DNA from: an uncultured SAR86 cluster bacterium
Lineage (GTDB): Bacteria; Pseudomonadota; Gammaproteobacteria; Magnimaribacterales; D2472
Direction of reading: 5' to 3'
Assembly: GCA_902515455.1 (NCBI GenBank)
Contig: CABXUO010000003.1
Span: 1 to 59,777 of the forward strand
DNA length: 59,777 nt
The notes below the pieces were generated by a model, which had not been told where the DNA came from, ran no database searches, and saw nothing but the letters and a program-made list of their open reading frames with translations. Positions within the stretch are counted from its first letter, which is position 1; the number at the start of each line of letters is the position of its first letter. A program made the translations under genes and the position numbers. Positions 1 through 59,777 of the stretch are shown one piece after another.

Positions 1-1
1 A

Positions 2-802
2 AATATTTTTAGTACCTTATGCTTATTTTTAGTAGTGTTGATTTTTTCTCAATCAGCTAACACTGCAAATCTAAGAGATGCACTGCTTGAGGCGATTAAT
101 GATCCAAATAGAAATCCTTCTTACGTCAAGAGAGATAAGTATAGAAATCCTTACGAAACTCTTTCTTTTTTTCAAATTAATCCGTCTATGAATGTTTTGG
201 AGCTTTCTGCTGGAGGAGGATGGTATACCGAGATTTTGGCACCGTATTTAAATGCAAATGGTCAATTGTCTGTCACTCATCATAATCCAGATGCAGGCAA
301 TTACTATTTGCGTTCAAGGACTGCCTTTGATGAAAAAGTTAAATCAAATCCACTGTTTAAGGGTGTTAGAGTTATTACTTCTGATGTGCCTCCATCAAAT
401 GCTTTTACAGAGCCTGAGACTCAGGATCTTGTAGTTACATTCAGAAACCTTCATAACTGGTTAGGGCGCGATTCAATGCAAGCAGTTATGCTGGAAGCAT
501 ACAATTCTCTTAAGCCAGGAGGTTACTTTGGAGTTGTTGAACACAGAGCTTCTGAAGGATCGTCTATGGAATATATGAAAAAAAGTGGCTATGTGACTCA
601 GTCTTTAGCAATTGAAAAAGCTTTAGAGGTTGGATTTGTATTGGTAGGAACATCTGAGATAAACGCAAATCCAAACGATACAGCTGATCATCCGAAAGGA
701 GTATGGACGCTACCACCATCTTACCGATTGAAGGACAAAGATCGAGCTAAATATGAGTCAATTGGTGAATCAGATAGGATGACATTGCTCTTTAAAAAAT
801 AG
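2..802 (+). CDS. Secreted class I SAM-dependent methyltransferase; the 5' end probably lies outside the window
   Basis: The frame is open back to the window edge. The upstream residues (..LCLFLVVLIFSQSA) look like a signal-peptide h-region, so the GTG at 35 in the ORF track is probably not the true start. LELSAGGGWYTEILAP resembles a SAM-binding motif I. Confidence 0.7.
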   Translation, partial: NIFSTLCLFLVVLIFSQSANTANLRDALLEAINDPNRNPSYVKRDKYRNPYETLSFFQINPSMNVLELSAGGGWYTEILAPYLNANGQLSVTHHNPDAGNYYLRSRTAFDEKVKSNPLFKGVRVITSDVPPSNAFTEPETQDLVVTFRNLHNWLGRDSMQAVMLEAYNSLKPGGYFGVVEHRASEGSSMEYMKKSGYVTQSLAIEKALEVGFVLVGTSEINANPNDTADHPKGVWTLPPSYRLKDKDRAKYESIGESDRMTLLFKK

Positions 803-861
803 TATTTTATGCAATTAAAATATGTGTTTTTTTAGACTAACGAAAAGGTAATTTCTTCTCC

Positions 862-890
862 TTGACAATACCTTTAATAAAGAGATAATT
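862..890 (+). promoter_or_regulatory. Candidate sigma70 promoter for the TonB-dependent receptor gene
   Basis: TTGACA at 862..867, a 16-17 nt spacer, then GATAAT/ATAATT at 884..890, about 35 nt upstream of the ATG at 926. Confidence 0.45.
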
Positions 891-925
891 TCGTTTTATT
901 CATCTATTACTTCGGGGAAATTATA

Positions 926-3900
926 ATGAAATTATTTAAGCTATCCATGCTGATGCTTCCTTTTTTTGTGCTTGCAGATAACCCTATCTCGCCAGCAGAC
1001 ATAGATACAAAAGAGTCAGAAACAACCGAGGTAATCTCCCTTGAGAAAAAAGATACATCAGTGCAAATGTCAGGTTTTGACACATCGACTACATATACGT
1101 CCGATGAGGATGGGGTTGAAGAAGTTGTTGTAACTGGAATCAGAAGAAGCCTTGAGACCGCAATCGGAATTAAAAGAAACAATGTTGGTATTGTTGATGC
1201 AATTACAGCAGAAGATTTTGGTAAGTTTCCAGATGGAAATTTAGCAGAATCTTTGGCTAGAGTTGTTGGTATAGGTATTGATCGAAGCAATGTAGAGGGA
1301 GAGAGGGTAGCTGTTCGAGGTTTTGGCCCTGAATTAAATTTAGTTACTTTGAATGGAAGGCAAATGCCAACCGTGCCAGGTCAATGGGGTGGAGGTAGAT
1401 CATTTAATTTTGGTGATATCTCTTCCTATGGTGTATCAGCTGTCGAAGTTTATAAATCAACCAACAGCAGCTTGCCGTCGGGTGGAATTGGATCAACTAT
1501 CAACATGGTAACTACAAAGCCGCTTGCTATTCCGGGCGACCTTACATCCTTTAGTGTTGATATGCTTAAAGATACTTCAAGCAAAGAGGGTAAAAATCCT
1601 CTTGAAGCCGCTTTCGTTCATAGCTCAAATAAAGGTAAGTGGGGTTATGCAGTCTCTGGATCATTCCAAGATCGAAATAACAGAGAGACAGGTACTAGAG
1701 AATCGAATTGGATTACCGTAGAAGATTTAGCCTTAATTGAAGGCTACTCGAGAGTTGATAAAAATGCTGCGGGTATTACAAATAATAATAAAAGAGCTGA
1801 TGGTAAAACTTTCTATCAAGAGCCTTCAGCTTATCAATTCAAGGATAATGACCGTCTAAGAATTAATGGCCAAGTTACTATTCAATATGAATTTAACGAA
1901 AACATAGTAGCAACAGCTGATTATACATATTCTAAAGTTGAATTTAGTTCAAATGGCCAGATGTTTGGTTCGTGGTTAGGTGGCTGGGGAACTCAGCAAG
2001 CAACTATCAATTCTAATGGGGTTTACACAGATTTAGTTGTTGGTGACAGAGGATATGATCATCAATTAATCTGGGGTGACACAGAAAATTTAAATGAATC
2101 TATGGGATTTAACTTAGAATGGAATTATTCTGATTCCTTAAAATTTGAATTAGATTACCATGATTCATCTGCTGAAAAAGAGGGTTCCGAAATCCCAAAT
2201 GAGATGGGTTTTGCGACTCCTGCAAACGCAACAATCACTCACACCAATGGCGGTTCCAACGGAGTAAACTCGTTTGTATATGACAGAGAATTTACATCAT
2301 CTGATTTTGTGCACACAGGTTTGTTTTACAGGGATGCAGATAAACAGAATGAAATGACTCAATTTCAGTTTAATGGAGAGTGGATAAATTTAGATGGCGG
2401 ATACTTAAAATCAATTGAATTTGGAGTCTCATCTATTGAATCTGAATTTAGAGATGTTCGTTCTGAATTAGTAACATCATTAAATCCTCCAGTTTCAGCA
2501 TCTTCTAGTATATTTACAAGGAGATCTCTAAAAGGATTCTTTGATAATTATGATGCAGGAAATGGATATTATTTTGAAATTGATCCAAAAGCTGCTAAAG
2601 CTAACTGGCAAGTTGGAGTCGGACTATTTAACGCAGGACCAGTAGACACTAATGATAGAGTTGAGGAAACAATAGACTCAATGTTTATTCAAGCAAACAT
2701 GGAGTTTACAGTAGATGATAAACCACTAAATGTTGTCGTAGGTGTAAGGTATGAAGAAGCAGAGGTTCTCTCAACTGGACTCGAATCTACACCAACTAAT
2801 ATTAGATGGGACATGATCAATGGACTTGAGTATTTAACTGGGGGCCCAGTGGATGCACCCAAGTCTGGGAGCAATGATTTAGTTCTCCCTCAAGTCTCAA
2901 TGGCATATTCTCTTGATGATGAGAAAGTACTAAGATTTTCTGCGGGACAATCAATGGCAAGACCTAGTCTTCAGGACATGCGATCTTCATTGTTATTCGG
3001 CAATAGAGACTACTTTACTCCAACTGCTTCTGGAGGTAATCCAAGCCTAGAGCCTCTTAAATCAACTAACTATGATCTTGCTTTTGAATGGTACTACGAT
3101 GAGGGTAGTTATTTCGCAGTAAATTATTTCTTTAAAGAAATTGAAGATTTTATTGAAAGTCAAATTACAACTGGAGAGCTATACGGTTTAAGAAATCCAG
3201 CGTATGGAGCTATCGGTCAGTATGCACAAAATTGTGTAAATGCATGGGATCAAGCTGGAAGACCTGACACAGGATTTCCTGGAGAATGGGGATCAAAACA
3301 TTGCGTTTCTCAACAGGCTTTATGGTCACAAAGTTGGATGAATACACAACAGCATATGGGCTGGGTGGCGGTAGCAATGTCCAGAGGCATTGATGTGTCT
3401 GCAGGTTTTCCTTTCGGTGCATGTGATTATGGTGGATGGTGGAGATGTGAGCCTGGTTATATAGATGCAACTGCAAGCGATCCAATAGCAGCCTTTGAAA
3501 TAACTAGACCTGCAAACATTGCCACTGGTGAAGTGGATGGCTTTGAAGTGGTGCTGCAACACTTATTTGGTGATACAGGATATGGAGTTCAATTGAATGC
3601 CACATTTGTTGAAGGTGGCGATGTTGATATTGACAGAAACGCAATAGGTAGACAATTCATTCTTCCTGGTCTTGGCGACTCTTCTAATGCTTCTGTATTC
3701 TATGAGGATGAAAAGATCACTGCAAGAATAGCATTGAATACTAGAGGAGAAACCGTTGCTGGTTTTGGAAACTACGATCAACCGCTATATGTAATGGAGC
3801 GAAATCAGATTGATGCTTCTTTTGCATATAGACTAAATGAGCAAGCATCTGTTTTTGTTGAGGGTCAAAATCTTAATGATGAGGATACAAGATTATATGC

Positions 3901-3976
3901 TAGATATTCTGAAATGCTATTCTTAGCCCAAGACCATGGTCCAGTCTATCGCTTAGGTTTTAGATACAAGTTCTAA
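926..3976 (+). CDS. TonB-dependent outer-membrane receptor
   Basis: 1016 aa with a signal peptide, a plug-domain motif (VVVTGIRRSLE..VDAITAEDFGKFPD) and a C-terminal beta-barrel ending in ..RLGFRYKF. Confidence 0.9.
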   Translation: MKLFKLSMLMLPFFVLADNPISPADIDTKESETTEVISLEKKDTSVQMSGFDTSTTYTSDEDGVEEVVVTGIRRSLETAIGIKRNNVGIVDAITAEDFGKFPDGNLAESLARVVGIGIDRSNVEGERVAVRGFGPELNLVTLNGRQMPTVPGQWGGGRSFNFGDISSYGVSAVEVYKSTNSSLPSGGIGSTINMVTTKPLAIPGDLTSFSVDMLKDTSSKEGKNPLEAAFVHSSNKGKWGYAVSGSFQDRNNRETGTRESNWITVEDLALIEGYSRVDKNAAGITNNNKRADGKTFYQEPSAYQFKDNDRLRINGQVTIQYEFNENIVATADYTYSKVEFSSNGQMFGSWLGGWGTQQATINSNGVYTDLVVGDRGYDHQLIWGDTENLNESMGFNLEWNYSDSLKFELDYHDSSAEKEGSEIPNEMGFATPANATITHTNGGSNGVNSFVYDREFTSSDFVHTGLFYRDADKQNEMTQFQFNGEWINLDGGYLKSIEFGVSSIESEFRDVRSELVTSLNPPVSASSSIFTRRSLKGFFDNYDAGNGYYFEIDPKAAKANWQVGVGLFNAGPVDTNDRVEETIDSMFIQANMEFTVDDKPLNVVVGVRYEEAEVLSTGLESTPTNIRWDMINGLEYLTGGPVDAPKSGSNDLVLPQVSMAYSLDDEKVLRFSAGQSMARPSLQDMRSSLLFGNRDYFTPTASGGNPSLEPLKSTNYDLAFEWYYDEGSYFAVNYFFKEIEDFIESQITTGELYGLRNPAYGAIGQYAQNCVNAWDQAGRPDTGFPGEWGSKHCVSQQALWSQSWMNTQQHMGWVAVAMSRGIDVSAGFPFGACDYGGWWRCEPGYIDATASDPIAAFEITRPANIATGEVDGFEVVLQHLFGDTGYGVQLNATFVEGGDVDIDRNAIGRQFILPGLGDSSNASVFYEDEKITARIALNTRGETVAGFGNYDQPLYVMERNQIDASFAYRLNEQASVFVEGQNLNDEDTRLYARYSEMLFLAQDHGPVYRLGFRYKF

Positions 3977-3992
3977 CAAAACTTGAACCTAT

Positions 3993-4022
3993 AAAAAAAG
4001 AGGGCAGTGGCCCTCTTTTTTT
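3993..4022. terminator. Bidirectional intrinsic terminator between convergent genes
   Basis: A-run, GAGGGC stem (4000..4005), AGTG loop, GCCCTC stem (4010..4015), then a T-run. Confidence 0.75.
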
Positions 4023-4036
4023 GAGTTGAAATAAAT

Positions 4037-4384
4037 TTATTTAGAAAAATTTTTCCAACCTCGAAATCCGCTTTCTAAGTTTTTTACATTTTTGAAACCT
4101 AATTCTTGGAGGGTTGCTCCAGCAAGCGCTGCTCTGCTCCCCCCTCCACAGAATACTACTATTGGCATGTCTGCCTTCATGGATCCATCATTAGGGCTTA
4201 ACTTCATTTCGATTAGTCCCCTTGGAATATTAACGGCTCCATCGATGCTACCTGTTTCTTCAATTTCAGAAGATTCCCTTACATCAATAAGCATTAAAGC
4301 TGAATTGTTATCTGCTAATTCCTCACATTTAATTTTAGGCACCACCATGTGAGCTTCATTAATAAGATCGGCAAGAGACTTCAT
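4037..4384 (-). CDS. Rhodanese-domain sulfurtransferase
   Basis: 115 aa with an active-site loop VVFCGGGSRA typical of single-domain rhodaneses. Confidence 0.8.
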   Translation of the reverse strand: MKSLADLINEAHMVVPKIKCEELADNNSALMLIDVRESSEIEETGSIDGAVNIPRGLIEMKLSPNDGSMKADMPIVVFCGGGSRAALAGATLQELGFKNVKNLESGFRGWKNFSK

Positions 4385-4539
4385 TCACATATTATCTAAC
4401 ATTATATGTCTATATGAAATATGCCCTCGTTTTTTGATATGTTGTCAGTGTAAACATTACATGCTAAAGTATGTGTATAAATTAAACATATATAGATTAT
4501 TCATATATCTCAATCTATATAACATTAAGGATTAATATA

Positions 4540-4809
4540 ATGAAAAAATTACTTCTCGTTGCAGCCATTGTTTTACCACTTTCTGTGTCGGCTGAAATTG
4601 CAGTGCAAGATGGTTATGCAATTCAAGGCAAAATATTTTCAGTAAAGACAGCCAAGAAATATTCATCTGTAGAGGGATGCTCTAAATACGCTCTCTCAAA
4701 AACCAAAGTTCAAGGCTTTACTTTTAATAAGTCATCGCAAAAGTGTACATTATTTAAAAAAGTAAGAAATCTTAAGCCAGACTCAAATTCCGTATCTGGA
4801 ACAAAATAA
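4540..4809 (+). CDS. Small secreted protein with a PAN/Apple-like cysteine pattern
   Basis: 89 aa with a signal peptide (LPLSVSAE) and a C..QGFTF..(x)..C.LF pattern. The function is not established. Confidence 0.5.
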   Translation: MKKLLLVAAIVLPLSVSAEIAVQDGYAIQGKIFSVKTAKKYSSVEGCSKYALSKTKVQGFTFNKSSQKCTLFKKVRNLKPDSNSVSGTK

Positions 4810-4826
4810 AGTATGTAGATCTATTT

Positions 4827-4853
4827 AAGGGAGCTTTAAGCTCCCTTTTTTTT
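4827..4853 (+). terminator. Intrinsic terminator
   Basis: GGGAGC (4829..4834), TTTAA loop, GCTCCC (4840..4845), followed by eight T. Confidence 0.75.
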
Positions 4854-4906
4854 GTTTTTATGTCTGAATATATGTAAGATTTACATCTTTTTTAAAACAT
4901 ATTTTA

Positions 4907-6109
4907 ATGAACAACACACAATTATCTAATATTCTTATTTGCATTACAGGAAGCATAGCTGCATATAAATCTGCAGATTTAGCAAGATTGTTTAAAAAGA
5001 GTGGGTATAACGTCAGAATTTTAATGACAGATTCCGCATGTGAATTTATTACACCTTTAACTATGCAGGCAATAAGCGGCAATAGCGTTCATCGAAATCT
5101 CCTTGACGAAAATGCTGAACAAGCTATGGGACATATTGAGCTTGCTAAATGGGCTGATACAATTTTAATTGCTCCATGCAGCGCAGAGACAATATCAAGG
5201 CTGTCCTCTGGAGGAGCTAATGATCTGTTAGGAGCCGTAATTTTAGCCACTAAAGCTCCAATTTACATTGCTCCAGCTATGAATATGAATATGTGGTCAA
5301 ATAAAGCAACTCAAAATAATGTTGAAACTTTGCAGTCTAGGGCAATAATATTTATTGGTCCCGCAAAAGGTGAGCAAGCTTGCGGAGACAATGGCTACGG
5401 AAGAATGTCAGAGCCTGAAGAAATTTATGAGACTATCCAAATGTTGGAAAATAAATTCTTAAGTGGAAAAAAAATTATCGTAACAGCCGGCCCCACAAGA
5501 GAACAAATTGATCCTGTAAGATTTATTTCAAATAATAGTTCTGGAAAGATGGGTTTCGCTCTTGCTGAAGCAGCATCTAAATCAGGCGCTGATGTTACTT
5601 TAATAGCAGGCCCAGTATCTTTAGAATGTTCAGATAAAATTTTAAGGATTGATGTAAAAACTGCTGCTGAGATGTATGCAGAATCAAAAAAATTTATTGC
5701 GGATACTGATATTTTTATTGGCTGTGCTGCCGTTGCGGACTATAGTCCAATAATCCAAAATCAAAATAAAATTAAGAAATCATCTTCAAAGGACTTACAA
5801 ATTTCACTAAAGAAAAATATTGATGTTATTGCATCTCTATCTAAAGAATTTCCGAAAAAAAAATTTATGGGTTTTTGTGCTGAAACAGAGAATGTTGAGG
5901 AGCATGCAAAGATTAAACTTGTTGAAAAAGGCTTAGACTTCATTGTTGCTAATGATGTTTCAAAACAAGATATTGGGTTTGATTCTGATTTTAATGAAAT
6001 CAGTGTTTTTACAAAAGAATCTCGTACTCATCTACAAAAGGCATCAAAAAATCTTTTAGCAATTCAATTAATAAATATGCTGAATAAAGATAATCAATCC
6101 ATTCATTAA
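4907..6109 (+). CDS. coaBC: Bifunctional phosphopantothenoylcysteine decarboxylase / phosphopantothenate-cysteine ligase
   Basis: 400 aa. The N-terminal flavoprotein domain has ILICITGSIAAYK and the C-terminal DFP domain has GPTREQIDPVRFISNNSSGKMG. Confidence 0.9.
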   Translation: MNNTQLSNILICITGSIAAYKSADLARLFKKSGYNVRILMTDSACEFITPLTMQAISGNSVHRNLLDENAEQAMGHIELAKWADTILIAPCSAETISRLSSGGANDLLGAVILATKAPIYIAPAMNMNMWSNKATQNNVETLQSRAIIFIGPAKGEQACGDNGYGRMSEPEEIYETIQMLENKFLSGKKIIVTAGPTREQIDPVRFISNNSSGKMGFALAEAASKSGADVTLIAGPVSLECSDKILRIDVKTAAEMYAESKKFIADTDIFIGCAAVADYSPIIQNQNKIKKSSSKDLQISLKKNIDVIASLSKEFPKKKFMGFCAETENVEEHAKIKLVEKGLDFIVANDVSKQDIGFDSDFNEISVFTKESRTHLQKASKNLLAIQLINMLNKDNQSIH

Positions 6110-6111
6110 AC

Positions 6112-6927
6112 ATGTCAGCTTATAACTCTCAATCATTGATCACTATAGATACGCTAAACAACTTTAAAGTTAATGGGGAAAAATTTGCTTGTTTAACTGC
6201 ATATGAATCCACTTTAGCAAATGTAATAAGTGGTGCTGGGGTTGAAGTTATATTAGTCGGTGACAGTTTAGGAATGGTTATTCAAGGACACGATAGCACT
6301 CTGCCGGTAACAATGAATGATCTGATTTATCATCTTAAAAATGTTAGTCGAGGAAATATTAATTCTCATTTGATGGCTGACATGCCATTTATGAGCTATT
6401 CAACCAAGGATAAAGCTCTATCTAACGCCGCTTTGCTAATGCAAAATGGTGCACATTCAATTAAATTAGAGGGAGGTCGTTGGATCTGCGATTTAACTAG
6501 TATCTTAGCTGAGCGTGGTATTCCAGTATGTGCCCATATGGGATTAACTCCTCAATCAATTAATCGTATTGGTGGATATTTTGTTCAAGGTCGTGATACA
6601 AATAAAAAAGATGAAATGATCTCTGAAGCTAAAGAACTTGAATCTGCAGGAGCTTCTATTTTATTGCTCGAATGTGTGCCAGATAATTTAGCGGCAGAAA
6701 TTACACAATCACTATCTATTCCAGTTATTGGAATAGGCGCAGGCGCATCAACCGATGCGCAGGTTATGGTAATTCATGATTTGCTTGGTATTTCTTGCCT
6801 AGAGAAGCCACCAAAATTTGTCAAAAATTTTCTTGCTGAAAATGATTCTGTGCAAAGTGCAATAGCTGCATATGTTAATGAAGTTAAATCACAAAAATTT
6901 CCAGCAAAAGAGCATACCTTCAATTAA
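6112..6927 (+). CDS. panB: 3-methyl-2-oxobutanoate hydroxymethyltransferase
   Basis: 271 aa with CLTAYE..ILVGDSLGMVIQGHDSTLPVT typical of PanB, in a pan operon context. Confidence 0.9.
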   Translation: MSAYNSQSLITIDTLNNFKVNGEKFACLTAYESTLANVISGAGVEVILVGDSLGMVIQGHDSTLPVTMNDLIYHLKNVSRGNINSHLMADMPFMSYSTKDKALSNAALLMQNGAHSIKLEGGRWICDLTSILAERGIPVCAHMGLTPQSINRIGGYFVQGRDTNKKDEMISEAKELESAGASILLLECVPDNLAAEITQSLSIPVIGIGAGASTDAQVMVIHDLLGISCLEKPPKFVKNFLAENDSVQSAIAAYVNEVKSQKFPAKEHTFN

Positions 6928-6929
6928 AT

Positions 6930-7745
6930 TTGCAAATTATTCGTTCAGTCAAGGATTTAGATAAATTTCTTCAGCAATATGAAGGCATTAATTTTGTACC
7001 AACGATGGGCAACCTCCATGCTGGTCATCTGAGCCTTGTATCAGAGGCAAAAAAATATGATGGGATTACTCTTGTATCTATATTTGTTAACCCTCTTCAA
7101 TTTGCGCCAAGTGAAGATCTGGATATCTATCCCAGAACAGAAAAACAAGATTTAAAAGAATTAGAAAAAATAAATTGCGATATAGTTTTTTGTCCAGAGC
7201 CTAATTTTGCCAAGGGCGCCAAAAAATTAAATGCAAATGCAGACCTATCTAAAAAATTATGCGGAATTTCAAGACCACATTTCTTTCATGGCGTTATTTC
7301 AATCTTGAATCACTTTTTTCAATTAATAAAACCAAAAAATGTTTTTTTTGGACTGAAAGATTATCAGCAATATTTGATTGTAAAAGATTTTTTAACTCAA
7401 TCAACATTAAAAACTAATATTCATGGAGTCCCAATTGTTAGGGAGCCAGATGGACTTGCTATGTCCTCAAGAAACAATTTATTAACACCCGATCAAAGAC
7501 TGATTGCAGCAAAATTATCGGTAATTTTAAAAGATACAGCTCATCAAGCAAAGATTAAAAATTTTGAATATTTAAGAGTTGAAGGTATAAAAAACTTAGA
7601 AGAGTTAAATTTTAAAGTTGATTATTTTTCATTTTGCAATTCAAGCACATTAGAAGAAATAGATCAATTTGAGGCAAATACTCTATTGGCTATTGCTGTA
7701 AACCTTGGAGGAGTAAGGCTTATAGACAATTTTCTTATTCAATAA
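6930..7745 (+). CDS. panC: Pantoate-beta-alanine ligase
   Basis: 271 aa with a VPTMGNLHAGHLSLV nucleotide-binding motif. It uses a TTG start 2 nt after the panB stop. Confidence 0.9.
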   Translation: MQIIRSVKDLDKFLQQYEGINFVPTMGNLHAGHLSLVSEAKKYDGITLVSIFVNPLQFAPSEDLDIYPRTEKQDLKELEKINCDIVFCPEPNFAKGAKKLNANADLSKKLCGISRPHFFHGVISILNHFFQLIKPKNVFFGLKDYQQYLIVKDFLTQSTLKTNIHGVPIVREPDGLAMSSRNNLLTPDQRLIAAKLSVILKDTAHQAKIKNFEYLRVEGIKNLEELNFKVDYFSFCNSSTLEEIDQFEANTLLAIAVNLGGVRLIDNFLIQ

Positions 7746-7785
7746 TCTTGGATTTTAGGCATTTTTCTTGCATACTGCTCAACCT

Positions 7786-8175
7786 ATGGAAAGAGTATTA
7801 CTACATTCAAAGCTCCATCGTTTAAACGTAACTCAGGTTGAGATTGATTACGAGGGCTCGTGTGCTCTGGATACAAATTTTATTCATGCAGCAAATATGA
7901 CTGAATATGAAAAAGTTGAGATATATAACGTCACTAATGGAGAGCGTTTTTCAACCTATCTAATAGCTGCAGAGGCTGGTTCAAAAACTGTTTCTATCAA
8001 TGGTGCTGCTGCTCATAAAGCATCTCCTGAGGATATTATAATTATTTGTTCATATGTATCGATGCACGAGGATCAAATTCTTAACCACAAGCCAACCCTT
8101 GTTTATTTTGATGAAACAAATGAAATTGTAGACATTAAGTCTTCAATTCCTACTCAAAGAATTAGATCTCTATAA
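7786..8175 (+). CDS. panD: Aspartate 1-decarboxylase proenzyme
   Basis: MERVLLHSKLHRLNVT.. and the self-processing motif YEGSC. I prefer the ATG at 7786 over the TTG at 7768 given in the ORF track. Confidence 0.88.
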   Translation: MERVLLHSKLHRLNVTQVEIDYEGSCALDTNFIHAANMTEYEKVEIYNVTNGERFSTYLIAAEAGSKTVSINGAAAHKASPEDIIIICSYVSMHEDQILNHKPTLVYFDETNEIVDIKSSIPTQRIRSL

Positions 8176-8201
8176 TATTCACCAGCGATGGTGAACTTTC
8201 A

Positions 8202-9200
8202 ATGTTTATGAAAAACTTTATTACTACTCAAAATTGGTCTAGATCAGAACTCCAAGACATCATTAATTTTGCAATTGAATTAAAAAATAAACCATTTCAG
8301 CCTTTGTTGGAAAACAAATCAGTTGCGATGCTATTTTTTAATCCGTCTTTGAGAACTAAAACTAGTTTTGAGGTTGGTATCAGTGAATTATCCGGTACCG
8401 CAGTGATATTGCAGCCAGGCAAAGACGCATGGCCAATTGAATTTGAAGAAAATATTGTTATGGATGGAGAAGCTGAAGAACACGTAAAAGAGGTTGCTCA
8501 GGTTTTATCCTCCTATTGTGATTGCATTGCCATCAGAGCTTTTCCAAACTTTATTGATTGGGATCAAGAAAGAACTGATTCTATTATTAACAGTTTTGCA
8601 AAATACTCCTCTGTTCCAGTGGTGAATATGGAGACTATAGAACATCCTTGCCAAGAGCTTGCCCATATCTTAACCATGCAAGAGCATTATGGTAATTTAC
8701 AAGGTAAAAATTATCTGCTGACTTGGACATACCATCCAAAGCCGCTAAACACAGCAGTAGCTAACTCGAGTCTACTTATAGCTAGTAAATTTGGGATGAA
8801 TGTAAAATTATTATGTCCTTCTGATGATTATCTTCTTGATAATAGGTATATCAACGCCGCGAAAGAGAATTGTTTACTAGAAAATACAGATTTTGAAATA
8901 TCCCATGATATTGAAAGCGCTTACTCTGACGTAGACATTGTTTATGCGAAAAGCTGGGGTCCTCTAAGTAATTATGGTAAGCCTGATGAGCAGGCAGCCT
9001 TGAACAGTAAATACAAACACTTTATTGTTGATGAATCGAAGATGAGTCTTACTAATAAGGCTGTATTTAGTCATTGTTTGCCATTAAGAAGGAATGTTAA
9101 GGCAACTGATGAAGTTATGGATGCAGATTATTGTTTAGCAGTTCATGAAGCTGCAAATAGAAAACATGTTCAAAAATCAATGTTAACAAGAATTTTATAG
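8202..9200 (+). CDS. argF: N-acetylornithine carbamoyltransferase-type transcarbamylase (argF')
   Basis: 332 aa with SLRTKTSFE, and WPIEFEE..MDGEAEEH resembling the Xanthomonas/Bacteroidetes acyl-ornithine transcarbamylase family. It sits at the head of the arg cluster. Confidence 0.8.
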   Translation: MFMKNFITTQNWSRSELQDIINFAIELKNKPFQPLLENKSVAMLFFNPSLRTKTSFEVGISELSGTAVILQPGKDAWPIEFEENIVMDGEAEEHVKEVAQVLSSYCDCIAIRAFPNFIDWDQERTDSIINSFAKYSSVPVVNMETIEHPCQELAHILTMQEHYGNLQGKNYLLTWTYHPKPLNTAVANSSLLIASKFGMNVKLLCPSDDYLLDNRYINAAKENCLLENTDFEISHDIESAYSDVDIVYAKSWGPLSNYGKPDEQAALNSKYKHFIVDESKMSLTNKAVFSHCLPLRRNVKATDEVMDADYCLAVHEAANRKHVQKSMLTRIL

Positions 9201-9210
9201 GTATTAAATA

Positions 9211-10407
9211 ATGAGTAAAAAAGTAGTATTGGCGTTTTCAGGAGGCTTGGATACAAGTTTTTGTATACCTTATTTGATTGATCAAGGGTATGAAGTACAT
9301 ACATTATTTGTAAATACTGGGGGAATATCCAAAAAAGAAGAGCGTGCTATTACAAAAAGAGCTAATGAGCTGGGCGCAAAAAAACATATTAATATTAATG
9401 TTGAAAAAAGTTTATGGTCTGAAATTTTAGTTCCATTGATTCAATCTGGAGCTTTATACCAAAATAAATACCCAGCATTGTGTTCTGATAGATATTTAAT
9501 TGTGAAAGAGTCAATCAAATTAAGTAAAAAACTTAACACAAATAATATCGCTCATGGCTGCACAGGCATGGGAAATGATCAAATAAGATTTGATTTATCA
9601 ATTAGAGCTCATGGTAAGTTCAATATTATTACTCCAATTCGAGAGATACAGAACATAACTAAAAACGTTAGAGCATACGAAGAAGATTATCTTAAAGATA
9701 AGGGCTTTAAAGTTTCCTCTTTGCATAAAAAATACAGTATCAATGAAAATTTAATGGGAGCAACTATCTCCGGAAGTGAAATTGATGAGTGGAAAGAGCC
9801 ATCGAGTGAGAGTTTTGTGCTTTGTAAGTTACCTCATCAATATCCTAAAAAATCAAAAACCTTGAAAATAAAATTTTTAAAAGGAAAAGTTATCTCAATA
9901 AATAACAAGAAAATGCAGGGAGCTGATTTTCTTAGAACATTGAATAATTTAGGGGGAACTTTTGGCATCGGACGATCAGTCTTTTCAAGTGATACTATCA
10001 TCGGTCTCAAGGGGAGATTTGTGTTCGAAGCTCCTGGGATCACAATTTTAATGTCTGCTCATCGAGCATTAGAAGAAGCAGTTTTAACTGATAAGCAAAA
10101 TCTCGTAAAAACACAAATTGGACAAGAGTGGGTCAATCTTGTTTATAGAGGTTTTTACTTTGAGCCTTTACGTGAAAATCTTGAAGCATTTTTACTTGAC
10201 TCTCAGAAAATGGTTTCAGGAGAAGTAACCTTAAAACTTTCCCCAGGAAGTGTAGATGCAGTTGCTGTCTCATCAAAAAACATCTTAAAAAGTCCTGAGG
10301 GAGAATATGCTCAGTCTGCAACTTGGTCCGAATCTGAATCCAAAGGATTTATTAAATTAATAGGTCAAAGTACATCTACTTGGGCATCGATACATAAGAA
10401 AAAATGA
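9211..10407 (+). CDS. argG: Argininosuccinate synthase
   Basis: 398 aa with the AFSGGLDTS ATP-pyrophosphatase motif. Confidence 0.9.
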   Translation: MSKKVVLAFSGGLDTSFCIPYLIDQGYEVHTLFVNTGGISKKEERAITKRANELGAKKHININVEKSLWSEILVPLIQSGALYQNKYPALCSDRYLIVKESIKLSKKLNTNNIAHGCTGMGNDQIRFDLSIRAHGKFNIITPIREIQNITKNVRAYEEDYLKDKGFKVSSLHKKYSINENLMGATISGSEIDEWKEPSSESFVLCKLPHQYPKKSKTLKIKFLKGKVISINNKKMQGADFLRTLNNLGGTFGIGRSVFSSDTIIGLKGRFVFEAPGITILMSAHRALEEAVLTDKQNLVKTQIGQEWVNLVYRGFYFEPLRENLEAFLLDSQKMVSGEVTLKLSPGSVDAVAVSSKNILKSPEGEYAQSATWSESESKGFIKLIGQSTSTWASIHKKK

Positions 10408-11468
10408 ATCCTGACCTAGATCTTTGTCTGAATCATCTTAAAGCTTTGGTTGGATTTGATACTTCTAATCCTCCCCGCAAGACTAAGGAATCTGGCTTAA
10501 TAGAGTATCTAAATTCATTAGATTTTATTGATCCTCAAATTCAAGATCATGGAGAGGGATCTTTCAATATTTTTTTTACTAAAGGCTCTCCGAAATATCT
10601 CGTTAACGTTCATTTAGATACAGTTCCAGCTGGAGATGGATGGGAATCAAATCCACATGAGTTGGTAATAAAAAATAATAAAGCATACGGGCTTGGTGTT
10701 TGTGATATTAAAGGCGCTGCAGCTTGCATATTAACCCTCATAGAAAAAGGTTTATCAGACTATGCCATTTTATTTTCTACTGATGAAGAGGCAGGTCAGA
10801 GCACCTGTGTAAGAGAATATATTAAATCAAGGCCTGTTTTTGAGGGCGTAATAGTAGCTGAACCTACACAAAATATGGCAGTAATCTGTCACAGGGGAAT
10901 CGTGACCGGAACGCAAGAATTTTTTGGACAAGCAGGTCACAGCTCAGATCAAAGAGCCATGACAGATAATGCTATTCATAAACTAACTCATTGGTCGGTG
11001 AATGCTTTAAAAGTTGCTCAATCTCATGATCATTCTTCATTTGAAGGATTAAGTGGCATTGCTTTTAATTTAGGAATTATCGAAGGGGGCATTAAACCAA
11101 ATATTATTGCTGATCACGCTCAAGTAAAGTTTGGTATGAGACCCTTGCCTGGTCAATCTCATGATGACTTATTGCATGAAATTAACGCGACATCAAACAA
11201 TGACTCTAAATTCACCAAGGGATTTATTGCTCCTGCATTACCCTCATCCGGAGATATAAAGAGTCTAGAGCTCTTTGTTGATGAATTAGGTTTAAATTTG
11301 TCATCACCAGTTAATTTCTGGACCGAAGCATCTTTGTTTAGTGAAGCTGGATATAAAGCAATTGTGTTTGGTCCTGGAGATATCGCTGATGCACATCAGC
11401 CTAATGAGTCAATTGATATAGATCAACTTGATCAAGCCTTAATAAACTTTAAGAAAATAATCCAATGA
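10404..11468 (+). CDS. argE: Acetylornithine/acetylcitrulline deacetylase (M20 peptidase family)
   Basis: 354 aa with VHLDTVP and GVCDIKG motifs. An ATGA overlap links it to argG. Confidence 0.8.
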   Translation: MNPDLDLCLNHLKALVGFDTSNPPRKTKESGLIEYLNSLDFIDPQIQDHGEGSFNIFFTKGSPKYLVNVHLDTVPAGDGWESNPHELVIKNNKAYGLGVCDIKGAAACILTLIEKGLSDYAILFSTDEEAGQSTCVREYIKSRPVFEGVIVAEPTQNMAVICHRGIVTGTQEFFGQAGHSSDQRAMTDNAIHKLTHWSVNALKVAQSHDHSSFEGLSGIAFNLGIIEGGIKPNIIADHAQVKFGMRPLPGQSHDDLLHEINATSNNDSKFTKGFIAPALPSSGDIKSLELFVDELGLNLSSPVNFWTEASLFSEAGYKAIVFGPGDIADAHQPNESIDIDQLDQALINFKKIIQ

Positions 11469-12775
11469 ATAATCCTTCTAATAAGTTTATAAAAGATACT
11501 ATTTTAAAACTCCTTGGCGCAATAGGATCTGAGAAAGAAATAAATAAGTACATTGAAAAATTTTCCTCTCCAGAACAGCGTTTTGCAGTAATTAAAGTTG
11601 GGGGTTCTGTGATTGAAAACGATCTTGAAAACCTAATATCTTCATTAGTTTTTTTAAATCAGGTTGGCCTAAAGCCTGTAATTTTACATGGTGCTGGCCC
11701 AATGCTTTCCAAAGCTCTTGAGGACCAAAAAATTGATTTTTCATTCATAGACGGACAAAGGGTCACATCTATTGAGGTAAGAGATGTCGCATACTCAGTG
11801 TTTAGCAAAACTAATAAAAAAATAGTTGATTCCTTAGAGGCTCAAGGAGCAAATGCGAAAAGCGTTACTTCAGATGTATTTGAATGTGTTATGGATAATG
11901 ATGATTTAGGCTATGTTGGCTCAATTCAATCAGTGAATCATCAACTCATTAATGAAATATTAGAATCTGACTCAATACCAGTAATTGCGCCCATTGGTTT
12001 TCAGGATAACGAGATATTAAATATTAATGCAGATATTGCGACTGTTGAACTTGTTAAAGCTATTAATCCATATAAGGCCATCTTCTTATCTGATACTGGA
12101 GGCATTTTTAATCAAAGGGGCCAGTTAATACCTAATATTAATTTAGCTCTAGAGTATGATGAATTAATGCAGCAAGAATGGCTTCATTCTGGTATGAAGT
12201 TAAAGCTTGAACAGATTAAATCTCTTTTAGATTTTCTTCCAAAAACAGCATCTGTTTCAATCACTGAGCCAATCAATCTGCCAAAAGAGCTATTTACTGA
12301 TTCTGGATCAGGCACTTTAATTAAGCATGGCTACAGCGTTCTTCAACACCAACTTCCTGAAAAAGATATTCAGGAGCAATTTACAAATATTATTGAGAAA
12401 TCTTTTGGTGGTAAGTTAATAGATGATTTTTTTGAAAACCCAAATGATCTAGATATTTTTATGACTACATGTAAGAGGGCATCAATTGCAATCTCTAATG
12501 ATTTTAAGATTCCTTATATGGATAAATTTGGTGTTATTCCTGAAGCTAAAGGAGAAGGCTTAGGGGCTGGGATTTGGCATGAGATGAGGAAAGTATATCC
12601 ACAAGTATTTTGGCGTTCTCGAGCAAATAATCCTATAAATAATTTTTACATGTCTATTTGTGAGGGTTGTCAAAAACAAGATGAGTGGCATATTTTTTGG
12701 ATTGGGATATCAGATTACAGCGCGCTTAAAGATTGTATTGAGTATGCTGTAAAAAAACCCAAAAGTGTGATTTAA
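11465..12775 (+). CDS. argB: Bifunctional N-acetylglutamate kinase with a C-terminal N-acetyltransferase-like domain (ArgA/B type)
   Basis: 436 aa. The amino-acid kinase domain has AVIKVGGSVI and ILHGAGP, and there is an extra domain of about 150 aa at the C-terminus, as in Xanthomonas-type ArgA/B. An ATGA overlap links it to argE. Confidence 0.8.
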   Translation: MNNPSNKFIKDTILKLLGAIGSEKEINKYIEKFSSPEQRFAVIKVGGSVIENDLENLISSLVFLNQVGLKPVILHGAGPMLSKALEDQKIDFSFIDGQRVTSIEVRDVAYSVFSKTNKKIVDSLEAQGANAKSVTSDVFECVMDNDDLGYVGSIQSVNHQLINEILESDSIPVIAPIGFQDNEILNINADIATVELVKAINPYKAIFLSDTGGIFNQRGQLIPNINLALEYDELMQQEWLHSGMKLKLEQIKSLLDFLPKTASVSITEPINLPKELFTDSGSGTLIKHGYSVLQHQLPEKDIQEQFTNIIEKSFGGKLIDDFFENPNDLDIFMTTCKRASIAISNDFKIPYMDKFGVIPEAKGEGLGAGIWHEMRKVYPQVFWRSRANNPINNFYMSICEGCQKQDEWHIFWIGISDYSALKDCIEYAVKKPKSVI

Positions 12776-13705
12776 ATGAGCTGCAAGAAAATTGGTTTGT
12801 TAGGTGGAAGAGGCTATGTTGGCCAAGAAATCATTTCTTTACTGAATAATAACAATGATTTGCATATTGGTTCAGTTTATTCTTCCTCTAGAGCGGGACA
12901 ACCAGTGAGCATGGATGCATCAGTCGAAATCATTTATCAGGATCTTGCGCTAGATAAGATCGATCTAGGTGACGAGGAAGCATTCATCTTAGCTTTACCT
13001 AATAAGAAATCTCAGCAGTATGTTGATTTAATTACAAATCATAATAAAGAGGCAATTATTGTTGATTTGAGCTCCGATCATCGCTTTGATAAGAATTGGG
13101 AATATAGAATTCCAGAGCTTTCTGATCCTGTTAGTTCAAAAAAAATTAGCAATCCAGGATGTTATGCATCTGCTATGCAATTTATGATTGCGCCCATCCT
13201 TAATATTTTAGATGGTCCAGTAAATCTCTTCGGAATTTCTGGATATAGTGGTGCTGGCGCATCTCCAAATCAAAGAAATAATACAGAATTGCTTAAAGAT
13301 AATATTCTCCCTTATACGCTTGTTAAGCATCTTCATGAAAAAGAAGTCCAAACACATAGTTATCCAGATATTTTATTTACTCCTCATGTTGGTAATTTTT
13401 TTAGGGGCATTATGATAACTGGCAATTTTTTTGTTTCAAAACAGTCTGATCCCAAAGAAATAATGAATTTATTTACTGACTTCTATCGAGAAATGAGTCT
13501 AATTTTTATTCAAGAATCACCTCCAAATTTACAAGAAGTTCAAAATACTTCGAATGTAATAATTGGAGGTTTCGAGATGGATAAAGCAACAAATAGGCTG
13601 ACATTTTGCTGTGCTCTTGATAACCTGCTTAAAGGAGCAGCAACACAGGCTGTTCAAAATTTAAATTCTGCATTTGGGTGGGACGATAACGCAGGAATTA
13701 TTTAA
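12776..13705 (+). CDS. argC: N-acetyl-gamma-glutamyl-phosphate reductase
   Basis: 309 aa with an N-terminal Rossmann motif GLLGGRGYVG and the active-site motif NPGCYAS. Confidence 0.88.
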   Translation: MSCKKIGLLGGRGYVGQEIISLLNNNNDLHIGSVYSSSRAGQPVSMDASVEIIYQDLALDKIDLGDEEAFILALPNKKSQQYVDLITNHNKEAIIVDLSSDHRFDKNWEYRIPELSDPVSSKKISNPGCYASAMQFMIAPILNILDGPVNLFGISGYSGAGASPNQRNNTELLKDNILPYTLVKHLHEKEVQTHSYPDILFTPHVGNFFRGIMITGNFFVSKQSDPKEIMNLFTDFYREMSLIFIQESPPNLQEVQNTSNVIIGGFEMDKATNRLTFCCALDNLLKGAATQAVQNLNSAFGWDDNAGII

Positions 13706-13707
13706 TC

Positions 13708-14994
13708 ATGAAACTTTGGAATCAAAACTCAAAAGATAAAAACTCTGCAATTGATCATTTCTTATCAAGCGAGGATATAACTTTAGATCAAGAATTATTT
13801 TTATATGATATTGAAGCATCGATCGCTCACACGCATGAATTAGAAAAAATCAATATTTTCACTAAAACTGAGGCAAGGAAAGTAATTTCTTCCTTAAAGA
13901 AGCTTGGAAAATTATTTAAAACTCATAAATTTAAATTGACTGCTAAATATGAAGACTGTCATTCTGCAATAGAGGATTTCTTAACAAAAGAATTAGGTTC
14001 AATTGGTAAGAAAATTCATACTGGAAGAAGCAGAAATGATCAAATCATGGTAGCTATGCGTCTTTATGCAAGAGAGAAATTAAATGAAATTCAGTCAAAA
14101 AATTTAAAGGTTGCTAAAGCTTTTCTTGACAAGTCCGAAAAGCACTTCAGTAATCCGATGCCTGGTTACACTCATCTTCAGCGAGCCATGCCATCATCAT
14201 GGGGCCTATGGTTTGGTGCATTTGCTGAATCATTTTTAGATAACGCAGAATTGCTATCAAATACTAAGTCATGGATAAATGTTAATCCTCTAGGCACAGC
14301 TGCTGGCTATGGAGTCAATCTTCCTATCAAGCGAGATATATCCACGAAAGAGTTAAATTTTAAAAGAAAACAGTTAAACAGTCTTTATGTCCAAAATAGT
14401 AGAGGGAAGTTCGAATTAGAGTTAATTGGCGCATTAAAACAGCCGATGCTGGATATCCGAAAGTTTTCATGGGATATGAGTCTCTTTTTATCTCAAGAAT
14501 TTAATTTACTGAGTCTTCCACCTATTTATTCAACAGGTTCATCTATAATGCCTAACAAATCTAATCCGGACGTTATTGAGATGATGAGGGCGAACTTTTC
14601 AATCTTAGCAGGCCATTATTCTGAATTAGAAAATTTAATATCTTTACCTAGTGGATATCATCGAGATCTACAGCTCACCAAAAGATCTCTTATTCATTCT
14701 ATTCATTGTGTACTTAAAACAATGAATCTATTGCCTAACTTAGTAAGGTCTATAAAGATAAATACTCATCGATCAAATGAGTTTATTGATCAAGACATGT
14801 TGATGACTGATCAAGCCTATGAAATGGTTCAATCTGGCATACCTTTTCGAGATGCTTATTCAAAAGTTAAATCTAATCGAGACAAAAATGTTCAATCAAA
14901 AAATATTTCTAGAAAAAAATCCTCTTCTGGATCTGCATATAATTTAAATTTGCAGGTGCTAAAGTCTAGACTTAAAAAGCTATCTAAAAATTAG
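13708..14994 (+). CDS. argH: Argininosuccinate lyase
   Basis: 428 aa with GRSRNDQ and the fumarate-lyase signature GSSIMPNKSNPDVIE. Confidence 0.9.
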   Translation: MKLWNQNSKDKNSAIDHFLSSEDITLDQELFLYDIEASIAHTHELEKINIFTKTEARKVISSLKKLGKLFKTHKFKLTAKYEDCHSAIEDFLTKELGSIGKKIHTGRSRNDQIMVAMRLYAREKLNEIQSKNLKVAKAFLDKSEKHFSNPMPGYTHLQRAMPSSWGLWFGAFAESFLDNAELLSNTKSWINVNPLGTAAGYGVNLPIKRDISTKELNFKRKQLNSLYVQNSRGKFELELIGALKQPMLDIRKFSWDMSLFLSQEFNLLSLPPIYSTGSSIMPNKSNPDVIEMMRANFSILAGHYSELENLISLPSGYHRDLQLTKRSLIHSIHCVLKTMNLLPNLVRSIKINTHRSNEFIDQDMLMTDQAYEMVQSGIPFRDAYSKVKSNRDKNVQSKNISRKKSSSGSAYNLNLQVLKSRLKKLSKN

Positions 14995-15041
14995 TAAAAG
15001 TTTTTGATTTTATTTTTTCTTTATGAGAATATTAAATCAGA

Positions 15042-15203
15042 ATGAATAAAGCTATCAGAATTCAAAAATCTGAAGCAGCTAGGAATAGACGGCATCAAAG
15101 ACGTAATATTGCTGAGAAAAAACTTCAAAATGAATATGACCGTCTTCGAAAGCTAAAAAAAAAGATAGTTTTTAAGCTGCTTTTTCAAATTTATAACAAT
15201 TAA
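15042..15203 (+). CDS. Hypothetical small basic protein (53 aa)
   Basis: An ATG-initiated ORF, MNKAIRIQKSEAARNRRHQRRNIAEKKLQNEYDRLRKLKKK.., lies in an otherwise empty 252-nt gap. It is below the ORF-track size cutoff and has no clear SD. Confidence 0.25.
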   Translation: MNKAIRIQKSEAARNRRHQRRNIAEKKLQNEYDRLRKLKKKIVFKLLFQIYNN

Positions 15204-15246
15204 GTTAAAGGATACTTTTTATTTTTAAACACTGCTTGCACTCTGC

Positions 15247-15669
15247 ATGGCAAAAGTTTCTAATACATTTATGAATCAAACACAATCCTATCTAGAGCAA
15301 TGGCATCAAGGCTTAAAATCCATGAACTCTAATTTTTTAGACGAAATTCTTGATGACTCTTGTGTTTTTACCTCTCCCATAGTTTTTAAGCCAATCGAAG
15401 GCAAAGAGATGTCTAAACTCTATTTGATGGGAGCTGGTCAAACTTTTGATATGGATAGGTTTAAATATGTTAGAGAGTTAGTTGACGGTCTAGATACCGT
15501 ATTAGAATTTGAAACTTATATTGATGACATATCTGTTAATGGAGTCGATATTATCCGTTGGAATGAAGAGGGTAAAATTATTGATTTCAAAGTTATGATA
15601 AGACCATTGCAAGCAATCGGCGCTCTACAAAAAAAAATGTCTGAAGCTTTAGAAAGCTTGAATAAATAA
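15247..15669 (+). CDS. NTF2/SnoaL-like fold protein
   Basis: 140 aa. The size and pattern fit small SnoaL-like proteins, but the function is unknown. Confidence 0.55.
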   Translation: MAKVSNTFMNQTQSYLEQWHQGLKSMNSNFLDEILDDSCVFTSPIVFKPIEGKEMSKLYLMGAGQTFDMDRFKYVRELVDGLDTVLEFETYIDDISVNGVDIIRWNEEGKIIDFKVMIRPLQAIGALQKKMSEALESLNK

Positions 15670-15676
15670 TTTGCTC

Positions 15677-15704
15677 AAAAAAAAAGGAGCCTTTCAGCTC
15701 CTTT
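15677..15704. terminator. Intrinsic terminator between convergent genes, stronger on the minus strand
   Basis: Nine A, then GGAGC (15686..15690), a 6-nt loop, GCTCC (15697..15701) and TTT. Read on the minus strand, the hairpin is followed by nine T. Confidence 0.7.
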
Positions 15705-15724
15705 AGAAGTTTTATAATTAAATT

Positions 15725-18157
15725 TTAAAAAGAGTAATTAACTGTTAACCCATAGGTTGCATAATTATTTGGGTACCCAAAAAATGTAGTGTTTGAGAGA
15801 TCAACTACAGCAGGGAAAACTGTTGTAATGAATTCATCATCATTAATATTTTTACCCCATACACTAATTGATAAATTATCTTTTTGCATTCCTGCTGAAA
15901 AATTAAGCGTGTCTTGCTCTCTAAACCCATTACCTTTAGATTCTAGTAATGCCTGAGCAGCAGGATTTTCTGTTAACACAGCTTCGCTTGAATAAAGGTG
16001 AGAAAGTCTGACGTAACCATCCCAACCATTTCTATCCCAATTCCAAGTAACACTGGAAGATAGAGTATCATCAGGAATATTTGACGGCTTAGTACCAGAT
16101 AAATCTCCAAATGCTGAACCTGTAAATGAATCATAGATAGGATCGATGAAGGTTCCACCTATAGCTATATCAATATTTTCAGTTGGTGAAAACAGCAAAT
16201 CAAACTCATAACCATCTACAGATTGTGTTCCAGCATTTGCAAGCACAAAACCTGTGCCGATGAATGTATTTGACTGGAAGCCTTTGATTTCTTGATCAAA
16301 AACAGCAATATTAAGGTAACCAGAGGGCAAATAGATTTTTGCACCAAGCTCCATTACTTCTGCTTCTTCAGGGCCAGCATATCTTCTTCCAACGGTTGTG
16401 TTAGGATGCACTGGAGTTCCTGCAGCAGCTAAAGCTGCGGTCTCGGCTGCATCTGGTCTTGAATCTCTAGAAATAATCCATGCTGAAGATTTAAAACCAG
16501 TTGAAACTCCTCCATAGATTGTTGCTGCATCATTAATTGCATAGGACAATTTAAACGTGTAATCAACATTATCATCACTAGTTTTGCCGTCCTGAACCGC
16601 ATTTGGAAAGTCTATGAATTTAGGTAACACCTGAAGAGCTTTGAATGCTAGAAACGGGTTAAAGTCTGGATTATTAGCTAATACTGATGCTTGAGCAGGA
16701 GGGAAACCAGCGCCGATTAATGCACCTGTTCCAATTGCTACAAAGTCTAAAGCAGACAGAACACCTGTATTTATTTGGTTATAGGAAACTGTTTTTTCAT
16801 CTTCGATATAACTAACACCTACCAATGCATTCAAACGCTCGGTAACGTTGTAATCTAGCTGCATAAATAAGGATATGGTCTCATTATCTTGCGAAGCAGT
16901 TTCTGTATTACCCTGTCCTACACCATATATTGAGCCACTTGGAAGCCCAAGAAGCGCTTCTAATCCAGCAAAGGTACCAGGAGCAAGAAATGCTTCAATA
17001 TAATTTCTCCACAAAGGTCCGTAGTATATGGATTCGTTAAAAGCCATGTCTTCTTGATAATAGTAACCTCCAATCAACCAATTTAGCTTTTCATTATCAT
17101 TTGAATACAGTCTAAATTCTTGAGAAACAGCATCCCTATCATTACTGATAGGGCTTGGATTTACCAGAGTTCCACCATCAAAATCAACATCTTGAACACT
17201 GTAGCTATAGGTATTCCTGAAGGCAGAGATACTTTCTAAAGTCATGCCATCAAAGTTTTTTGTGATGTGCATGGATAAACCAGAGTTGTCACCCTCAGTT
17301 ACTGGATCAAAGTCAAAAAAAACTTTCTGCGTGAAGACATTATTAGGAATAATTCTTCCACCCATAAGCGATTGGATCTGATTACCAACTCCATAAGCAG
17401 TGCTTCCCACCGCACAACAAAATTCATCATATTCGTCATAATCTGCTGTCACTCTTACTGATAGATCATCAGAGGGTTGAAATAACAACTCACCTCTAAA
17501 TCCAAATCTATCTCTATTATTCATATCGTTGCCAGTTGTAACATTATCTGTATGACCATCTGATTGATGCACATTTGCACTTAAACTATATGCAGTAGTT
17601 TCGTTCAAAGGACCAGTGATGTAACTTTTTACTTTTTTAGTATTAAAATTTCCTAAAGTAGACGACACATACCCAGATCTCTCAAACGATGGTTTTTTAG
17701 TAACAATGTTAATCACACCAGCAGAAGCATTTTTTCCAAATAAAGTACTTTGTGGTCCTCGAAGAACTTCAATTCTTTCAAGTACTGGTAAATCAGAAAT
17801 CTGTGATTGCATGCTTGAGCGATATACACCATCAATGAATAATGCTACCGAAGGTTCAACTCCTGGATTATTTGAACCATTTCCAAATCCTCTTATAAAA
17901 AAAGTTGCATTAGTAGATGATTGATATTGCCTAGTCTCTAAAGAGGGAACTACTGCTTTAAGATCAAACATATCAGTAATTCCAGCTTTTTCAATCGTAT
18001 CGGCAGTTACTACAGATACAGCAACGGGAACTTCCTGAAGTGTTTTTTCTGTTTTTGTTGCCGTTACTATTATTTCTTCAACTTCAACTTGGGCACTTAC
18101 AACTGCAGGATAGACAAGCAATGTTAAAACCAAGGCGGTAATGTAATATTTTTTCAT
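15725..18157 (-). CDS. TonB-dependent outer-membrane receptor
   Basis: 810 aa with a signal peptide, plug motifs (IIVTATKTEKTLQEVPVAVSVV and LRGPQSTLFGKNASAGVINIV) and a terminal ..YGLTVNYSF. Confidence 0.9.
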   Translation of the reverse strand: MKKYYITALVLTLLVYPAVVSAQVEVEEIIVTATKTEKTLQEVPVAVSVVTADTIEKAGITDMFDLKAVVPSLETRQYQSSTNATFFIRGFGNGSNNPGVEPSVALFIDGVYRSSMQSQISDLPVLERIEVLRGPQSTLFGKNASAGVINIVTKKPSFERSGYVSSTLGNFNTKKVKSYITGPLNETTAYSLSANVHQSDGHTDNVTTGNDMNNRDRFGFRGELLFQPSDDLSVRVTADYDEYDEFCCAVGSTAYGVGNQIQSLMGGRIIPNNVFTQKVFFDFDPVTEGDNSGLSMHITKNFDGMTLESISAFRNTYSYSVQDVDFDGGTLVNPSPISNDRDAVSQEFRLYSNDNEKLNWLIGGYYYQEDMAFNESIYYGPLWRNYIEAFLAPGTFAGLEALLGLPSGSIYGVGQGNTETASQDNETISLFMQLDYNVTERLNALVGVSYIEDEKTVSYNQINTGVLSALDFVAIGTGALIGAGFPPAQASVLANNPDFNPFLAFKALQVLPKFIDFPNAVQDGKTSDDNVDYTFKLSYAINDAATIYGGVSTGFKSSAWIISRDSRPDAAETAALAAAGTPVHPNTTVGRRYAGPEEAEVMELGAKIYLPSGYLNIAVFDQEIKGFQSNTFIGTGFVLANAGTQSVDGYEFDLLFSPTENIDIAIGGTFIDPIYDSFTGSAFGDLSGTKPSNIPDDTLSSSVTWNWDRNGWDGYVRLSHLYSSEAVLTENPAAQALLESKGNGFREQDTLNFSAGMQKDNLSISVWGKNINDDEFITTVFPAVVDLSNTTFFGYPNNYATYGLTVNYSF

Positions 18158-18217
18158 ATCTCCCTCAAATAAAAATTTGCTGTGTGTATCTTATAGAAAT
18201 CGTCTTTAAATTGGAAT

Positions 18218-18237
18218 AAATTTACAATTGTAAATTT
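18218..18237. promoter_or_regulatory. Perfect 20-bp palindrome, a candidate operator upstream of the TonB-dependent receptor
   Basis: AAATTTACAATTGTAAATTT is exactly self-complementary. It lies about 60-80 nt upstream of the receptor start (18157, minus strand). Confidence 0.4.
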
Positions 18238-18252
18238 CAGCTGACTGCTACT

Positions 18253-18522
18253 TCAGAATCTTTGATACATTCCAAAGCTAAAAATAATTATCGCAGTAAT
18301 CAATCCAATAATAAGCACATCTTTTGAAAACCGGCCATAGGTTTTCCTGCGTTCCGCCTCATGAATTTTCTCAAATTTAATACTCATTCTTATTGCATTA
18401 AAAAATAAGCCTGCAAGTGATACATAGATTAATAAACTTATAAGCACCCATAACGGATGAGCTTCTAGCCATGAGGTTTCAAAACTCAGAACTTCAATAA
18501 ACTCACTTAGTTTTAACTGCAT
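18253..18522 (-). CDS. Small membrane protein of unknown function
   Basis: 89 aa with two predicted hydrophobic helices (WVLISLLIYVSLAGLFF and VLIIGLITAIIIFSFGM). Confidence 0.5.
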   Translation of the reverse strand: MQLKLSEFIEVLSFETSWLEAHPLWVLISLLIYVSLAGLFFNAIRMSIKFEKIHEAERRKTYGRFSKDVLIIGLITAIIIFSFGMYQRF

Positions 18523-18534
18523 AGCTTTTGTAAT

Positions 18535-19524
18535 TTAATCTAATTTAGGTAACAACTTGGCAAGATGCTCATAGGCAGCATTCTTATATTCTGGATTTGC
18601 TCCAGCCATCACTTCTCCTTTTGTTGCACAGCTTTCATAAGCCTGTCTTCTCAACTTTGGATCAGAGAAATCAAGCAGTTTATTATTTGGATCATATACT
18701 TTCTTTGTTTCGGCATTGAGTTTCAATTTACAATTAGCCCAGCTGTATGCATCTGGTATGAGCCTCAATGGCATTGGGCCATCAAATGAGTGAAAGGAAT
18801 TTGGGTACAACTCAATCAATGCATTTCCTCCTTCAGAGTTTATCTTTGAGACTAAGTCTATGCATGGCTGAGGTGGGGTCCAGTTATCTTCTTCACCAAT
18901 ATAAATTTGCATTAAATCTTTATCCCATAAATCAAGATCTGGTAAAGCCAGACATCCTGGATACCACATTAAATAACCTGCAAAGGATGCCTCAGGTTTA
19001 TTTAATGCATCTTGAAGGGGAAGCCAAGCATTGAAGAGGGTTGCTGTGCCACCTAAACTCCATCCAGCTGCATAAATTTTTGTATTATCTACTCTTGGAT
19101 CATCCCATACCAAATTTAAGCTCATCGCCATATCATATATAACGGTTTCACTGGTTAGATTAATCTGGTTACCAACCGTGCTTTTAACATTTCTTGAATC
19201 AAAAGGATGCATTGCAAAGACAATAAAATCTGCTTTTCTGATTTGCTCTAAATATTTTAAATGATGATCACGCCAGTTATATGAGCCATGAGAGGCAACA
19301 ACCATTGGATATTTTTTTGAGGAGTCATAATTATCTGGAAAATGCATAATTCCAAAAATTTCAACATCTTTTTGAGGATTTAGATCATCGTTAAAAATAT
19401 TTTCAAAACCTAAAATATTTTTTGAAGAATAAGTAATTTTTTCGGTAAGATATGATGCTTTTTCATCTTCTTGAACTCCACACCCCGAAAGTATCAAAAA
19501 TACAGAGAAATAAAGAATTTTCAT
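18535..19524 (-). CDS. Alpha/beta hydrolase lipoprotein (dienelactone-hydrolase-like)
   Basis: A lipobox (LILSGC) follows the MKILYF start, which I prefer over the upstream ATG at 19539. The nucleophile elbow is GWSLGG. Confidence 0.7.
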   Translation of the reverse strand: MKILYFSVFLILSGCGVQEDEKASYLTEKITYSSKNILGFENIFNDDLNPQKDVEIFGIMHFPDNYDSSKKYPMVVASHGSYNWRDHHLKYLEQIRKADFIVFAMHPFDSRNVKSTVGNQINLTSETVIYDMAMSLNLVWDDPRVDNTKIYAAGWSLGGTATLFNAWLPLQDALNKPEASFAGYLMWYPGCLALPDLDLWDKDLMQIYIGEEDNWTPPQPCIDLVSKINSEGGNALIELYPNSFHSFDGPMPLRLIPDAYSWANCKLKLNAETKKVYDPNNKLLDFSDPKLRRQAYESCATKGEVMAGANPEYKNAAYEHLAKLLPKLD

Positions 19525-19591
19525 TGGAATACCATACAATAAAATTTTAAATATTAGTAAAAAATTCAGAACTTATTAGAATCTTTTTAGC

Positions 19592-19620
19592 TTGAATGCT
19601 TTTAACCTTGCAGGTATATT
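19592..19620 (+). promoter_or_regulatory. Candidate sigma70 promoter for tRNA-Gly(GCC)
   Basis: TTGAAT (19592..19597), a 17-nt spacer and TATATT (19615..19620), 13 nt before the tRNA 5' end. Confidence 0.5.
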
Positions 19621-19633
19621 AATCAACTCTAAA

Positions 19634-19709
19634 GCGGGAATAGCTCAGTTGGTAGAGCGCAACCTTGCCAAGGTTGAGGTCGCCAGTTCGAACCTGGTTT
19701 CCCGCTCCA
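19634..19709 (+). tRNA. tRNA-Gly (anticodon GCC)
   Basis: A manual cloverleaf fits: acceptor GCGGGAA/TTCCCGC, anticodon loop TTGCCAA, T-loop TTCGAAC, and an encoded CCA. Confidence 0.95.
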
Positions 19710-19735
19710 ACTTTCATTCACTGATAAATAAATCT

Positions 19736-20764
19736 TTATTTATTTTGCTCTAATAAATAGTGTGAAACATACCATTCATTCCCTTGATTATGTGCAAATA
19801 ACATTTCGCATGCCAAAAAGAATAATCTCCATCTTTGATACCATTTATTTGCATCATCGTAATGATCATTAAACAAATCAATAATATTTGTTCTATTTTT
19901 GTAATGATTTTCCAGCCAATGTCTGCATGTCCTTGCATAGTGATCGCCATTAACCTTCCAATACTTAGCCACAGAAAAATCATCATTAAAATATTCAAAA
20001 ATATCTGCTGAAGGCATTATCCCGCCTGTAAAAAAATATTTAGACATCCAGTCAGAATCTCCTCTAACTTCGTATGGATAAGAATGATCTTTATGATTGA
20101 AAATGTGAATAAATAATTTCCCCTCAGGCTTCATGAAGTTTTTAAGATTGCTCAATAACATTTTGTAATTTCTGACATGTTCAAACATTTCAACTGACAC
20201 AATTCGATCAAATTTATGTTCGAGCTTCAGATCATTAACATCCTGTTTTTGTGGCATAACATTTTTAAGATTTCTTTTCATTGCTTCTTGCTTTATGAAT
20301 TCAATTTGATCTGCCGAATTTGATACACATGTAAAGATACTATCTGGAAATTTTTGCGCTGCATGAATTGAAAAACTACCCCAGCCACATCCTAGGTCGA
20401 GGACCTGTTGATTGGATGTAATTTCTGCTCTAGAGATAGTTTTTTCAATCATATTGATCTCAGCCTGCATTAAATCATCACTGTCATCCTCATACCAGCA
20501 ACATGAATATTTCAGGCGCTTGCTCATTACATATTCAAAAAAAGATGCTGGCACTTCATAATGTTGCTCATTAGCATCATTTGCAGAGATTGCTATAGGA
20601 CTATTTTTGAGTTTTTCAAAAAAATCTAATTTTGAGTTTGTTTTAATATTTACTTCATTTGAAATTTCGTTTAGACGACTCATCAAGATTCTTTTAATTG
20701 CTATTTTAAGAATAAAATCAGGAAGGTATCCTTTTTCAGCTAGTTGAATTCCACTTTTGATCAT
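19736..20764 (-). CDS. Cyclopropane-fatty-acyl-phospholipid synthase-like SAM methyltransferase
   Basis: 342 aa with the VLDLGCGWGS SAM motif and overall CFA-synthase/mycolic acid methyltransferase family architecture. Confidence 0.8.
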   Translation of the reverse strand: MIKSGIQLAEKGYLPDFILKIAIKRILMSRLNEISNEVNIKTNSKLDFFEKLKNSPIAISANDANEQHYEVPASFFEYVMSKRLKYSCCWYEDDSDDLMQAEINMIEKTISRAEITSNQQVLDLGCGWGSFSIHAAQKFPDSIFTCVSNSADQIEFIKQEAMKRNLKNVMPQKQDVNDLKLEHKFDRIVSVEMFEHVRNYKMLLSNLKNFMKPEGKLFIHIFNHKDHSYPYEVRGDSDWMSKYFFTGGIMPSADIFEYFNDDFSVAKYWKVNGDHYARTCRHWLENHYKNRTNIIDLFNDHYDDANKWYQRWRLFFLACEMLFAHNQGNEWYVSHYLLEQNK

Positions 20765-20959
20765 TCGATAAGTTTAGTTTAAGACAATAAATAAACAAGG
20801 AAGCAAGATTAATTATATGCAGTCTTCGATTGTGATTTTTTAAGATTTATTTAATGGAAATAAGTTTGCTTGCCAAGATATCGTTTGCAAGTCCAATTTA
20901 TTTACAATCTCAATTTTCTCTAGTTGAAAATTAGATTTTAATGACCATCTAAGTACCCA

Positions 20960-22375
20960 ATGACAGACCTGATAATCCTAAATAGAAACTTAAGATTGCA
21001 TGACAACCCTGCAATGCACTTTGGTTCATTAAGATCTAATTACTTAGTGATATATCTTTATGATGAAACTTATTGGAGGGAAAATGGCAAATCGCTAAGG
21101 CAATTAAAATTCTCTAATGATTGTTTAGCCGAGCTTAATAATGAATTAAAAAAATATGATTCCAAGGTAAATATTTTTGAGGGAACATTTGATGATTTAA
21201 AAATTTGGATTAAAAAAAATTTCAATGATTTTTTTATCCACATAAATCACTGCACTGATATAAAGTATTTTAGAGATGGATTCTCAAAATTTACAGATTC
21301 ATTTCTTGGAAAAATTAATGTATACAATGATTTTGGTCTGCAGTTAAATAATTTTGATAGAGATTCATGGTCACGAAATTGGAACAAAATTATGGATTCA
21401 CAAATATTAGAGAATCCAAAAAAATCAAAATTAAAACTTGATACAAAGCTATTAAATTTCTCCAGCTTCTCTAACAAAGTTAAAAATTCATTAGTCAATT
21501 TAGACAACATACAAAAAGGTGGATCATCACAGGCTCATACCTTGCTTGAGAGTTTTTTGTCTGAAAGGTGCAAAGATTATAGAGTGAAGATGTCTAGTCC
21601 GATTCAATCAGAGCAAAGCTGCTCAAGGTTGTCACCACATTTTACTTTCGGTTCTATATCAATAAGAGAGGTTTATCAGATATTAAATAAATATTATCCT
21701 AAGTCAGAAAATAAAAGTGATCTTTACTCATTTAAGAAAAGACTTTATTGGCACTGTCATTTTATTCAAAAATTGCATACCGAGCCTGAACTGGAATATT
21801 ACTCAATGCATAGGATGTGTGATCAGCTCAGACAAACGCATGATGATGAGGTGATTGATAAGTGGATCAATGGTGAGACAGGTTTTCCTTTCTTGGATGC
21901 ATGCATGAAGTATCTTCATAGATATGGATGGATAAACTTTAGAATGAGAGCAATGATCATGTCATTTGCCTCATATAATTTGTGGCAACCATGGCAAAAA
22001 ACTTCGCCCTTGTTAGCTCAGCTTTTTACCGACTATGAACCCGGCATTCATATAAGCCAAGTTCAAATGCAAAGTGGTGTTACTGGAATTAATTTACCAA
22101 GAATCTATTCAGTTTCTAAACAAAGTGCAGATCAAGATCCTAATGCAATTTGGATAAAAAAAATATTACCGCAATTAAGAGAAGCTGATCCAAAGCTTAT
22201 TCATTCCTCAGAACTAAGTGATATGTATATACCTCAGATTATTGATTTAAAATCATCTGCAAGGGATGCGCGCGAGAGGGTTTGGAGTATCAGAAAAAGC
22301 GAAGAATTTAAAAAAGAGGCTGCCGCAGTTTATATCAAGCACGGCAGCAGAAAAAAAAGGAATTTTAGGAGTTAA
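20960..22375 (+). CDS. Photolyase/cryptochrome family flavoprotein
   Basis: 471 aa with SRLSPHFTFGSIS and NGETGFPFLDACMKYLHRYGWINFRMRAM (FAD-binding domain of DNA photolyases). Confidence 0.8.
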   Translation: MTDLIILNRNLRLHDNPAMHFGSLRSNYLVIYLYDETYWRENGKSLRQLKFSNDCLAELNNELKKYDSKVNIFEGTFDDLKIWIKKNFNDFFIHINHCTDIKYFRDGFSKFTDSFLGKINVYNDFGLQLNNFDRDSWSRNWNKIMDSQILENPKKSKLKLDTKLLNFSSFSNKVKNSLVNLDNIQKGGSSQAHTLLESFLSERCKDYRVKMSSPIQSEQSCSRLSPHFTFGSISIREVYQILNKYYPKSENKSDLYSFKKRLYWHCHFIQKLHTEPELEYYSMHRMCDQLRQTHDDEVIDKWINGETGFPFLDACMKYLHRYGWINFRMRAMIMSFASYNLWQPWQKTSPLLAQLFTDYEPGIHISQVQMQSGVTGINLPRIYSVSKQSADQDPNAIWIKKILPQLREADPKLIHSSELSDMYIPQIIDLKSSARDARERVWSIRKSEEFKKEAAAVYIKHGSRKKRNFRS

Positions 22376-22377
22376 TC

Positions 22378-22905
22378 TTACTCAGGCAAAACAAGTCTGG
22401 AGGCAACCAAAATTTCTTTAATTTTCTTATTTTCAATTCGAACATCAAAAAATTCTCTCGCAACTATTTCTTCGCCGTCAATATTATCTGTTACCTTGTA
22501 GGAGGATGTTACCCAGTGATGAACAGATTCATCCTCTTGAGGAACGTCATTTGCCATAGCGTAAACAAATTCCCATGAGGGATTAGATGTTTCAAACCAA
22601 TTTTTAAGAAAGGCAGCATGCTCTTTAGAGCCTCTTACAACAACACCGTTTGGTGCTCTACCGATCATGTCATCGGCGTTTGCTCTATCAATTGCTTCAA
22701 GGTCACGCTGATTATGAGCTTCAACATAATCAACCCAAATTTTTATAAGGGAAGGATTTCCAGCAACAATATCTAATTTTTTTCCATCTTCAGTCATCTC
22801 ATATCCAATGAGACCTTTTTTATTCATGTGGCCTGATTCATGGTGACCAGCAAAAGAAAATTGAGCTAGTAAGAACATGCTAATAATTGGTATTAATTTT
22901 TTCAT
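22378..22905 (-). CDS. Secreted NTF2/SnoaL-like protein
   Basis: 175 aa with the signal peptide MKKLIPIISMFLLAQFSFAG. The function is unknown. Confidence 0.55.
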   Translation of the reverse strand: MKKLIPIISMFLLAQFSFAGHHESGHMNKKGLIGYEMTEDGKKLDIVAGNPSLIKIWVDYVEAHNQRDLEAIDRANADDMIGRAPNGVVVRGSKEHAAFLKNWFETSNPSWEFVYAMANDVPQEDESVHHWVTSSYKVTDNIDGEEIVAREFFDVRIENKKIKEILVASRLVLPE

Positions 22906-23085
22906 GAGACTTCCTCTGTTGAATATATATTTTTTGATTTACTTTAACATAATAAAAACAACTAGTTATTTTTATTAATTTTGTATTTTTAAACACTGTC
23001 AATTAGTTAATTTCAAAAACACATATGATATTTTTTACATATCTAGCATACTATTGTCTATAACTTTTTTTTGGAGAAAACAATT

Positions 23086-23823
23086 ATGAAAAATTTATTT
23101 TTGATTACCTTAATATTTTTAAGCTCATTTATTCTTTCTCAGGAAGTGCCCAATCCTATCAGGGCTGAGTACTTGATGTGTGATCTAAATGATGGAAAAA
23201 GTATGGATGATTTTATGAAATGGTCGAAGTCTTGGAACAAAATTATGGATGCTACAGATGAATCTGGTTACGATGCAGCAGTAATGGTACCTAGATATCG
23301 GACTCCATTGACTGATTTTGATATGTTCTGGGTTGGACATGCTGACTCATCAACGAATCTTGGTAAAGCTCTGGATAACTGGTTCGGAGACAACTTTAAA
23401 GAAGTAAGAGATTCAATTCCAGTTACATGCGTTCAAGCATTTAATGCAGTTCAGTGGGTTTTAGAGTCTAACTTTAAACCTGAAGACTTATCTGATGCCT
23501 ATCCAGTTTCATATCGTTATTGCAATTTAAAAGAAGGCAAAACACTTGCAGATGCTTTTATAAATCTCACCAATCAAATGAAAATTTCTCATAAAGCAGG
23601 TATTAAAAATAGTGCTCGTTTAATTAGACCTGGTAATGGAGCACCAGCTCAACTTTCTGAATATGATTTTGTATTATCATATGGCTCACCTAGCTGGGAA
23701 GACTGGGGAAAAGCCATAGATCACTACTGGTCAGATATAAATGATACAAATGAAAATAAAGCAGTTAAAGAAACATATGCTTGTGAAAATTCAAGAATGT
23801 ACTCAGGGACCCTAATTAGATAA
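23086..23823 (+). CDS. Secreted tandem-domain protein of unknown function (paralog family member 1)
   Basis: It has a signal peptide and two internal repeats, each beginning Y-x-x-C-x-L-x-x-GK-[ST]. The C-terminal motif CENSRMY is shared with the proteins at 46967 and 48157. I prefer the ATG at 23086 over the TTG at 23071. Confidence 0.65.
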   Translation: MKNLFLITLIFLSSFILSQEVPNPIRAEYLMCDLNDGKSMDDFMKWSKSWNKIMDATDESGYDAAVMVPRYRTPLTDFDMFWVGHADSSTNLGKALDNWFGDNFKEVRDSIPVTCVQAFNAVQWVLESNFKPEDLSDAYPVSYRYCNLKEGKTLADAFINLTNQMKISHKAGIKNSARLIRPGNGAPAQLSEYDFVLSYGSPSWEDWGKAIDHYWSDINDTNENKAVKETYACENSRMYSGTLIR

Positions 23824-23844
23824 ACTCTTCGTGTTTGAAAAAAA

Positions 23845-23869
23845 AGGAGGGTAATTATCCTCCTTTTTT
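23845..23869 (+). terminator. Intrinsic terminator
   Basis: AGGAGG (23845..23850), an 8-nt loop, CCTCCT (23859..23864), then a T-run. Confidence 0.7.
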
Positions 23870-23892
23870 GTATGACACTTTAAACGTCATAC
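23870..23892. promoter_or_regulatory. Inverted repeat GTATGAC-N9-GTCATAC upstream of glcB, a candidate operator
   Basis: The half-sites at 23870..23876 and 23886..23892 are exact reverse complements. A third GTATGAC lies at 23916..23922. Confidence 0.35.
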
Positions 23893-23991
23893 TTTGAGAA
23901 TCCTCAGCATAAAATGTATGACATTTCATTTAAAGCTTCATTTGTAATTTGTTAGACTGTATCTTTATCTTTAAATTAATGGGCGAAAAAA

Positions 23992-26163
23992 ATGTTAGGT
24001 AAATATACGCAAATTGGATCATTGTCAGTCTCAGGAGATTTGGAAACATTTCTTAGAGCAGAAGTGTTGCCTGGTTTAAATATAACTGAGGATCACTTTT
24101 GGAGTAGCTTAGAGAACATTATTAATAAATTTAGCCCTAAAAATAAAGCATTGCTGGAAATCAGAGAGATAATGCAAAAGCAAATTGATTCTTGGCACTT
24201 AGATAATCCTGGAGGTGAAAAAAACTTATCTAAATACAAAAATTTTTTAAAAGAAATAGGTTACTTGTCAGAGGAGAAAGAAGCTTTTACTATCACCACT
24301 GAAAATGTTGACCCAGAGATCGCATTTATTGCAGGACCTCAATTAGTAGTTCCAGTTATGAATGCAAGATTTGCCTTAAATGCTGCTAATGCCAGATGGG
24401 GCAGTCTTTACGATGCTTTATATGGCACCGATATGATCTCAGAGGATGATGGAGCGTCAAGAGCAGGCGCTTATAATCCAATTCGTGGAGACAAAGTTAT
24501 AGAATTTGCAAAGAATTTTTTGGATAAAAATTTTTCATTAAATGATGCCAGTTTTTTTGACGTAATTTCTTTTTCAATAAAGGATGGTCAATTAGAGTTT
24601 GGGTTAGAGAATGGACAAACTTCAACTCTTCATAACAGCAATCAATTTCAGGGTTTTCAAGGGTCACCAAATCTTCCTTCTAGCATCTTGCTCAAAAACA
24701 ACAACCTTCATGCTGAAATTCAAATTGATCCTGAACATTCTGTGGGCGCTACTGATCCCGCTGGAATCAAAGATGTTTTACTAGAATCTGCAGTTACAAC
24801 GATTCAAGACTGCGAGGATTCGGTTGCGGCGGTTGATGGAGAAGACAAAGTAACTATTTATAGAAATTGGCTTGGTTTAATGAAAGGAACACTTCAGGAA
24901 ACATTTATAAAAGGAGGAAGTGAAATGACTCGTTCTCTTAATCCTGATAGAGATTATATTGCACCAGATGGTTCCGGCTTCAAATTGCCAGGTAGAAGCC
25001 TCATGCTTGTAAGAAATGTTGGACATCTCATGACTAATCCAGCAATTCTTGATAAGGATGGTAATGAGGTGCCTGAGGGGATAATGGATGCAATGTTCAC
25101 AATTTGTATTGCAATGCATGACATCAATGGTAACGGAGAGTTAAAAAATTCCAGAACCGGCAGTATCTATATTGTGAAACCAAAAATGCATGGACCTGAT
25201 GAGGTTCAATTTACTTGTGATTTATTTTCAGCAGTTGAAAAAGCCCTTAATCTTGATCAGTTGACTGCCAAAGTAGGCATTATGGACGAAGAAAGAAGAA
25301 CTACGGTAAATCTTAAAGAATGTATTCGTGTTGCCAAGGAAAGAGTAATTTTTATTAACACTGGATTTTTAGATAGAACTGGAGATGAAATTCATACCAG
25401 TATGGAGGCTGGTCCCATGATTCCCAAGGCAGACATGAAACAGCAGCCTTGGATTCTTGCTTATGAAGACTGGAATGTAGATTCTGGTCTTGAAACTGGA
25501 TTTAAAGGCAACGCACAAATTGGTAAAGGTATGTGGCCAATGCCAGACGAAATGTTAAACATGTATGAAACCAAATCCATGCATCCAGAATCTGGAGCAA
25601 ACTGCGCTTGGGTACCGTCACCGACTGGTGCTACTCTCCATGCAATGCATTATCATCAAATCTTGGTTTCTAACAGACAGCAAAATATCCTTCAGCGACC
25701 TAAGGCCAGTCTCGATGATATTCTTACCATTCCATTAATGGAAAATCCAGAAGGGCTATCAGCCGAAGATATTCAAAAAGAATTAGATAATAATGCTCAG
25801 GGTATTCTTGGTTATGTTGTTAGATGGGTTGATCAAGGAGTGGGTTGCTCTAAGGTTCCTGATATTAATAACGTTGGGCTCATGGAGGATAGAGCTACAT
25901 GTAGAATCTCCAGTCAACATATTGCAAATTGGTTGCATCATTCTATTTGTTCAAAAGACCAAGTTCTCGATACTATGAAAAGAATGGCTCTTGTTGTTGA
26001 TCAGCAGAATTCTGGAGATCCATCATATCTTCCAATGGGCCCATCATATGATGGCATTGCCTTTAAAGCGGCATGCAATCTTGCTATAGATGGAAGAAGT
26101 CAGCCCAGCGGCTATACTGAACCAATATTGCATGAAATGAGGCTAAAATTTAAAGCTCAATGA
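23992..26163 (+). CDS. glcB: Malate synthase G
   Basis: 723 aa. The length and conserved blocks ([33 protein letters not shown] and [10 protein letters not shown]) are typical of GlcB. Confidence 0.92.
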
Positions 26164-26444
26164 AAGCATACTGGATCACAAGATGTCACGTACATAATCC
26201 AGCTGAGTATGATGAATATATCAAGCTTGCGGGACCTGCTATCAATCAATATGGTGGTACCTTCCTAGTTCGTGGCGGTGATCAAATTGAACTAGAAGGA
26301 GGTCCATATGAAAGGACTGTTTTAGTTGAGTTTAATTCGATGCATGAAGCCAAGGTATGTTATGAATCAAAGGAGTATCAAGAGGCTTTGAAGTACTCGG
26401 TAAATTCTTCCAATCGTCATGTTGTTTTAGTCGAAGGATTGTGA
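26160..26444 (+). CDS. DUF1330-family protein
   Basis: 94 aa starting [30 protein letters not shown], typical of DUF1330. An ATGA overlap links it to glcB. Confidence 0.7.
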
Positions 26445-26450
26445 AGAGTC

Positions 26451-28499
26451 ATGAAAATCCCTACAAATAAAAATATCGCCAAAACTCTTTTATTTTTTAT
26501 AGTTTTTTTGAATTTAAATATATCTTCAGAAGAATTATCAGATGCTGAAAGTTTTTTTAGCCGCGAGGCCCCAACCTATCCAACAGCGGATAACTTGCTC
26601 GGGTGGATAGATTCAAGAAACATTACCTCCCTAAATGGTGAGTGGACTTACATAATTGATCCAATGAATAATGGTTTACCAGAATCCTCTTTTTTTGGTG
26701 GATTTCCAAAAAATAAAACTCAAAAAACTGGAATGGAGCTAATTGAATACAATTTTGAGGATGCAGAAAAAATTCAAATACCAGGCGCTTGGAATGCTCA
26801 AGATGAAAAATTATTATTTTACAGAGGACCAGTTTGGCTGTTTAAAAAATTTAATCATTCATCAAAACAAAATGTTTTAACCCATCTGTATATTGAAGGC
26901 AGTAACTTTACAACAAAGGTATTTGTGAATGGGTCTATTGTAGGTGAATTTGAGGGTGGTTATGTTCCTTTTAACTTTGATATTTCCCAGTTTCTAAATG
27001 ATGGCGAGAACATTTTGTTAGTCCAAACAGATAATACTCTCAATGAGTCCACTGTTCCCACTCACAAGACAGATTGGTGGCCTTGGGGAGGTATTGTTGG
27101 TGACGTATATCTTGTTCAGACTCCAAATGAATATATCAGAAACGCATATTTACAACTGAACCCAGATGATTTTTCTCAAGCTATCTTTAAATTACAAATG
27201 GCAACTAAATCATCTCAACAAAAAGTAATTTTGGAGATTCCTGAACTTAATTACAAAGAAGAGTTTGGAACAGATTCTTCAGGATTAATTCAAGAAAATA
27301 TCATCATTACTCCAGAGCTTTGGTCGCCCTCAAATCCTAAGCTCTATAAAGTGATTATTTCATCACAAAATGAGTCAATATCCGATGAAATAGGTTTTCG
27401 TTCCATTAAAACAAAGGGCCAAAAGATTTTTTTAAATGATAATGAGATAAAGTTTAAGGGAATTGCTATGCACTCTGAGCCTATCGGTATGCCAGGACCA
27501 GCTTTCTCAAAAGAACATTTTAAAAAATTGCTCTCCACAGCTGCGGATTTAAATATTAATTTTATCAGAGCTGCGCATTATCCATATACCCGACATTTAG
27601 CAAAGGTTGCGGATCAAATCGGGTTAATGGTTTGGGAAGAGATTCCTGTGTATTGGAATATTGATTGGAAAAATCCCGTTACGTTGAATATAGCAAAAGA
27701 TCAGATTAATAGATTAGTTAAAAGAGATCACAATCGGGCATCTGTTGTAGTTTGGTCAGTAGCTAATGAAACTCCTTTTTCAATACCGAGAATGACATTT
27801 TTAAATACCTTATTATCTGAAATTAACCATCATGATTCATCTCGATTAACCACGGCTGCTCTTCTTTCAGGTAATGAAGAGCAATTTAGATCTTTGGTAA
27901 TTGTTTTGGCATTACATGGCGTTAAATCTCAATGGGTTAATTCAAGAGAAAAAATGATATTTAAATCAATCTTAGATAAGGCAAATATACCGATCGACTC
28001 AAAGTTAAGTTTTTCTATCTCAATTGATGACCCCCTTGGTAAAAATGTTGATTTGATTTCTTACAATGAGTACTTTGGTTGGTACTACGTTACATTTTTT
28101 ACTGAGCAAATGATGATTCCAGAGGGAACTCTTAGAAGATTAATGTTTGAAGTCATGCCAGAGATAAAAATTAGTTCTTCATTCAATAAACCAATTCATA
28201 TTTCAGAATTCGGTGCTGGCGCTAAGTATGGAAATCATACTGACAAAATATGGTCGGAGGGATATCAAGCTAAGGTATATTCAGGCCAATTAGAAATGCT
28301 TTCTAGAAATCCTCAGGTTCAAGGAATTAGCCCCTGGGTTCTCAAAGATTTTAGAGCTATGTTGAGACCGTTGCCAGGTATTCAGGATTTTTATAACAGA
28401 AAAGGTTTAATTGATGAAAACGGAAATAAGAAAGAAGCTTTCAAAGTTTTGGCTGATTTTTATAAAAATCAATGGGATGAAAATTTAATACAAAATTAA
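26451..28499 (+). CDS. Glycoside hydrolase family 2 protein, secreted
   Basis: 682 aa with a signal peptide and GH2 sugar-binding, Ig-like and TIM-barrel domains. The acid/base region is VVWSVANE. Confidence 0.8.
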   Translation: MKIPTNKNIAKTLLFFIVFLNLNISSEELSDAESFFSREAPTYPTADNLLGWIDSRNITSLNGEWTYIIDPMNNGLPESSFFGGFPKNKTQKTGMELIEYNFEDAEKIQIPGAWNAQDEKLLFYRGPVWLFKKFNHSSKQNVLTHLYIEGSNFTTKVFVNGSIVGEFEGGYVPFNFDISQFLNDGENILLVQTDNTLNESTVPTHKTDWWPWGGIVGDVYLVQTPNEYIRNAYLQLNPDDFSQAIFKLQMATKSSQQKVILEIPELNYKEEFGTDSSGLIQENIIITPELWSPSNPKLYKVIISSQNESISDEIGFRSIKTKGQKIFLNDNEIKFKGIAMHSEPIGMPGPAFSKEHFKKLLSTAADLNINFIRAAHYPYTRHLAKVADQIGLMVWEEIPVYWNIDWKNPVTLNIAKDQINRLVKRDHNRASVVVWSVANETPFSIPRMTFLNTLLSEINHHDSSRLTTAALLSGNEEQFRSLVIVLALHGVKSQWVNSREKMIFKSILDKANIPIDSKLSFSISIDDPLGKNVDLISYNEYFGWYYVTFFTEQMMIPEGTLRRLMFEVMPEIKISSSFNKPIHISEFGAGAKYGNHTDKIWSEGYQAKVYSGQLEMLSRNPQVQGISPWVLKDFRAMLRPLPGIQDFYNRKGLIDENGNKKEAFKVLADFYKNQWDENLIQN

Positions 28500-28522
28500 T
28501 TATATTTTTTTTACAAAAAGTA

Positions 28523-28550
28523 TTGACTCTATTAACTATAGGCGTATATT
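28523..28550 (+). promoter_or_regulatory. Near-consensus sigma70 promoter of RNA copy 1
   Basis: TTGACT (28523..28528), a 16-nt spacer and TATATT (28545..28550). Both hexamers are conserved in copy 2, while the spacer differs at 3 positions. Confidence 0.7.
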
Positions 28551-28556
28551 TAATAG

Positions 28557-28775
28557 ACCAACTTGGACTGACCTACAAACAACTGCAGACGGGAGTAGGA
28601 GAGAAAGAGGAGGAAGAGACGAAGGGCGAAAGCGTTACTAAGAGTCGACGATAAAAAAGAGCTTAGTAGCCCACCAAGGAGGAGAGAGAAGGCCTCTAAG
28701 GAGCTAAAGAGATTCTCACTTTAGACCCCTTCCAATCTCGAATTGAAAAGACAGAGCTTAGCTCTGTTTTTTTTT
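28557..28775 (+). ncRNA. Candidate novel purine/GGA-rich non-coding RNA, copy 1 (about 220 nt)
   Basis: It runs from the predicted TSS about 7 nt after the -10 to the terminator T-run. Neither strand has an ATG/GTG/TTG ORF. It has 7 GGA motifs, and 92 of 120 nt at 28591..28710 are purines. A second copy is identical over the last 195 nt of the repeat. Confidence 0.65.
28751..28775 (+). terminator. Intrinsic terminator of RNA copy 1
   Basis: ACAGAGC stem, TTA loop, GCTCTGT stem, followed by a T-run that makes nine consecutive T with the last stem base. Confidence 0.85.
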
Positions 28776-28807
28776 GCTTATAATTTATTACTTATTGAAA
28801 AAAGTTC

Positions 28808-29650
28808 ATGCATCGGAATAAAACAGCATTAATTGTTGAGGGTGGAGGAAGCAGGGGTGTTTTTTCTTTTGGTGTCATTGATTCATTTATCAAAGCTTCT
28901 TTCAATCCATTCAACATGCATTTCGGAGTATCTAATGGAGCAGTTGTGCAGCTATGGTATTTATTAAAAGTATCAGATTACAACCTAGATAAAATGTTAT
29001 TTTCTGCATCAAAAAAGTATGTTAGGTATTCAAATATTCTTTTTAACAAAAGCATTATGAATTTTGAGAAACTCTACCAAGATGCTAATAAAGTTTTTCC
29101 AATTGATTTTGATCGCTTGCAAAGAAATTTAGATGGAAAAAATTTTTATGTTGTAGTTTCTGATGGTGAAACAGCAAAATCTGAATATATTGAGCTATCT
29201 AGAGAAAATTATATAAATGAAATGCTTGCTACTGGATCTCTACCTGTTCTAATGAAAAATCCAATAATACTTAATAATAAAAGAAAATTTGATGGAGGAA
29301 TTACTGATCCACTACCAGTAAAAAAAGCCTACGAGATGGGAGCTCGAGATATAACCCTTATTAGAACTTATGAAGAAACTTTTATAAGAAAAACTAAGTT
29401 TGAAAATTACATAGCTGCGCTTGCAACAAGATCATACCCAAATATTTCGCGAGCTTTAATCTATAATACCAAAACATATAATTCTGCACTCGAGTTTATT
29501 AAAAATCCTCCAAGTGATTGCAATATTACACAAATTTGTCCCCCGTATCGATTAAAGACTAAGCGAGCTACGACTAATCATTCAACAATGAAAGCAGATT
29601 ATTTGCTTGGTACTCAAATTGGCCAACGATTTCTTAAGAAATTTTTATAA
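28808..29650 (+). CDS. Patatin-like phospholipase
   Basis: 280 aa with the oxyanion motif GGGSRG, nucleophile GVSNGA (GxSxG) and catalytic Asp motif DGGITDP. Confidence 0.85.
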   Translation: MHRNKTALIVEGGGSRGVFSFGVIDSFIKASFNPFNMHFGVSNGAVVQLWYLLKVSDYNLDKMLFSASKKYVRYSNILFNKSIMNFEKLYQDANKVFPIDFDRLQRNLDGKNFYVVVSDGETAKSEYIELSRENYINEMLATGSLPVLMKNPIILNNKRKFDGGITDPLPVKKAYEMGARDITLIRTYEETFIRKTKFENYIAALATRSYPNISRALIYNTKTYNSALEFIKNPPSDCNITQICPPYRLKTKRATTNHSTMKADYLLGTQIGQRFLKKFL

Positions 29651-29790
29651 TCAAATCAAACCTGATTGATGTTTAATTAAAGTATGCAGATGTTATGCAT
29701 TCCGATGAAATTTTTAAATAGAAATTTTTTATCTAACTAACTCATATCCAGTTATTTTTTTAAATAGTTATATTTTTTTTATTATAGGTG

Positions 29791-29818
29791 TTGACTCTAT
29801 TTTCTAGAGGCGTATATT
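29791..29818 (+). promoter_or_regulatory. Near-consensus sigma70 promoter of RNA copy 2
   Basis: TTGACT (29791..29796), a 16-nt spacer and TATATT (29813..29818). Confidence 0.7.
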
Positions 29819-29824
29819 TAATAG

Positions 29825-30043
29825 ACCAACTCAGACTGACCTACAAGCAACTGCAGACGGGAGTAGGAGAGAAAGAGGAGGAAGAGACGAAGGGCGAAAG
29901 CGTTACTAAGAGTCGACGATAAAAAAGAGCTTAGTAGCCCACCAAGGAGGAGAGAGAAGGCCTCTAAGGAGCTAAAGAGATTCTCACTTTAGACCCCTTC
30001 CAATCTCGAATTGAAAAGACAGAGCTTAGCTCTGTTTTTTTTT
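29825..30043 (+). ncRNA. Candidate novel purine/GGA-rich non-coding RNA, copy 2
   Basis: It has the same architecture as copy 1. 29851..30045 is identical to 28583..28777. Confidence 0.65.
30019..30043 (+). terminator. Intrinsic terminator of RNA copy 2
   Basis: The hairpin and T-run are identical to those at 28751..28775. Confidence 0.85.
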
Positions 30044-30076
30044 GCCTTTATCACTAACTTTAATGACTATTACGCT

Positions 30077-30703
30077 ATGCTCAAAGAGCTACTTGAAAAT
30101 ACTATATTGCTATTTGTTGCTGTTGATCCCATTGCATTAATTCCCATTTTTGCAAGTCTCACAAAAGGATTTAATAAAAGCGATATAAAAAAAATTTATA
30201 TACAAGCAACCATCGTTGCATTTTTTGTACTTGCTATATTTTATCTTTTAGGTACATCAGTATTAGACATTATGGGGATTTCAATGAGCTCCTTCAAAAT
30301 AATTGGCGGCTTATTTTTAATTGCTATTGCATTTCAAATGGTATTAGAGCAAAGACAATCAAGAAGAGAAAATACTGCTGAAGTTGCATTAGATGATGTA
30401 TCAATTCAGTCTATAGCGATATTTCCCTTAGCCATTCCGCTGATAGCTGGACCTGGAGCAATGACTACAGCCCTTCTTATTGCTGAGTCAAATGAAAGTA
30501 ATTCCATTGAAATTTTAATAAATTTTATTCCCATTTTTATAATTATTATTATTGCTGCATTATCTATGTGGCTTTCTGCAAATCTATCTAAGAGAGTGGG
30601 GCCAACTATTATCATTGTTGTTGAAAAGATCTTTGGGATATTGTTGGGAGCTTTAGCAATAGAATTTGTTGTATCAGGAATAAGAGAGTCATTTAATTTA
30701 TAA
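30077..30703 (+). CDS. MarC-family (UPF0056) integral membrane protein
   Basis: MLKELLENTILLFVAVDPIALIPIF.. is typical of the MarC family, with six hydrophobic segments. The ORF-track start at 30011 reads through the RNA terminator, so I reject it in favour of the ATG at 30077. Confidence 0.8.
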   Translation: MLKELLENTILLFVAVDPIALIPIFASLTKGFNKSDIKKIYIQATIVAFFVLAIFYLLGTSVLDIMGISMSSFKIIGGLFLIAIAFQMVLEQRQSRRENTAEVALDDVSIQSIAIFPLAIPLIAGPGAMTTALLIAESNESNSIEILINFIPIFIIIIIAALSMWLSANLSKRVGPTIIIVVEKIFGILLGALAIEFVVSGIRESFNL

Positions 30704-30783
30704 TTTCTTTTTAGATTTTCTTACAATTAATTTTATTTCAACGATAATATCTTCTTAAATCATCTCAGGAGTATATTCAACAA

Positions 30784-32349
30784 ATGCTTTTTAATAATTT
30801 AGATTTGTTTATTGTTGGAATTTATTGTGTTGGAATCATAGCTATTGCTCAATACGTCTCTAAGTCTAAACAGGGTCATGAGAAAACTGCAGAGGATTAT
30901 TTCTTAGCAGGCAGATCACTTCCTTGGTGGGCAATAGGAGCCTCTTTAATTGCTGCAAATATTTCTGCAGAACAAATTATTGGTATGTCAGGACAGGGAT
31001 TTGTGGTTGGGATGGCAATAGCCACTTATGAACTTACAGCGGCAATTGCTTTAATTGTGATGGCAAAGTATTTTTTACCACTTTTTTTAGAGAAGCAAAT
31101 TTATACTATGCCTCAATTTCTTGAGCATCGATTTGATAACAGGGTTAGCCTCGTGTTGTCTTTCTTTTGGCTAGCCGTCTATGTATTTATAAATCTGACC
31201 AGTGTTTTATGGTTAGGGTCTTTAGCAATTAACTCATTAACAGGACTAGATCTATTCTATGGATTAGTACTCTTAGCGACCCTATCTTTAGCATATTCAT
31301 TGTGGGGCGGACTTAAAGCTGTGGCTATGACAGATATTATTCAAGTAATTTTATTAATTTTTGGTGGTCTATCTGTTTCTTATATAGCTTTAAATCAAAT
31401 TTCAGATGGCGCAGGAGTTTTCATTGGATTGAATCAAGTATATCAATCTCTTCCTGAAAAATTTGACATGATTTTATCTTTTGATCATCCTGCATACAAA
31501 GATCTTCCTGGTGTCTGGGTTTTGATTGGAGGCTTATGGATAGCACATTTTGCATACTGGGGATTTAATCAATATATTACTCAAAGAGCGCTGGGTGCTA
31601 AATCTTTGCCAGAAGCTCAAAAAGGAGTTATGTTTGCAGCTTATTTGAAGCTCTTGATGCCATTTGTTGTTGTTCTTCCAGGGATTTGTGCTGCAATTAT
31701 TTATCCTGAGCTTGAAAAGTCTGACCAAGCATATCCAATGATGATGGCATTACTTCCAAACGGTTTATTGGGACTAACTTTTGCAGCTCTTGTTGCTGCC
31801 ATTGTTTCCTCACTTGCATCAATGACTAATAGCATTAGCACAATTTTTACAATGGATATTTATAGAAGTTTTGCAAAATCAAAACCATCTCAACAAAGAT
31901 TAGTGACAGTTGGAAGGAATATTGCTTGGATCGCATTAGTTATAGCTGTCATTTGTGCGCAGCCACTTCTTGGAAGCATGGACTCTGCATTTCAATATAT
32001 ACAAAATTTCACTGGATTTTTCACACCAGGAATTTTAGTAATATTTTTAGTTGCTCTATTTTGGAAAAAAGCTACCACTCTTAGTGTTTTAGTTGCAGCA
32101 ATTATGTCCTTAATTTTATCTTTGGTAATTTTCCTTGTTTTTCCAGAATATCCTTTTATTCATAGAATGGGAGTCGTATTTCTAGTTTCAGGCCTTGGAT
32201 GTTACTTTACCGCGTTAGTTCAAGGATACTCTAATCAACCTAAAGCAATTGACTTAGTGAATATAAACTTTAAAACAGAGTTGTCATTTAATATAAATAC
32301 CGCAATTATCTTTTTGATTTTATTCATAACTTATTTTTTACTTTGGTAA
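30784..32349 (+). CDS. Sodium:solute symporter (SSS family, SGLT-like sugar transporter)
   Basis: 521 aa and polytopic, with the motif GRSLPWWAIGASLIAANISAEQIIGMSG. It is next to glk. Confidence 0.85.
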   Translation: MLFNNLDLFIVGIYCVGIIAIAQYVSKSKQGHEKTAEDYFLAGRSLPWWAIGASLIAANISAEQIIGMSGQGFVVGMAIATYELTAAIALIVMAKYFLPLFLEKQIYTMPQFLEHRFDNRVSLVLSFFWLAVYVFINLTSVLWLGSLAINSLTGLDLFYGLVLLATLSLAYSLWGGLKAVAMTDIIQVILLIFGGLSVSYIALNQISDGAGVFIGLNQVYQSLPEKFDMILSFDHPAYKDLPGVWVLIGGLWIAHFAYWGFNQYITQRALGAKSLPEAQKGVMFAAYLKLLMPFVVVLPGICAAIIYPELEKSDQAYPMMMALLPNGLLGLTFAALVAAIVSSLASMTNSISTIFTMDIYRSFAKSKPSQQRLVTVGRNIAWIALVIAVICAQPLLGSMDSAFQYIQNFTGFFTPGILVIFLVALFWKKATTLSVLVAAIMSLILSLVIFLVFPEYPFIHRMGVVFLVSGLGCYFTALVQGYSNQPKAIDLVNINFKTELSFNINTAIIFLILFITYFLLW

Positions 32350-33287
32350 TGAATTCCCAAGATAGTTTTTCTGACAAAAAAGTTTTACTTATTGATATAG
32401 GTGGAACTAATATAAGAACAGCTACAGCCAAAATTGGAAGTAATGAGATAAATAATGCTTCTAAGCAAAATTTAGATTGTTTAGATTCATTCGATCAGAT
32501 TATTCAAAACCTTTTAAGCAAAGATCAAAACATAAGACATATAGTTTTTTCTGTTGCCGGCCCAAAGCTCCATCAATCTATCTCAATGACGAATAGAGAT
32601 TTTGAAATAGATGAAAAGATTATATTGAAAAAATTTAATTTAGATTCTTGTCATATTCTTAATGATTGGGAATCCATTGGCTATGGATTATCTCTTTTTA
32701 ACGCTAATGAAATGAGCTTCATAAATAAATGTGATGGATTTAATCACACATCATTAGTTATTGGCCCAGGTACAGGCCTGGGGGCAGCTCTAGTTATTGA
32801 AAATAAAATTGTACTTCCTACAGAGATTGGAAACAGCTCATTAATTCTTCCAAAATTATTTGAAGATTTTGAACCCGAAGTTATTGAAAATTTTAATATT
32901 ATTGAGAATATTATATCCGGAGGGGGGCTCAAAAAAATATATGAAATTTTCTCTAACCAAGAAAAGTCACCTGAAGAAATAGTATCAAGCTTTAATAATG
33001 ATGAATCCTCACAAAAAGCCATAAATTTCTTTCTCAATTCATTTTCTCAAATATTGTCTGAACTTGCCTTGGCCTATATGCCTGGAAATGGAGTATTCAT
33101 CGCCGGAGGTTTAATGCGATCAATTAATCAATTTATAGATAATGAGATTTTCATGAAAAATTTTTTGACGAACAGAAAATCAATGCATGCGAATATTTTG
33201 TCGCAAATGCCGATAGCCATTATCAATCAAGAAATGACTTGTTTGCATGGAAGTTTAAATTTCATTAATAAAATTAGTAAAACATAA
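32349..33287 (+). CDS. glk: Glucokinase
   Basis: LLIDIGGTNIR ATP-binding motif, with size and pattern typical of bacterial Glk. The ATG at 32349 overlaps the symporter stop (TAATG); the track start at 32343 is a TTG. Confidence 0.8.
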   Translation: MNSQDSFSDKKVLLIDIGGTNIRTATAKIGSNEINNASKQNLDCLDSFDQIIQNLLSKDQNIRHIVFSVAGPKLHQSISMTNRDFEIDEKIILKKFNLDSCHILNDWESIGYGLSLFNANEMSFINKCDGFNHTSLVIGPGTGLGAALVIENKIVLPTEIGNSSLILPKLFEDFEPEVIENFNIIENIISGGGLKKIYEIFSNQEKSPEEIVSSFNNDESSQKAINFFLNSFSQILSELALAYMPGNGVFIAGGLMRSINQFIDNEIFMKNFLTNRKSMHANILSQMPIAIINQEMTCLHGSLNFINKISKT

Positions 33288-33294
33288 TTAAAAA

Positions 33295-33936
33295 TTGAAT
33301 AACTCTGCTTCAGAAAAGCTATTTAAATCAATCACAAAATCATTAGATAAAGCGATTGCGCTGAATGGAAAAGCTTCGCTAGTTGTATGTGGTGGAAATA
33401 GCCCTTTATCAATTTATCAAAAATTAAGTCGTGCAGATTTAGACTGGAATAAAGTATCTATCTACTTGGGAGATGATAGATTAGTCCCCTCAGATCACAT
33501 TGATTCAAATGAAAATCTTTTAAGGAAGAATCTTTTAATAAATAATGCTAAGCGGGCTAAATTTTATCCATTAGTTCAGCCAAGAATTAATATTAAAGAT
33601 GTAACACTTCCCTTTGATATAGTTTTACTCGGATTAGGTATTGATGGCCATTTTGCATCACTTTTCCCGGACCAAGTTAAACTGAGCAGTGCTTTAGGTA
33701 TTAACGCTGATCCTGATTTTATATGTTCAGAGACCCCTCAAGGATCTCCAAGCCATAAAAGAATTTCAATGAATATTGCATTACTTCTCAATACAAAACG
33801 ATGTATCTTGCTTGTAACAAATTCTGACAAAAGATTGGTTCTTGAAAAAGCATCCACGAACAATAAAATGCCATTACACTTTCTTATAAATCAAGATAAG
33901 ACAAAACTTGAATTCTCAGATATAGATTTTCAATAA
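33295..33936 (+). CDS. pgl: 6-phosphogluconolactonase
   Basis: 213 aa with GLGIDGHFASLFP, characteristic of the Pgl/NagB superfamily lactonases. Confidence 0.8.
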   Translation: MNNSASEKLFKSITKSLDKAIALNGKASLVVCGGNSPLSIYQKLSRADLDWNKVSIYLGDDRLVPSDHIDSNENLLRKNLLINNAKRAKFYPLVQPRINIKDVTLPFDIVLLGLGIDGHFASLFPDQVKLSSALGINADPDFICSETPQGSPSHKRISMNIALLLNTKRCILLVTNSDKRLVLEKASTNNKMPLHFLINQDKTKLEFSDIDFQ

Positions 33937-33945
33937 GGAATAAGA

Positions 33946-36378
33946 ATGAAAAAACTTTTTTTAATAATTTTATTTTCAAATATTTCATTATTATCAGCTC
34001 AAGTAGACTGGAGTAGATCAAATGCTTGTGAATATACAAATTTTGATAATGATTTTTTGATTGAGCAACTAATCAAAGCAATGTCGATAGAGGATAAAGT
34101 TGGACAAATTATTCAAGGCGACTTGGACTTTGTTACTCCAGCAGACGTTAAAAAATACAGACTTGGATCAGTTTTGAATGGAGGAAACACTTCACCTAAT
34201 GGAGATAAATATAGTTCTGCAGAAGACTGGAAGAACTTAAGTAAAGACTTTTATGAAGCTTCTCCAATCTTTAAAGGTATCCGAGTTCCTATTTTATGGG
34301 GAACTGATGCAGTTCATGGTCATAATAATGTTATTGGAGCAACATTATTTCCACACAATATAGGACTTGGTGCAACTCGTAATGAAGAGTTAATTAAAAA
34401 TATTGGTGAGGTGATTGCCTTAGAAGTTTTGTCAACCGGAGTTGCTTGGACATTTGCTCCTACAATCGCCGTTCCTCAAGATGATCGTTGGGGAAGAACT
34501 TACGAGGGATTTTCTGAGGATCCCATTTTAGTCTCTAAATTAGGCAAGGCTTTTGTGCTTGGGCTCCAAGGTGAGGGAGATATATTCCTTGACAAAAATC
34601 ATGTTATTGCAACCGCTAAGCATTTCATGGGTGATGGAGGTACTCTGAGAGGAGTTGATCAAGGCAATACCATAATTTCTGAGATTGGGTTACGAAAATT
34701 GCATGGATATCCATACTTTGATGCTCTAGATGCATGTGCTCAAACAGTTATGGCAAGCTTTAATTCCTGGAATGGTCAAAAGCTACATGGATATAAGGAG
34801 TTATTAACAGACATCTTGAAGGATGATATGCAATTTGATGGTTTTGTTGTAGGTGATTGGAATGGCCATGGCCAGGTAGATGACTGTTCAAATTCAAAAT
34901 GTGCTCAATCATTTAATGCTGGAGTTGATATGTTCATGGTTCCAGAGAACTGGAAAGACCTTTTGTTAAATACGATTCAGCAAGTTAAGACCGGTGAAAT
35001 ATCAGAGATCAGACTCGATGATGCAGTTAGAAGTATTTTAAAAGTTAAATCTAGGCTTGGTTTATTTGACGGAAGAGTCCCGCATGAATTTAAAGAAAAT
35101 TTTTTAGGTCACCCAAGACATATTGCTTTGGCTCGTCAGGCTGTAAGAGAATCCTTGGTTTTGTTGAAAAATAATAATAAATTTCTACCCATAGATCCTA
35201 GACAACATATTGGAGTTATTGGTCACGCCGCAAATAAAATTTCATCGCAAACAGGTGGCTGGACCATTACTTGGCAAGGAAGAGAAAATCTAAATGATGA
35301 TTTTATAAACACTAATACTATATATCAGGCTTTAGAGCAGACAATTTTATTATCAAATGGAACAATAGAGTTTTCTGAAAATGGTAAATTTGAAAAGAAT
35401 CCAGATGTTGTGATTGGTGTGTTTGGTGAGGAACCATATGCTGAAATGCTCGGTGATTTAAAAGATGTTTCTTTTGCTCCAACTGACCCAACATTTTTAT
35501 CATTGCTTAAATCAATCGATTCTCAAGGCATTCCAATTTTAAGTATTTTCTTGTCAGGCAGACCTTTAGAGGTAAATAAGTATATTAATGCATCTGATGC
35601 ATTTATAGCTTCTTGGTTACCAGGCACTGCTGTAGAAGGAATTGCTGACGTTATATTTAAAAAAAATAATAAAATAAATTATGATTTTTCAGGCAAACTT
35701 TCTTATTCATGGCCAAAATCTAGTGATCAAGCAGTATTAAATTACTTTGATGCTGAATATGATCCCTTATTTCCATTTGGATTTGGCCTTACATACGAAT
35801 CAAATTTTCAGCTTCAAAAAATTCAAACCGATGAGGTTGTTTCAAATATAGATTTGATTAATGTTTTTTTAGGTGCCGCATCAATCCCCGCAAAAGAGTT
35901 TGTTATTTCAAATAAAAATCCCGAATTTGTTTTAAAAGATAATTACTTTAGCAATGACGAACAAATTAAAGTTACAAGATTTGATTATCAGCGACAAGAT
36001 GATGCAAAAAATATTGTTTTTTCAAGTAGCAAATTGTTACAAGCGTTTGGAATCTCAGCAGAGTTACCCATCAATCTCTCTAATATGAGTTCTCCTTTTT
36101 ATGAGATTATTATGAGGGTAAACACTTTATCAAATCCACAATTATATTTTAGCGTTGGCTGCGGTAGTAATTGTATTGGGTCTATTGCACTGCCTACAAA
36201 ATCCATGGCGAATTGGTCAAAAATTAATATTCCTCTTTCATGCCTTGAAAAAGATGGGTTAGATAAATCCAAAATTCAATTAAGAGGACTTTTTTCAAGC
36301 AACGAAGCTATTAATTTTGATATTAATTCCATTATCATTCGAGATGGAGATGCTACGGGATCGATGTTGAGCTGCTAA
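33946..36378 (+). CDS. Glycoside hydrolase family 3 beta-glucosidase / exo-beta-glucanase, secreted
   Basis: 810 aa with a signal peptide, KHFMGDGGT and GFVVGDWNG (nucleophile Asp), plus an extra C-terminal domain. Confidence 0.88.
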   Translation: MKKLFLIILFSNISLLSAQVDWSRSNACEYTNFDNDFLIEQLIKAMSIEDKVGQIIQGDLDFVTPADVKKYRLGSVLNGGNTSPNGDKYSSAEDWKNLSKDFYEASPIFKGIRVPILWGTDAVHGHNNVIGATLFPHNIGLGATRNEELIKNIGEVIALEVLSTGVAWTFAPTIAVPQDDRWGRTYEGFSEDPILVSKLGKAFVLGLQGEGDIFLDKNHVIATAKHFMGDGGTLRGVDQGNTIISEIGLRKLHGYPYFDALDACAQTVMASFNSWNGQKLHGYKELLTDILKDDMQFDGFVVGDWNGHGQVDDCSNSKCAQSFNAGVDMFMVPENWKDLLLNTIQQVKTGEISEIRLDDAVRSILKVKSRLGLFDGRVPHEFKENFLGHPRHIALARQAVRESLVLLKNNNKFLPIDPRQHIGVIGHAANKISSQTGGWTITWQGRENLNDDFINTNTIYQALEQTILLSNGTIEFSENGKFEKNPDVVIGVFGEEPYAEMLGDLKDVSFAPTDPTFLSLLKSIDSQGIPILSIFLSGRPLEVNKYINASDAFIASWLPGTAVEGIADVIFKKNNKINYDFSGKLSYSWPKSSDQAVLNYFDAEYDPLFPFGFGLTYESNFQLQKIQTDEVVSNIDLINVFLGAASIPAKEFVISNKNPEFVLKDNYFSNDEQIKVTRFDYQRQDDAKNIVFSSSKLLQAFGISAELPINLSNMSSPFYEIIMRVNTLSNPQLYFSVGCGSNCIGSIALPTKSMANWSKINIPLSCLEKDGLDKSKIQLRGLFSSNEAINFDINSIIIRDGDATGSMLSC

Positions 36379-36384
36379 TCAGTA

Positions 36385-38565
36385 TTACTTTCTTGGATTA
36401 TAAAAATATTGAAATTTTGCATAAATCTGTGAAGTTTCAAGCCTTATGTTATCGCTAAAAGGATTTGGTTCTTCATAAAATTGAGTACCACCTGCATAAA
36501 AAATTGTATATGGATTAGGTTTCCATTGAATTAGTGCCTCTAGAAAGTAGTCATCAGTAAATTCATTTTTTTCAATAATAGTTCGAGTCGATAGGGCATT
36601 ATCAATTTGGTAATCAACTTCAAATCTATTGATTTCGCCAGCATAAAATTCTTCATTAGTTATTTTATCTTTTAGCTCAGAGTATCTATGACCAAGGGAA
36701 ATTTTGAAATTATCAGAAAATCTAAATACTGTAAATAAATTATATTCTGTTGAATCTCCAATCTTTGGCTCCTCAATTCTGTAAGCTATAGCTTCACCTT
36801 TTTCATATCTTAAGCTTGTAAAAAAACCTTCAGTCGGATGATATGTCCCGCTAATTTCATAATCTACTTGTTCACCATACTGAATACCCTCAAATTTTTC
36901 GCTGGGTTTGATTTGGTATTCAATGCCTCCTGTAAAATTAAAGTTTGTCTCTAAATCCATGCTGAGTTCATAAAACTCTTGCGTCTTTTGATTTCTATAA
37001 TTAATCCTATTTCTATTATTCCAACGAAAATTAATTTTCCTAAGTATTCCTTGATACCTATAAGTTCTTCCATACCAATAGTTACGGCTTTTATAATCAT
37101 TACGTCCAACAAAACCAACATGAGCTCTGTAAGTAGGGGATACATCTTTAAATCTTATGCCCCAATTTGATTCATTTACAGCTCTTCTTAAGCGAAAATT
37201 TTTAGCTGTTCCAGAAAAGGATTCTCCATCCATTGCATAAGTTCTTCCAGCAAATGTTTCGTCAGAGTCTATAAAATTAATATTACCTTCTTGGGTATCA
37301 CTTCTTGCGTAATTTAGATCTAAGATATAGTCATCAAGAAAATTAATCAGACTATCAAATTCAATTAATGATCCAGAGCCACCAACATGATAATCTCTAT
37401 TTGTAGCTATAAGTCCAATGTGAGACTTATTTCCTAAATTTTTTTTAAATCTCCCTATTGTGACCTTGCTTTTGCCTGCATTGCCTTTAATAGATTTGTA
37501 TTGCCCAGCTGCTAAATATGGTGAATCAGTATCTGTTGCCTGCATTAAATAAGTTGAGCTACTGGTTCCTTGATTAATATACTTTAGCGCACCTAACGGA
37601 TTGGTTATTGATCTTGTATATACGGTTTGCATGTCAGATTTCAGTAATTCTGACCCTTCAAGAAAGAAAGTTCTTTTTTCAGGAAATGACATAGCAAATG
37701 TTTGATTCGCCATTATCATAGGAACATCAGATTCAACTTGAGAGAAGTCAGGATTAATGGTGTATTCAATTGATGAGGACTTGCTAAGGTCATAAAGACC
37801 AGTAATACCAATTTCATAGTCAGGATTCTGCAATTTAAAGTCTTTTTTCGGTCTGTCACCATTCTGATTAAGAAAAATATATGGATATAAATAGCTTCTG
37901 TATATTTTTTCTGGTGAACCTAAAAGTACCTCCTCATCTGCCTGACATGCATAGCAAGTTTCTGCTGGAAGATTTTTAAATGATCCAAATACAGTTTGAA
38001 CTCCTGCCTGATAAGATTTCCTAATAAACCCCATCTTCCATTTTTGCACTTCTTCATCAGGTAATTGAAGCTCTGCAAAAGGAATAATGAATTCAGCTGA
38101 ATAACCATCATCTTGGAATGCTGTTGCAGAATCAAAAAGAATATCCCAGGAATTATCAGGCTCAGCATTGCTTATGTGTATTTCGTCTAATTGAACACCT
38201 AAAGCATTAACACCAATTAAAATTCCATATCTGCCATCTCTGAAAGGATCAAACATTAAGGCAACATAATCTTCATTCCAAGTTTGATCTCTATTTTTTA
38301 AAGTAGCTCTTATTTTTTTTGGATCTCCGAAAGCTTTTATGCCTATGTATAAGTATTTTTTATCAAATTTCATATAGGCAGTTGTTTTTAGGGCTGCAGG
38401 GGTATTTCTTGATGGCATCAACTCATACTCTAAGTCAAATTCAGTTGATTGATTCCATTCATCTTTTTTAAGCACCCCATCTAAATCAATGCCATTTGAA
38501 TCGCCACTAGCAATTTCTAGAGTAAATATACTCATTAAGGTTATGCAGAAATATTTTTGGAGCAT
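36385..38565 (-). CDS. Outer-membrane/secreted protein with an N-terminal CBM9-like carbohydrate-binding domain and a beta-rich C-terminal region (DUF5916-like)
   Basis: A signal peptide follows the MLQKYF start, which I prefer over 38622. The N-terminal region has DEW..Y...D...LYIG..A.D. The long Y/F/N-rich C-terminal part suggests a beta-barrel. The family assignment is from memory. Confidence 0.5.
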   Translation of the reverse strand: MLQKYFCITLMSIFTLEIASGDSNGIDLDGVLKKDEWNQSTEFDLEYELMPSRNTPAALKTTAYMKFDKKYLYIGIKAFGDPKKIRATLKNRDQTWNEDYVALMFDPFRDGRYGILIGVNALGVQLDEIHISNAEPDNSWDILFDSATAFQDDGYSAEFIIPFAELQLPDEEVQKWKMGFIRKSYQAGVQTVFGSFKNLPAETCYACQADEEVLLGSPEKIYRSYLYPYIFLNQNGDRPKKDFKLQNPDYEIGITGLYDLSKSSSIEYTINPDFSQVESDVPMIMANQTFAMSFPEKRTFFLEGSELLKSDMQTVYTRSITNPLGALKYINQGTSSSTYLMQATDTDSPYLAAGQYKSIKGNAGKSKVTIGRFKKNLGNKSHIGLIATNRDYHVGGSGSLIEFDSLINFLDDYILDLNYARSDTQEGNINFIDSDETFAGRTYAMDGESFSGTAKNFRLRRAVNESNWGIRFKDVSPTYRAHVGFVGRNDYKSRNYWYGRTYRYQGILRKINFRWNNRNRINYRNQKTQEFYELSMDLETNFNFTGGIEYQIKPSEKFEGIQYGEQVDYEISGTYHPTEGFFTSLRYEKGEAIAYRIEEPKIGDSTEYNLFTVFRFSDNFKISLGHRYSELKDKITNEEFYAGEINRFEVDYQIDNALSTRTIIEKNEFTDDYFLEALIQWKPNPYTIFYAGGTQFYEEPNPFSDNIRLETSQIYAKFQYFYNPRK

Positions 38566-38724
38566 CGAGATTCTAGTTACAAAAATTAAATTTAAATAGT
38601 GTATGGAAGCTTTGAGGAGCATATTTTAAGGTAATTGGTGATGTAATTATATATAGTTTGCTAAGATTTTTTGTTCAATTTCGTAGGAAAATATGCTGAT
38701 TTCGGTATAATCATCCACAGTAAT

Positions 38725-38928
38725 ATGGCAGACAGTAAAAAAAAGCAAACAAAGGTTTATTTAATCCCTGAGAGTGAGTCTAGAGATAGTCACACCTATC
38801 ATTATTTAGCTGTAAAAACCAAGAAACTCGTTATTGAAAATCAGAAATTAAGATTAAAGAAATTTAATCCTGCCAAACAGAAACACGAGTGGTTTGTAGA
38901 AGCGAAATTGCCCCCACACTCTAAATAA
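38725..38928 (+). CDS. Divergent ribosomal protein L33-like protein (67 aa)
   Basis: From the ATG at 38725, ..HTYHYLAVKTKK..QKLRLKKFNPAKQKHEWFVEAKL aligns by eye with E. coli L33 (..[34 protein letters not shown]). Confidence 0.5.
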   Translation: MADSKKKQTKVYLIPESESRDSHTYHYLAVKTKKLVIENQKLRLKKFNPAKQKHEWFVEAKLPPHSK

Positions 38929-38932
38929 TATT

Positions 38933-40039
38933 TTACTTATCTATCTTTCTTATTATTGAAGAAGAGATATCATCCCTAAAAATTTCTTCACCAAATCCAG
39001 TGAATCTTTTATTAATATGTTCTGGGATTTCTACTGAATCAAGGCTGATAAAGTTATCCTCAATTTTACGCCCAAAAACAAGAAAATTTATGTTGTGGCT
39101 ATTAAATAGATCAAGTTGATCGAGCATATCTTTTCTATTGAGGTAAAACCTCTCATCTAACATTCTTGTAAGTGTATCCGCTCCAATAATAAATACTGAA
39201 TTAGGAAATAATTTAGCTTTATCAGAAAATTTACCTGCTTTCGTAAGCACCCAATCATAGCTTTGACTAAATTGAAGTACAGTCCTTTGAATTTCATGAT
39301 ATGAGAGAGGAGGCTTATCAGCATTTTGAATACAAATTTCATAGGCAGGACTAAGACCAGTTTTTTTCTGTGCTAATTCACTCATTTCAGCATGACCTGA
39401 ATGAAATGGATTAAACGAACCTGGAAAAATTAATTCTGGTAAATGATTAGATGAAGAAACATAATCAATTTTATTATCGACTAGCTTTATCCAAGATTTT
39501 TCTGCTTTTACTTTTTCAATCCTAAGATTTGGAGTTTCATCTTTAATGCCATGATTAACTCCACATGCGCCTGATAGGGCATTAATTATATATTTAGTAA
39601 CCACTGCTTCCTCTTCATCCCTGGATAATTCTCCCTTAGTAAATTGGTACGAGAAACTATGTGAATACTTATGAGTTTGAATAGCAATGAAAAATTTATG
39701 ATCACCCTTTTTTGCGTAATTGGTTGCCAATGATGCTGTAATAGCAATACCCAATAATTTTTTTTGATGAGTTTTTGGATCAATTTTTTTTGCAGCACTA
39801 TAAGCCTTGGCGGCCATGCTTAGAGTTGTATCATGACTACAGTAATGATCAGGTTGCCTCAAAAGATAATGATCAAGTGATTCCTTTGCATAAGGAACAT
39901 AAGCCTCTAAGACAGAATTACTGGCACCCGGGACTTTTAAAATTTCAGATATTGCATTGGTTCCACCGCCACTTGAAATTAAGACAAAACGAAAAGTTGA
40001 ATCATGAATTTTTTTTATGGTTTCTAAATATTCTGACAT
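38933..40039 (-). CDS. Fusion protein with an N-terminal CinA-C/PncC-like domain and a C-terminal cytidylyltransferase-fold (NadD-like) nucleotidyltransferase
   Basis: The N-terminus (ISSGGGTNAISEILKVPGASNSVLEAYVPYAKES) resembles the ESCTGG..VPGSS..GG.V.Y region of PncC. The C-terminal half carries GSFNPFHSGHAEM (the GxFxPxHxGH motif). Confidence 0.6.
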   Translation of the reverse strand: MSEYLETIKKIHDSTFRFVLISSGGGTNAISEILKVPGASNSVLEAYVPYAKESLDHYLLRQPDHYCSHDTTLSMAAKAYSAAKKIDPKTHQKKLLGIAITASLATNYAKKGDHKFFIAIQTHKYSHSFSYQFTKGELSRDEEEAVVTKYIINALSGACGVNHGIKDETPNLRIEKVKAEKSWIKLVDNKIDYVSSSNHLPELIFPGSFNPFHSGHAEMSELAQKKTGLSPAYEICIQNADKPPLSYHEIQRTVLQFSQSYDWVLTKAGKFSDKAKLFPNSVFIIGADTLTRMLDERFYLNRKDMLDQLDLFNSHNINFLVFGRKIEDNFISLDSVEIPEHINKRFTGFGEEIFRDDISSSIIRKIDK

Positions 40040-40092
40040 TTATATAATTAAGTTAAAGAGCTGATTGTTTTTGAGTGCATAATTAAATTACT

Positions 40093-41970
40093 GTGAATAT
40101 TAACAAACAAACCTTATCTAATGCATTGGATTCTGCAAGTTTTCCTGTTATCGCTGCTTTAATGGTCCATTTTACAGGAGATATTTCTATCTTAAATAAA
40201 TTACCTCAACCAAACCAAGTAGTTTTGGGAGAAACACAAGGTTTCTTAAGTTCAGAGGATAAAAAAATCATTAAAGAATTTGCCCTCAATGAAATAGAAA
40301 AATTTTTTAAACATTCACAAAAACAAGATTTATATCTTCCATCCAATGATGAGTTAAACACAATGATGAATTATATTGTTGGAGAGGTTGTTTCTCCTGA
40401 ATATGCTCCGATGATGTTGCAAGAGATAAATATCAATCTTGCAGAGACTCAACATTTGAAGAAATCAAATCATTTTCAATCTGATCTAGAGGTATTGATT
40501 ATTGGAGCAGGGATGTCAGGAATATTAGCTGGAATCAAACTTGCTGAATTAGGCATCAAATTTAAAATTTATGAAAAAAATATTCGCGTTGGAGGAACTT
40601 GGTACGAGAATCAATATCCTGGTTCAAGAGTGGATATTGCAAATCATTTTTATTCATATTCTTTTGAAGATAATCATCAATGGTCAGAACATTTTTCTCA
40701 ACAACCAGAATTATTAGAATATTTTGAAAAATGTTTTTATAAATATGGCATTGAAAAAAATACATATTTTGAAACAGAAGTTATATCTGCTACTTTCGAT
40801 GATTTGACTAACTTATGGTCTGTAACCTCTCAGAATAAACATAACCAAATACAAGAAGAGACTAACATCATCATCTCTTGCGTTGGCCAACTTAATCAAT
40901 CTAATTTACCTATAATTAATGGTTTTGATGATTTTCAAGGGGATGTTTTTCATTCTTCACAATGGCCTGATCATGATGCGATTTCTGAAAAAAAAGTTGC
41001 AGTAGTAGGAAGTGGAGCCAGCGCTTTTCAAATAGTTCCTAGTATCGCTGAAGCATGCAAAGAACTAACTATTTTTCAAAGATCTCCTCCATGGATGTTT
41101 CCTAATCCTATTTATCATGATGAAGTAGATCAAGGAAAAAAATGGTTGCTAGCTAATCTTCCATTTTATGCAAGATGGTATAGATTTTTATTATTTTATC
41201 CTGGCTCTGATCAATTGCTTGATTCATTATTTATAGATCCAAGCTGGAAAGAGAACCATTCTATAAACAAAGACAATGATGCGATGAGGGAGCTTTTTAC
41301 TGAAGCTATGATGTCTCAAATTTCTGATGAATCATTAATTGAAAAAGTAATTCCAAAATACCCACCTTTTGGTAAACGTATGTTGCAAGATAATGGAGCA
41401 TGGTTAAGGACTCTGCATCTACCAAATGTTAATTTGCTTACAGAAGGTGTCACAGATATGTCGTCAAAAGGTGTTATTTCTTCTAGTAAAGAAATAGAGC
41501 TTGATACGATCATTTTTGCAACAGGTTTTAAGGCTCAAGAATTTTTTTGCCCAATGAAGATTGATGGAGGTTTTGGAGATTTTAACAAGACTTATAAAGA
41601 TTCACCTAAATCATATCTTGGCATTACCTTTTCAACCATGCCTAATTTTTTTGCTATGTATGGTCCTGGTACAAATTTAGCTCATGCAGGAAGCATTATT
41701 TTTAATTCTGAATGTCAAATTAATTATATTTGTTCTGCAATTGAATATTTGGCAAATAATAATTTAAAAACATTTAAAGTTAAAAGTGACATAGAACAAC
41801 AATATCAAGATAAGTTTGAAGCAAGACATGAACAAATGGTTTGGGAGCATGAAAAAGTCTCAAGTTGGTATCAAAACTCCTCTGGTAAAGTTGTGACCAC
41901 ATCTCCATGGAAGTTGCTAGAATATTGGAATTGGACTAAAAAATTTAATGAAAATGATTATGAATTTTAG
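40093..41970 (+). CDS. Baeyer-Villiger type flavin monooxygenase with an N-terminal extension of about 130 aa
   Basis: 625 aa with the FAD motif GAGMSG near residue 140, the BVMO fingerprint FQGDVFHSSQWPD and a second dinucleotide motif GSGASA. Confidence 0.8.
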   Translation: MNINKQTLSNALDSASFPVIAALMVHFTGDISILNKLPQPNQVVLGETQGFLSSEDKKIIKEFALNEIEKFFKHSQKQDLYLPSNDELNTMMNYIVGEVVSPEYAPMMLQEININLAETQHLKKSNHFQSDLEVLIIGAGMSGILAGIKLAELGIKFKIYEKNIRVGGTWYENQYPGSRVDIANHFYSYSFEDNHQWSEHFSQQPELLEYFEKCFYKYGIEKNTYFETEVISATFDDLTNLWSVTSQNKHNQIQEETNIIISCVGQLNQSNLPIINGFDDFQGDVFHSSQWPDHDAISEKKVAVVGSGASAFQIVPSIAEACKELTIFQRSPPWMFPNPIYHDEVDQGKKWLLANLPFYARWYRFLLFYPGSDQLLDSLFIDPSWKENHSINKDNDAMRELFTEAMMSQISDESLIEKVIPKYPPFGKRMLQDNGAWLRTLHLPNVNLLTEGVTDMSSKGVISSSKEIELDTIIFATGFKAQEFFCPMKIDGGFGDFNKTYKDSPKSYLGITFSTMPNFFAMYGPGTNLAHAGSIIFNSECQINYICSAIEYLANNNLKTFKVKSDIEQQYQDKFEARHEQMVWEHEKVSSWYQNSSGKVVTTSPWKLLEYWNWTKKFNENDYEF

Positions 41971-43591
41971 GTATTTAATACTCTTAATTGCTTTGTTTAG
42001 TTTTAATTCTTTTGCAGATATAAAAAAACCAAATATTATTATTTTTTTAGTAGATGATCTAGGGTGGGCAGATATTTCTCTAAGAGGAGCTCCCTTCAAA
42101 ACACCAAACATTGATTCTTTATTTAAAGAGGGAGTTTCTTTAAATAGATTTTATACAACACCAATATGCAGTCCAACAAGAGCGGCATTAATGACGGGCA
42201 GAGATCCACTAAAACTTGGTGTAGCCTACAGTGTAATAATGCCTTGGATGAATAACGGTATTCATCCAGATGAACATTTTATGCCTGAATCTTTTCAAAT
42301 GAACGGTTACCAAACAGCAATGTTTGGAAAATGGCACCTTGGTCATTCGCAGGAAATTTTTCATCCAAATCAAAGAGGATTTGATGATTTTTATGGTCAT
42401 CTTCATACAGAGGTTGGTTATTTCCCTCCATTCTCTAATCAAGGTGGAATTGATTTCCAAAAAAATGGAGTCACCATAAATGATCAAGGTTACTCAACCT
42501 TTCTTTTAGCAAGAGAAGCATCAAATTGGATAAATTCTAGAGATAAAGAAAAACCATTTTTTATGTATGTTCCTTTCTTAGCTCCACATACTCCACTAGA
42601 GGCACCTGATAATTTAATAGAAAAATATAAAACTCTTGAAGATACAAGAAAGCCTACTCGAAATATTGCCGCTGATAGAACAAGAGAGGCAAGCAAAACT
42701 CTGGTGCCATCTGCTAGGCCCTTATATGCTGCAGTTGTGGATGCTCTTGATCAAGCCATTGGCGAGATCTTATTGACTATTGAAGAAGCTGGAATTGAGG
42801 AAGAAACAATAATTCTTTTCAGCTCTGATAACGGAGGAGCTACTTATGGAGGAGGTGGGGCAGATAATTTTCCTCTTCGAGGAGGCAAGGGAGATACATT
42901 CGAGGGAAGTATCAGAGTTGTCGCAGCATTAAAATGGAAAGGGAAAATACAAGCAGGTGGCTCACTTGATCAAATTATGACAGTTATGGATGTATTTCCG
43001 ACTCTTTCATCTGCAAGCGGAATAAATATGAAAAATACAAAAATGATTGATGGCAGAAATATGTGGCCTGCGATCATTGAAGAAGAAGATATTTCGTTAA
43101 AAGAGGATATATACTTTGTATCGGAAATTCCTAATTATGGACATTTTCATACCACTGTATTTAATAAGAAATGGAAGCTTGTCCAATCAATTTCATCTTC
43201 ATTACTTGAAATTAAAGTTGAAAATAAGTTATTTGATATTGCTAATGATCCATATGAGTATCAGGATTTGGCATCCCAAGAACCTAATTTAGTGCAAGAA
43301 ATGGCTGAAAAAATTAGAAACTGGAGGGCCCTGCATCCAATTGCAGGAACTAGAACTCTCTTAGTTCCTCCGCCCGGATGGCGAGCTCCTAAAGATTGGT
43401 CAACTTACACAATTCCAAAAGATAAATTGCAAAATGATGCATCATTAGGCTTTGGGGCTCATGCCCATCAAATTTTAGACTCTTACCTTAAAGATCACGG
43501 AAGAATTATTTATGATTGTAAGCCTGGAGAATGGGAAATAGGCAAATGCATACCTCCTGAAATACCAAAACATCAAGAGCAGCACCATTAA
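41948..43591 (+). CDS. Arylsulfatase (Cys-type formylglycine sulfatase), secreted
   Basis: A signal peptide, DDLGWAD, and the CSPTRAALMTGR sulfatase signature. It overlaps the monooxygenase stop; an alternative start lies at 41960. Confidence 0.88.
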   Translation: MKMIMNFRYLILLIALFSFNSFADIKKPNIIIFLVDDLGWADISLRGAPFKTPNIDSLFKEGVSLNRFYTTPICSPTRAALMTGRDPLKLGVAYSVIMPWMNNGIHPDEHFMPESFQMNGYQTAMFGKWHLGHSQEIFHPNQRGFDDFYGHLHTEVGYFPPFSNQGGIDFQKNGVTINDQGYSTFLLAREASNWINSRDKEKPFFMYVPFLAPHTPLEAPDNLIEKYKTLEDTRKPTRNIAADRTREASKTLVPSARPLYAAVVDALDQAIGEILLTIEEAGIEEETIILFSSDNGGATYGGGGADNFPLRGGKGDTFEGSIRVVAALKWKGKIQAGGSLDQIMTVMDVFPTLSSASGINMKNTKMIDGRNMWPAIIEEEDISLKEDIYFVSEIPNYGHFHTTVFNKKWKLVQSISSSLLEIKVENKLFDIANDPYEYQDLASQEPNLVQEMAEKIRNWRALHPIAGTRTLLVPPPGWRAPKDWSTYTIPKDKLQNDASLGFGAHAHQILDSYLKDHGRIIYDCKPGEWEIGKCIPPEIPKHQEQHH

Positions 43592-44433
43592 TGAAGATTT
43601 TTTTATCAATCTTAGCTTCATTTATTGCTTTTGACCTATCAGCTAGACAAATTCAAGAAGCAACATTTTCCTATTGGAATAAGCCAGATATCAACATTTT
43701 TTATTCAACTCCAGAGCTTATAGATCAGAAAACAAAAATTATTTTTTTAATCCATGGAGACTCAAGAGACGCAAAAAAATCCATTAACGACTGGCTTCAA
43801 ATTGCTAGAGATCGAAATGTCGTTTTAGTTGCTCCAAAATTTTCTGATGATTTTTATTCAGAGTATTCTCTTTTGATGATAAGTAATGAAAAGGGTAGAT
43901 TATTAAATAATAAATCAATGCATTTAGATAATTCATTGGGAATTCTATTTGATTTTTTTCACAGCAAATTAAAGCTCTCTACTTTAAGTTATAGACTCTA
44001 TGGTCATTCAAAGGGTTCTGAATTCGTTCAGCGCTATCTTTTATTTAGCAATGATACAAGAGTAGATAAAGTAGCTATGGCAAATTCTGGATTTTACACA
44101 TTTATTGATGATCAGATAGCTTTTCCTTTTGGGACTAAAAACATGAATCTTTCAAATCAAAGAATAGAGTGGTTCATGCGATTGAAAGGTGGAGTTTTCT
44201 TAAGTGATACTAGCATTAAGAAAATAGATAGCACTCTAATCAAAACAAGAAAAGCAAAAAAACAAGGTAAAGATAGGCTTGATAGAGGTAAAAATTTTTT
44301 TAATGATCTAACCATGCTTGGAGTTGAGAGGAATCTACCGTTTAGATGGAGGTATCAATTAGTCTCCAATGGGACTAAAGGCAGCAATGAGGTCAACACT
44401 GCTGTTTCCGAGTTTTTGTTGGAAGATCTTTAA
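43591..44433 (+). CDS. Secreted alpha/beta hydrolase (esterase/depolymerase-like)
   Basis: 280 aa with a signal peptide, an IIFLIHGDSRD block and the nucleophile elbow GHSKG. Confidence 0.55.
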   Translation: MKIFLSILASFIAFDLSARQIQEATFSYWNKPDINIFYSTPELIDQKTKIIFLIHGDSRDAKKSINDWLQIARDRNVVLVAPKFSDDFYSEYSLLMISNEKGRLLNNKSMHLDNSLGILFDFFHSKLKLSTLSYRLYGHSKGSEFVQRYLLFSNDTRVDKVAMANSGFYTFIDDQIAFPFGTKNMNLSNQRIEWFMRLKGGVFLSDTSIKKIDSTLIKTRKAKKQGKDRLDRGKNFFNDLTMLGVERNLPFRWRYQLVSNGTKGSNEVNTAVSEFLLEDL

Positions 44434-45944
44434 GAAGTATTTTTTTCAATAAATGTTTCCGCAGCATGAAAAATTTTATTTTTTCTATCAGCATTCATCT
44501 TATCGAGCGATCTAATCATTAGTGCCAATCTGGGATTAGTTGCAAAGAAATCTCTATTATTCTCTATAAATTTCCAATACAGACCATCAACCGCATCGCA
44601 CCAGTCTCCCTTTTTATAATTTGACATTCTAAGCATATAACTTGAGCCGCAAATATAAGGCTTTGTAGAAAATATACCACCATCAGCATATGTGCCCATT
44701 CCGAAAACGTTGGGCACCATTACCCAATCAGCAGAATCTACATACATTTCCATAAACCACCTATAAATTTCATTTGGATTGATGTTAGATAAATTCATCA
44801 GATTCGAGATAATCATTAGTCTATTTATATGATGCGTATAACCTGTTGATGCAGATTCTTTAATTGCATCATCTAATATGGGAATTCCTGTTTCTCCAGA
44901 ATACCAGTTATTATTGAAACTATTTTTATGAGACCAATAGTTCATCTGTTTGTATTGGGGCATATTTTCCCAATAAACTCCTCTAATAAACTCTCTCCAT
45001 CCCAAAATTTGTCTAACAAATCCTTCTAAAGCATTTATTGGAATTTTATTATCTGTATCATTGAAATAGCTTACAGCATCAACAATACACTCCATTGGAT
45101 CTAATAACCCAGAGTTTATGTATGGAGATAAAAGAGAATGAAATAGAGTATTATTTTCTTTATCAATAGCATCTTCAAAATCTCCAAACAACCTAAAGTA
45201 ATTATTTAAGAATGATTTGAGTTGTTTTCTCGCTCCTTTATGAGTAACTGCCCAATTAAAAACCTCTAAATCTCCCATTGAATCTGGAAAACAATTTTCT
45301 ACATCAACCATTGTTGATACTGTTATCTCATCTGATTTTATTTTGACTCTTTTTTTTGGTATTTCTTTTAATTTTGAGATACTTTTTTGATTTTCTTTAT
45401 CAAAATTCCATTTATCTCCCAAAGGTTTATTACCACTCATTAGTAAGTTATATTTTTTTCTAAGCCATCGGTAATAATATTCTTGAACTAGAGATTTTTT
45501 ATCCTTTGACCATTCAGAGAATCCATCTATTGAATCAATAAATTTTGTATCTGGATAAATTTTTAATTCAACATTATGAGTTGATCCAAAGAACATCAGC
45601 TGAGTCAAAATTCCATGATCACTTGGTTGCGTTAAATGTAAAACATTGAATTCAATTTTTTTATGCATGGTTTCAAGCTCATGCATCAAGTCTTTGTTTC
45701 TATCTTTTGTAATTTTTATATGAATAATGTTTTGAAAATCTTTTTCTAATTCTTTTTTCCAGTGTCTTAAGCCTGAAATCAGTAATACCAATTTATGTTT
45801 ATGATGTTTTAGTTGGTAAAAAGAATCACATGGTTCATAAAGTAATAGCGGATCAGAATTCTTGATGGCAGAAAGAACTTTATTATTGGCAGATAACTCA
45901 TCTGGAAATATTAGCCCCATGTTTTTCATGCTTGATCCTGTCAT
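44430..45944 (-). CDS. Cryptochrome/photolyase family protein, COG3046 / FeS-BCP (PhrB/CryB-like) type
   Basis: 504 aa with GWREFIRGVYW and GYTHHINRLMIISNLMNL, typical of the photolyase-related protein family. Confidence 0.8.
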   Translation of the reverse strand: MTGSSMKNMGLIFPDELSANNKVLSAIKNSDPLLLYEPCDSFYQLKHHKHKLVLLISGLRHWKKELEKDFQNIIHIKITKDRNKDLMHELETMHKKIEFNVLHLTQPSDHGILTQLMFFGSTHNVELKIYPDTKFIDSIDGFSEWSKDKKSLVQEYYYRWLRKKYNLLMSGNKPLGDKWNFDKENQKSISKLKEIPKKRVKIKSDEITVSTMVDVENCFPDSMGDLEVFNWAVTHKGARKQLKSFLNNYFRLFGDFEDAIDKENNTLFHSLLSPYINSGLLDPMECIVDAVSYFNDTDNKIPINALEGFVRQILGWREFIRGVYWENMPQYKQMNYWSHKNSFNNNWYSGETGIPILDDAIKESASTGYTHHINRLMIISNLMNLSNINPNEIYRWFMEMYVDSADWVMVPNVFGMGTYADGGIFSTKPYICGSSYMLRMSNYKKGDWCDAVDGLYWKFIENNRDFFATNPRLALMIRSLDKMNADRKNKIFHAAETFIEKNTS

Positions 45945-46927
45945 TGAAAGAAATTAATAATTTTAGAATTAAGTTTTTCTCCCTTTTTGTCGTGTAGCGA
46001 AAGGGTAATTTTATTTTGTAATGGCTGTATATCCAAAATTCCGTAATTCATTTCTGGAAATGTCTCACCTATTAATAATGGATCACTTTCTTTGAATTTT
46101 GATCCAGGTCTATTAAGGGAAGAAGCTGTAATTTCGATAAAAAAATCATTTTGATATATTCCTGATCTATGTCTATCACCTGAAACTACAATTACTGTTT
46201 TATTTTTAGCTGCTTCAGAGAGAATTTTTATTAGTTTTGAGCGCTCTAATGGAAAGTTTGCCCATTTTTCGTATGGATGCTCAGTAGCTAAGACTTGAAT
46301 AGATGACAAGATAATAATTACTTTTGATGTTGAATTAGTAATTGATGATTGGAACCAATCCCATTGCTCTTTTCCAAGAATGGTTGCTTGAGGATTTATA
46401 TTTGGCTTATATGCATTTTTTTTACCATTTAATTTTGATCTAAAAAATCTGGTATCTAGAGCAATTATTTCAATTTTAGTTCCATCTACATTTTTTATAT
46501 TTTTGAAATACAGGCCTTCTCTGTAATTTCTTGGATCATCCTCAGCAACATTCCAGAAATTTAAGAACATTTTTTTGGCTTCTCCTTTGAAGAGATAGTC
46601 TCTTCCCCCATCATTTAACCCAAAATCATGGTCATCCCATATTGCTAAAATATCTTTTTCTTTCATTAACCATTTCGGTAACCTAGTTTTTTGGATTTCA
46701 TAAGCATTTTTCATTTTAAAAAGCTCCCCATTGGGTTGATCTCCATAAACATTGTCTCCAAGAAAAATAAATCCATCTAATTTTTCTTCTTGAATAGCTG
46801 ACCAAATTACTTGATCAAGGCTTTGATCTAGGCAAGATCCCAATCCATATTTATATGCATGAACTTTAGTAGAGACAAAAAGAACAGAACACATGCACAT
46901 AACATGTAGGCAGATATATTTTTTCAT
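45941..46927 (-). CDS. PhoD-like alkaline phosphatase / metallophosphoesterase, secreted
   Basis: 328 aa with a signal peptide and the motifs GDNVYGD, WDDHDFG and SGDRH. A 4-nt overlap links it to the downstream photolyase-related gene. Confidence 0.75.
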   Translation of the reverse strand: MKKYICLHVMCMCSVLFVSTKVHAYKYGLGSCLDQSLDQVIWSAIQEEKLDGFIFLGDNVYGDQPNGELFKMKNAYEIQKTRLPKWLMKEKDILAIWDDHDFGLNDGGRDYLFKGEAKKMFLNFWNVAEDDPRNYREGLYFKNIKNVDGTKIEIIALDTRFFRSKLNGKKNAYKPNINPQATILGKEQWDWFQSSITNSTSKVIIILSSIQVLATEHPYEKWANFPLERSKLIKILSEAAKNKTVIVVSGDRHRSGIYQNDFFIEITASSLNRPGSKFKESDPLLIGETFPEMNYGILDIQPLQNKITLSLHDKKGEKLNSKIINFFQ

Positions 46928-46966
46928 AATATTATTATGTCATCATTTAAATATTTTTAACTAAAG

Positions 46967-47704
46967 TTGAAATACTATCTTTTAATAATTTTTTTCATAG
47001 TTGTTTCAGGATGTGGAGGAGATCCTCAAAATTCTAATTTAGATCTTGATAATTTTATCAAACCCGAATTCTCAACTTATCAAACTTCTTTAAATTGCAA
47101 TTTAGTTTCAGGCAAAACTCTCAATTCAGTTGAGAGATTTATACCTAAATTTGTTAATAGTTTTTCAAGGATCGATAGAAGTGCTGAGAAACTATTTTTT
47201 TTATTTCCACTATTAAAAGAAGGTCAAATTGATACCAAGTCTTTCAAGCTAGTTTTTAACCATGCTAATCAACTTTCATTGGATAGATTTGAACTTACTC
47301 TTGAAACGTTATCATTTGATGAGATAGCAGAATGCAAGGACTCAGATATTTTAACCAGGAGTTTGAATCTCACTTCTCAGAATATCTTGGCTTCAAATGT
47401 AATCTCAGAAATATTAAATTGTGAGTACATAACAGGATTTAATTACGCAACATTAAAGTTAGTCCTTGAGCAATTCACGAACGCATTATTAAAATATAAT
47501 TCTCCGGTTGACGTTTTTTATGGAGAAGCAATTAATTCTGAAAATCAATTTCAATGGACAAATATTTTCTTATCTCTTGAATCAAGACAAGAGTTTATAG
47601 AATCTTGGCAGTCTTTAGAGATAAGCAAGGAAATTCAAGTGATGCTTTTGGAACAGTCGATATGCCAGCCTTCAAAAATGTATCGTCGTTATAAAGTGAT
47701 ATAA
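46967..47704 (+). CDS. Lipoprotein of unknown function (paralog family member 2)
   Basis: It has a TTG start and the lipobox VVSGC. Two internal repeats start SLNCNLVSGKTL and ILNCEYITGFNY. The C-terminal motif CQPSKMY matches the family seen at 23086 and 48157. Confidence 0.6.
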   Translation: MKYYLLIIFFIVVSGCGGDPQNSNLDLDNFIKPEFSTYQTSLNCNLVSGKTLNSVERFIPKFVNSFSRIDRSAEKLFFLFPLLKEGQIDTKSFKLVFNHANQLSLDRFELTLETLSFDEIAECKDSDILTRSLNLTSQNILASNVISEILNCEYITGFNYATLKLVLEQFTNALLKYNSPVDVFYGEAINSENQFQWTNIFLSLESRQEFIESWQSLEISKEIQVMLLEQSICQPSKMYRRYKVI

Positions 47705-47705
47705 A

Positions 47706-47900
47706 TTAAAATTGCGAAATTTCTTGATTAATCTTCTTCACTCCATTGCTGACAGTTTCTAAAAAAATAAAAGGTAATAATGCATGAATAATTCCTGCTA
47801 ATCCAAGAAATATTAGTCTAAAAGCAATTTTAATGACTCGTATTCCATGAATTGTGTAGCCAACTCTTGCTTTTTTAAGGTGGTAAAAATCAATTAACAT
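47706..47900 (-). CDS. Small membrane protein of unknown function
   Basis: 64 aa with one or two hydrophobic helices (IAFRLIFLGLAGIIHALLPFIFL). Confidence 0.4.
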   Translation of the reverse strand: MLIDFYHLKKARVGYTIHGIRVIKIAFRLIFLGLAGIIHALLPFIFLETVSNGVKKINQEISQF

Positions 47901-48008
47901 AACTAATTTTATACCATTTCTGTCTTTGAGTTTTGTGAAATGCTTGCATAGTGCTTAATATTCTTAAGATTAGTTCTAAGATAGTGTAATATACGAGGTC
48001 TCTAAGCT

Positions 48009-48083
48009 GCGGCATTAGTATAATGGCTAGTATATCTGCCTTCCAAGCAGATGGTCCGAGTTCGAATCTCGGATGCCGCACCA
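48009..48083 (+). tRNA. tRNA-Gly (anticodon UCC)
   Basis: A manual cloverleaf fits: acceptor GCGGCAT/ATGCCGC, anticodon stem TCTGC/GCAGA with loop CTTCCAA, T-arm CCGAG-TTCGAAT-CTCGG, and an encoded CCA. Confidence 0.93.
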
Positions 48084-48156
48084 TATTCAAATTTCCATAC
48101 AATAAAATTATTTTCATGTTAATGTGTATTTTAAATACATTTTTAACGGAGAAATT

Positions 48157-48903
48157 ATGAAAAATCTAACTTCAATGTTGGCAATATGCGCTTTATTAAT
48201 GCCAGCAATTACTCATGCGCAAGATGAGTATAAATATGAACCGGTACCAAATAAGGCAGAGTATTATGTTGATAAGTTTAAGCCTGGTAAAGATTTTGAA
48301 GACTTATTAAAGTGGGGAGAAGATTTAGTTAAATGGACTAGCAAGCATTCCATTTATGATAATTGGCAGCCCGTTCTTTTTATGCCTTATTTCAACTCAA
48401 GTCTACAATCACTTGACAGTGTTTTTTTAGGAATTTGGCCAAATGCTACCGAGCAATATATTGGGCTTGATTATTGGGTAAAAAATGGTGGCGATCTCCT
48501 AAAAAAAGTACCAACAATTCCAGTTCAGGCAATAGATACTTGGCAATGGCCAGTCTCATCTCCAGAAGGTGATATGGAAGTTGGAGCGGTTAGATTTTCA
48601 GACTGCAAGATGAAAGATGGAGTAACTGGTCGACAAGTATTTGATGCATACAAAGATTTTGCAATTGCAGCCAAATCAAAGGGCGATAATCTTGGTCGTA
48701 AAATGATATTTCCTGGTTCTGGTGCGACAGAGGGTGATTATGATTATGTTTATTCCCTTTATGCAAGAACTGTTGCGGAGTTAGGGGCTGCGGCTGATAA
48801 TTATTGGATGAATATAAATGGATCAGATGAAGATAAAGCACTTGGAGAGCTTATTGATTCATGTTCTAACAGTAGGATTTATATTACCCATCAATTGAAG
48901 TAA
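48157..48903 (+). CDS. Secreted tandem-domain protein of unknown function (paralog family member 3)
   Basis: ATG at 48157 preceded by GGAG, and a signal peptide ..LLMPAITHAQ. The repeats begin AEYYVDKFKPGKDFEDL and VRFSDCKMKDGVTGRQV, and the C-terminal motif is CSNSRIY. Confidence 0.65.
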   Translation: MKNLTSMLAICALLMPAITHAQDEYKYEPVPNKAEYYVDKFKPGKDFEDLLKWGEDLVKWTSKHSIYDNWQPVLFMPYFNSSLQSLDSVFLGIWPNATEQYIGLDYWVKNGGDLLKKVPTIPVQAIDTWQWPVSSPEGDMEVGAVRFSDCKMKDGVTGRQVFDAYKDFAIAAKSKGDNLGRKMIFPGSGATEGDYDYVYSLYARTVAELGAAADNYWMNINGSDEDKALGELIDSCSNSRIYITHQLK

Positions 48904-48924
48904 AGAATATATTCTTTAGATCAA

Positions 48925-48949
48925 AGAGGGCCTAGGCCCTCTTTTTTTT
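48925..48949 (+). terminator. Intrinsic terminator
   Basis: AGAGGGCC/GGCCCTCT hairpin followed by eight T. Confidence 0.75.
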
Positions 48950-48993
48950 ATATTTTTTTATTTCATGGAGTTGCCAATGTTAAAATTACGCTT

Positions 48994-49434
48994 ATGGAAG
49001 CAAAGTCAATAATAACCCCAATTGGAAATTTTAATTCTTTCTACGCTAATTCTATTTTGGTAAAGATCAGTTATATAGGCCAACAACATTCCTCTTATTT
49101 TCCTGATACAAGTCTTCAAAAGGTAATAAATCATTTCTTTAGTAAACAAGGTTTAAAAAGCTTTCCAAAATATTTTCTTCAAGGCACGCCATTTCAGCTA
49201 AAGTTATGGGAAACATTAACAACAATACCAAGAGGCCGCACTGAATCATACTCTTCGCTAGCTTCAATGATTGGCTCTCCAGGAGCGGCAAGGGCAGTTG
49301 GAACAGCTTGTCGATTAAATCCATTACCTCTTCTTATTCCATGTCATAGGGCAATTAAGCAAGATGGATCAACAGGGGAGTTTGCCCTAGGGAAAATAAA
49401 TAAAGAATATCTTTTAAGAATGGAGTCCGCATGA
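48994..49434 (+). CDS. ogt: Methylated-DNA-protein-cysteine methyltransferase
   Basis: 146 aa with the active-site motif IPCHRAI and the helix-turn-helix region YSSLASMIGSPGAARAVG. Confidence 0.85.
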   Translation: MEAKSIITPIGNFNSFYANSILVKISYIGQQHSSYFPDTSLQKVINHFFSKQGLKSFPKYFLQGTPFQLKLWETLTTIPRGRTESYSSLASMIGSPGAARAVGTACRLNPLPLLIPCHRAIKQDGSTGEFALGKINKEYLLRMESA

Positions 49435-49736
49435 GTGCATATGAAAACATCATAAACTCTTTGAATAGCCAATTAACTATTGAGCATATGTTTTTAGAGA
49501 ATGAGAGTTCAATGCATAATGTCCCCCCAAATTCAGAGACCCATTTTAAATTAATAATAGCTTCAGATGATTTTATAAAACTGAGCAAAGTTAAAAGACA
49601 TCAACTGATATATGAAATTCTATCTAAAGTCATGAAAGAAATACATGCATTATCTATACAAGCCTTTACTATTGAGGAATATAAAGCTGATCCAGTAATA
49701 CATTCGTCGCCAGACTGTGCTAACAAAAAATCATAA
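49431..49736 (+). CDS. BolA family protein
   Basis: 101 aa with HFKLIIASDDF..KVKRHQLIY..L....IHALSIQ typical of BolA/YrbA. An ATGA overlap links it to ogt. Confidence 0.75.
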   Translation: MSAYENIINSLNSQLTIEHMFLENESSMHNVPPNSETHFKLIIASDDFIKLSKVKRHQLIYEILSKVMKEIHALSIQAFTIEEYKADPVIHSSPDCANKKS

Positions 49737-49738
49737 AC

Positions 49739-52198
49739 ATGCAGAGTATCTTTAGACTAATTCTCAAAAAACCAATAACTGTAATGGTTTTTATAGTGGC
49801 TATTTTTCTTTCAGCAAGTGTCGGGCTTAAAAATTTTAAACTTGATGCATCTTCGGATGCATTGGTTATAGAGGGTGATGAAGCCTTTAGGATATATAGA
49901 GAGACAGGAGAAATATTTGGCAATTCAGATTTCTTAATTATTACTTTCACCCCCAAGGCAGACCTATTTTCATCTCAATCTTTGGCAACAATTCAAAAGC
50001 TAACCCATGAATTAGAAAAGCTTCCCAGTATTCAATCGGTTCTTAGCATTTTAGATGCCCCAATATTTTTTCAGCCTAAAGTTCCGTTAGCTGACTTGAT
50101 GGATAATCTTAAAACTTTAGAATCTAAAGATGTTGATTTTGCAGCAGCAAAAGAGGAAATACTCAATAATCCTGTTTATTCAGAGCTCATAATTAGTCCG
50201 TCTGGAGATACAACGGCAATACAGGTAACTATTCAAGAGAATAGTTTGTATAGAGATTTAATTCAAAAAAGATATGAGTTACTCGATATACCCAGCCTTT
50301 CGATTAACCAAAAAAATCAACTTCGTAATATCAATCAACAAATTTCTAAAATAAATGACATTGAGGCGAATGAAAGAACAGACCTAATAGCTCAGATTAG
50401 AGAAATTTTGTCACAAAACATGGATCAAGGTACTTTGTTTTTAGGTGGCGCATCAATGATAGCTACAGACATGATGAGTTTTATAAAATCAGATTTAGCT
50501 GTGTTTGGAGCTGGAGTTGCAATTATTTTTTGCTTGATGCTCTATTTATTTTTTCAAAATATTTGGTTTGTAATTTTGCCCTTAAGCAACGCATTTGTTA
50601 CAACAGCATTTACCGCAAGTGTACTTGGTTTAATGAATTGGAAAATTAGTGTTATCTCATCAAACTTTATTGCCTTATTACTTATATTAACTATTTCATT
50701 GACCGTGCATGTATTGGTAAGGTTTACGGAAGTGTCAAAAAGCTCAGAATCAGTAGATGAGGCTATATTAAATACCTTAAATCAAATGGTTATGCCATGT
50801 TTATTTGCTGCATTAACTACTGCAATAGCTTTTCTTTCACTGATTATGGGAGATATTAAACCTGTAATTGAGTTTGGGAAAATGATGGCAGTTGGAATGG
50901 CTTTTGCTTTTGCTTTTACTTTTACTTTTTTACCAAGTTTAATGAAGCTTGTTATAAAAACTACACATACACACTCACTAGATTTCATTAATAAAATACC
51001 TTCAAAACTAGCATCTTTTACAATCAACCAAGGAAAGTTAATTGCTGCCTTTTTTATTTTTATTTCAATCTCATTAGTTTACGGAATTTCAAAACTTGAA
51101 GTTGAGAATAGATTTATAGACTATTTTTCTCCAGATACAGAAATTTATCAGGGCATGTTATTGCTTGATCAACAATTAGGGGGAACTGCTACATTAGATA
51201 TTTTAATTGATCAACCAGTCCCTGAGATATTTGATGGATTGGGTTTTGAAGGCGATGATTTATTTGAAGATGATTTGTTTGCAGATGAATCTAGTGATGC
51301 TTCTGGTTACTGGTGGAATTCCTCATCTCTAGCGAAGCTAGAGGACATTCATGATTATCTTGACGAAATTCCTGAAATGGGAAAAGTCCTAAGCGTAGCA
51401 AGTGGAATTAAATTAGCAAGAATGATTAATGATGATAATGAATTGAATGACCTAGAGTTAGCTTTATTGCGCTCTGTGCTGCCTGAAGATATCAAAGAAA
51501 CTTTGCTTTACTCTTACATTAACGAGGATGACTCAAAAGTAAGAATTTCAGCAAGAGTCCTTGAGTCTGCGGAAACACTTAATAGAAATGAGCTATTGAA
51601 AAAGATTAATAATGATCTAATAAATAAATTTGATTTAAGTAAAGACCAAATTCAAGTAACAGGTCTTGCTGTTTTATATAACAACATGTTGCAATCATTA
51701 TTTTCCTCACAAATAAAATCACTAGGAATAGTTTTTTCCATCATTGGATTGATGATGCTCTTAATTTTTAGATCAATAAAAATTACTTTAATAGCCCTTG
51801 CTCCCAATTTAATTACAGCTGGGTCTGTTTTAGGTTTGTTAGGATTTTTAAGTATACCTCTAGATATAATGACTATTACTGTTGCTGCAATAAGTGTCGG
51901 TATGGCAGTAGATAACACTATTCATTATCTTTATAGATATAAGATTGAGGTTAGCAATAAAGGCCTTACCAATGATCAAAGGATATCAAACTCACATGAG
52001 ACTGTGGGTAGAGCGGTTTTTTATACCGCAACAACAATAGCAGCTGGATTCTCTATTTTTGCTCTTTCAAATTTTACGCCAACAGTCCTTTTTGGATTAT
52101 TTACAGCTTTTGCATTGATGGTTTCTTTTTTCGCTTCCTTAACTTTGTTACCATTTCTATTAAAATTTTTTAATGCTTTTTCATACCAGGAGTTATAA
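49739..52198 (+). CDS. RND-superfamily exporter of the MMPL/SSD (HpnN-like) type
   Basis: 819 aa with two 6-TM bundles separated by a large soluble loop, the usual MMPL-domain architecture. Confidence 0.75.
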   Translation: MQSIFRLILKKPITVMVFIVAIFLSASVGLKNFKLDASSDALVIEGDEAFRIYRETGEIFGNSDFLIITFTPKADLFSSQSLATIQKLTHELEKLPSIQSVLSILDAPIFFQPKVPLADLMDNLKTLESKDVDFAAAKEEILNNPVYSELIISPSGDTTAIQVTIQENSLYRDLIQKRYELLDIPSLSINQKNQLRNINQQISKINDIEANERTDLIAQIREILSQNMDQGTLFLGGASMIATDMMSFIKSDLAVFGAGVAIIFCLMLYLFFQNIWFVILPLSNAFVTTAFTASVLGLMNWKISVISSNFIALLLILTISLTVHVLVRFTEVSKSSESVDEAILNTLNQMVMPCLFAALTTAIAFLSLIMGDIKPVIEFGKMMAVGMAFAFAFTFTFLPSLMKLVIKTTHTHSLDFINKIPSKLASFTINQGKLIAAFFIFISISLVYGISKLEVENRFIDYFSPDTEIYQGMLLLDQQLGGTATLDILIDQPVPEIFDGLGFEGDDLFEDDLFADESSDASGYWWNSSSLAKLEDIHDYLDEIPEMGKVLSVASGIKLARMINDDNELNDLELALLRSVLPEDIKETLLYSYINEDDSKVRISARVLESAETLNRNELLKKINNDLINKFDLSKDQIQVTGLAVLYNNMLQSLFSSQIKSLGIVFSIIGLMMLLIFRSIKITLIALAPNLITAGSVLGLLGFLSIPLDIMTITVAAISVGMAVDNTIHYLYRYKIEVSNKGLTNDQRISNSHETVGRAVFYTATTIAAGFSIFALSNFTPTVLFGLFTAFALMVSFFASLTLLPFLLKFFNAFSYQEL

Positions 52199-53305
52199 AT
52201 GGCAGGACCTTTAAGTGGCATAAAACTTGTTGAATTCGTCGGTATTGGGCCTGGGCCTTTTTGTGGAATGATTTTAGCTGATTTAGGGGCAGAGGTTATA
52301 AGAATTGACAGAGCTTCTCAACATGGCCAAGGAAACACAATAGATTTTCAACACAGATCAAAATTATCTTTATCTGCAGATTTAAAAAATCCAAAAACTA
52401 TTGAAGAAATTAAAAAACTATTAGCAAGTGTTGATGGGCTCATAGAAGGTTTCAGGCCTGGTGTTATGGAAAGACTTGGTCTTGGACCAGAAGAGTGTTT
52501 AAAAATTAATTCAAATCTAGTTTATGGCAGGATGACAGGCTGGGGGCAAGAGGGACCTTTAGCGAAAACAGCTGGTCATGATATAAATTACATAGCATTA
52601 ACAGGCGCATTAGGATCAATGGGCAGGAAAGGTCAGACACCTCCACCTCCTTTGAATCTAGTAGGAGATTTTGGTGGGGGCGGTATGTTTCTTGCTCTTG
52701 GCATTGTTTCTGCGCTACTAAGCATAAAACAAGGTGGAAAAGGTCAGGTTGTTGATGCCGCAATGGTTGATGGCGCCTCAATTTTAATGACTATGTTCTA
52801 TGCTTTTAAAGCCTCTGGTTTTTGGTTAGATGAAAGAGAGTCTAATGCACTAGATGGAGCTGCACATTTTTATGATACCTATGAGTGTGCTGACCAAAAA
52901 TTTCTTGCAGTTGGTTCAATTGAACCTCAATTTTATTCAATTCTATTAGAAAAACTTGAAATCTCAGATCTCAAATTTCAAGATCAACACAATAAAGAAT
53001 TATGGCCAGAGCTAAAAACTATTATAAAAGATAAAATAAAACAAAAGACCCGTGATGAATGGGCGGAAATATTTGATGGCTCTGATGCATGTGTTGCACC
53101 AGTCTTAAGTTTATCTGAAGCTCCAGAACATCATCATATGAAAGCAAGAAATTCATTTGTTGAAGTAGATGAGATAATTCAGCCTGCACCCGCACCAAGA
53201 TTTTCTGTTACAACTCCTAATATCAAGCATTCCTCAGTAAAAGCCGGAGAAAACAATGACGAAATATGCTCCAAGTATGATTTAGACAGATCTTGTTTTA
53301 GCTAA
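52199..53305 (+). CDS. Family III CoA-transferase (CaiB/BaiF; alpha-methylacyl-CoA racemase-like)
   Basis: 368 aa with the N-terminal GIKLVEFVGIGPGPFCGMILADLGAEVIRIDR. Its start directly abuts the RND gene stop. Confidence 0.85.
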   Translation: MAGPLSGIKLVEFVGIGPGPFCGMILADLGAEVIRIDRASQHGQGNTIDFQHRSKLSLSADLKNPKTIEEIKKLLASVDGLIEGFRPGVMERLGLGPEECLKINSNLVYGRMTGWGQEGPLAKTAGHDINYIALTGALGSMGRKGQTPPPPLNLVGDFGGGGMFLALGIVSALLSIKQGGKGQVVDAAMVDGASILMTMFYAFKASGFWLDERESNALDGAAHFYDTYECADQKFLAVGSIEPQFYSILLEKLEISDLKFQDQHNKELWPELKTIIKDKIKQKTRDEWAEIFDGSDACVAPVLSLSEAPEHHHMKARNSFVEVDEIIQPAPAPRFSVTTPNIKHSSVKAGENNDEICSKYDLDRSCFS

Positions 53306-54083
53306 AAAAATTAATAGCATTATCGCTTGTAACTTCTTTAAACTTATCGATATCAATATCAATCAGCTCACAAATTTCTCTAGCTATGTGAGGTAAATAT
53401 TTTGGTTCATTAACATTATTTTTGGGCTTGCTAATAAGATTTTTTGGGATTAGGTAAGGACAATCAGTTTCTATCATCATCCTTTCAATTGGAATATTTT
53501 TAATTGATTCTCGCAGATCAATGTTTCTTCTTGCATCACATATCCATCCTGTTAGACCAATATAAGCTCCCAACTCTAAATATTGATCTAATTGATCTTG
53601 AGAACCTGTAAAGCAGTGAACAATAAATTTTGGAAAATTTACAATATTTTCTTTAATGATTTTAATAAAATCATCATGCGCATCTCTTTGATGAAGGTAG
53701 AGAGGTAGTTTTAATTCTTTTGCTATGTCAATTTGCATCCTAAAAGCATCTCTTTGAATATTAGGAGGAGAAATATTCCTAAAATAATCTAATCCAGTTT
53801 CGCCAATTGCATTGGGATTAGTAGACTGAAGTTTTGTGAGCAGTTGATTGTAATTAATATCGTTAATTTCATTTGCATTGTGAGGGTGAATACCGGTGCA
53901 AATGAAATATTTTTCAGGAGATTTACTTTGAATAATTTGAATTGGGTCAAGATCTTTTAAGCTTGCAGAAAGTAAAACAAATTTGTCTACTCCAGCATTT
54001 TCTGCATTTGCTATAACTGAATCTAGATTATCTTTAAAAGAATCATGGGTAAAATTACAAGCAATATCTATAAATCCAGCCAT
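53298..54083 (-). CDS. tatD: TatD-family metal-dependent hydrolase
   Basis: 261 aa with IDIACNF, HCFTG and ETDCPYL motifs. Confidence 0.85.
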   Translation of the reverse strand: MAGFIDIACNFTHDSFKDNLDSVIANAENAGVDKFVLLSASLKDLDPIQIIQSKSPEKYFICTGIHPHNANEINDINYNQLLTKLQSTNPNAIGETGLDYFRNISPPNIQRDAFRMQIDIAKELKLPLYLHQRDAHDDFIKIIKENIVNFPKFIVHCFTGSQDQLDQYLELGAYIGLTGWICDARRNIDLRESIKNIPIERMMIETDCPYLIPKNLISKPKNNVNEPKYLPHIAREICELIDIDIDKFKEVTSDNAINFFS

Positions 54084-54127
54084 TTTTAAACTCTATCTAT
54101 TACAATTAGTTGTAATTATCTATCAAT

Positions 54128-54973
54128 ATGAACCAATTTGAACAATTTCACGCCGCTTTAGTTCTGAACCAAGTGTCAGAAAATATTTTTTCTTTTACAC
54201 CTGATTCAAGATATTTTGTTGGTAATACGCCTCATGGAGGATATTTATTAGCCTTGATGAATAAAGCGATGACACAAGTCCTTCCTCATCCAAGTGCAAT
54301 TAATTCAAATGTCTATTATCTTGATAGAACTGAACCAGAATCTGCTGAGTTACATGTTGAAGTTTTTAGAACCTCTAAAGGATCATCAATGGGTCAAGTT
54401 AAGTTGGTTCAAAATAATAAAATAACATGCTTGTACTCAGCCCTATGTTCTGATTTTGATTATATGAAAGGTTATTCAGGCCTTAGCACTCCCTTGCCTG
54501 AAATAATTAAAACGGTTAATGAGGATGATTTCAAAGTGATGGATTATGATAATTTAGGATTGGGCTCAACTCCGGCATTTATTCAACAATTAAATATGTC
54601 AGTTCATCCAGATCATGCTTGGTGGGATAGAGATATTTCCTCTAATGCTGCAGAAGCTCGATGTTCTGCTTATTTAGAATTGGAGGGAGGGATTGCTGAT
54701 ACATTCGTTCTTTCATATTTAGCAGATATTTTGCCTCCTGTTGTTCAAAATAAATATGGGTCTTTAGGATGGATTCCTACACTTGCATTAACCTGTAACA
54801 TTCGTCAGCTTCCTCAAACAAATTTATTATTTATTGATGGTCTTGCAAAAGACATAAGTAATGGATATTTTGAACAAGATTGTTATATATGGGACATGAA
54901 TGGAAACTTAGTTGCTACTAGCAGACAGCTCGCAAAAATCTTAAAATCAGAAGAAAAAATTTCTTCAAACTAA
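54128..54973 (+). CDS. Acyl-CoA thioesterase (double hot-dog, TesB-like)
   Basis: 281 aa. The size and the NTPHGGYLLAL motif are consistent with thioesterase-like superfamily proteins. Confidence 0.6.
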   Translation: MNQFEQFHAALVLNQVSENIFSFTPDSRYFVGNTPHGGYLLALMNKAMTQVLPHPSAINSNVYYLDRTEPESAELHVEVFRTSKGSSMGQVKLVQNNKITCLYSALCSDFDYMKGYSGLSTPLPEIIKTVNEDDFKVMDYDNLGLGSTPAFIQQLNMSVHPDHAWWDRDISSNAAEARCSAYLELEGGIADTFVLSYLADILPPVVQNKYGSLGWIPTLALTCNIRQLPQTNLLFIDGLAKDISNGYFEQDCYIWDMNGNLVATSRQLAKILKSEEKISSN

Positions 54974-54988
54974 AAAAAAGGAAACCAA

Positions 54989-55837
54989 ATGAAATTTACT
55001 GGTACAAAAAATTATGTGTCTACTGAAGACCTCAGCATGGCTGTTAATGCAACTATAGCGTTAGAGCGACCATTGATAATCAAAGGAGAGCCAGGAACTG
55101 GCAAAACATTGTTAGCAATTGAGGTAGCTCAATCACTTGGAATGGATTTAATTGAATGGCATGTCAAATCTACTACAAAAGCATCTCAAGGACTTTATGA
55201 GTATGATGCTGTCACAAGATTGAGAGATTCTCAGCTTGGAGATGAGAGAGTTAAAGATATTAAAAATTACATTAAAAAAGGTAAGTTATGGGAAGCCTTT
55301 GAATCAGATAAGCAAGTTGTTTTGTTAATCGATGAAATTGATAAAGCAGATATTGAATTTCCAAATGATTTATTGCAAGAGCTAGATCGCATGGAGTTTT
55401 ATTGTTATGAAACTGGAGAGACAATCAAAGCTAAAAAAAGACCTTTAATTATAATTACATCAAATAATGAAAAAGAACTTCCAGATGCATTTCTAAGAAG
55501 ATGCTTCTTTCATTACATTCAATTTCCTGACCGTCCTACAATGGAAGGCATTGTCAAAGTTCATTATCCAAAAATCAAAAAAGCTTTAGTAAAAGATGCT
55601 CTAGATATATTTTTTGATGTAAGAAAAATTCCAGGAATGAAGAAAAAACCATCAACGTCTGAGCTAATTGATTGGCTAAAATTACTTATGTCAGATGAAT
55701 TGCCTGATGAAATTCTAAAGAATGCAGATACCTCCAAGGCGATACCACCTTTATATGGGGCGTTATTAAAAAATGAACAAGATGTTCAACTTCTTGAGAG
55801 GCTTGCTTTTATGTCTAGACGAGAGCAAACAAAATAA
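54989..55837 (+). CDS. MoxR-class AAA+ ATPase (CoxD-like)
   Basis: 282 aa with Walker A GEPGTGKT, Walker B LLIDEIDKA, and ITSNNEKELPDAFLRRC. Confidence 0.88.
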   Translation: MKFTGTKNYVSTEDLSMAVNATIALERPLIIKGEPGTGKTLLAIEVAQSLGMDLIEWHVKSTTKASQGLYEYDAVTRLRDSQLGDERVKDIKNYIKKGKLWEAFESDKQVVLLIDEIDKADIEFPNDLLQELDRMEFYCYETGETIKAKKRPLIIITSNNEKELPDAFLRRCFFHYIQFPDRPTMEGIVKVHYPKIKKALVKDALDIFFDVRKIPGMKKKPSTSELIDWLKLLMSDELPDEILKNADTSKAIPPLYGALLKNEQDVQLLERLAFMSRREQTK

Positions 55838-57013
55838 ATGTTAATTAATCTTTTTCATACAGTTCGCTCGTCGGGTGTGCCATGTACTCTGAGAGAACTG
55901 CTTGATTTATTAGGTGCCCTTGAAAAAAATCTTGCATTTGCCGACATGGAAGATTTCTATTTTCTTTCAAGAACTATTCTTGTTAAAGATGAAAAAAATT
56001 ACGATAAATTTGATAAAGCTTTTGAAATATATTTTAAGGGCATAGAAACTTTGGAAGATATTTTTGAAGCATTAATTCCAGAGGATTGGTTACGCAAAGC
56101 ATTTGAAAAGGAACTAGACCCAGAGGAATTAAAAAAAATACAATCACTTGGTGGTTTAGAGAAATTACTAGAAGAATTTAAAAAAAGATTAGAAGAACAA
56201 AAAGAGCGGCATGAAGGTGGCAATAAATGGATTGGTACTAATGGCACATCTCCTTTTGGTAATAATGGTCAAAACCCCGAGGGTGTAAGAGTAGGCGGAG
56301 AGGGTGGTCAAAAAAAAGCAGTAAAAGTCTGGGAACAACGACAATTTCAAAATTTAGATGATTCCGTTGAAATAGGAACTAGAAATATCAAAGTTGCTCT
56401 AAGAAGATTGAGAAAATTTGCTCGACAGAGTACCGAATATGAGCTGGACATGGATGGAACGATTAAATCGACTGCAAGAAATGCAGGAATTTTAGATATT
56501 AATATGATTCCTGAGAGAACTAATCATGTAAAGGTTCTTTTATTTTTTGATGTTGGTGGATCAATGGATCCATACATAAAACTATGTGAAGAACTTTTCT
56601 CAGCTCTTAAAACAGAATTTAAACATTTAAAATATTTTTATTTTCATAACTGTGTTTACGAGTCCGTGTGGGAAGATAACAGAAGAAGAACGCAAGAAAG
56701 ATTTTTAGTCCAAGATATTATTAATAAATATAGTGCTGACTATAAAGTAATTTTTGTTGGTGATGCGACTATGGCCCCATATGAAATAACTAATGCTGGA
56801 GGAAGTATTGAACATTGGAATGAGGAGCCTGGTGGCGCAACACTTAAGAGGCTATGTCAGCATTTTGATAAAGTTGCTTGGTTGAATCCTGTGCCTGATG
56901 ATCATTGGGACTATACCTCCTCTTTATGTATTATCAGAGAGTTGATGGATAATAGAATGTTTCCACTTACACTAAAGGGTTTAGAAGAGGGGATGGCAGA
57001 ACTTTCAAAATGA
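55838..57013 (+). CDS. VWA-domain protein (CoxE-like), partner of the MoxR ATPase
   Basis: 391 aa. Its start abuts the ATPase stop (TAAATG). The MIDAS-region sequence is LLFFDVGGSMD. Confidence 0.8.
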   Translation: MLINLFHTVRSSGVPCTLRELLDLLGALEKNLAFADMEDFYFLSRTILVKDEKNYDKFDKAFEIYFKGIETLEDIFEALIPEDWLRKAFEKELDPEELKKIQSLGGLEKLLEEFKKRLEEQKERHEGGNKWIGTNGTSPFGNNGQNPEGVRVGGEGGQKKAVKVWEQRQFQNLDDSVEIGTRNIKVALRRLRKFARQSTEYELDMDGTIKSTARNAGILDINMIPERTNHVKVLLFFDVGGSMDPYIKLCEELFSALKTEFKHLKYFYFHNCVYESVWEDNRRRTQERFLVQDIINKYSADYKVIFVGDATMAPYEITNAGGSIEHWNEEPGGATLKRLCQHFDKVAWLNPVPDDHWDYTSSLCIIRELMDNRMFPLTLKGLEEGMAELSK

Positions 57014-58395
57014 ATACAATTACAACATCTAAAAATAATGGAATTAAATGGGGGCCATTTACTCTAAGAATTCCATTTATTCATATAAAATTTCGAGCTC
57101 CTGAATTTCTTCAAGGCCTGGTAATTTCAGGGGCAACTGCTTTTGCGGCTGCACCTTTAGCTATGAAACTTGGCTTAACCTTTGAAGAAGCAGTTGCCCT
57201 TAGTATGGTTGCTGGAACTTTTATTTCTGCCGGCCCAATAATATTTGGTGAGCCAATGGCGCCTGGTTGGGTAACTCCTGCAGTACCAATAGTTATGGGT
57301 GCACTTGCAGCTGCTGGGTACTATGGAGTGCCAACCGAGGGATCAAGCGTATGTGTTGACGGAGTTTGTAGGTATAACCCAGAAGCATTTCAATTTATGG
57401 CAGCTATGTGTTTCGAATTTACTGCTTTAATTTTAATTTTAGGTTTAACTGGTTGGGGTAAGATTCTAGTTGAAAAAATTCCAAACGGATTGAAAGCTGG
57501 AATTATTTTAGGTGCAGCATTGGCAGCTTTTTATCAAGTCTTTTATGAAGATTTTGATGCGTACCTTATGCAGCCAGTATCTATGACAGTTGCAATCATT
57601 TTATGCGTCATTACTACCTTTTCAAATCCCTTTAAAAAAATTGCTGCTAAGCATAAGTTATTTGAAATCATTGGCTCTCTTGGATTACTACCGGGTTTTG
57701 TGATTGCTGGTATTGTTGCATTTTTGCTGGGAGAGTTAACTTTTAATATTGAATGGGGCTTTAAGATACCAGCTATCATAAGCTTGATTGAAAAGACGTC
57801 TCCAATTTATATTGGATTACCCTCATTACAAATGTATTTAGATGCACTTCCGCTTGTAATTATTGGTTACATGCTTCTTTTTGGAGATTTGGTAACTGCC
57901 ACAGAGGTCCTTAAAGATGCACAAAAACATCGAGATGATGAAAAACTACCAATTGATCTTAATAGATCGCATCTGTCTGTTGGTATAAGAAATTTGTTAG
58001 CCTCATTAATCAACCCATTCTTTCCTACACAAGGAGCTTTATGGACAGGCGTTCATGTCGTTGTTGCTGAACAATGGAAAAAGGGTCATAAACAAATGCC
58101 ATCAATTTTTGATGGTATTGGTTCTTATTATTTAATGGGAATCCCATTTTTATACTTTACTCTGCCTTTTGTAACTTTAATGCAGCCTTTGATGGTTATG
58201 GCTTTAACTTTAACACTGATTTTAACCGGCTTCGCGTGCGCATATGTTGCCATGTCGATACCAAATAAGAATTCAGAAATGGCAACTGCTTTACTCATTG
58301 CTTTTTTTATCACTTTTTATAGTGCATGGGTTGGACTTCTTATAGGATTATTATTAGCTATTTTTGTTGATGGGTTTGAAGAAGAGTCAGCATGA
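57010..58395 (+). CDS. Polytopic membrane protein of unknown function (possible permease)
   Basis: 461 aa with at least 10 hydrophobic segments. ATGA overlaps link it to both the VWA gene and the ABC ATPase gene. Confidence 0.6.
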   Translation: MNTITTSKNNGIKWGPFTLRIPFIHIKFRAPEFLQGLVISGATAFAAAPLAMKLGLTFEEAVALSMVAGTFISAGPIIFGEPMAPGWVTPAVPIVMGALAAAGYYGVPTEGSSVCVDGVCRYNPEAFQFMAAMCFEFTALILILGLTGWGKILVEKIPNGLKAGIILGAALAAFYQVFYEDFDAYLMQPVSMTVAIILCVITTFSNPFKKIAAKHKLFEIIGSLGLLPGFVIAGIVAFLLGELTFNIEWGFKIPAIISLIEKTSPIYIGLPSLQMYLDALPLVIIGYMLLFGDLVTATEVLKDAQKHRDDEKLPIDLNRSHLSVGIRNLLASLINPFFPTQGALWTGVHVVVAEQWKKGHKQMPSIFDGIGSYYLMGIPFLYFTLPFVTLMQPLMVMALTLTLILTGFACAYVAMSIPNKNSEMATALLIAFFITFYSAWVGLLIGLLLAIFVDGFEEESA

Positions 58396-59309
58396 ATCAA
58401 TTTGCACTTGAGATCACAGATCTAAAAAAAACCTATGATTCAGGTGTGGTTGCTTTAAAAGGTATCAATCTTACAGTTAAAGAGGGCGATTTTTTTGCAT
58501 TACTTGGACCAAATGGAGCAGGTAAATCATCAACAATAGGTATCATCGCCTCATTGGTAACTAAAAGCTCTGGAAAGGTAAAAATATATAACATAGATAC
58601 TGATGAAAACTTTCCAGATGCAAAGCGTCTATTAGGTGTAGTTTCTCAAGAAATTAATTTTAATAATTTTGAAAAAGTTATAGATATTGTTACAACTCAA
58701 GCAGGTTTTTATGGCATTCCTCTCAAAGAGGCCTTGTATAAAACTGAGTTAATATTGAAACGGTTAGGTCTTTGGGGTAAGCGAAATGAACAAGCAAGAA
58801 CTCTTTCCGGAGGCTTTAAAAGAAGGTTAATGATAGCTAAAGCTTTAATTCATGAACCCAAATTACTGATTCTTGATGAGCCAACTGCCGGTGTTGATAT
58901 TGAGCTGCGAAGGGAGATGTGGGACTTTTTAAAAGAGATTAATGCAAATGGAACCACTATAATTTTAACTACACACTATCTCGAAGAAGCTGAACAATTG
59001 TGTAAAAACATTGCAATCATCGATCATGGAGAGTTAATCGAAAATACAACAATGAAAAACTTGTTGAGTCGACTGGATGTCCAGGGATTTTTGCTTGATA
59101 TGGACAAGTCTCTTGAATCTCCGCCGGCAATTGCTAATTTTAAAATTGCACTTGAAGATCCTATGACTTTAAATGTAGAGATTAAAAAAGAACAATCCAT
59201 TAACCATCTTTTTGATCAACTAACCGAACAAGGAATAAAAGTTTTATCTATGAGAAATAAATCTAATAGATTAGAGGAAATGTTTATCGAAATGGTCAAC
59301 AAAAAATAA
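58392..59309 (+). CDS. ABC transporter ATP-binding protein (ABC-2 exporter type, YadG-like)
   Basis: Walker A GPNGAGKSS, signature LSGGFKRR and Walker B LLILDEPT. Confidence 0.9.
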   Translation: MNQFALEITDLKKTYDSGVVALKGINLTVKEGDFFALLGPNGAGKSSTIGIIASLVTKSSGKVKIYNIDTDENFPDAKRLLGVVSQEINFNNFEKVIDIVTTQAGFYGIPLKEALYKTELILKRLGLWGKRNEQARTLSGGFKRRLMIAKALIHEPKLLILDEPTAGVDIELRREMWDFLKEINANGTTIILTTHYLEEAEQLCKNIAIIDHGELIENTTMKNLLSRLDVQGFLLDMDKSLESPPAIANFKIALEDPMTLNVEIKKEQSINHLFDQLTEQGIKVLSMRNKSNRLEEMFIEMVNKK

Positions 59310-59311
59310 TT

Positions 59312-59777
59312 ATGAGTAAGAATAATGAAATTCTTGTTTCCTTAACAACTCTTATAAGAAAGGAGATAAAACGTTATTTAAGAATTTGGGTACAAACCTT
59401 AGTGCCACCAGCTGTAACAATGTCGTTATATTTTGTGATTTTCGGATCTTTAATTGGTCCAAGAATTGGAACCATGGATGGCTTAGACTATATTCAATTT
59501 ATGATTCCTGGGCTAATAATGATGTCTGTAATTACAAATTCTTACGCAAATGTTGTCTCTTCTTTTTACTCTGTAAAATTTCAGAAATCTATCGAAGAAT
59601 TACTAATTTCACCTATGCCAAATTGGGCAATATTAACTGGTTTTGTAATGGGAGGAGTGTCTCGAGGAATTTTAATTGGCTGTATAGTTTTTTGTGTCAG
59701 TTTATTTTTTTATCCTACATTTGATATTGCAAATCCCGCATTAACTGTTTTGGTATTAATTCTTACATCAATTCTTT
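59312..59777 (+). CDS. ABC-2 type transporter permease (YadH-like), 3' end outside the window
   Basis: My translation from the ATG at 59312 gives MSKNNEILVSLTTLIRKEIKRYLRIWVQTLVPPAVTMSLYFVIFGSLIG.., open to the window end. The ORF track misses it because there is no stop codon in the window. Confidence 0.8.
   Translation, partial: MSKNNEILVSLTTLIRKEIKRYLRIWVQTLVPPAVTMSLYFVIFGSLIGPRIGTMDGLDYIQFMIPGLIMMSVITNSYANVVSSFYSVKFQKSIEELLISPMPNWAILTGFVMGGVSRGILIGCIVFCVSLFFYPTFDIANPALTVLVLILTSIL

Follow-up and report, generated by a model that had tools for sequence, protein, structure and literature searches.

The IMES-1 RNA motif is said to have been described by Weinberg et al. in 2009, in Nature 462:656, and its transcripts reportedly rival or outnumber 5S rRNA in metatranscriptomes from the Pacific. 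To our knowledge, no function has been assigned to it since that description, and a full-text literature search on IMES-1 returned nothing relevant. An abundant metatranscriptome noncoding RNA (ncRNA), which goes back to the data of Shi et al. 2009, was placed by Dupont et al. in 2012 (ISME J 6:1186; PMC3358033) in a sugar-uptake region of SAR86, a lineage that they describe as one of the uncultivated bacteria most abundant in the surface ocean. Dupont et al. drew more than one copy of this ncRNA in their Fig. 5 and do not name it IMES-1 (PMC3358033). It shares with the genes studied here the host clade and a variable region with genes for glucose uptake, glycolysis, and the pentose-phosphate pathway. 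Based on host and position, not on their sequence, we infer that the two are the same RNA.

The OLE, GOLLD, and ROOL RNAs (Kretsch et al. 2025, PMC12286853) are 600 to 850 nt long and form complexes seen by cryo-EM. In this way, symmetric kissing loops were observed for OLE L9.3 and GOLLD L21a, for which palindromic covariation of adjacent loop nucleotides also served as an argument (PMC12286853). IMES-1 is ∼215 nt long and has no sequence or fold homology to these RNAs, but it too carries a loop palindrome with covarying adjacent central nucleotides. The HIV-1 dimerisation initiation site and other 6-nt palindromic kissing hairpins also have a 6-nt self-complementary loop sequence. Loops of the HIV-1 type are 9 nt long, whereas those of IMES-1 have 18 to 19 nt and belong to a bacterial small RNA rather than a viral genome.

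We analysed a 59,777-nt stretch of a SAR86 chromosome (the window), in which a duplicated module comprises two paralogous IMES-1 RNA genes (Table 1). Copy 1 matches Rfam model RF02034 (IMES-1 RNA motif) with 192.0 bits (E = 1.9e-43, model positions 1 to 191 of 191), and copy 2 matches it over its full length with 192.2 bits (E = 1.7e-43); both scores exceed twice the gathering score of 81 bits. The copies also share helices, conserved junction sequences, and marine origin with the motif and show no difference that excludes membership. The module is thus the rediscovery of a known RNA class and adds no new one. An earlier note on this DNA had stated that the RNA could be assigned to no known class, which falls with these scores; its guess that this might be an orphan RNA of marine metagenomic or metatranscriptomic origin, carried by a SAR86-like genome, was correct. 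The note had itself named the Rfam comparison as a check, and because of the confident match for both copies the novelty of the class is gone and the function kept. A match to AgrB (RF02891) at 28700-28775 and 29968-30043 was rejected, as its 30.7 bits lie below the gathering score of 40 and it spans the terminator hairpin.

A repeat search placed 28494-28782 and 29762-30050 in one family of 289 nt, 95% identical and spaced by 1,268. Aligned without gaps, 28501-28777 and 29769-30045 have 11 mismatches over 277 bp (copy 1 positions 28514, 28515, 28517, 28519, 28522, 28534, 28535, 28539, 28564, 28565, and 28579), all of them confined to the first 82 nt, and the last 195 nt are identical. The mismatches spare the −35 (28523-28528) and −10 (28545-28550) hexamers, and each copy ends in a hairpin with a T-run. 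The transcribed unit (219 nt) is 61.6% purine and 45% G+C, against 51% and 34% for the whole window. In all of these respects, the earlier description of the repeats proved exact. Chance origin of the module is excluded because a pattern search that found 2 matches in the window found 0 in 100 shuffles and because the Rfam E value is ∼1e-43.

The comparative set comprised 91 true IMES-1 matches, which lie on 78 GTDB species-representative genomes with titles that mostly name SAR86, and 81 units from 78 such genomes made up the alignment set. IMES-1 is carried by MAGs and single-cell genomes of marine SAR86, SAR92/Porticoccaceae, Halieaceae, and their relatives. The window proteins are 92 to 99% identical to those of the SAR86 single-cell genome AH-321-G13, and exact copies of a neighbouring gene occur only on marine metagenome contigs, TARA included; host taxa and metagenome contigs both place IMES-1 in marine bacteria. 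Three pattern matches in Acidobacteria (Pyrinomonadaceae, Chloracidobacterium, and Acidobacteriota MAGs) were discarded as chance, since none of them gave an Rfam hit. Phage-borne IMES-1 was likewise rejected, since each of the two IMG/VR contigs concerned is chimeric and carries its IMES-1 fragment at one end. An IMES-1 fragment is fused to a picorna-like RNA-virus contig; such a chimera can only derive from cDNA and is therefore an indirect sign of an IMES-1 transcript.

Each copy very probably constitutes an independent transcription unit of ∼215 to 219 nt that would run from a strong sigma-70-type promoter to an intrinsic terminator; the 5′ and 3′ ends were derived from the conservation of these two elements. 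The number of promoter-like sites across the 2 kb examined is not above chance (7 versus 7.5 in shuffles); support for the promoter comes from cross-species conservation. A TTGA[C/T]N −35 element with a 15- to 18-nt spacer and TAnnnT precedes 79 of 87 homologous units, with TTGACN in 78. Among these 79 promoters, the spacer is 16 nt in 77, and the −10 element is TATATT in 48 and TAATAT in 23. Their −60 to −38 stretch is 89% A+T, with a run of at least five T in 78 of the 79, and the sequence between the conserved promoter elements diverges across units. We take the A/T tract of copy 1 to match the E. coli UP-element consensus. The same 2 kb contain more terminator-like sites than expected (9 versus 1.0); the stem CAGAGC/GCUCUG and the 8 to 10 T that follow it are nearly invariant in all clades. 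The terminator of copy 1 can work in both directions because an A-run precedes it.

Table 1. Positions of the IMES-1 modules and the intervening gene, in window coordinates
Feature	Copy	Position	Strand	Basis or remark
UP-like A/T-rich tract (ATTATATTTTTTTTACAAAAAG), 5′ of −35	1	28499..28520	+	Read from sequence
Promoter TTGACT-16 nt-TATATT	1	28523..28550	+	10/12 consensus matches; inferred start ∼28557
IMES-1 body	1	28562..28751	+	RF02034
P1	1	28562-28565/28606-28609	+	Structure mapping
P1a	1	28572-28576/28595-28599	+	Structure mapping
Palindrome CUGCAG in 18-nt P1a loop	1	28583..28588	+	Comparison
P2	1	28621-28625/28728-28732	+	Structure mapping
P3	1	28634-28642/28662-28670	+	Structure mapping
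Hexamer GUCGAC in 19-nt P3 loop	1	28644..28649	+	Covariation; proposed symmetric kissing-loop site
P4	1	28678-28682/28693-28697	+	Structure mapping
GAGA in P4 loop	1	28686..28689	+	Comparison; candidate 4-bp loop-loop pairing with P5 loop
P5	1	28704-28709/28719-28724	+	Structure mapping
UCUC in P5 loop	1	28714..28717	+	Comparison; candidate partner of P4-loop GAGA
Intrinsic terminator ACAGAGC-UUA-GCUCUGU and U-run	1	28751..28775	+	Terminator search, conservation
Patatin-like phospholipase gene with DUF6363 domain, 280 aa		28808..29650	+	Pfam PF01734, PF19890
UP-like tract (29767-29788), −35 TTGACT (29791-29796), −10 TATATT (29813-29818)	2	29767..29818	+	10/12 consensus matches; inferred start ∼29825
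IMES-1 body	2	29830..30019	+	RF02034
Palindromes CUGCAG and GUCGAC	2	29851-29856, 29912-29917	+	
Loop elements	2	29954-29957, 29982-29985	+	
Intrinsic terminator hairpin and U-run	2	30019..30043	+	Terminator search

On neither strand of 28557-28775 does an ATG/GTG/TTG frame exceed 11 codons, in keeping with the ORF-less transcribed part noted before, and the longest ORFs of homologues differ by strand, frame, and extent. A small-protein gene is not supported, as no reading frame is conserved in all three; a conserved ORF in homologues was one of the observations that the earlier note had said would count against its claim of a functional, independently transcribed ncRNA gene in two copies. That claim is supported by the promoter and terminator conserved in 78 genomes and by covarying helices.

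The IMES-1 fold (P1a, P2, P3, P4, and P5) is kept by compensatory changes across the 78 genomes. Covariation in homologues had been proposed as a check, and 93.3% of helix cells are paired versus 78.1% in shuffles (none of 500 came up to the observed figure), with a covariation score of 0.403 versus 0.138; slid controls are 30 to 49% paired. Both sides change among relatives in 27 of the 47 helix pairs. De novo folding with RNAalifold recovered P1a, P3, P4, P5, and the terminator and left both palindromes unpaired. An all-against-all covariation scan for further pseudoknots gave nothing convincing beyond the known helices and the P3-loop palindrome. The P4 and P5 loops are 100% pairable with no one-sided change and two compensatory events only (AAGA/UCUU in units L060 and L063 and GGGA/UCCC in L036). 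Spotted by inspection, with two events as thin evidence, this pairing is a candidate.

The P3-loop hexamer occurs in 10 states: GUCGAC, GUUAAC, GUAUAC, GCUAGC, GUCGGC, GUCGAU, GUGCAU, GCCGGC, GUUGAC, and CCCGGU. With G.U allowed, nine of these are fully self-complementary, as is the hexamer in 77 of 78 distinct sequences (99.6% of cells pairable); the exception, CCCGGU in L093, keeps a 4-bp core only. On a neighbour-joining (NJ) tree, the hexamer changed state at least 14 times. Its central pair (C-G in 55, U-A in 13, A-U in 7, G-C in 2, and U.G in 1 of the 78 sequences) changed at least 7 times, always to a pairable dinucleotide, and ranks among true helix pairs in an all-against-all column scan. 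Because the two central nucleotides adjoin, they cannot pair within one chain. IMES-1 thus shows in its P3 loop what has been taken as the mark of such contacts, adjacent central loop nucleotides that covary between palindromes (PMC12286853), and covariation of this kind can only reflect pairing between two chains. Predicted 6-bp hexamer duplexes have energies of −5 to −14 kcal/mol. We propose homodimers or oligomers because the hexamer changes state yet stays self-complementary, and we lean slightly toward intermolecular pairing of IMES-1 molecules at this site. The literature that we searched, which did not extend to the 2009 description, gave no report of P3-loop self-complementarity.

The P1a-loop palindrome has a simpler history, with CUGCAG in 73 and CUUAAG in 5 of the 78 distinct sequences, no third state, and one compensatory change only, from CUGCAG to CUUAAG. 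When metagenomes were scanned for CU[A/C]NAG variants of this loop, no IMES-1 turned up; the four matches were due to chance, none being IMES-1-like and three having been rescanned without an Rfam hit. The palindrome could instead be a protein-binding or tertiary-contact site because its flanks are invariant too. As proposed, two IMES-1 molecules would pair at the P3-loop GUCGAC to give a symmetric kissing-loop homodimer, and the P1a-loop CUGCAG may add a second self-contact, which would make closed dimers, tetramers, rings, or chains possible. Whether IMES-1 is a naturally self-assembling RNA, with an oligomeric particle rather than a monomer as its functional unit, is on this comparative evidence an even call.

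The two copies are old paralogues, since their upstream flanks are orthologous between species: flanks cluster by position, with 3 to 7 mismatches between orthologues versus 37 to 39 between paralogues. In 6 of the 13 genomes with two copies, the IMES-1 bodies are identical to each other, and concerted evolution keeps paralogous bodies similar within a genome. The patatin gene between the copies is a variable cassette outside the RNA. The order IMES-1, patatin, IMES-1 recurs at four other loci (L047, L061, L076, and L091), and single-copy relatives lack the patatin gene at the equivalent site.

The flanking of a variable cassette would suit a DNA repeat, either a recombination scar or a mobile-element end, in which the palindromes serve as protein-binding or restriction-type DNA sites, and the loop hexamers are all classical 6-bp DNA palindromes or near-palindromes. 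We give this reading hardly any credence, given the compensatory changes in five helices, a promoter and terminator conserved at their proper places, the full-length Rfam match, and the absence of any integrase or transposase found near the module. The four imperfect hexamer variants are all G.U-compatible, which favours a constraint on the RNA over one on a DNA palindrome, though transitions are common anyway. A cis-acting leader or attenuator, in which the promoter would drive the downstream gene through regulated, riboswitch-like terminator read-through, is also quite improbable. In the window, each U-run is followed 32 to 33 nt later by a start codon, with no good promoter in the interval, and 47 of 86 IMES-1 copies have a co-directional gene downstream. 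The other 39 copies face a convergent gene that ends 4 to 17 nt past the terminator, the co-directional genes (patatin, MarC, SSF symporter, glucokinase, and others) are unrelated to each other and form no coherent downstream set, and the terminator is strong and invariant with no covarying anti-terminator pairing. The leader reading was dropped on account of the convergent neighbours. Because nearly half of the copies face a convergent gene and neighbours vary by clade, IMES-1 appears to be a stand-alone RNA, and we are fairly confident that it acts in trans as a folded particle.

Two further readings concern what such an RNA would do. The 6S and CsrB/RsmY/RsmZ RNAs, protein titrators of Gammaproteobacteria, are likewise stand-alone, highly expressed, noncoding, and sometimes multicopy. 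A sequestering role for IMES-1, as a CsrB/RsmY-type sponge for GGA-binding CsrA or a 6S-type mimic that binds RNA polymerase, would accord with its reported abundance, strong promoter, more than one copy per genome, and purine-rich sequence with several GGA/AGGA motifs in the window copy. However, a single GGA (AAGGAGC between P4 and P5) is conserved across 81 units, the others giving way to GAA, AGA, or GUU; it lies in a junction rather than a hairpin loop, and repeated GGA hairpins are lacking, so the CsrA sponge was dropped. Nor does the fold, a multihelix junction, resemble the 6S rod with its central bubble, and a search of 28400-30200 against Rfam at E up to 1 gave no CsrB, Rsm, or 6S match. 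We consider this reading improbable. Less improbable, but still doubtful, is a trans-acting base-pairing or chaperone-dependent small RNA (sRNA) that tunes the SSF symporter, glucokinase, pentose-phosphate, and glycoside-hydrolase genes next to it, which would be compatible with our main reading and differ from it in cellular role. A long U-tail terminator and purine-rich single strands suit an Hfq-type sRNA. In many SAR86 species, IMES-1 adjoins genes for sugar uptake and catabolism, lying between malate synthase G / DUF1330 / (GH2) and (MarC) / SSF symporter / glucokinase / (6PGL) / GH3, and Dupont et al. 2012 drew this inference (PMC3358033). Outside SAR86, however, the neighbours are typA/bipA, alpha/beta-hydrolase, SDR, MFS transporter, Lrp/AsnC regulator, and tRNA genes, so the synteny may be plain vertical inheritance and is weakened as functional evidence. 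Moreover, conservation spans nearly every junction and loop of the 190-nt fold, not a short seed.

Taken as a whole, the best explanation, and on balance a likely one, is that the window carries two genes for IMES-1 and that this RNA acts in trans as a folded particle with kissing-loop pairing. As to its role, our guess is that IMES-1 is an abundant particle that acts stoichiometrically, by binding, sequestering, or scaffolding, and not an antisense regulator of the adjacent sugar genes.

These results add to IMES-1 a genome context, in SAR86 as well as a few further marine Gammaproteobacteria, the boundaries set by promoter and terminator, the copy number, the concerted evolution of its genes, and evidence for self-complementary loops. 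They provide a usable gene model that covers the promoter and start, the terminator, the number of copies, and the range of hosts. That a covarying palindromic loop mediates homo-oligomerisation is a concrete physical hypothesis that could open a route to function. If it is true, the RNA-only quaternary structure of OLE, GOLLD, and ROOL would extend to a marine RNA that is far smaller and reportedly abundant.

Scanning the whole window against Rfam 15 placed both copies of the duplicated module in a described family, the IMES-1 RNA motif (RF02034; gathering score, 81 bits), and the full-length matches mean that the RNA belongs to that family. No other family came near these scores at the repeats, and a weak, subthreshold AgrB match sitting on the terminator hairpin was dismissed. 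The earlier note had suspected a marine orphan RNA, which the IMES-1 match bears out, and had found no known class for it, which the assignment of both copies overturns. What was found is IMES-1 in SAR86, correctly rediscovered and, as such, already known.

Positions of the IMES-1 copies, their sequence elements, and other features in the window
Feature	Position	Strand	Basis or remark
IMES-1 copy 1	28562-28751	+	RF02034, 192 bits, E ~1e-43, model 1-191 of 191
IMES-1 copy 2	29830-30019	+	RF02034, 192 bits, E ~1e-43, model 1-191 of 191
CUGCAG in 18-nt P1a loop, copy 1	28583-28588	+	
CUGCAG in 18-nt P1a loop, copy 2	29851-29856	+	
GUCGAC in 19-nt P3 loop, copy 1	28644-28649	+	
GUCGAC in 19-nt P3 loop, copy 2	29912-29917	+	
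GAGA, P4 loop, copy 1	28686-28689	+	
UCUC, P5 loop, copy 1	28714-28717	+	
Terminator hairpin and T-run, copy 1	28751-28775	+	Consensus scan
Terminator hairpin and T-run, copy 2	30019-30043	+	Consensus scan
tRNA gene	19634-19706	+	Rfam RF00005, about 70 bits
tRNA gene	48009-48080	+	Rfam RF00005, about 70 bits
ORF-list frame	30011-30703		Opens at TTG inside copy-2 terminator

A repeat search of the window returned one family, at 28494-28782 and 29762-30050 (95% identity, spacing 1268). The earlier description of the repeat proved accurate: aligned without gaps, 28501-28777 and 29769-30045 differ at 11 positions, all within the first 82 nt, and the last 195 nt are identical; the -35 (28523-28528) and -10 (28545-28550) hexamers are untouched, and a consensus scan found TTGACT, a 16-nt spacer, and TATATT in both copies, together with the hairpin and T-run. 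The 219-nt unit 28557-28775 is 61.6% purine and 45% G+C (window, 34% G+C), and its longest ORF on either strand has 11 codons, in agreement with the ORF-less, purine-rich RNA first described.

We extracted 87 units for comparison, 81 of which (78 distinct) were aligned from promoter to terminator. A TTGA[C/T]N -35 hexamer is present in 79 of 87 units (TTGACA in 46, TTGACT in 24, TTGACG in 7, and TTGACC and TTGATA in 1 each), with a 16-nt spacer in 77 of these 79 promoters and GTG ahead of the hexamer in 57; at -10, 48 have TATATT and 23 have TAATAT. The -60 to -38 stretch is 89% A+T and carries a run of at least five T in 78 of 79 promoters, resembling the Escherichia coli UP-element consensus, while the spacer and the sequence farther upstream diverge freely among units. 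Read from sequence, such a layout is that of a very strong promoter that includes an UP-like element. At the other end, all clades share a terminator of CAGAGC, a loop, GCUCUG, and then 8 to 10 U. Across families the loop varies and the stem is nearly invariant, beyond what termination alone needs, and the hairpin may be an additional protein-binding or stability element.

Covariation among homologues, which the earlier note had proposed to look for, was found. Under the Rfam consensus fold, 93.3% of alignment cells are paired versus 78.1% in shuffled alignments (none of 500 shuffles was paired as fully). The real alignment also has the higher covariation score (0.403 versus 0.138), and slid controls are 30 to 49% paired. 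Several compensatory pair types occur in every one of helices P1a, P2, P3, P4, and P5, and the outer helix P1 is weak (67% paired). RNAalifold without guidance recovered P1a, P3, P4, P5, and the terminator, and the single-sequence fold z-score was -2.6. A search for a conserved ORF in the homologues found longest frames that vary in strand, frame, and extent, and none in the clade of the window.

The feature that makes the case worth following is a covarying, self-complementary hexamer in the P3 loop. Compared at its aligned position in the 78 distinct sequences, it takes ten states: GUCGAC (46 sequences), GUUAAC (8), GUAUAC (7), GCUAGC (5), GUCGGC and GUCGAU (3 each), GUGCAU and GCCGGC (2 each), and GUUGAC and CCCGGU (1 each). 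Nine of the ten are self-complementary over six positions with G.U allowed, and CCCGGU retains CCGG; on the same terms, 5.3% of random hexamers qualify. When the three symmetric pairs are treated as formal pairs, 99.6% of cells pair (central, C-G 55, U-A 13, A-U 7, G-C 2, U.G 1; second, U-A 67, C-G 8, U.G 3; outer, G-C 72, G.U 5, unpaired 1). Slid controls for the P3 and P1a palindromes together gave 22 to 33% at shifts of one or two columns, 62% at +3, and 90% at -3, where just two pairs were countable. A neighbor-joining tree built without the hexamer columns requires at least 14 state changes of the hexamer and at least 7 of its central pair, and every change of that pair yields a pairable dinucleotide. 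When all column pairs were scanned without bias, the central pair ranked eleventh, amid true helix pairs. Because the central nucleotides are adjacent and unable to pair within one chain, this constraint points to pairing between two molecules. Of 18 possible single substitutions, the three observed (GUCGAU, GUCGGC, and GUUGAC) are exactly those that give a wobble pair, and in GUGCAU a compensatory change at the center goes together with an outer wobble pair; these variants favor a constraint on RNA over one on a DNA palindrome. By nearest-neighbor calculation, the 6-bp duplexes have energies between -5 and -14 kcal/mol. Kretsch et al. (2025; PMC12286853) applied the same reasoning to OLE L9.3 and GOLLD L21a, which are symmetric kissing loops in homo-oligomers by cryo-EM. 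The likeness lies in palindromic loop covariation; the cryo-EM complexes are those of OLE and GOLLD, whereas the IMES-1 case comes from sequence comparison.

The P1a palindrome CUGCAG is invariant except for CUUAAG in the most divergent clade, a single compensatory event. When 241 million metagenome records were searched for CU[A/C]NAG in IMES-1 context, four chance matches were all that came back, so the constraint is tighter than pairing alone requires, and the palindrome may serve as a second self-contact or something else. The GAGA and UCUC of the P4 and P5 loops always match. Two lineages have changed both and none has changed one without the other, which would fit a 4-bp loop-loop contact, on thin evidence.

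Three conserved IMES-1 blocks were combined into a search pattern, which matched 94 stretches when run against a single genome for each GTDB species; 91 were true, on 78 genomes, and three in Acidobacteriota were chance. Most hosts are titled SAR86 cluster, including the chromosomes CP097973.1 and OX044367.1, which are complete or nearly so, and the minority comprises SAR92/Porticoccaceae, Halieaceae, two MAGs labeled Woeseiaceae, and unclassified Gammaproteobacteria. All rescanned non-SAR86 or divergent loci exceeded the Rfam threshold (103 to 195 bits). The two Woeseiaceae-labeled loci, L081 and L089 (a MAG and a single-cell genome), score as high as SAR86 copies (190 to 195 bits), and the L089 sequence resembles one SAR86 subgroup; they may be mislabeled or contaminated assemblies rather than a broader host range. 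Proteins around the window repeat share 92 to 99% identity with SAR86 single-cell genome AH-321-G13.

Gene order in the window is malate synthase G, DUF1330, GH2, IMES-1, patatin-like lipase, IMES-1, MarC, SSF symporter, glucokinase, 6-phosphogluconolactonase, and GH3. A cis leader that would control the downstream gene by terminator read-through was considered and rejected in favor of a stand-alone gene. The idea came from the window, where both downstream genes begin 32 to 33 nt past the U-run (for the MarC-family gene, the ATG at 30077 is a more probable start than the TTG in the copy-2 terminator). Against this, the next gene is codirectional in 47 and convergent in 39 of 86 copies, and the codirectional genes (patatin, MarC, SSF symporter, glucokinase, and others) are mutually unrelated. 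Convergent genes often end 4 to 17 nt beyond the terminator, which, with an A-run opposite its U-run, is predicted to be able to work in both directions. Frequent convergent neighbors, the conserved promoter and terminator, and the covarying fold uphold the earlier reading of a functional, independently transcribed gene in two copies. Dupont et al. (2012; PMC3358033) described an ncRNA of a SAR86 sugar-uptake region as abundant in metatranscriptomes, drew more than one copy of it in their Fig. 5, and inferred RNA-based control of carbon assimilation. The window region is of the same kind, and host and position suggest that their ncRNA is IMES-1. Carbon regulation is possible but weakened, as neighbors outside SAR86 differ (typA/bipA GTPase, alpha/beta-hydrolase, SDR, MFS transporter, Lrp/AsnC regulator, and tRNA genes); the sugar-gene link is thus confined to SAR86 and may reflect inheritance, not function.

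Window positions 20960-44433 are rich in genes for carbohydrate and lipid use (GH2, GH3, CBM9-like protein, sulfatase, SSF symporter, glucokinase, 6-phosphogluconolactonase, malate synthase G, patatin-like lipase, and cyclopropane-fatty-acid-synthase-like methyltransferase) and also hold a photolyase gene, which fits published SAR86 metabolism. At L010, L093, and L020, three non-SAR86 lineages from SAR92/Porticoccaceae and a divergent gammaproteobacterial clade, IMES-1 lies 0.4 to 1.1 kb from a divergently oriented gene for the ribosome-associated GTPase typA/bipA, with a hydrolase or tRNA gene between; IMES-1 may have originated at this site, or the site may be another conserved neighborhood.

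At least 20 of the 78 genomes carry two or more copies. Tandem pairs surround patatin at L047, L061, L076, and L091, as in the window, and patatin plus MarC at L054 and L068; single-copy relatives read GH2, IMES-1, SSF or GH2, IMES-1, MarC, with no gene intervening, and the two copies of AH-321-G13, the nearest relative, are about 10 kb apart. Across 28494-30050 the copies bracket a variable cassette (compare these loci, L056, and L017), and the direct repeats may drive cassette gain and loss through homologous recombination. Upstream flanks group by position (copy 1 versus L070, 3 mismatches; copy 2 versus L018, 7; copy 1 versus copy 2, 39), whereas bodies cluster within genomes (the window copies differ from each other at 3 positions and from their orthologues at 4 to 6) and are identical in 6 of 13 two-copy genomes. 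This pattern indicates an old duplication with homogenized transcribed parts, presumably through gene conversion, and explains the divergent 5' flank and perfectly conserved body of the repeat. The only contigs with exact copies of the window patatin gene are short ones from marine metagenomes, TARA among them (L001 to L005, 1.1 to 4.2 kb). Four of the five end in or beside the IMES-1 repeat, which therefore breaks short-read assemblies and may in this way explain the long lack of genome context for IMES-1.

Just two IMG/VR contigs carry IMES-1, each as a fragment at the contig end. In L007 (IMGVR_UViG_3300016740_000053, positions 1-140) the junction lies within the P5 loop and the partner is a picorna-like RNA virus with RNA helicase, RdRP_1, and Rhv and Dicistro_VP4 capsid domains; in L006 (IMGVR_UViG_3300016733_000119, 1-143) the partner is a truncated T7-like head-tail connector gene. 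We read both as chimeric assemblies from putatively RNA-derived libraries, which hints that IMES-1 RNA was abundant in the source samples.

IMES-1 is a complete, conserved, noncoding transcription unit with a conserved fold, present here as two old paralogues kept alike. There is good support for the inference that strong transcription ends at the terminator and frees an RNA of ~215 nt that acts in trans. By a modest margin of belief, we favor a model in which two molecules would pair through the P3-loop hexamer, possibly with a second contact through the P1a loop, the active form being a dimer or larger assembly. Since nearly every junction and loop is conserved, a compact particle with a specific partner is suggested, rather than an antisense seed. 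The RNA was reportedly found to be abundant by Weinberg and colleagues in 2009, which suggests that it acts stoichiometrically. With one GGA conserved and no more, it is unlikely to be a CsrB-like sponge, and a 6S-like role finds no structural support.

Follow-up and report, generated by a model that had tools for sequence, protein, structure and literature searches.

The window analysed here is the whole 59,777-nt (59.8-kb) stretch of DNA, and all the features located below lie on its forward strand. Within it, the purine-rich interval 28583–28710, which the first-pass annotation had singled out as an array of GGA motifs, very probably forms the centre of an IMES-1 RNA, encoded by two near-identical and independently transcribed genes in the genome of a SAR86-clade gammaproteobacterium. 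Indeed, the Rfam covariance-model scan placed IMES-1 (Rfam RF02034) at 28562–28751 (copy 1, 192.0 bits, gathering score 81, E = 1.9e-43), a segment that encloses the interval, and again at 29830–30019 (copy 2, 192.2 bits against the same gathering score of 81). Both matches are full length, covering model positions 1–191 of 191, and no other Rfam family scored near RF02034 at this interval in the scan. The two copies, spaced by 1,268 nt and both contained in a 289-nt direct repeat, differ at only three positions over 212 nt (28564, 28565, and 28579); the segment 29851–29978 is identical to 28583–28710, in keeping with the earlier description of a second copy of the array.

Each copy carries a promoter and an intrinsic terminator of its own, which is the anatomy of a stand-alone gene and not that of a leader. 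The promoter of copy 1 (28495–28550) combines an A/T-rich UP-like element, a −35 box TTGACT (28523–28528), a 16-nt spacer, and a −10 box TATATT (28545–28550), amounting to 10/12 matches to the sigma-70-type consensus, and would place the transcription start at about 28557. The promoter of copy 2 (29763–29818) presents the same boxes at 29791–29796 (TTGACT) and 29813–29818 (TATATT), and a T-run/A-rich UP-like element, a −35 box TTGAC(A), and a −10 box TATATT or TAATAT recur in about 130 homologous upstream regions. At the other end, the terminator of copy 1 (28745–28773) consists of the stem ACAGAGC/GCUCUGU followed by a U-run and that of copy 2 (30013–30041) of a 7-bp GC-rich stem followed by a U-run, a stem that is unchanged (7 bp, GC-rich) across 68 homologues. 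IMES-1 is here a trans-encoded noncoding RNA of roughly 210 nt.

The gene found between the two RNA copies, without being part of the RNA, encodes a patatin-like phospholipase (28808–29650; PF01734, PF19890), and the pair is bordered upstream by a GH2 glycosidase and downstream by a MarC-family membrane protein. When homologous loci are compared, the patatin gene turns out to be a frequent but not universal neighbor, the genes next to IMES-1 varying by clade (patatin, GH2, pyruvate kinase, KDPG aldolase, OadB-like protein, or malate synthase), and no constant neighboring gene that would hint at a partner was found among the IMES-1 loci.

IMES-1 itself is already known, and the copies of this window are ordinary members of the family: they have the same six-helix architecture, the marine origin, and the extreme metatranscriptome abundance of the IMES-1 motif, with no structural difference. 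The motif was reportedly described by Weinberg et al. in 2009 (Nature 462:656), who are said to have noted that it outnumbers ribosomes in some samples, and Shi et al. reportedly dealt with abundant marine small RNAs in 2009 as well (Nature 459:266). IMES-1 reportedly came to light with no cultivated host to its name, and its role has puzzled researchers ever since 2009. A full-text literature search returned nothing relevant on IMES-1, on psRNAs of SAR86, or on CsrA in SAR86.

The relatives of this RNA were sought by scanning species-representative genomes with a pattern of three GGA-free blocks and by searching the returned loci with nhmmer, which yielded 91 IMES-1 copies. Nearly all of them belong to records that bear the title SAR86 cluster bacterium or uncultured Gammaproteobacteria, complete genomes such as CP097973.1 and OX044367.1 included, with the addition of two records titled SAR92/Porticoccaceae (L010, L095) and two titled Woeseiaceae (L079, L090), of which L079 has a SAR86-like GC content of 32%. 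The representative nearest to the window is the single-cell genome AH-321-G13, at about 94–95% nucleotide identity. Pattern matches in two viral contigs (L001, L002) and in unrelated, nongammaproteobacterial phyla were set aside as chance, since they have no IMES-1 similarity. As in the window, two copies are present in at least 20 assemblies, some of them 1.1–3.4 kb apart and others separated by hundreds of kilobases, and the copies of one genome are usually identical.

IMES-1 is hugely expressed in seawater. In four seawater metatranscriptomes, word depth reaches 1e5–7.6e5 over 28568–28768 and 29841–30041, against 0–5 on the flanking genes. The assembled metatranscriptome contigs, whose depth is a rough measure of abundance, cover only the two IMES-1 genes, and they place at the terminator a fall of about five orders of magnitude between the RNA and its flanks. 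All the metatranscriptomes holding IMES-1, which come from several studies, are from seawater; marine origin and exceptional transcript abundance, two hallmarks of the family, are thus found together here, the latter as far as contig depth can roughly tell. This contrast in depth agrees with the original description, which reportedly presents IMES-1 as exceptionally abundant, and such a very high expression fits a strong promoter with an UP-like element.

As regards structure, the Rfam consensus was mapped onto an alignment of the 68 distinct homologues, in which 93.1% of the cells assigned to pairs are indeed paired, against 79% in shuffled alignments and 27–54% in slid controls, none of the 500 shuffles scoring as high. 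Compensatory changes occur at 23 pairs, with three to four covarying pairs in each of helices 2–6, so that the family structure is maintained by compensation. The fold of IMES-1 comprises six helices supported by covariation, and the single strands that connect them are invariant and rich in purines. Folding the single sequence recovers helices 2, 4, 5, and 6 together with the terminator; its z-score is modest (−2.1), and covariation is the better structural evidence of the two. From 5′ to 3′, helix 2 (28572–28576 with 28595–28599, within 28572–28599) has compensatory changes at 4/5 pairs and carries an 18-nt conserved loop. It is followed by the segment 28606–28620, made of the 3′ strand of the weak helix 1 (28606–28609) and of the purine linker GAGGAAGAGAC, and then by a multi-helix domain (28621–28732) that is closed by helix 3 (28621–28625 with 28728–28732). 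Inside this domain lie helix 4 (28634–28642 with 28662–28670), helix 5 (28678–28682 with 28693–28697), in which 100% of the cells are paired and compensatory changes affect 4/5 pairs, and helix 6 (28704–28709 with 28719–28724), joined by the invariant strands GAAAGCG, CCCACCAAG, and AAGGAG, the last one forming the junction between helices 5 and 6 (28698–28703). Long invariant blocks of the RNA are devoid of GGA, namely CAACUGCAGACG, GAAAGCG, CCCACCAAG, and AAUCUCAC.

A recount gave exactly the composition that the first-pass annotation had listed, that is, 92 purines among the 120 nt at 28591–28710 (37 of 40 at 28591–28630) and seven GGA trinucleotides at 28592, 28598, 28609, 28612, 28678, 28681, and 28700, as well as the Shine–Dalgarno (SD)-like heptamers AAGGAGG (28676–28682) and TAAGGAG (28697–28703), neither of which has an ATG, GTG, or TTG 5–10 nt downstream. 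This 120-nt tract has the highest purine count of the 59.8-kb window (mean 61.3, sd 6.8, z ≈ 4.5), and the homologous region is 68–78% purine in the 68 homologues. The number of GGA motifs carries no independent signal, because dinucleotide-preserving shuffles of 28583–28710 predict a similar number (5.8 ± 1.4, P(≥7) = 0.31, vs. 7 observed); AAGGAG is not enriched across the window either (34 found vs. 32 expected). It is mostly its purine-rich composition that gives the tract its array of GGA motifs.

The same annotation had proposed that much of the tract would be single-stranded, and the covariation-supported structure bears this out, with 72 of the 120 nt unpaired, 61 of them purines. Despite this mostly unpaired tract, four of the seven GGA overlap helix strands and change along with their pairing partners: those at 28598 (3′ strand of helix 2, conserved in 21% of homologues), 28609 (3′ strand of the weak helix 1, 13%), 28678, and 28681 (both in the 5′ strand of helix 5, 49% and 35%). 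The region of the AAGGAGG heptamer (28678–28683) is in this way a paired, covarying, and nonconserved helix strand. The three others are single-stranded and keep their positions in SAR86 homologues: 28592 at the 3′ end of the 18-nt helix-2 loop (conserved in 75%, with a further 18% shifted by one base), 28612 in the linker AGGAAGAG (74%), and 28700 in the AAGGAGC junction between helices 5 and 6 (99%, 67/68), with their counterparts in copy 2 at 29860, 29880, and 29968. The homologous RNAs have from 2 to 9 GGA each. In the three divergent IMES-1 members (L014, L019, L091; 103–112 bits), the conserved sites 28592 and 28612 are lost and the junction motif alone is retained, as AAGGAG in L014 and L091 and as AAGGGG in L019. 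AAGGAGC (28698–28704) is the only GGA- or SD-like element kept almost family-wide.

It is against this background that the function first suggested for the array has to be weighed, in which the exposed GGA motifs would sequester a CsrA-family translational regulator, like those of CsrB, RsmY, and RsmZ. What stands of this suggestion is a stand-alone, multi-copy RNA with an intrinsic terminator, present at a level compatible with titration and holding three conserved unpaired GGA, of which two have an AAGGA context (28610–28614 and 28698–28702) and two, 28592 and 28612, are separated by 20 nt, a distance that a single CsrA dimer can span. The small RNAs CsrB, CsrC, RsmX, RsmY, and RsmZ are likewise abundant, often multi-copy, trans-acting, and equipped with a rho-independent terminator and unpaired GGA. 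However, IMES-1 differs from these sponges on several points. Its seven GGA are about as many as composition predicts, and the one to three conserved ones do not lie in short hairpin loops of the CsrB/RsmZ type, one being at the edge of an 18-nt loop and two in linkers, and the extensive invariant non-GGA sequence and compact multi-helix fold would be superfluous for a GGA sponge. The Rfam scan found no CsrB/CsrC/RsmX/RsmY/RsmZ/PrrB-type family at gathering score or even at E ≤ 10, and no match to the GacA/UvrY box (TGTAAG-N6-CTTACA), which is typical of but not universal in Csr/Rsm genes, was found upstream of either copy with up to three mismatches. Besides, a sponge would call for GGA motifs conserved in number and position, and the model is weakened by a count that varies from 2 to 9 and by four positions conserved in only 13–49% of homologues.

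As for the regulator itself, tblastn with the CsrA of Escherichia coli, Pseudomonas, and Bacillus gave no match, either in the window or across some 0.8 Mb of SAR86 IMES-1 loci, a sampling that says little about the whole genome, and a csrA gene in SAR86 is plausible given that csrA is present even in tiny gammaproteobacterial genomes such as that of Buchnera. A protein search with E. coli CsrA gave only enteric-type clusters, and CsrA, being about 90% identical across gammaproteobacteria, is uninformative as to taxon; one AT-rich-looking CsrA cluster, P0114, lies in the alaS–csrA–gshA context of another gammaproteobacterium. Overall, the idea of a CsrA sponge finds partial support at best, does not pass the family tests applied to it, and appears unlikely to us, even if one to three conserved unpaired GGA in so abundant an RNA are compatible with the binding of some partner.

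The near-invariance of the junction motif leads to another reading, in which its AAGGAG would pair with the 3′ end of 16S rRNA and, acting as an anti-SD decoy, modulate the pool of free 30S subunits. The hexamer at 28698–28703 occurs in 67/68 homologues; the consensus structure leaves it unpaired, and no start codon comes after it. The genes of the window mostly lack a strong SD, none of 48 having AAGGAG and 8/48 having a match of at least 5 nt upstream of start codons that are mechanical ORF calls, so that the AAGGAG of IMES-1 would rank among the best anti-SD partners in the cell, and the reported excess of IMES-1 over ribosomes in some samples would go in the same direction. On the other hand, AAGGAG sits in a four-way junction together with other invariant strands, where it could at least as well have a role in tertiary structure, the corresponding site of L019 reads AAGGGG, and the second SD mimic, AAGGAGG at 28676–28682, belongs to a covarying helix strand. 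From the sequences compared, we consider such a decoy improbable as well.

A more suggestive signal comes from the two large hairpin loops, each of which exposes a self-complementary hexamer. The helix-2 loop presents CUGCAG (28583–28588) and the helix-4 loop GUCGAC (28644–28649), with counterparts at 29851–29856 and 29912–29917 in copy 2, and we regard these words as candidate symmetric kissing-loop sites 1 and 2, respectively. Both also vary in a way that preserves self-complementarity. For the helix-2 loop, this covariation comes from three divergent sequences and two variant states only: CUGCAG is invariant in 68/68 sequences and is replaced by CUUAAG or CUAUAG in the divergent L014, L091, and L019, which have GCUAGC or GCGC at the helix-4 loop. 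The helix-4 word is much richer in this respect, as it varies more than any other part of its loop, which is invariant elsewhere, and is nonetheless self-complementary in 67/68 genome-derived homologues, the exception, L095, having CCCGGU with only a 4-nt palindrome. Seven words are observed (GUCGAC, GUAUAC, GUUAAC, GUCGGC, GUCGAU, GUGCAU, and GUUGAC), and counting the pairs within the hexamer gives 99.8% pairing and 14 compensatory cells, a result that none of 500 shuffles equaled.

Metagenomes yielded the same pattern. In a scan conditioned on fixed flanks and on a third base other than C, 86/86 matches were self-complementary (GUUGAC 41, GUAUAC 18, GUGCAU 14, GUUAAC 13). Taken together, 106 of the 107 unique sequences keep self-complementarity between nearly invariant flanking bases, while the word changes about 20 times on a neighbor-joining tree under parsimony, which, with homologues that are phylogenetically related and flanks that were fixed in the metagenomic set, represents a modest number of independent events. 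Four of the words (GUUGAC, GUCGGC, GUCGAU, and GUGCAU) are self-complementary only through G.U pairs, and this argues for pairing at the level of RNA over a DNA palindrome. By the same token, just three single substitutions of GUCGAC occur, precisely those in which G.U maintains the pairing, and the predicted self-duplex energies of the observed words lie between −5.4 and −11.2 kcal/mol, vs. −1.4 to −3.7 for the single mutants that are not observed. Since adjacent nucleotides cannot pair with one another within one chain, the natural reading of such a word is a symmetric intermolecular kissing loop. In OLE and GOLLD RNAs, covariation of adjacent loop nucleotides between palindromes likewise marks symmetric intermolecular kissing loops seen by cryo-EM (PMC12286853). 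On this basis, IMES-1 on balance seems to pair with its own copies via symmetric kissing loops, giving a dimer or a multimer.

The same palindromes could in principle act as DNA, be it as the operator of a dimeric protein or as a restriction-like site, or else as RNA sites for a dimeric protein; as a matter of fact, CTGCAG, GTCGAC, GTTAAC, and GTATAC are perfect DNA palindromes of the kind that dimeric proteins commonly read, and sequence alone cannot separate RNA–RNA kissing from a dimeric protein reading a symmetric site. However, GUUGAC, the commonest metagenome variant, and GUCGGC, GUCGAU, and GUGCAU are self-complementary as RNA only, all the words lie in purine-flanked hairpin loops of a transcribed, structured RNA, and a sequence-specific protein would not tolerate a central CG swapped for UA, AU, or GC, all of which makes this reading very unlikely in our eyes. 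Finally, we reject as extremely improbable a coding or cis-regulatory role, in which the locus would hold a small ORF (28523–28654, 43 aa; 29788–29922, 44 aa) or a leader or riboswitch of the patatin and MarC genes: both ORFs do figure in the mechanical ORF list and the RNA does lie upstream of same-strand genes in the window, but the ORF "start" is a TTG or GTG of the promoter −35 region, 1-nt indels occur in homologues at alignment columns 32, 44, and 61, a strong terminator follows each RNA, at which RNA depth collapses, and what lies downstream varies with the clade and is frequently encoded on the other strand.

Symmetric kissing through the loops thus being the reading that we prefer, the picture that can be proposed is one in which a self-complementary hexamer, evolving only through self-complementary states, is displayed by each of the two large hairpin loops, and in which the loops of separate IMES-1 molecules would pair symmetrically to form a dimer or multimer. 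More weakly, the conserved single-stranded purine blocks, AAGGAG included, might serve as glue for tertiary or quaternary structure or, alternatively, as a surface on which a cellular partner is bound and titrated. In its full form, this model would make IMES-1 a self-assembling RNA of SAR86, engaged in a closed dimer or in a larger RNA-only assembly whose purine strands act as quaternary glue or as a multivalent partner surface, a proposal that we deem credible but tentative. The most likely picture, as the compared sequences suggest it, is that of SAR86 IMES-1 as a noncoding RNA of extreme abundance, compactly folded and probably self-associating, whose conserved purine single strands, and especially AAGGAGC, are functional.

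Several known systems help in situating this picture. OLE, GOLLD, and ROOL are bacterial noncoding RNAs that form homo-oligomeric RNA-only complexes, and they share with IMES-1 their discovery by comparative analysis and the presence of covarying loop palindromes (PMC12286853); IMES-1 differs from them in being about 200 nt long instead of 600–800 nt, far more abundant, and endowed with two such loops. The kissing loop of the HIV-1 DIS also relies, as IMES-1 would, on a 6-nt self-complementary word in a purine-flanked loop, with palindromic variants (GCGCGC and GUGCAC), but it is a single site in a viral genomic RNA that is concerned with genome packaging, so that the analogy holds for the mechanism only. 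As for 6S RNA, it resembles IMES-1 in being a stand-alone, structured, and very abundant RNA whose level rivals that of ribosomes, and it acts stoichiometrically on a large cellular machine, without sequence or structure similarity to IMES-1 or an Rfam match between the two.

With regard to the family, the present analysis may add a genomic home, a promoter, a two-copy organization, and the covariation of loop palindromes to what was known of IMES-1. The genomic home consists of SAR86 genomes, some of them complete, and of some SAR92/Porticoccaceae-labeled ones, which means that partners of the RNA can be searched for in defined proteomes. IMES-1 is driven there by a strong, rRNA-like promoter and usually exists as two copies evolving in concert. 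Both of its large loops behave like symmetric kissing-loop sites, which provides a concrete hypothesis that would be cheap to address in vitro. If it were true, IMES-1 would stand, in principle, as a small, extremely abundant counterpart of the OLE, GOLLD, and ROOL RNA-only complexes.

Each of the two copies of the small noncoding RNA IMES-1 in the window carries one self-complementary hexamer in each of its large hairpin loops, at 28583-28588 and 28644-28649 in copy 1 and at 29851-29856 and 29912-29917 in copy 2. Across the family, its three divergent members L014, L019, and L091 among them, these hexamers covary solely through self-complementary states, G.U states included, and this pattern of sequence change suggests that IMES-1 self-associates through symmetric kissing loops. 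In helix 4, position 28669 of the 3' strand is a G in the window, but an A has most of the depth at this position in all four metatranscriptomes aligned, which would replace the window's G.U by an A-U pair with 28635, the state of most homologs; the window allele is a minority variant in the sea. In metatranscriptome contigs, adapter remnants from sequencing and many chimeric joints also adjoin 28573-28577 and 29841-29845, that is, the boundary between the 5' strand of helix 2 and its loop; this pattern might be an artifact of reverse transcription, or it might reflect RNA processing at this point or a 5' end that occurs often. Further downstream, a match to AgrB that remains below the Rfam threshold (30.7 bits vs. 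40, E = 0.0018) lies at 28700-28775; it shares this stretch with helix 6 and with the terminator, whose hairpin probably drives it.

The promoters of the two copies (28495-28550 and 29763-29818) belong to a type that is very strongly conserved across SAR86, as judged from about 130 homologous upstream regions. The conserved parts are a -35 box TTGAC(A), a -10 box TATATT/TAATAT, and an UP-like element that is rich in A/T and includes a T-run, an arrangement that resembles strong promoters of the rRNA type. A recognizable Shine-Dalgarno is missing from most genes of the window: of the 48 ORFs of at least 100 aa, none has AAGGAG upstream and eight have a match of at least 5 nt, these counts being rough estimates because start codons were called mechanically.

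The region around both copies (23992-36378) is one of carbon metabolism, with neighbors encoding malate synthase G, DUF1330, a GH2 glycosidase, a patatin-like lipase, MarC, a Na+/solute symporter, glucokinase, a 6-phosphogluconolactonase-like protein, and a GH3 glycosidase. Other clades of SAR86 have pyruvate kinase, KDPG aldolase, or an OadB-like protein next to the RNA. Of the three divergent loci, two (L014, 2325-2904; L091, 5427-6005) have a tRNA gene about 300 nt away from IMES-1, a placement from which the SAR86 copies differ. The window itself holds two tRNA-Gly genes (19634-19709 and 48009-48083), with anticodons GCC and UCC.

IMES-1 is also present in records that are not labeled SAR86, two of them titled Porticoccaceae/HTCC2207 and SAR92 (L010 and L095) and two titled Woeseiaceae (L079 and L090), although the title of L079, whose GC content is 32%, may be wrong. 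Since the SAR92 group has cultured members, a tractable IMES-1 host could come from there.
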